Shown here: positions 1 through 5,767 of the stretch, piece by piece | How the letters are laid out: each line of letters opens with the position of its first letter | Numbering within the stretch: the first letter of the stretch is position 1 | Virus record (IMG/VR): IMGVR_UViG_2681813274_000009 | DNA: 5,767 bases | Reading direction: 5' to 3' (one strand) | Origin: a virus | Lineage: Duplodnaviria; Heunggongvirae; Uroviricota; Caudoviricetes | Program-made: the position numbers and the translations under genes | The notes under the pieces: generated by a model | What the model saw: the letters and a program-made list of their open reading frames with translations, nothing else | What the model was told of the DNA's origin: nothing | Databases searched by the model: none

Positions 1-192
1 GAATAACCCGTAGCCAGAGTTGTATACATCCCCACTGGCAACCAGCTCTCTGGCGAGAACGCTTATTAAATATCTTGTCGCCCCGGTTTTAGCTTCCAGT
101 TGTCGTAACGTCTCGCGCCCACTCTGGCGTACGAGTTCAACAACCTGCCCCTTAATTTTTTCCCGCTCTTCCTGTGTAAATACTTTTGCCAT
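1..192 (-). CDS. Hypothetical prophage protein, N-terminal 64 codons only (runs off the window start); possible HTH-like segment
   Basis: Reverse-strand ATG at 190-192 with a G-rich SD-like stretch (GGGGG) about 6 nt upstream. The frame is open for 64 codons to the window edge (MAKVFTQEEREKIKGQVVELVRQSGRETLRQLEAKTGATRYLISVLARELVASGDVYNSGYGLF). It starts 15 nt after the stop of the 208-933 gene on the same strand. Absent from the ORF track, apparently because it has no in-window stop. Confidence 0.45.
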   Translation of the reverse strand, partial: MAKVFTQEEREKIKGQVVELVRQSGRETLRQLEAKTGATRYLISVLARELVASGDVYNSGYGLF

Positions 193-207
193 AAGCGCCC
201 CCGGCAA

Positions 208-933
208 TCACTTTTCCGACACAATACGACCGGAGGAATCGACAATCTGTCGAACAATATCCCGGTGCTTGTTCAGCTCCCGCAACGCGGCGCAGACACG
301 CTCCCACTTCTGGACATGACTTTTCGCCCGACGCAGTTCGCGGTTTGCCATATGCAGCGATGGTAAAACCAGGTCATCCGCTTGCGTTTCGGTGAACGAT
401 GGCAACGACTGCACAATGTCCGCCACAGTTTCTGTTTTAATTTCTTCCTGTGTTGCAGCTTCCTGTACCGGTAACGCAACACCTGCTGGCTGAGGAAAGA
501 CTTTACCATCCGTTTCCGCTATGGATGCGGCTTTCGGCTCTGCCGGTAAATCAGCGCCCGGTATGCAGTACCGAAATTTACCGCCCTGATTCACGCGAAT
601 CAGACGCCCTTTGCTGATTGCCATGGCCAGCGATGAATTCGCCCGGCGGGAGGTAATCCCGAACATCAGTGCCAGCTCATCCGCCGTTTGTGGGCCATGT
701 TGTTCAATCGCCTCAGTCAGCATTTGCGCTGTCACTTTCGGTACCGGTGACACTGGTTCACTTTCACCAGCCTGAATCAGCCACCACATCGAACCCTTGT
801 TATCCGCTTCACCACGGCGCTTCAGTTTCCACAGTTCGTTGACCGCATCTTCACGGCTGATTCCAAGGCGGGACGCCACCACATGTGAAGAGGCTCTTTT
901 CAGTGCTTTCAGTGCGTCAAATACAGTTTCCAT
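208..933 (-). CDS. Hypothetical prophage protein (about 242 aa) with two winged-helix-like segments; function unknown
   Basis: Track ORF 208-951, which begins at a TTG. I prefer the ATG at 931-933 (METVFDALK...), which has a GGAGG SD 8 nt upstream. It sits directly downstream of the DnaC-like gene (stop 955-957) on the same strand. Two segments look like HTH/winged-helix ([39 protein letters not shown] and [32 protein letters not shown]). No family assignment I can support. Confidence 0.6.
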
Positions 934-954
934 TAAAACATCCTCCAACAAAAA

Positions 955-1319
955 TTACTTCACAACTCCCGGAAAGCTGACATTTGAACGCCAGCTATCC
1001 CAGTTAAACGTCACCCACCGACAACCGTTCATGGTCATGCGGTCCATAATCCTCTCACCAAGAAGCGTGCTCATTGCGGCATGATTCAGGTTTGTTAACA
1101 TCCCGACACTGCACAGTGATGCTGTCCGGCGATCAATTATCTGGTGCAATACCACCTGCTCGTTTTTCGTCTCCCGCTGAATGCCTATTTCATCCAGGAC
1201 CAGCAAATCAACCCCGCAAAGCTCCTGTAAAAATTTTTCACCGGATTTGCCGTTGTCGTAGCTGTCATGCAACACGCTCATGACATCAGACTCGGTGACG
1301 ATAATCACGCTGCGCCCCT
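955..1319 (-). CDS. DnaC-family helicase loader (phage-encoded DnaC paralogue, Rac YdaV-like); C-terminal about 121 aa visible, 5' end hidden in the N-run
   Basis: The translation GRSVIIVTESDVMSVLHDSYDNGKSGEKFLQELCGVDLLVLDEIGIQRETKNEQVVLHQIIDRRTASLCSVGMLTNLNHAAMSTLLGERIMDRMTMNGCRWVTFNWDSWRSNVSF aligns by eye with the C-terminal half of E. coli DnaC as I recall it (Walker B LLV(I)DEIG, MLTN sensor, LLGERVMDRM, WVIFNWDSYRS). The Walker A region would lie in the masked 1320-1892 segment. Stop at 955-957. Confidence 0.85.
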
Positions 1320-1892
1320 NNNNNNNNNNNNNNNNNNNNNNNNNNNNNNNNNNNNNNNNNNNNNNNNNNNNNNNNNNNNNNNNNNNNNNNNNNNNNNNNN
1401 NNNNNNNNNNNNNNNNNNNNNNNNNNNNNNNNNNNNNNNNNNNNNNNNNNNNNNNNNNNNNNNNNNNNNNNNNNNNNNNNNNNNNNNNNNNNNNNNNNNN
1501 NNNNNNNNNNNNNNNNNNNNNNNNNNNNNNNNNNNNNNNNNNNNNNNNNNNNNNNNNNNNNNNNNNNNNNNNNNNNNNNNNNNNNNNNNNNNNNNCCNNN
1601 NNNNNNNNNNNNNNNNNNNNNNNNNNNNNNNNNNNNNNNNNNNNNNNNNNNNNNNNNNNNNNNNNNNNNNNNNNNNNNNNNNNNNNNNNNNNNNNNNNNN
1701 NNNNNNNNNNNNNNNNNNNNNNNNNNNNNNNNNNNNNNNNNNNNNNNNNNNNNNNNNNNNNNNNNNNNNNNNNNNNNNNNNNNNNNNNNNNNNNNNNNNN
1801 NNNNNNNNNNNNNNNNNNNNNNNNNNNNNNNNNNNNNNNNNNNNNNNNNNNNNNNNNNNNNNNNNNNNNNNNNNNNNNNNNNNNNNNNNNNN
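1320..1892. other. Masked or unknown sequence (573 nt N-run with 'cc' at 1596-1597)
   Basis: Seen directly in the sequence. It hides the 3' end of the O-like gene and the 5' end of the DnaC-like gene, and causes the six-frame track to fuse them into one 644-aa ORF. Confidence 0.95.
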
Positions 1893-2883
1893 CGCTTACC
1901 GGGAGCAACCAGGGGTTTTCAAAATTCCGGTCCGGCCCAAAAAACGTCGTCGCTCGCTGAACAAATTCCGTTCCCGCTTTCCCGGTCGCCGCCAGGTATC
2001 TCGCGTAACGCCTCACACCATCCAGCATGGTCTCTGGTGGCACCCCCTCGCGCAATCTGGCCTTCCAGGCACTGAATGCGGATTTCTTCGGGTTTGCCCC
2101 GGCACGCAACGGGTATTCCCGCCAGACCTGTTCGAACACATCCGGATAATCCACTCGTCCCACAGGCTGCCCGGTGTTTTCCGGGGCTACCCGATCGGCT
2201 TCCCGCTGAATGGCGGAATCGGCTTCAGGCTGCTGCAGTTGGAGTGATTGCTCCGGCCTTGCGGTCATCACCTGCTGCACAGCGCCCGAATCGGCTTTCA
2301 GCGCATACGCTGAATCGGCTTCCGGTGTCGAGCCTGCTGGCTGACCAGGATTGACGGTCTGAACATCCCCTGCCTGGTTCGTGGCGTTTTTTACGCCATG
2401 GACCATAGTGTTTTGATCTTCTTTATCTGTATCTTTATCTGTATCTGTCGTGACTCGTCGTGACATGTGCGTGACATTTCGTGACGCGCCGTGACAATCG
2501 CCATTTTGTTCCCGCTTTCTTTCCCTCTCTCGCTGCGCCCTCTTGCGCTCTGCAGGAGATTTTGCGGTTTGCGAAATATTGCCGTTGTCCTCTTTAAGCA
2601 CCTGGCGTTTTTCCCATCCAGTGATTAAATCACCATCAAGTACCCGCCCCTGCATCGTCTGCAAAATTGAATCAATTACCTCTTCTGTCACGTCGAGCGC
2701 ACTTGCCAAATCTTCTGTCGTGACATCAATGTGACCTCGCGTGACATTTCGTGACGCGCTCACCAGGAGGTGGATATACACTGCCATCACTGTTGCAATT
2801 GGCTGCCCTGACACCCTGGCAATTGTTCGCCACTTAGGGTCATTTGGCATGTCATGCCATAATCTGAGCCAGGCGTTAGCCAT
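1893..2883 (-). CDS. Phage replication initiator / replisome organiser (lambda O-like role); 3' end hidden in the N-run
   Basis: Open frame from ATG 2881-2883 (MANAWLRLWHDMPNDPKWRTIARVSG...; GAGGTGA SD just upstream; the track starts at GTG 2889) into the N-run. It lies immediately upstream of the DnaC-like loader and downstream of the CII-like gene, as O/P do in lambdoid phages. It contains internal iteron clusters and a basic linker (KRAQRERERKRE). The visible C-terminal region reads YPDVFEQVWREYPLRAGANPKKSAFSAWKARL...GTEFVQRATTFF. Confidence 0.65.
2421..2444. repeat. Perfect tandem duplication of a 12-bp AT-rich unit (ctttatctgtat x2), flanking iteron cluster B
   Basis: 2421-2432 and 2433-2444 are identical. 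The local stretch 2408-2446 is AT-rich and immediately adjacent to the phased CGTGAC repeats, the expected arrangement for an origin unwinding element. Confidence 0.6.
2448..2495. repeat. Iteron cluster B: five direct CGTGAC repeats with helical phasing (candidate phage ori)
   Basis: CGTGAC at 2449, 2459, 2470, 2480 and 2490 (spacings 10, 11, 10, 10 bp), inside the O-like coding sequence. Includes an exact 21-bp repeat (2469-2489) shared with cluster A. Confidence 0.65.
2685..2760. repeat. Iteron cluster A: four phased (C/T)GTGAC repeats plus one inverted copy
   Basis: CGTGAC at 2719, 2740 and 2750 and TGTGAC at 2730 (spacings 11, 10, 10 bp). An inverted copy GTCACG lies at 2687-2692. The exact 21-mer gcgtgacatttcgtgacgcgc at 2739-2759 recurs at 2469-2489. 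Confidence 0.6.
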
Positions 2884-2954
2884 ACTCACCTCTTCTGATA
2901 CCGAATCTTTTTACTCACGAGTTGCCGGGAGCGATTCGATATGGCTATTGTCAG

Positions 2955-3380
2955 TCAATGTACTGCCACAGCATTTCCTGCCGGGCCACCACGGTTCATC
3001 TGATTGAAACCGGCGATTGCCACTGCGACAAAATCATCAGCGTCTCTCACCAGTCGTTCATGCGTCTCCACCAGTTCCCGAAAATAAGCTGAACTGTGGC
3101 TGCGCATTCGAGCCACCAGCGGAGGTGGCATTGCCCTTTCGATCGCAGGTAACAACGCCTGAATTTTTTCAACAGCGTCAGGGGTGTCTTTATCCAGCCA
3201 ACGGAAAATCTTTTGGGTGTTGAGATAAAGCGTGTTGTGCTTGCTGTCGTTATGCAGAACCGGAAACGTCATTCCCAGTTCGAAATAAACCCTGGTTATT
3301 TCAGCTGCCGGAACTTTTTCACCGTCCGGATGCGCCCAGGCTTTCATCGCCATGCGGATGTGTTCATGCTTGATTTTCAT
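2955..3380 (-). CDS. ydaT: YdaT-family protein (CII-like regulator in Rac-type prophages), 141 aa
   Basis: ATG at 3378-3380 overlaps the stop of the upstream Cro-like gene (ATGA overlap). The N-terminus MKIKHEHI... and the position between the Cro-like gene and the replication genes match my recollection of Rac YdaT. Family call is from memory, not a search. Confidence 0.6.
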   Translation of the reverse strand: MKIKHEHIRMAMKAWAHPDGEKVPAAEITRVYFELGMTFPVLHNDSKHNTLYLNTQKIFRWLDKDTPDAVEKIQALLPAIERAMPPPLVARMRSHSSAYFRELVETHERLVRDADDFVAVAIAGFNQMNRGGPAGNAVAVH

Positions 3381-3640
3381 GAATCAACCCCCGCCGATGG
3401 TTGTGTGTTAGCCTGAAACTCAGCAGGCAAGCCGTCAGTTGGGTTGGGGTAGGTTTTACTGTCAATCTCATGTGGGGTCACCACCCATCCCGTTGCTTCA
3501 CACCAACGTAATATTTTTTCTCCTGTAAGTTTTGCACGCCCCGTTATAACGTGGCTGACCATCCCTTGGGATGCGCCAACAATCTCAGCAAATGAACTCT
3601 GGGTTATATGAAAATGATGCAAATATTCTCCAAGATTCAT
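3377..3640 (-). CDS. ydaS: Cro-like HTH regulator, YdaS family, 87 aa
   Basis: Preferred start is ATG 3638-3640 (MNLGEYLHHFHITQSSFAEIVGASQGMVSHVITGRAKLTGEKILRWCEATGWVVTPHEI...), with AGGGCGG upstream. The track ORF extends further 5' through the N-run to 3763, which I consider an artefact. It is divergent from the repressor gene. HTH motif (SQGMVSHVITG) and the TPHE motif typical of YdaS/Cro-like proteins. Confidence 0.7.
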   Translation of the reverse strand: MNLGEYLHHFHITQSSFAEIVGASQGMVSHVITGRAKLTGEKILRWCEATGWVVTPHEIDSKTYPNPTDGLPAEFQANTQPSAGVDS

Positions 3641-3762
3641 AATCCGCCCTATGTGATGTGTTACCAATGCATAATTAATAGCACTGTTATTTTTAAAAGT
3701 AAATAGTGATACTATTTCAAAGTGATTAGCAATCTTATTAGAATNNNNNNNNNAGAAAATCA
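3641..3762. promoter_or_regulatory. Divergent OR-like control region with operator palindromes and candidate promoters
   Basis: Perfect 15-bp palindrome aatagtGATactatt at 3702-3716 and related site aatagcACTgttatt at 3677-3691 (centres 25 bp apart). Candidate plus-strand promoter TTCAAA (3716-3721) - 17 bp - TAGAAT (3739-3744), placing the transcription start in the masked 3745-3753 run, close to the repressor start codon. The 120-bp AT-rich spacer lies between divergent repressor and Cro-like genes. Confidence 0.5.
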
Positions 3763-4248
3763 TTGTCAGACACCGACCTCAACGCCGCCAGAAGACTGAA
3801 AGAAATCTGGATGGCAAAGAAATCTCAGTTGGGATTGACTCAGGAACGTGCGGCGGAAATTATGGGGTTTTCAACACAAGGGGCGGTAAGTCACTACCTA
3901 AATGGTCAAACCCCACTAAACCTTGAGGCTGTTCTAAAGTTTGCTGGCTTACTGAAAGTTCCCCCTGAGTCAATCAGGCCAGACATGGTAGATTTGCTGC
4001 AAATTGCAAGGATGTATTGTCGAGAACCACAGCAAGATAACATAGTCGCATTACCAGCAGACACAGAACAAACAGAGGATGAACTACCGTTTGCCGTAGA
4101 GCCGATGGAACGAGATTTAATCCATACGTTCAGAGCTTTTCCGAAAGAAGATCAAGAACACATGCTTCAGGAGATGAAAGATAAAAAAGAATCAATGGAT
4201 CGTACGGTTGCGCGGTGGTTAGCTGCACAAAAAGGCCGTCGCGCCTAA
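3763..4248 (+). CDS. XRE-family HTH transcriptional repressor (prophage repressor / RacR- or PaaR-like), 161 aa, no visible S24 peptidase domain
   Basis: N-terminal HTH (LTQERAAEIMGFSTQGAVSHYLNGQTPLNLEAVLKFAGLLKV) and an acidic C-terminal region. The start is uncertain: TTG 3763 follows the N-run directly with a weak SD, and ATG 3811 is an alternative. Stop at 4246-4248. Located where cI sits in lambdoid phages. Confidence 0.75.
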   Translation: MSDTDLNAARRLKEIWMAKKSQLGLTQERAAEIMGFSTQGAVSHYLNGQTPLNLEAVLKFAGLLKVPPESIRPDMVDLLQIARMYCREPQQDNIVALPADTEQTEDELPFAVEPMERDLIHTFRAFPKEDQEHMLQEMKDKKESMDRTVARWLAAQKGRRA

Positions 4249-4267
4249 ATCAGAGGAGATATGTAAA

Positions 4268-4462
4268 ATGAGTACAGTCCTTTCCCCAATGGTTTCAGAA
4301 TTTGAGACAGTTGAGCAAGAAAATAGTTACAACGAATGGCTGCGGGCCAAAGTAGCAGCAAGCCTCGCGGATCCCCGCCCGGCGATTCCGCATGATGAGG
4401 TAATGGCGGAAATGGAACAAATTATTGCCCAAATTGCTGCTGCAACTCACAGAGGTGAATAA
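4268..4462 (+). CDS. paaA: Small antitoxin, PaaA2-like (partner of ParE-family toxin), 64 aa
   Basis: GGAG SD 9 nt upstream of ATG 4268. Stop TAA 4460-4462 overlaps the toxin ATG by 1 nt (TAATG). The sequence MSTVLSPMVSEFETVEQENSYNEWLRAKVAASLADPRPAIPHDEV matches my recollection of the intrinsically disordered PaaA2 antitoxin of E. coli O157 prophages. Recalled, not searched. Confidence 0.6.
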   Translation: MSTVLSPMVSEFETVEQENSYNEWLRAKVAASLADPRPAIPHDEVMAEMEQIIAQIAAATHRGE

Positions 4463-4777
4463 TGTTACCCGTTTTATGGCTACCATCTGCTCGTGATGAT
4501 TTGCGCCAGATCGTAGCCTACATAGCTAAAGAAAATCCCGCGGCAGCACGCAGAATGAAAATTCGAATTGAAACATCCGTTTTGCCGCTCACAGAGCATC
4601 CTTACCTGTNNNNNNNNNNNNNNNNNNNNNNNNNNNNNNNNNNNNNNNNNNNNNCTTGGTCTTCGTGAAATTGTAACTCATCCTAACTACATCATCCTTT
4701 ACCGAGTAACAGCATCAAGCATAGAAGTAGTAAATATTGTGCATTCTCGAAGACAGTATCCAGGCAAAAACAGTTAA
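4462..4777 (+). CDS. parE: ParE/RelE-family type II toxin (ParE2-like), interrupted by a 45-nt N-run with a frame mismatch across it
   Basis: N-terminal part 4462-4609 (MLPVLWLPSARDDLRQIVAYIAKENPAAARRMKIRIETSVLPLTEHPYL) and C-terminal part 4655-4774 (LGLREIVTHPNYIILYRVTASSIEVVNIVHSRRQYPGKNS) both show ParE/RelE hallmarks (DL..I..YIA..NP.AA; Y.I.YRV....IEVV.I.H.RR). The two parts are in different frames relative to the 45-N run. Stop at 4775-4777. Confidence 0.7.
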
Positions 4778-4792
4778 TTATTCCCGCCGACA

Positions 4793-4833
4793 GAACCACC
4801 NNNNNNNNNNNNNNNNNNNTAGGGTGGTTTTTT
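4793..4833 (+). terminator. Probable rho-independent terminator downstream of the toxin gene (stem partly masked)
   Basis: CCACC (4796-4800) and GGTGG (4823-4827) are complementary arms, followed by TTTTTT (4828-4833). The loop or extended stem lies in the N-run 4801-4819. Confidence 0.4.
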
Positions 4834-4851
4834 CTTGCCCCAACAAAAAAC

Positions 4852-4894
4852 AATAGCGATGCTATTTACATCAAAAAAAAATAATGATGCTATT
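4852..4894 (+). promoter_or_regulatory. OL-like operator pair with a candidate early-left promoter
   Basis: Perfect palindrome aatagcGATgctatt at 4852-4866 and related site aataatGATgctatt at 4880-4894, same consensus as the OR sites. Candidate promoter TTTACA (4865-4870) - 17 bp - TGCTAT (4888-4893) overlaps both sites. The -10 is weak (3/6). Confidence 0.45.
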
Positions 4895-5075
4895 GTTTCA
4901 GGCGTCAACCCACCCCGCCCCACAGAATGCAGGGCAATACTTCGAGTTACCAGACAGTGGTCAGGGGTTAAGTAGCCAGCCCGAGGCGTAAGAACATGAC
5001 GGCAGGGTTCAATCTTTAACTATGCAGCAGGTTTTTTGTTCCGCCACCCCGGCGTTAAGGGGAAATGAGGTCAGC

Positions 5076-5228
5076 ATGGATACTATCGATCTTGGCAACA
5101 ACGAATCTCTGGTGTGCGGCGTGTTCCCTAACCAGGATGGAACGTTTACCGCCATGACGTATACCAAAAGCAAAACGTTTAAAACCGAATCTGGCGCGCG
5201 TTGCTGGTTAGCCAGAAACACTGACTGA
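5076..5228 (+). CDS. Small hypothetical protein (50 aa), first gene of the putative early-left operon
   Basis: ATG 5076 has GAGG 5 nt upstream. The track's ATG 5022 has no SD. Protein MDTIDLGNNESLVCGVFPNQDGTFTAMTYTKSKTFKTESGARCWLARNTD. Its position resembles ydaG/ydaF of Rac, but I cannot confirm identity. Confidence 0.5.
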   Translation: MDTIDLGNNESLVCGVFPNQDGTFTAMTYTKSKTFKTESGARCWLARNTD

Positions 5229-5239
5229 TGAGGCTGACG

Positions 5240-5605
5240 ATGGAATTTAAAGATTTACCGTCTGATGTACAGAAAACAGCAGCTCATACATTGCATTCTG
5301 TGCTGCGAGAAATCGGGAAAGATATTGCAAGCGAGCCAGCAAAAGATCTGGCCCGGAAAATCAAGACCGCTTTCGTTGAGCTTTATAATGTTGGCACTGA
5401 CTCTGAAACTGTCGAGACCAAGACCGTAAGTTCACCAATATTCTCACTTGAGCCAAGCGTATTATCAGGTGAAATATGCACCGAGATTTCCAGCGAACTG
5501 CTTCCGGTAATACGAGAAGCAATTCGCCGTCGCGGTTTGGATGGAAGTTATGATCATGACGTTCTGCAAGTTCTCAGGACAATGGTGACTTCACTGGGGA
5601 TTTGA
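5240..5605 (+). CDS. Hypothetical protein (121 aa; 125 aa if started at ATG 5228)
   Basis: ATG 5240 has GAGG (5230-5233) 6 nt upstream. The alternative ATG 5228 overlaps the upstream stop (TGATG). Stop at 5603-5605. No recognisable motif; sequence MEFKDLPSDVQKTAAHTLHSVLREIGKDIASEPAKDLARKIKTAF... Confidence 0.55.
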   Translation: MEFKDLPSDVQKTAAHTLHSVLREIGKDIASEPAKDLARKIKTAFVELYNVGTDSETVETKTVSSPIFSLEPSVLSGEICTEISSELLPVIREAIRRRGLDGSYDHDVLQVLRTMVTSLGI

Positions 5606-5767
5606 TCCCTGCGTCCTCTAAGCTTTTGATATAGCGGTCCTCCAAGAAGCGGTAAATTTTGTCGAAATCATCTTTTCCCTCTGGTTTATTCAGAGGATTA
5701 CAGGACCCGTAAGTAGCGGCATACATTTCAACCGTTTGGTAATGACTCCAACTTATTGATAGTGTTT

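Follow-up and report, generated by a model that had tools for sequence, protein, structure and literature searches.

The window, by which we mean the whole stretch of 5,767 nucleotides analysed here, covers the early-right region of an E. coli prophage that is lambdoid and Rac-like (Table 1). Minus-strand transcription would pass in turn through a Cro-like gene, a gene in the YdaT/cII position, the initiator ORF, a DnaC/IstB-like gene and a DUF1627 gene. From its ATG the initiator ORF runs into a mask of Ns (1320-1892) that hides its 3' end; in an unmasked relative (L003) the masked ORF corresponds to two genes, one for a 345-aa 'phage replisome organizer' and, following it, one for a 248-aa 'ATP-binding protein'. 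The initiator C-terminus, masked in the window, was read from relatives; close ones encode initiators of 345-356 aa with a DnaT-like C-terminal tail. The E. coli phages Tritos, Evi and vB_EcoS-640R1 have the same initiator, 356 aa long, with no DnaC-like gene after it. Promoter and terminator scans of 2250-3450 gave matches no more numerous than those found in shuffled sequence. The initiator module occurs in 1817 of 5426 complete E. coli genomes, that is, in one third of them.

Table 1. Genes and sequence features of the window; roles in the origin are proposals.
Feature	Position	Strand	Remarks
DUF1627 gene	208-951	minus	
DnaC/IstB-like helicase-loader gene, C-terminal part	955-1319	minus	Pfam IstB_IS21, E 4.7e-8; N-terminus masked by Ns
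Initiator gene, visible part (330 codons)	1893-2883	minus	ATG at 2883; RBS GAGGTGA at 2889-2895
Imperfect inverted repeat, 13-bp stem	2375-2405		far side of the AT-rich tract; part in the origin uncertain
AT-rich tract	2405-2448		gene nt 436-480; hexamers ACAGAT/AAAGAT at 2420-2448; putative DNA unwinding element
Cluster B, five GTCACG cores, 10-11 bp spacing	2449-2495	minus (coding)	gene nt 389-435; proposed core initiator-binding array
Inverted core copy	2687-2692	plus	27 bp away from cluster A
Cluster A, four GTCAC cores in phase (GTCACG three times, GTCACA once)	2719-2755	minus	gene nt 129-165; proposed auxiliary initiator-binding array
YdaT/cII-position gene	2955-3380	minus	
Cro-like HTH gene	3377-3640	minus	
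CI-like HTH gene	3763-4248	plus	
PaaA2/ParE toxin-antitoxin pair	after the CI-like HTH gene	plus	

The hexamer CGTGAC (GTCACG on the coding strand) is present nine times in the window against 2.15 copies expected by chance, a number that none of 200 shuffled sequences reached. All nine copies are confined to 2449-2755, eight of them on the plus strand (2449, 2459, 2470, 2480, 2490, 2719, 2740 and 2750) and one on the minus strand (2687). A preliminary description of this DNA had reported five copies at 2449-2495, spaced by 10-11 bp, and an inverted copy at 2687-2692; all of the former coordinates are correct, and the inverted copy is indeed present. The four phased repeats it had counted in cluster A are four at the level of the 5-mer, being three exact 6-mers and a TGTGAC (GTGAC at 2731), and the 21-mer said to be shared between the clusters is identical at 2469-2489 and 2739-2759. 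Tandem Repeats Finder (TRF) recovered the perfect 12-bp AT-rich repeat that had been described next to cluster B as 2.2 copies of TCTTTATCTGTA (2420-2446, 100% matches), and gave the tract a 6-bp period of 4.8 copies as well (2420-2448). This tract is strand-asymmetric, its coding strand being purine-rich, and the GC content over 2400-2459 drops to 0.325-0.375.

All of these elements lie in coding sequence. Cluster B encodes a disordered linker, CHGASRNVTHMSRRVTT (AlphaFold2 (AF2) pLDDT <50 for residues 129-154), and the AT-rich tract encodes TDTDKDTDKEDQN. Within the winged-helix domain, cluster A specifies the last part of helix 29-45 together with loop 46-55 (SASRNVTRGHIDVTT), and the inverted copy encodes D-V-T in the turn before the predicted recognition helix. 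The repeated peptide segments that had been noticed in the initiator are real, namely ASRNVTRGHIDVTT and ASRNVTHMSRRVTT. In the complete 46-kb genome of Tritos, clusters A and B are the only spots at which at least three GTCAC fall within 45 bp. In many relatives the AT-rich tract is followed, perhaps by chance, by GC-rich inverted repeats.

That the repeats sit inside a replication initiator gene was borne out: they fall in the minus-strand ORF, a full-length close relative of which matches PHROG 3729, 'replication initiation protein', with an E-value of 7e-257. A Pfam search with the window initiator yielded no match at E<=0.01, Phage_rep_O included, and at E<=10 only weak matches to HTH_Crp_2, PhyR_sigma2 and Phage_rep_org_N. 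Residues 5-125 align with the whole of two models, PF09681 (12.8 bits, cut-off 23.3) and TIGR01714 (15.5, cut-off 49.8), both below threshold; RefSeq labels close relatives 'phage replisome organizer', and the N-domain, when examined for it, has a winged-helix, DnaD-NTD-like fold. The initiator is a DnaD-NTD-like or replisome-organizer-like winged-helix protein and no homologue of lambda O, its closest group being the replisome-organizer/DnaD-like proteins.

Layout and repeat motifs among relatives

A scan of IMG/VR returned 80 near-identical E. coli loci only, and since these offered no diversity, we used a collection with one genome per species. The resulting comparative set holds 65 loci from different species, mostly Proteobacteria, plus five phages. 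The 65 loci were retrieved by peptide patterns that do not overlap the repeats, and they were anchored on codon 1 of the initiator gene, with zone A defined as nt 100-250 and zone B as nt 300-530.

By tblastn with the N-domain, relatives were found in phages of Aeromonas and Pseudomonas (about 74% identity), in a spring-water phage (48%) and in a Ralstonia phage (38%). Each of these four has two phased clusters at the same two positions in the gene, with a purine- and AT-rich simple repeat after the second one. The order of a repeat array and then an AT-rich tract is nearly universal among relatives, with 3-7 phased cores just upstream of the tract in about 59 of 64. Fifty-seven of the 65 loci contain at least three copies of a C/G-containing 6-mer in zone B, and in 38 of those 57 the same word recurs at least twice in zone A, compared with 1.9% for mismatched-motif pairings. 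Judged by phased 5-mers, both clusters share one motif in at least 44 of 59 loci, a lower bound, three further loci having been miscalled through the choice of a wrong word. The presence of two clusters had been called unusual, which holds relative to lambda but not within the initiator's own family, where it is the normal state. Cluster A lies about 260 bp upstream of cluster B here, 220-280 bp or so upstream in relatives, and 350 bp upstream in one locus. The inverted 5-mer recurs at gene nt 192 in most GTCACG-type relatives, and the Ralstonia and GTAACG types have inverted copies too.

Roughly one in five relatives (e.g. L124, L142, L145, L147 and L149), for the most part more distant ones, has cluster B only, so that cluster A is not essential to the mechanism of the family. 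We considered whether such members compensate with extra repeats in cluster B, but the idea found no support, the mean counts being 4.27 against 3.91 (p=0.72). As the cluster B count is not raised where cluster A is lacking, there is no sign that the repeats of the two clusters are interchangeable.

The sequence of the repeat differs between relatives but is always the same in both arrays of a locus. It is GTCACG in the phages of E. coli, Aeromonas and Pseudomonas, CGAACGC in the spring-water phage and GCAACG in the Ralstonia phage; over the whole set we distinguish the types GTCACG, GTAACG, CGAACG, GCAACG, TGTAACG and ACTACG, all of them ending in ACG. The types GTCACG, GTAACG, CGAACG and GCAACG track subtypes of the initiator N-domain, which is the co-variation expected of iterons. 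GTCACG occurs in Escherichia, Aeromonas, Pseudomonas, Bordetella, Acidovorax and Chromobacterium, at loci with differing immunity genes and differing helicase partners, and Pseudomonas carries both GTCACG and CGAACG types. From these comparisons, the motif goes with the initiator, and neither with the host nor with the neighbouring genes. It could still be argued that the repeats are sites for some other factor, such as a host protein, Cro, a cII/YdaT-like activator or the loader, since short phased repeats could suit any DNA-binding protein that forms arrays. We consider this very unlikely: the motif tracks the initiator N-domain subtype across hosts of three proteobacterial classes, and different motifs are found within one host genus, e.g. 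GTCACG and CGAACG in Pseudomonas. Moreover, the motif persists in Tritos and vB_EcoS-640R1, whose immunity genes differ and whose initiator gene is not followed by a DnaC-like one, as it does in Pseudomonas phi1, where no YdaT gene is annotated and the helicase partner is another.

Codon choice in the repeats and the AT-rich tract

Because cluster A sits in the coding sequence of a folded domain, the repeated peptides themselves could be the cause of the repeats. Cluster A would then be a by-product of the conserved peptide SRNVTRGH..VT, or else a functionless relic of a duplication from cluster B, and the similar peptides encoded by the two clusters, together with the 21-mer common to both in the window, would agree with such an origin. 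Codon usage at cluster A was compared among 24 distinct GTCACG-type sequences with 66-100% protein identity. The codons that make up the cores are practically frozen: V47 is GTC in 24/24, T48 ACG in 24/24, G50 GGT in 24/24, H51 CAC in 23/23, V54 GTC in 24/24, S44 TCA in 23/24 and T55 ACG in 23/24. These seven codons have an entropy of at most 0.25 bit, as against a median of 1.53 bit for 52 other codons of conserved residues (Mann-Whitney, p=1e-5), none of which uses one codon in 95% or more of sequences; the p-value is indicative only, as the sequences are related and the statistics treat them as independent. The spacer codon R49 is free, with four codons in use, and the codon of V65, inside the conserved inverted copy, is GTG in 21/21. 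Elsewhere, shared four-fold codons show 32% identity at the third position, a value close to saturation. The same freeze is seen in the CGAACG clade, where TCG AAC GCA ACC GAA CGC GGN CGA ACG is fixed except at N, while relatives without cluster A retain the conserved E-R-G in varied codons (GAG AGG, GAG CGA, GAC CGT).

An explanation of cluster A as a by-product is therefore extremely improbable: the synonymous positions of the cores are invariant in 24 sequences in which other synonymous sites are saturated and the spacer codon is free, a second motif clade repeats the pattern, the motif of cluster A switches together with that of cluster B in at least four subtypes, and the 21-mer shows no sign of recent copying. 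On this last point, recent duplication or gene conversion between the clusters was rejected, the longest exact match between A and B averaging 10.6 nt within a genome and 10.4 nt across genomes. In the GTCACG clade, 10% of cross-genome A-B pairs have a match of at least 17 nt, the longest being 21 nt. Since cluster A matches the B of another genome as well as its own, the 21-mer is two cores plus a commonly used AAAT spacer. Throughout the clade, conservation is confined to the cores and a few bases beside them, and the spacers vary.

The AT-rich tract is also kept by codon choice. Within the first 660 nt of the gene, the 40-mer of lowest GC directly follows cluster B in nearly every locus, with a GC content of 23-30% even in loci of 60-69% GC. 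Codons in the tract are strongly skewed (GAT:GAC 162:8, AAA:AAG 148:44, ACA:ACC 60:6), in comparison with those of the N-domain (299:280, 114:138 and 67:93, respectively). With the cores frozen and the tract maintained by its codons, cluster A and the AT-rich tract are selected DNA elements and not by-products of a peptide. Taken with the switching of motifs, the comparisons argue that both clusters are selected DNA elements tied to the initiator.

The length of the loop encoded by cluster A changes in steps of about seven residues, equal to two repeats (E. albertii, GTAACG types, Ralstonia), which suggests that the number of repeats in cluster A drifts by gain and loss of units. If whole repeats came and went at the edges of the clusters, this alone would give the distance between A and B a 10.5-bp periodicity. 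The loop (residues 45-55) is located between the first long helix and the helix-turn-helix, and its sequence is strictly subtype-specific (RNVTRGH..VT, NATERGRTQ, TATQGNADATRGN). Conceivably, though in our opinion improbably, the cluster A array and the loop it encodes are functionally coupled, the loop helping to read or space the repeats. The subtype-specific loop and its growth by about seven residues are no evidence of coupling, because the embedding of the repeats alone yields both. Were it true, one stretch of sequence would serve both as the DNA site and as part of its reader, the two would be rewritten together whenever the specificity of the origin changed, and the DNA-binding head, which is encoded between A and B, would always travel with its sites in the mosaic recombination of phages.

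A candidate origin within the initiator gene

The reading of this region as a candidate origin is supported, with origin function deduced from comparison of sequences. We think it likely that the initiator gene contains an origin of the lambda/SPP1 type, in which cluster B and the AT-rich tract would form the core, cluster A would be an auxiliary array, and A and B would come together in a looped complex. The winged-helix N-domain of the initiator would bind the five direct repeats of cluster B, and because these come one per helical turn, the initiators would be lined up along one face of the DNA. The asymmetric AT-rich hexamer tract beside cluster B would then melt, and the C-terminal part of the initiator would bring in the host helicase by way of the DnaC-like loader encoded next door. 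Cluster A is predicted to be a second binding array for the same initiator, most likely joined with cluster B in one looped nucleoprotein complex; through such looping, it would set the readiness of the origin to fire. We found no published binding, unwinding or origin activity for this initiator family in the searchable literature.

Two roles would fit cluster A: a larger, looped initiator complex that aids firing, or a brake. As a negative control element, it could act by pairing with cluster B, in cis or between sister molecules (handcuffing), or by blocking RNA polymerase, and would thereby limit synthesis of the initiator, transcriptional activation of the origin and re-initiation. The second iteron set of F/FIB/P1-type plasmids inhibits the origin set through Rep-mediated pairing (PMC11983097), and cluster A is situated in the 5' part of the initiator's own transcript. 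Its conserved inverted copies are operator-like, and the existence of members without cluster A is what one would expect of a dispensable regulator. However, the sequence fits a positive role equally well, and lytic phage replication is not usually limited in copy number; we therefore hold the brake to be possible but rather doubtful. A further interpretation is that clusters A and B are two alternative origins, each able to fire, for which there is a precedent in the SPP1 organizer that binds separate oriL and oriR (PMC5737612). Here, however, a strongly AT-rich tract follows cluster B only, and the 40-mer of lowest GC is found beside B in nearly all loci and beside A just in a few low-GC genomes. 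Having no AT tract of its own, cluster A is unlikely to be an independent origin, and there is very little chance, in our estimation, that two such origins exist. The arrangement that we favour remains a single origin at cluster B with cluster A as its probable auxiliary array.

Comparison with known origins

In lambda, ori occupies almost the same place in its gene, at about nt 350-480 of gene O. In lambda and Stx phages, the middle of gene O holds iterons together with an AT-rich tract (PMC7466680). As in those phages, the candidate origin is situated in the initiator gene between the parts for the DNA-binding N-domain and the C-terminal domain, with a repeat array, then an AT-rich tract in the direction of transcription, and a helicase-loader gene after it (PMC7466680). 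Unlike in lambda, the initiator is outside the O family and the loader is DnaC-like instead of P-like; direct cores of 5-6 bp recur every 10-11 bp here, in place of 19-bp sites with internal dyad symmetry that bind initiator dimers; and a second array is present about 260 bp upstream, within the coding sequence of the DNA-binding domain. The preliminary description had invoked a lambda-type origin, of which the layout of repeats followed by an AT-rich tract inside the initiator gene stands, but not the family, the protein being unrelated to lambda O by Pfam. In short, the origin would work like that of lambda without being a member of the lambda family.

The AB boxes and unwinding element of SPP1 oriL are embedded in gene 38 (PMC5737612). 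As with G38P, an organizer-type initiator gene here holds its own putative binding repeats beside a proposed AT-rich unwinding element, and there is a second, separate putative initiator site, the SPP1 organizer also binding oriR (PMC5737612). The N-domain aligns end to end with the Phage_rep_org_N models, at scores below the curated cut-offs. The second origin site of SPP1 is tens of kilobases away, whereas the second site here is about 260 bp off in the same gene, with no third site in a complete phage genome, and the host range is in the Proteobacteria.

The F/FIB and P1 iteron plasmids likewise have two arrays of a single repeat, the first at the origin and the second elsewhere, and these arrays are thought to pair through bound initiator (PMC11983097). 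In the plasmids, however, they lie on either side of rep in non-coding DNA, the second set acting as a copy-number brake, whereas the two arrays described here both fall within the coding sequence of a phage initiator. Origins of PICI/SaPI elements likewise have short iterons in two sets and an AT-rich melting region (PMC6092414). The PICI sets flank the AT-rich region and are downstream of the pri-rep genes, unlike the two sets of the candidate origin, which both lie within the initiator gene, to one side of the AT tract. A Pf-5 paper has no bearing on this layout, as it deals with a plasmid-type oriV. Satellite phage P4 has 8-bp repeats bound by its initiator, a primase-helicase, at ori and at a second site, crr, which is required in cis, the two sites being kilobases apart. 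Our literature search retrieved nothing specific on GTCACG repeats or on an origin for this initiator family, nor a description of an initiator gene that contains two arrays, one of which falls in the part encoding the DNA-binding domain, although a prior description is possible.

The initiator module is widespread in proteobacterial prophages and yet is mostly annotated as 'hypothetical protein'. For this family the comparison predicts an origin, an unwinding element and at least four natural initiator/repeat specificities, which would make it well suited to studying joint changes of specificity in an initiator and its sites. Cluster A appears to be a plain example of a protein-binding DNA element laid over the codons of the domain that presumably binds it, with a freezing of codons that can be measured. 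The embedded repeats would explain a resistance of the initiator gene to synonymous recoding, and cloned repeats may serve as origin decoys against these prophages, including prophages of Shiga-toxigenic strains.

Downstream genes and the initiator module

The window's initiator and candidate origin recur with different partners. A gene for a DnaC-like helicase loader accompanies them in the window, in the unmasked relative L003 and in Aeromonas pAEv1818, while the same initiator and origin occur without it in Tritos (L002), Evi and vB_EcoS-640R1 (L001), where the next gene encodes a 141-aa protein labelled 'LygF' or hypothetical. Pseudomonas phi1 and Ralstonia Firinga carry the N-terminal domain and candidate origin as a module linked to a different C-terminus; the gene that follows encodes a large 'replication protein P' in phi1 and a DnaB-like helicase in Firinga.

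Because of the first N run listed in the table, the ORF finder fused the window's initiator and loader into a single 644-aa ORF. Truncated gene calls, only 130-226 aa in length, make up many of the database entries for this N-terminal domain (P0042, P0060, P0061, P0073, P0099, P0101 and P0109), and in several of these short entries HNH endonuclease domains (PF01844/PF14279) share the predicted protein with it. The initiator of phi1 is an intact 299-codon ORF, yet it is unannotated in the GenBank record. An N mask also splits the window's ParE toxin gene, which together with the PaaA2 antitoxin gene (PF21217, E 3e-23) lies downstream of a CI-like HTH gene, an arrangement resembling the paaR2-paaA2-parE2 module, likewise of three genes, in O157 prophages.

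Coordinates of the features discussed
Feature	Sequence	Position
N runs	window	1320-1892, 3745-3753, 4610-4654, 4801-4819
AT-tract hexamer repeat	window	2420-2448
Inverted repeat	window	2375-2405
CI-like HTH gene	window	3763-4248
PaaA2 antitoxin and ParE toxin	window	4268-4777 (+)
Initiator gene of Pseudomonas phage phi1 (L005)	KT887557.1	33,800-32,901 (locus nt 2501-3400)
ydaU, Rac prophage (L154)	E. coli K-12 NC_000913.3	1421119-1421976
(G)ATGTTCAA repeats	ydaU	gene nt 391, 424, 435; inverted copy at nt 452
Single (G)ATGTTCAA copies, N-domain part	ydaU	nt 148, nt 232

The AT-rich tract and the inverted repeat beyond it

How many copies of the hexamer repeat the AT-rich tract holds varies from one E. 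coli prophage to another; matches to other E. coli genomes have a length of 491 or 497 bp, and the encoded peptide is either TDTDKDTDKE or TDKDTDKDTDQE. Beyond the tract lies an inverted repeat, which may reflect chance, in the window as well as in L005, L095, L097, L098, L108, L111, L124, L130 and L154. K-12 ydaU and many of the relatives have this repeat as a C5...G5 palindrome, which encodes PPxxPP(R/E)G. A palindrome beyond the AT tract is also present in the lambda ori.

The ydaU gene of the K-12 Rac prophage

The N-terminal domain of YdaU is a DUF1376 domain, unrelated to that of the window initiator. The C-terminal tail AIPPGFRG is nevertheless common to YdaU and the window-type initiators, and a DnaC-like gene adjoins ydaU as it does the window initiator. 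The layout of the window's candidate origin, repeats and then an AT-rich tract, is likewise found within ydaU, with an AT-rich AATAAAGATACAGATAAAGATCTAAAAA tract placed directly after the (G)ATGTTCAA repeats. This region of ydaU may be oriJ, the Rac origin.

Follow-up and report, generated by a model that had tools for sequence, protein, structure and literature searches.

Palindromic sites flanking a repressor-antitoxin-toxin operon of a lambdoid prophage as probable OR and OL operators of its immunity switch

Two pairs of 15-bp palindromes that flank a repressor-antitoxin-toxin operon in a viral DNA stretch of 5,767 nucleotides (hereafter the window), together with a weak fifth copy, are very likely the operators of a lambdoid immunity switch at OR and OL, as judged by comparison of related loci. 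The window covers the immunity region of a lambdoid prophage and is nearly identical to contigs of Shigella sonnei. Very probably, its immunity specificity is previously undescribed, while the design of the switch, which also controls a toxin-antitoxin pair, is already known. An earlier note on this DNA had proposed operators for an HTH repressor at an OR-like and an OL-like region, and this proposal is supported by the co-occurrence of the motif with the N-terminal domain of the repressor, the overlap of the sites with predicted promoters, the homology of the repressor N-terminal domain to that of lambda CI, and the like architecture established by experiment for the related CP-933P locus (PMC8630535).

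The cro-like gene and ydaT are read leftward, while the repressor gene, paaA and parE are read rightward and are followed by an intrinsic terminator and by PL with ydfA (Table 1). The antitoxin precedes the toxin, the reverse of the order given in the earlier note. YdaT carries PF06254, and an exact copy of the YdaT operator TTGATTN6AATCAA (PMC9986795) is found at 3370–3387, at the cro/ydaT junction. A domain search of PaaA returned only PF21217 and no DNA-binding domain. The run of N in parE does not keep its true length, and the ParE of an intact relative matches 5cw7 (E 7e-37) and is ParE2-like. The terminator loop is replaced in the window by 19 N. An Rfam search of 3300–5767 gave nothing relevant, and RNAalifold found only 2 covarying pairs in the conserved leader downstream of PL.

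Table 1. Coordinates of the genes, predicted promoters and 15-bp sites of the immunity region.
Feature	Position	Strand	Description
cro-like gene (87 aa, HTH)	3377..3640	-	Recognition helix SQGMVSHV, resembling repressor TQGAVSHY
PR (predicted)	3675..3703	-	-35 TTTACT (3703..3698), 17-nt spacer, -10 TATTAA (3680..3675); read from sequence
OR1	3677..3691	.	AATAGCACTGTTATT, 1 mismatch; covers PR spacer and -10
OR2	3702..3716	.	AATAGTGATACTATT, exact arms; 2-nt overlap with PR -35; adjoins PRM -35
PRM (predicted)	3716..3744	+	-35 TTCAAA, 17-nt spacer, -10 TAGAAT; automatic scan, 9/12 matches
OR3 (candidate)	3725..3739	.	ATTAGCAATCTTATT, 3 mismatches; over PRM spacer and edge of PRM -10
Repressor gene	3745..4248	+	166 aa in relatives; ATG hidden in N-run 3745-3753; mechanical ORF from TTG 3763
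paaA antitoxin gene	4268..4462	+	PaaA2 family; PF21217 E 3e-23; 3zbe E 1e-23
parE toxin gene	4462..4777	+	Frame interrupted only by N-run 4610-4654
Intrinsic terminator of the repressor-paaA-parE operon	4794..4833	+	In relatives AACCACC-TTAG-GGTGGTT, then T-run
OL2	4852..4866	.	AATAGCGATGCTATT, exact arms; overlaps PL -35
PL (predicted)	4865..4896	+	-35 TTTACA (4865-4870), -10 TATTGT (4891-4896), 20-nt spacer
OL1	4880..4894	.	AATAATGATGCTATT, 1 mismatch; outer half is PL -10

All four sites that the earlier note had fitted to AATAGY-N3-RCTATT were found where it placed them, with start-to-start spacings that agree with the range it gave (25 bp in OR, 28 bp in OL). Two of them had been called perfect palindromes, a description that holds for the 6-bp arms and fails at the central GAT, which is asymmetric. 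The exact pattern occurs twice in the window against 0.00 expected, and two or more matches were seen in none of 200 dinucleotide shuffles; when up to 2 mismatches are allowed, the count is 4 where 0.47 would be expected, with four or more in 0/200 shuffles. An independent repeat search recovered the same copies and an extra one at 3725–3740 (families D1 and D2). OR3, a candidate missing from the earlier list, lies 23 bp from OR2, which brings to three the sites between the cro ATG (3640) and the repressor start, spaced at 25 and 23 bp. Within the window alone OR3 is at chance level (10 matches at up to 3 mismatches against 4.7 expected); in Citrobacter, Salmonella and metagenome relatives its position is held by 1-mismatch sites, ATTAGTAAAACTATT and ATTAGCAATACTATT. 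A third OL site was looked for upstream of OL2 and none was seen.

Across the family, OR1 and OR2 are 25 bp apart and OR2 and OR3 23–24 bp, and both the position and the sequence of OR1 are kept in all relatives. The outer AATA/TATT is invariant while the centre varies freely, an invariance that is partly ascertainment because the related loci were scanned with a pattern derived from this window. A symmetric C-to-T/G-to-A difference between OR2 of the window and OR2 of E. coli was considered as a sign of dimer contacts and dropped as weak, since asymmetric C/A combinations are common among relatives.

[quoted passage not shown] In ten loci with the same N-terminal domain (62 kb), 42 sites were found at up to 1 mismatch, and 42/42 lie at OR or OL. 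Seven control loci (38 kb) have zero sites at this threshold. These controls include three loci (L019, L025 and L026) that share the C-terminal domain and PaaA/ParE and carry other N-terminal domains, as well as Arsenophonus and metagenome-assembled relatives (≤41% identity) with diverged recognition helices. One of the three, the O157:H7 locus L025, has palindromes of its own at both OR and OL, and operators of the 434-like type (L019) were searched for in tandem two-HTH loci and none was found. A contig scan at one genome per species yielded 5 loci. On the scale of a whole prophage, a scan of the kind suggested in the earlier note, at up to 1 mismatch, covered 49 kb of an E. coli relative (96% identical), with its prophage included from the integrase to the truncated tail genes; it returned only the four OR/OL sites. 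Among deposited phage genomes there is no copy of the immunity region: at the DNA level only the ydfA leader matched, and the best match at the protein level is a 52%-identical N-terminal domain. A literature search found no paper on this operator, and one on ‘PaaR1’ found only papers on type VI secretion.

The sites keep a constant register with the predicted promoters. Predicted PR faces leftward, toward the cro-like gene and ydaT, and predicted PL faces ydfA and the early-left genes; in all relatives, the -35 of each shares bases with the outer end of O2, and the outer half of O1 provides the -10. OR and OL form one module present in two inverted copies (repeat I1). Of the three promoters, an automatic scan called PRM alone, and the frequency of promoter-like hits in this region did not exceed that in shuffles. 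The scan also gave a leftward promoter-like match at 4908..4881; such matches occur at chance frequency. The distance from the PRM -10 to the repressor ATG is 6–7 nt in all relatives, which implies a leaderless repressor mRNA. The repressor start is thus probably leaderless, for which cI and paaR2 offer precedents (PMC8630535).

In the repressor, an N-terminal HTH domain like that of lambda CI is joined by a disordered linker to a two-helix, PaaR-type C-terminal domain. The length of 161 aa in the earlier note is too short because the true ATG falls in a run of N. The HTH is of the HTH_3/XRE type (PF01381), and the N-terminal domain matches that of lambda CI with an E-value of 1e-9, ~39% identity and a target-normalised TM of 0.81–0.93. 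The likeness extends to the N-terminal arm and to the acidic sigma-contact residues: lambda positive-control residues E34/D38 correspond to E33/E37 in the repressor and are invariant across the family. The recognition helix, TQGAVSHYLN, is invariant among the ten loci with the same N-terminal domain. At the C-terminus, two helices of about 50 aa in total form a module in which only the last 44 aa align with PaaR2 (52% identity, E 4e-15), whereas the DNA-binding domain is lambda-like and has no relation to its PaaR2 counterpart. A domain search for Peptidase_S24 gave no match in the repressor, and with a C-terminal module that lacks the S24 autopeptidase, RecA-mediated cleavage is not expected. 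The Cro-like protein resembles the repressor in the helix region (38% identity over 48 aa, E 5e-7), and its recognition helix, (S/T)QGMVSHV, is present in exactly the motif-bearing loci. Very probably, the two partners read the same sites.

In the proposed switch, each AATAGY-N3-RCTATT site would be the target of a dimer of the 166-aa repressor. Occupancy of OR1 and OR2 would cover the -10 and -35 of PR and turn off the cro-like gene and ydaT; occupancy of OL1 and OL2 would likewise cover the -10 and -35 of PL and turn off ydfA and the early-left genes. At OR2, adjoining the PRM -35, the repressor would probably stimulate its own leaderless transcript, which would also carry paaA and parE. At a high repressor level, the weak OR3 would be filled and PRM repressed, and the Cro-like protein, with its similar recognition helix, would compete for the same sites. 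We infer the binding of the repressor to the sites, the order of their occupancy and the activation of PRM, and, by analogy, cooperative binding and any looping over the roughly 1.1 kb that separates OR from OL.

Three other readings of the palindromes have to be weighed. The sites flank an operon with paaA and parE, and it is common for a type II antitoxin to bind palindromes in its own promoter, so the sites could be operators of a PaaA-ParE complex under classical autoregulation rather than sites of a phage repressor. That reading is scarcely credible: the identical motif layout is found whether PaaA/ParE, HigBA, HipA_2 with DUF3037 or nothing follows the repressor, the motif is absent where PaaA/ParE accompany another repressor N-terminal domain, and the OL pair lies beyond the operon terminator, facing another operon. 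The PaaA2 family, moreover, is without a DNA-binding domain (PMC8630535). It is also very improbable that the sites are read only or mainly by the Cro-like protein while the 166-aa protein recognizes something else in the same regions. The helix of Cro co-varies with the motif as strictly as that of the repressor, and the two proteins are inseparable by sequence alone; yet both helices share QG.VSH, and in lambda and 434, repressor/Cro pairs with shared operators have similar helices. No second conserved repeat family was seen in OR or OL, the motif is present in the OR of an Stx2 phage whose CI is related in its N-terminal domain, and the repressor and Cro footprints of CP-933P overlap (PMC8630535).

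The remaining alternative is that the repeats reflect a promoter architecture shared by duplicated PR and PL, with AT-rich -35/-10 and upstream elements, or are decayed relics of a cryptic prophage, without present regulatory function. Part of the repetition is indeed promoter duplication, since the PR and PL modules repeat each other in inverted orientation (repeat I1); the long PL spacer of the window suggests decay, and CP-933P-like prophages are cryptic (PMC8630535). Promoters, however, do not need the dyad symmetry, which has persisted even as the central bases changed. At OR3 the motif recurs next to other promoter elements, further immunity types combine the same promoter layout with different palindromes, and relatives have intact reading frames for the repressor, Cro and the toxin-antitoxin pair, all of which makes a functionless repeat very improbable and favors OR and OL operators.

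Within these operators, an A-run lies exactly between OL2 and OL1, inside the PL spacer: A9 in the window, A8 in the S. sonnei contigs and A6 in E. coli relatives. The A9 run accounts for the 28-bp OL spacing of the window, which is an outlier, as most relatives, including those with A6, have 25 bp (range 24–26). The PL spacer varies likewise, from 20 nt in the window to 19 nt in the S. sonnei contigs and 17 nt in the E. coli relatives. With an OL pair at 28 bp and a 20-nt spacer, PL and cooperative OL binding are possibly impaired in the window, or the A9 run may be an assembly error. The hypervariable A6/A8/A9 run could also serve as a slipped-strand switch for the strength of PL and the cooperativity of the repressor. 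In the repressor itself, the C-terminal module of the PaaR type may serve as a cassette for oligomerisation, non-cleavable and open to exchange. This cassette may have recombined with at least four DNA-binding heads (lambda-like in the window, 434-like, PaaR2-like, and tandem two-HTH forms of 244–255 aa), and each head exchange may have gone together with corresponding swaps of Cro and the two operator sets. If so, the tandem two-HTH forms may be dual-specificity repressors. Taken jointly, the exchangeable cassette and the slipped-strand switch are improbable.

A candidate operator sequence and a predicted promoter map are now defined for an immunity type that is frequent among prophages of Shigella sonnei and E. 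coli. Thousands of assemblies encode related repressors, and neither a characterised representative nor a deposited phage genome of this immunity type was found. The design seen in CP-933P, a peptidase-less repressor with toxin-antitoxin cargo locked between OR and OL, belongs to a family with swappable DNA-binding heads and is not a one-off. These data are useful for predicting superinfection immunity groups of lambdoid prophages and for choosing orthogonal repressor/operator pairs; the understanding of how such switches work is unchanged.

The likeness to lambda covers both protein and layout. In addition to the homologous CI N-terminal domain, with its arm and acidic sigma-contact residues, the window has a tripartite OR with centre-to-centre distances of 25 and 23 bp, against 24 and 23 bp in lambda. 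At the lytic promoters, O1 covers the -10 and O2 the -35; the PRM -35 is adjoined by O2, and PRM itself is covered by O3; OR2 occupies the position of lambda OR2, at about -42/-43 from the PRM start. In both, a second operator set is found at PL, beyond accessory genes after the repressor (rexAB in lambda). The differences lie in the operator sequence, in the number of OL sites (two seen in the window, OL1-3 in lambda), in the best-matching site, which is O2 in the window whereas the strongest lambda site is at position 1, in the C-terminal two-helix module of about 50 aa that stands in place of the S24 autopeptidase/oligomerisation domain, and in the CII analogue, which in the window is YdaT. 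A related N-terminal domain is found in Stx2-converting phages of the Oslovirus type (e.g. Lyz12581Vzw), whose CI is 52% identical there, has the helix TQGAVSQLLN and is accompanied by one exact AATAGTCTAGCTATT in its own cI/cro intergenic region (OR). These phages differ in having a cleavable S24 (LexA-type) C-terminal domain, in lacking PaaA/ParE, and in showing the motif clearly only once in the 5.3 kb examined.

Among studied systems, the nearest is paaR2-paaA2-parE2 of CP-933P (Sp12) in E. coli O157:H7, with ydaS-ydaT, OR, OL and PL (Jurenas et al. 2021, PMC8630535); YdaT is described in PMC9986795. The immunity architecture of that locus has been shown experimentally, and PaaR2, reported to be octameric, footprints on OR and represses PL (PMC8630535). 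The N-terminal domain of PaaR2 is unrelated to that of the window repressor, and the Cro of the window falls in another specificity group. The operators differ in type: repeats of the consensus GTTTAGTAA (PMC8630535) in CP-933P and 15-bp AATAGY-N3-RCTATT dyads in the window. The GTTTAGTAA repeats are absent from OR and OL of the window, and the window motif is absent from the CP-933P-type locus L026. The toxin-antitoxin proteins of the window resemble PaaA2/ParE2 less than they do those of the second O157:H7 copy (L025, probably CP-933M). The two loci agree in other respects: gene order and orientation are the same, with a peptidase-less repressor ahead of an antitoxin of the PaaA2 family and a ParE toxin; the repressor C-terminal domains are homologous; both have a ydaT gene and an exact TTGATTN6AATCAA where cro and ydaT meet; in each, the repressor gene probably has a leaderless start; the leader downstream of PL is nearly identical; and in both, repeats are found in the divergent intergenic region and again at the promoter beyond the toxin-antitoxin genes.

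The window is a lambdoid immunity region by ORF listing and Pfam scans, with the genes and sites collected in the table below. As judged from comparison of loci, its 15-bp dyads, AATAGY-N3-RCTATT, belong to a specificity module composed of the repressor head (the N-terminal HTH domain) and Cro, set on promoter-like elements for PR (leftward, cro-like gene and ydaT), PRM (repressor) and PL (facing ydfA).

Genes, putative operators and neighbouring elements of the window
Feature	Position	Strand	Basis or remark
Replication genes and DUF1627 gene		minus	ORF listing, Pfam
YdaT (CII-analogue) gene	3380..2955	minus	ORF listing, Pfam
YdaT operator TTGATTTTCATGAATCAA	3370-3387		exact; across cro stop and ydaT start
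Cro-like HTH gene	3640..3377	minus	ORF listing, Pfam
OR1	3677-3691		motif site
OR2	3702-3716		motif site
OR3 candidate ATTAGCAATCTTATT	3725-3739		over PRM spacer and -10
PRM-like promoter	3716-3744		TTCAAA-17-TAGAAT, predicted
HTH_3 repressor gene	3763-4248	plus	mechanical ORF; ORF listing, Pfam
PaaA2-family antitoxin gene	4268-4462	plus	ORF listing, Pfam
ParE toxin gene	4462-4777	plus	ORF listing, Pfam
Terminator, intergenic region, then ydfA (DUF1391)			in this order 3' of parE
OL2	4852-4866		motif site
A-run	4871-4879		between OL2 and OL1
OL1	4880-4894		motif site
PL-ydfA leader	4906-5075		~170 nt, untranslated
N-runs	1320-1892, 3745-3753, 4610-4654, 4801-4819

Two Shigella sonnei contigs (L022 and L023) are nearly identical to the window, and a prophage of E. 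coli RMDEC465 (L001) shows ~96% identity. Measured against relatives, the N-runs do not keep the length they mask: runs of 9, 45 and 19 N cover 13, 20 and 1 nt, respectively, which is why parE looks frameshifted. The terminator loop is likewise replaced by an N-run. In the relatives, the repressor ATG falls inside the run at 3745-3753 and the product has 166 residues; the 161-aa HTH protein of the earlier note is therefore an effect of the masked start codon.

The four motif sites proposed from the sequence were recovered at their proposed positions and are not due to chance. The exact motif matched twice (0.00 expected; 0/200 shuffles reached 2), and four matches were found at ≤2 mismatches (0.47 expected; 0/200 shuffles reached 4). 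An independent repeat search returned the same copies and added one at 3725-3740. The motif does not recur at similar density elsewhere: in 49 kb spanning the prophage of an E. coli relative, the OR and OL sites (n = 4) are the only matches at ≤1 mismatch. The outer AATA/TATT does not vary among the 31 distinct sites, partly by ascertainment because the scan itself used a window-derived pattern; positions 5-6 and 10-11 prefer G/C-type bases, and the three central bases drift. The OR3 candidate, with 3 mismatches, is not significant by itself. Since it lies 23 bp from OR2 and has 1-mismatch counterparts at the same position in Citrobacter, Salmonella and metagenome relatives, OR is predicted to be tripartite, as in lambda, with just two sites evident at OL.

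Alignment of the OR and OL pairs (repeat I1) identified them as copies of one module when each pair is oriented along the promoter it serves. In each pair the better site is O2, whose ...CTATT end leads into the predicted -35 hexamer (TTTACT for PR, TTTACA or TTGACA for PL); 17 nt onward, the outer half of the weaker O1 supplies the -10 (TATTAA for PR, TATTGT for PL), a register conserved in all relatives examined. On its other side, OR2 adjoins the -35 of the predicted PRM, which places its centre near -42/-43. Lambda CI activates PRM from this position. The PRM -10 is only 6-7 nt from the repressor ATG in all relatives, leaving no room for a Shine-Dalgarno sequence; the repressor mRNA is therefore probably leaderless, resembling lambda cI and paaR2 of CP-933P, the E. 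coli O157:H7 prophage with the studied paaR2-paaA2-parE2 immunity region (PMC8630535). The A-run at OL has nine adenines (A9) in the window but eight (A8) in the S. sonnei contigs and six (A6) in two E. coli genomes, giving site spacings of 28, 27 and 25 bp (usually 25 in the family) and PL spacers of 20, 19 and 17 nt, respectively. A9 may reflect true slippage or, just as well, an assembly error in the homopolymer; if real, both PL and pairwise OL binding would be weaker in the window lineage.

Loci were collected per repressor type and then scanned with the motif. Ten loci encode a lambda-like head with the invariant recognition helix TQGAVSHYLN. Across their 62 kb, 42 sites fit at ≤1 mismatch; each of them belongs either to OR, present there in two or three copies, or to OL, where a pair spaced by 24-26 bp is the norm. 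The Citrobacter OL (locus L002) has one such site and a partner at 2 mismatches. This layout is unchanged whether PaaA/ParE, HigB/HigA, HipA_2 with DUF3037, or nothing follows the repressor. Varying cargo between constant operators was seen in the slot from repressor gene to OL in L013/L014 (3112-3839), L015/L016 (L015 3287-4860) and L017/L018. Seven control loci (38 kb), three of which differ in the head but share the C-terminal domain and PaaA/ParE, contain no site at ≤1 mismatch. At OR and OL alike, other immunity types carry repeats specific to them, such as AAAACTGT...ACAGTTTT-type dyads in L025 and ACTTTTAAAGT in L019; the GTTTAGTAA-type operator repeats of CP-933P (PMC8630535) were absent from the scanned OR and OL of the window. 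L025, which is the second PaaR-PaaA-ParE locus of E. coli O157:H7 (probably CP-933M), encodes a repressor with a 434-like head and has its long dyads, ACAATAAAAAACTGT...ACAGTTTTTTATTGT, at 1990-2050 and 3030-3075, covering both OR and OL. The toxin-antitoxin proteins of the window are nearer to the L025 copy than to PaaA2/ParE2.

The repressor consists of an N-terminal domain, a disordered linker and a two-helix C-terminal domain. The N-terminal domain is homologous to that of lambda CI, N-terminal arm included (sequence search, E 1e-9), and structures of the lambda cI N-terminal domain align with the AF2 model (mean pLDDT 77) at a target-normalised TM of 0.81-0.93, PDB 1rio being among the top matches. 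Throughout the family its E33 and E37 are unchanged; in lambda they correspond to E34 and D38, the positive-control residues. The C-terminal domain is common to proteins with other DNA-binding heads: PaaR2 of CP-933P shows 52% identity across the last 44 residues (E 4e-15; the protein was recovered from L026 and has the published start MQKKE), identity reaches 56% in a 64-aa alignment with a 133-aa O157:H7 protein that bears a 434-like head, and tandem two-HTH proteins of 244-255 aa have it too. In P0018, P0020 and P0022 (loci L015-L018 and L002), a lambda-like and a 434-like HTH precede the shared tail; AATAG-type operators are present in these loci, and a search there found no operators of the 434-like single-domain repressors. 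Neither Pfam scan nor structural model revealed an S24 peptidase domain in the repressor, so RecA-dependent induction is not expected, a point also made for PaaR2 (PMC8630535).

Cro has the recognition helix (S/T)QGMVSHV in every motif-bearing locus and other helices in the control loci, and its HTH region is similar to the repressor's (38% identity over 48 aa, E 5e-7). Shared operators for repressor and Cro would be expected to give both this resemblance and the same split of loci. Sequence cannot tell that arrangement from sites read by Cro only, which is nevertheless unlikely given the helix shared with the repressor and the case of an Stx2 phage, in whose OR one exact AATAGTCTAGCTATT occurs and whose CI combines a 52%-identical head with a normal LexA-type C-terminal domain. 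Autoregulation by PaaA-ParE through these palindromes can in practice be dismissed: the motif tracks the repressor head, not the toxin-antitoxin pair, and PaaA has no DNA-binding domain. Promoter duplication or relic sites would account for part of the repetition but leave unexplained the dyad symmetry, OR3 and the exchange of these dyads for type-specific ones in other immunity types.

For operators read by both repressor and Cro, a mechanism can be proposed from the lambda precedent and the CP-933P experiments (PMC8630535). Repressor dimers on O1 and O2 at both promoters would silence the cro-ydaT and ydfA/early-left operons; OR2-bound repressor may stimulate PRM, as the invariant E33/E37 suggest, OR3 would mediate negative autoregulation, and Cro would compete for the repressor's sites. 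In CP-933P, OR is footprinted by PaaR2 and by YdaS, each of which represses all three promoters (PR, PRM and PL); PRM is stimulated at low PaaR2 levels, and PaaR2 forms octamers in solution (PMC8630535). The PaaR-type C-terminal domain is a plausible route to cooperativity and OR-OL looping; OR and OL sites are ~1.1 kb apart in relatives. The PRM transcript would carry paaA and parE, and the pair would thus be expressed with the lysogenic state.

The exact YdaT operator at the cro/ydaT junction corresponds to OM, footprinted in CP-933P (PMC9986795), and implies a PRE-like arrangement in the window too. The PL-ydfA leader is near-identical across loci of four immunity types, and of 5,426 E. coli genomes about 4,400 contain a match. 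An Rfam search gave no hit, and only two pairs covary in its consensus fold. The leader marks the immunity cassette's mosaic boundary on the right-hand side; its possible roles include a nut- or put-like element and a regulatory 5' UTR.

Sources name these proteins only generically, the repressor was found in no deposited phage genome searched, and a literature search returned no paper on the AATAGY-N3-RCTATT operator. The design itself is known by experiment from CP-933P, where OR and OL surround a repressor-plus-cargo operon, the repressor is leaderless, YdaT has its site where cro meets ydaT, and PaaA/ParE take the place of rexAB (PMC8630535, PMC9986795). Apparently undescribed is the specificity: this operator, the joining of a lambda-like head to a PaaR-type tail, and the accompanying Cro. 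Placed on a CP-933P-like design, these would define a further, heteroimmune member of that family, a result that is well supported and useful, if not surprising.

What the first reader, a model, noticed from the sequence alone, without database searches (positions are those of the whole stretch)
3763..4777. Repressor-antitoxin-toxin operon (PaaR/PaaA/ParE-like) at the rexAB position of a prophage immunity region
Three plus-strand genes are tightly linked: the HTH repressor ends 20 nt before the antitoxin, and the antitoxin stop overlaps the toxin start (TAATG). A terminator follows, and OL-like operators lie beyond it. The toxin-antitoxin pair would therefore be expressed from the lysogenic repressor transcript, as rexAB is in lambda. 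The HTH protein is the only repressor candidate at the cI position, so it may act as both immunity repressor and module regulator. This suggests an addiction or phage-exclusion role in the lysogen. The family is likely already described, so the novelty is the architecture, not the proteins.
Basis: partly seen in the sequence, partly recalled or inferred. Interest (0 to 1): 0.6.

Follow-up and report, generated by a model that had tools for sequence, protein, structure and literature searches.

The report
Known PaaR-PaaA-ParE prophage immunity operon
This is a repressor, antitoxin and toxin operon at the immunity switch of a decayed lambda-like prophage; the same layout was worked out experimentally in E. 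coli O157:H7, so it is a new variant of an ordinary, published system.

Summary
Three plus-strand genes are packed together: an HTH repressor, a PaaA antitoxin (4268-4462) and a ParE toxin (4462-4777). A 19-nt gap separates the first two and TAATG joins the last two. A terminator follows, then two operator palindromes that match three in the repressor/cro intergenic region.

Two corrections are needed. The repressor's real ATG lies inside the N run 3745-3753, and TTG 3763 is an internal codon. The toxin is out of frame across the N run 4610-4654 as given, but the N runs do not keep length. In 99.9%-identical public loci the gene is an intact 96-aa ORF.

It is the paaR2-paaA2-parE2 / ydaS-ydaT immunity region of prophage CP-933P (Jurenas 2021, PMC8630535). 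That paper showed PaaR2 to be the CI analogue, and showed PL/OL beyond the TA pair and addiction.

What differs here is the repressor. It shares only its C-terminal 44-64 residues with PaaR2 and the second O157:H7 copy. Its N-terminal domain resembles lambda CI, and it has its own operators (AATAGC-N3-GCTATT). I file it as a new immunity-type member of a known kind, of low interest.

The parts
3745..4248 (+). PaaR-like immunity repressor, 166 aa in unmasked relatives. The ATG is hidden in the N run 3745-3753; the visible ORF begins at TTG 3763, an internal Leu codon.
   Evidence: Identity to WP_001343764-type proteins in L001 and L012-L019. Pfam HTH_3 E 8e-9. N-terminal domain versus lambda CI N-terminal domain, PDB 3kz3 E 1.3e-8. 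C-terminal 44 aa 52% identical to PaaR2, E 4e-15. C-terminal 64 aa 56% identical to the second O157:H7 copy, E 6e-23. C-terminal match to the DicA model NF007257 E 7e-8 and to K-12 DicA E 2e-6. No S24 peptidase domain.
4268..4462 (+). PaaA-family antitoxin, 64 aa, no DNA-binding domain.
   Evidence: PF21217 PaaA2 E 3e-23. PDB 3zbe/5cw7 PaaA2 E 1.4e-23. NCBIfam NF050103 E 3e-27. GAGGAG Shine-Dalgarno 8 nt upstream.
4462..4777 (+). ParE-family toxin, 96 aa in unmasked relatives. In the window it is interrupted by the N run 4610-4654, which stands for 20 nt.
   Evidence: Start overlaps the PaaA stop (TAATG). PF05016 E 1.8e-17. PDB 5cw7_B ParE2 E 6.7e-37. Intact in L001, L006 and L012-L018; frameshifted in L019.
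4792..4833 (+). Intrinsic terminator closing the repressor-antitoxin-toxin operon (loop masked).
   Evidence: Arms GAACCACC / GGTGGTT followed by T6. The unmasked relative folds at -15.1 kcal/mol, z = -2.6. Inverted repeat I3.
3677..3739 (.). OR-like operator cluster. Three 15-bp palindromes AATAGC-N3-GCTATT at 3677-3691 (1 mismatch), 3702-3716 (2 mismatches) and 3725-3739 (3 mismatches).
   Evidence: Conserved at the same place in L001 and L002 (same repressor N-terminal domain) and absent in L003 and L004 (other N-terminal domains).
3716..3744 (+). PRM-like promoter, TTCAAA-17-TAGAAT. In relatives its -10 ends 7 nt before the repressor ATG, so the mRNA is probably leaderless.
   Evidence: Unmasked sequence TAGAATTGGATGTATGAAA. 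Leaderless paaR2 is shown in PMC8630535.
3675..3703 (-). PR-like promoter for ydaS-ydaT, TTTACT-17-TATTAA, overlapped by the first two operators.
   Evidence: My own reading of the sequence. It was not listed by the scan, which requires T at position 6 of the -10.
4852..4894 (.). OL-like operators. Two palindromes at 4852-4866 (0 mismatches) and 4880-4894 (2 mismatches).
   Evidence: Conserved in L001 and L002 with 25-bp spacing. The immunity-type-specific segment is seen in alignment A1.
4865..4896 (+). PL-like promoter, -35 TTTACA and -10 TATTGT. The spacer is 17 nt in A6 relatives but 20 nt here because of the A9 run 4873-4881.
   Evidence: Sequence reading. Analogous to PL933P in PMC8630535.
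3377..3640 (-). YdaS/Cro-like HTH regulator, 87 aa, divergent from the repressor.
   Evidence: HTH_3 E 4e-4. phrog_35 transcriptional repressor E 8e-17. 100% identical to the L001 copy.
2955..3380 (-). YdaT, a CII-like activator, 141 aa.
   Evidence: PF06254 E 5e-9. PDB 3c4r E 4e-79 and 8bt1 E 3e-70. phrog_163 CII-like activator E 3e-40.
3370..3387 (.). Exact YdaT recognition palindrome TTGATT-N6-AATCAA at the ydaS/ydaT junction, the PRE-like position.
   Evidence: 0.06 expected by chance. The motif is as published in PMC9986795 (abstract). The same site is present in L003 and L004.
5076..5228 (+). ydfA-like DUF1391 gene, the first gene of the PL-driven early-left operon.
   Evidence: PF07151 E 1.3e-28. 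Same position in L001-L004 and in K-12 Qin.

Best explanation
The window holds the immunity switch of a decayed lambdoid (Qin/Rac/CP-933P-type) prophage, with a PaaA-ParE toxin-antitoxin pair carried on the repressor transcript.

1. The 166-aa repressor joins a lambda-CI-like HTH domain to a PaaR/DicA-type C-terminal domain. It binds three AATAGC-N3-GCTATT palindromes between itself and the Cro-like ydaS gene, and two more beyond the operon.
2. This binding shuts PR (ydaS-ydaT-replication genes) and PL (ydfA and onward). The repressor keeps itself transcribed from a PRM-like promoter as a probably leaderless mRNA.
3. That mRNA runs on through paaA and the translationally coupled parE to the terminator at 4792-4833.
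4. PaaA has no DNA-binding domain and only neutralises ParE. Control of the TA pair is therefore delegated to the prophage switch.
5. YdaT, acting at the TTGATT-N6-AATCAA site at 3370-3387, offers a second, CII/PRE-like route into the operon.
6. If the locus is lost or replaced, the labile PaaA decays and ParE poisons the cell. The module thus acts as an addiction device that preserves the immunity region.

Shown here: gene identities, spacing, operator distribution, terminator and the YdaT site. Taken by homology from CP-933P experiments: co-transcription, repression, leaderless translation, PaaA lability and addiction.
For: - Protein identities.
- Tight linkage and TAATG overlap.
- Operators are confined to the OR- and OL-like regions. 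They co-vary with the repressor N-terminal domain across four immunity types.
- The PRM-like promoter has its -10 ending 7 nt before the ATG.
- Terminator. No + strand terminator lies inside the operon.
- Exact YdaT site.
- The same gene order is found in E. coli O104:H4, O157:H7, ATCC 25922 and phage Evi.
- Experiments on the CP-933P homologue: PMC8630535.
- Near-identical copies survive in heavily IS1-eroded prophage remnants.
Against: - Nothing in the window tests transcription, toxicity or repression directly.
- The repressor's DNA-binding domain is unrelated in sequence to PaaR2, so operator occupancy and PRM activation are inferred from geometry only.
- Only two OL sites were found, against three in CP-933P.
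- The PL spacer is 20 nt here, so PL may be crippled.
- The toxin and the repressor start cannot be read in the window itself because of the masks.
- One near-identical genome (L019) has a frameshifted parE.
- In CP-933P no ParE2 activity was detected in either switch state. Addiction has been shown only on plasmids.
Confidence: 0.85

Rival explanations
1. The TA pair is a lysogen-expressed phage-exclusion (abortive-infection) module, functionally like rexAB. Infection by another phage would free ParE and abort the infection.
For: - It occupies the same position and transcript logic as lambda rexAB, between the repressor and PL (lambda layout as described in PMC8630535).
- It is expressed in the lysogenic state in CP-933P.
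Against: - None of the three proteins matches a PADLOC defence model.
- There is no similarity to RexA or RexB.
- The published phenotype is post-segregational killing, and no ParE2 release was detected in either switch state.
- This role would not exclude addiction.
Confidence: 0.12
2. PaaA-ParE is an autonomous two-gene TA cassette that merely inserted next to the repressor and is transcribed from its own promoter inside the repressor gene. The HTH protein would regulate only the prophage.
For: - A promoter-like site TTGACT-17-AATTAT lies at 3835-3863.
- The authors of PMC8630535 consider that the TA pair inserted into the immunity region.
Against: - That site lies at the 5' end of the repressor gene, so it would still co-transcribe most of it. 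The count of promoter-like sites equals chance (3 found versus 3.1 expected).
- The 19-nt gap leaves no room for a promoter.
- PaaA lacks any DNA-binding domain.
- The operon structure and PaaR2 control were shown for the homologue.
Confidence: 0.08
3. The module is an inert relic. The prophage is decayed, and the toxin or its control is no longer functional in this lineage.
For: - The carrier loci are roughly 10-kb remnants cut by IS1.
- The PL spacer is expanded to 19-20 nt.
- parE is frameshifted in L019.
- As printed, the window's toxin halves are out of frame.
Against: - The frame break is a masking artefact.
- Repressor, PaaA and ParE are intact in 7 of 8 complete genomes read, and the loci are 99.9% identical.
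- The exact PaaA sequence recurs in thousands of assemblies.
- Operators and the YdaT site are intact.
Confidence: 0.1

Closest known systems
paaR2-paaA2-parE2 / ydaS-ydaT immunity region of cryptic prophage CP-933P, E. coli O157:H7 (Hallez 2010; Jurenas 2021, PMC8630535). The same type is seen here in ATCC 25922 (L004) and phage Evi (L020).
   Same: - Identical gene order and orientation: ydaT, ydaS, divergent promoters, repressor, paaA, parE, terminator, PL/OL, DUF1391 gene.
- PaaA is 75% identical and ParE 61% identical. YdaT is 77% identical, with the same TTGATT-N6-AATCAA site.
- The repressor's C-terminal 44 aa are 52% identical.
- The repressor lacks an S24 peptidase domain.
- The -10 is placed for a leaderless repressor mRNA.
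   Different: - The repressor N-terminal DNA-binding domain is unrelated to PaaR2 and instead resembles lambda CI.
- The repressor is 166 aa rather than 123 aa.
- YdaS is only 26% identical.
- The operators are AATAGC-N3-GCTATT rather than the GTTTAGTAA-type repeats, which implies a different immunity specificity.
- Two OL sites were detected rather than three.
- The PaaA C-terminal tail differs.
Second O157:H7 copy (L003). It is presumably the CP-933M homologue mentioned in PMC8630535; I did not verify this.
   Same: - Same architecture.
- Closer TA pair: PaaA 77% and ParE 78% identical.
- Repressor C-terminal 64 aa 56% identical.
   Different: - A different repressor N-terminal domain, a different Cro-like protein (36% identical), and different operators.
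Lambda cI-rexA-rexB with OR/OL
   Same: - The repressor N-terminal domain is homologous to the lambda CI N-terminal domain (E 1e-8, about 40% identity over 72 aa).
- Three graded operators are arranged OR1/OR2/OR3-like around divergent promoters.
- Accessory genes ride on the repressor transcript, with a terminator and then PL/OL.
- The repressor mRNA is leaderless.
   Different: - No S24/LexA-type autocleavage domain.
- The cargo is a ParE toxin and PaaA antitoxin, not RexA/RexB.
- Operators are 15 bp with a different sequence.
- CII is replaced by YdaT.
DicA-DicC switch of E. coli K-12 cryptic prophage Qin
   Same: - Carrier genomes hold the element between the same flanking gene families as Qin (the site assignment rests on my knowledge of the K-12 map).
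- The repressor C-terminal domain is related to DicA.
- The downstream genes ydfA ... dicB are the same.
   Different: - Qin has no TA pair between dicA and ydfA.
- The DicA model score is far below its cut-off (32 bits versus 101).
- The N-terminal domain is not aligned.

Membership tests
PaaR-PaaA-ParE three-component TA system | PaaA-family antitoxin: short, with no DNA-binding domain | tested here: met
   PF21217 at 81.9 bits against a cut-off of 27. PaaA2 PDB 3zbe E 1.4e-23. No HTH or RHH hit.
PaaR-PaaA-ParE three-component TA system | ParE-family toxin homologous to ParE2, directly downstream of and coupled to the antitoxin | tested here: met
   PF05016 at 64.1 bits against a cut-off of 23. 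PDB 5cw7_B E 6.7e-37. TAATG overlap. The sequence was completed from 99.9%-identical loci because 20 nt are masked in the window.
PaaR-PaaA-ParE three-component TA system | Third, upstream HTH regulator gene in the same operon | tested here: met
   Same strand, 19-nt gap, and no + strand terminator-like site between the genes. Co-transcription itself was not measured.
PaaR-PaaA-ParE three-component TA system | Regulator homologous to PaaR2 over its C-terminal domain | tested here: met
   52% identity over 44 aa, E 4e-15. 56% over 64 aa to the second O157:H7 copy, E 6e-23.
PaaR-PaaA-ParE three-component TA system | Regulator homologous to PaaR2 over its DNA-binding N-terminal domain | tested here: not met
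   No alignment outside the C-terminus. The N-terminal domain matches lambda CI instead.
PaaR-PaaA-ParE three-component TA system | Embedded in a lambdoid immunity region opposite ydaS-ydaT, with operators at OR- and OL-like positions | tested here: met
PaaR-PaaA-ParE three-component TA system | Toxicity, neutralisation, Clp-dependent antitoxin decay, and addiction | not testable with these tools
   Known only for the CP-933P homologue.
Lambda CI / LexA-type (S24) phage repressors | Lambda-type HTH N-terminal domain | tested here: met
   PDB 3kz3, 1lmb and 3bdn, E 1e-8 to 3e-7, over residues 4-76.
Lambda CI / LexA-type (S24) phage repressors | C-terminal S24 peptidase domain for RecA-stimulated self-cleavage | tested here: not met
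   Only HTH_3 and HTH_31 were found in Pfam. The PDB alignments stop at about residue 85. The C-terminus is of PaaR/DicA type.
DicA repressor subfamily (NCBIfam NF007257) | Full-length match above the curated cut-off | tested here: not met
   32.4 bits against a cut-off of 101. Only model positions 74-130 align. BLASTP against K-12 DicA gives 29% identity over 51 aa.
Known anti-phage defence systems (PADLOC) / Rex exclusion | Sequence match of any of the three proteins to a defence-system model | tested here: not met
   No hits at E <= 0.01. The resemblance to rexAB is positional only.

The most novel reading that the evidence does not exclude
The most novel reading left open has two parts.

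1. The repressor is a natural chimera: a lambda-CI-type DNA-binding domain on a PaaR/DicA-type oligomerisation domain. It would define a third, uncharacterised immunity specificity of the PaaR-PaaA-ParE switch.
2. In the IS1-eroded lineage that carries it, the TA pair, with the neighbouring restriction-modification pair, would be what keeps the roughly 10-kb remnant from deletion. Meanwhile the toxic early-left operon (ydfA...dicB) would be being silenced, or phase-varied, by expansion of a poly-A tract (A6 to A9) in the PL spacer.
Probability: 0.25. Interest if true: 0.35.

Novelty: new member of a known kind. Interest (0 to 1): 0.15.

Why it matters
The practical value is mainly in annotation. 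RefSeq labels these genes as a generic HTH protein, RelB and RelE/ParE, but they form a complete, published type of prophage switch with a toxin-antitoxin pair as passenger.

This variant adds one small point. The published work called PaaR2 a CI analogue "despite lacking sequence similarity". Here a member of the same family carries a DNA-binding domain with direct sequence similarity to lambda CI. Its operators co-vary with that domain across four immunity types. This supports the modular, heteroimmune evolution the authors proposed.

It does not open a new question by itself.

Tried and rejected
- An exact 52-nt pattern in genome contigs gave no match. A protein-seeded scan of genome contigs with the repressor also found no relative. 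The source and its species range therefore could not be named from that collection.
- Accession numbers of the carrier genomes were not found in the paper library. "Shigella-like" stays an inference from IS1 load and genome size.
- tblastn of the repressor against 50,697 phage records found no close homologue; the best hit was lambda cI at 31%. PaaA was found in only one phage, Evi, which is of the PaaR2 type.
- Rfam at E <= 1 gave only chance-level hits. There are no tRNAs.
- I tested the conserved roughly 170-nt leader between PL and the ydfA-like gene as a structured RNA. z = +0.8 and there are no compensatory pairs, so I rejected this.
- PADLOC gave no defence-system match.
- I considered that the toxin is a pseudogene because its halves are in different frames. 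I rejected this because the N run replaces 20 nt, not 45.

Full report
**What is in the window**

The ORF table and sequence show three plus-strand ORFs.
- An HTH protein, read from TTG 3763 to the stop at 4248.
- A 64-aa ORF at 4268-4462.
- A toxin-like ORF that starts at ATG 4462 and whose last part ends at 4777.

The gap between the first two is 19 nt and holds a GAGGAG Shine-Dalgarno sequence. The second stop and the third start overlap as TAATG.

The window contains five N runs: 1320-1595, 1598-1892, 3745-3753, 4610-4654 and 4801-4819. Seven IMG/VR contigs and eight complete chromosomes are 99.9-100% identical outside the masks. They show that the N runs do not keep length. The true stretches are 13 nt for the 9 N, 20 nt for the 45 N, 1 nt for the 19 N, and 462 nt for the 573-nt stretch 1320-1892 (two N runs around a retained CC). 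This has three consequences.
- The repressor really begins at an ATG hidden in 3745-3753. The protein is 166 aa (MKRKSLSDTDL...), and TTG 3763 is an internal codon.
- The two toxin halves look out of frame in the window, but they form one intact 96-aa ORF.
- The "644-aa ORF" at 955-2889 is two genes.

**Identity of the proteins**

- The 64-aa protein is a PaaA antitoxin. Evidence: Pfam PF21217 E 3e-23, PaaA2 structure 3zbe E 1.4e-23, and NCBIfam NF050103. It has no DNA-binding domain.
- The toxin is a ParE. Evidence: PF05016 E 1.8e-17 and ParE2 of the PaaA2-ParE2 complex 5cw7, E 6.7e-37.
- The repressor is modular.
  - Residues 4-76 align with the lambda CI N-terminal domain (3kz3 E 1.3e-8).
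  - The last 44-64 residues align with PaaR2 (52% identity, E 4e-15) and with the second O157:H7 copy (56%, E 6e-23).
  - More weakly, the C-terminus aligns with that of DicA.
  - There is no S24 peptidase domain.
- On the other strand lie a Cro-like HTH protein (3377-3640; phrog_35) and YdaT (2955-3380; PDB 3c4r E 4e-79 and 8bt1 E 3e-70; phrog_163 "CII-like activator").

**Regulatory DNA**

The palindrome AATAGC-N3-GCTATT, allowing up to 3 mismatches, occurs five times in the window and nowhere else. The sites are at 3677, 3702 and 3725, between the divergent repressor and cro-like genes, and at 4852 and 4880, just after the operon (6 of 200 shuffles give five hits, and none of those would be expected to cluster this way).

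The mismatch counts rise 1, 2, 3 from the PR side to the PRM side. The geometry is lambda-like.
- Site 1 overlaps a PR-like -10.
- Site 2 abuts the -35 of a PRM-like promoter, TTCAAA-17-TAGAAT.
- Site 3 fills that promoter's spacer.

In the unmasked relatives the -10 ends 7 nt before the repressor ATG and there is no Shine-Dalgarno sequence. This points to a leaderless mRNA, as shown for paaR2 and lambda cI.

A hairpin plus T6 at 4792-4833 folds at -15.1 kcal/mol, z = -2.6, in the unmasked form. No + strand terminator-like site lies within the operon.

The exact YdaT recognition motif TTGATT-N6-AATCAA (PMC9986795) sits at 3370-3387, on the ydaS/ydaT junction. Chance expectation is 0.06.

**Comparison across immunity types**

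I compared E. coli loci with the same gene order: L001 (96% DNA identity), O104:H4 L002, O157:H7 L003, and ATCC 25922 L004. L004 carries bona fide PaaR2 (MQKKE...), PaaA2 and ParE2.
- YdaT, PaaA, ParE and the repressor C-terminus are conserved: 77-87%, 75-100%, 61-93%, and 52-56% (L003, L004) respectively.
- The repressor N-terminal domain, the Cro-like protein and the operator segments are swapped as a set.
- The AATAGC-type sites are present at both positions in L001 and L002 and absent in L003 and L004. L004 shows the GTTTAGT-type repeats reported for CP-933P.

This is the classical pattern of heteroimmune lambdoid cassettes.

**How it most likely works**

The mechanism is taken by homology from CP-933P, for which the literature reports the following (Jurenas 2021, PMC8630535; Hallez 2010, as cited there).
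- paaR2-paaA2-parE2 is an operon.
- PaaR2 is the CI analogue. It binds the intergenic operators, represses PR and PL, and at low level stimulates PRM.
- YdaS acts like Cro.
- YdaT activates a PRE-like promoter.
- paaR2 is leaderless.
- PaaA2 is Clp-labile.
- The locus stabilises an unstable plasmid.

Applied here, the repressor holds PR and PL off and transcribes itself together with PaaA and ParE. Loss or replacement of the region would free ParE, so the module would be addictive. All of this is inferred for this allele, not shown.

**Context**

- The exact PaaA sequence is extremely common in public assemblies (listed in 6355 index blocks).
- In eight complete chromosomes the locus is a remnant of roughly 10 kb, cut by IS1. 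It lies between a mannitol-dehydrogenase-family gene and ynfEFGH-dmsD-clcB-mlc-like genes. From my knowledge of the K-12 map, this is the Qin site.
- A BsuBI/PstI-type restriction-modification pair sits beside it.
- No lysis or structural genes lie within 10 kb.
- Only 2 of 5426 complete E. coli genomes carry this allele at 99% or more, and 842 carry some PaaA-like gene.

**Verdict**

- The claim that the architecture is novel is not supported, because it is published.
- What is new is a member with a lambda-CI-like DNA-binding domain and its own operators.
- Interest is low.

Noticed in passing
window 4873-4881: A poly-A run lies inside the PL-like promoter spacer, between the two OL palindromes. 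It is A9 here but A6, A7, A8 or A9 in loci that are otherwise 99.9% identical. In several pairs it is the only difference. A6 gives the 25-bp operator spacing seen at OR and a 17-nt spacer (TTTACA-17-TATTGT); A9 gives 20 nt. This could be promoter decay, phase variation or homopolymer sequencing error.
   Followed up: partly
window 1320-1892, 3745-3753, 4610-4654, 4801-4819: The N runs do not preserve the length of what they replace: 573 versus 462 nt, 9 versus 13, 45 versus 20, and 19 versus 1. Reading frames across them are therefore meaningless.
   Followed up: yes
window 955-2889 (-): The apparent 644-aa ORF is an artefact of the mask. Relatives have an O-like replication gene (354 aa, no Pfam hit) followed by a DnaC/IstB-like ATPase (248 aa).
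   Followed up: partly
window 2459-2746: CGTGACA occurs six times (five on the + strand, one on the - strand) in two clusters inside the 5' part of the O-like gene, against 0.69 expected. These are iteron-like repeats and possibly the prophage origin, as in lambda O.
   Followed up: no
L012-L019 (20-kb loci around the same module): The carrier chromosomes (4.5-5.0 Mb, many IS1 copies) hold only a remnant of roughly 10 kb at the Qin-like site. A BsuBI/PstI-type restriction enzyme and an N6 methyltransferase sit next to the replication genes. A Rha/Ash gene and dicB are separated off by IS1 copies.
   Followed up: partly
L019 10195-10485: parE carries a frameshift in one of eight otherwise near-identical complete genomes, while paaA and the repressor stay intact.
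   Followed up: no
window 4905-5075: A leader of roughly 170 nt between PL and the ydfA-like gene is conserved across all four immunity types, but most of it is missing in K-12 Qin. It shows no excess folding energy or covariation. Its function is unknown.
   Followed up: yes
window 5228-5605 (+): A 121-125-aa ORF follows the DUF1391 gene. It has no Pfam hit but a full-length match to phrog_33007, of unknown function. It takes the place of ydfB/ydfC in other loci.
   Followed up: no
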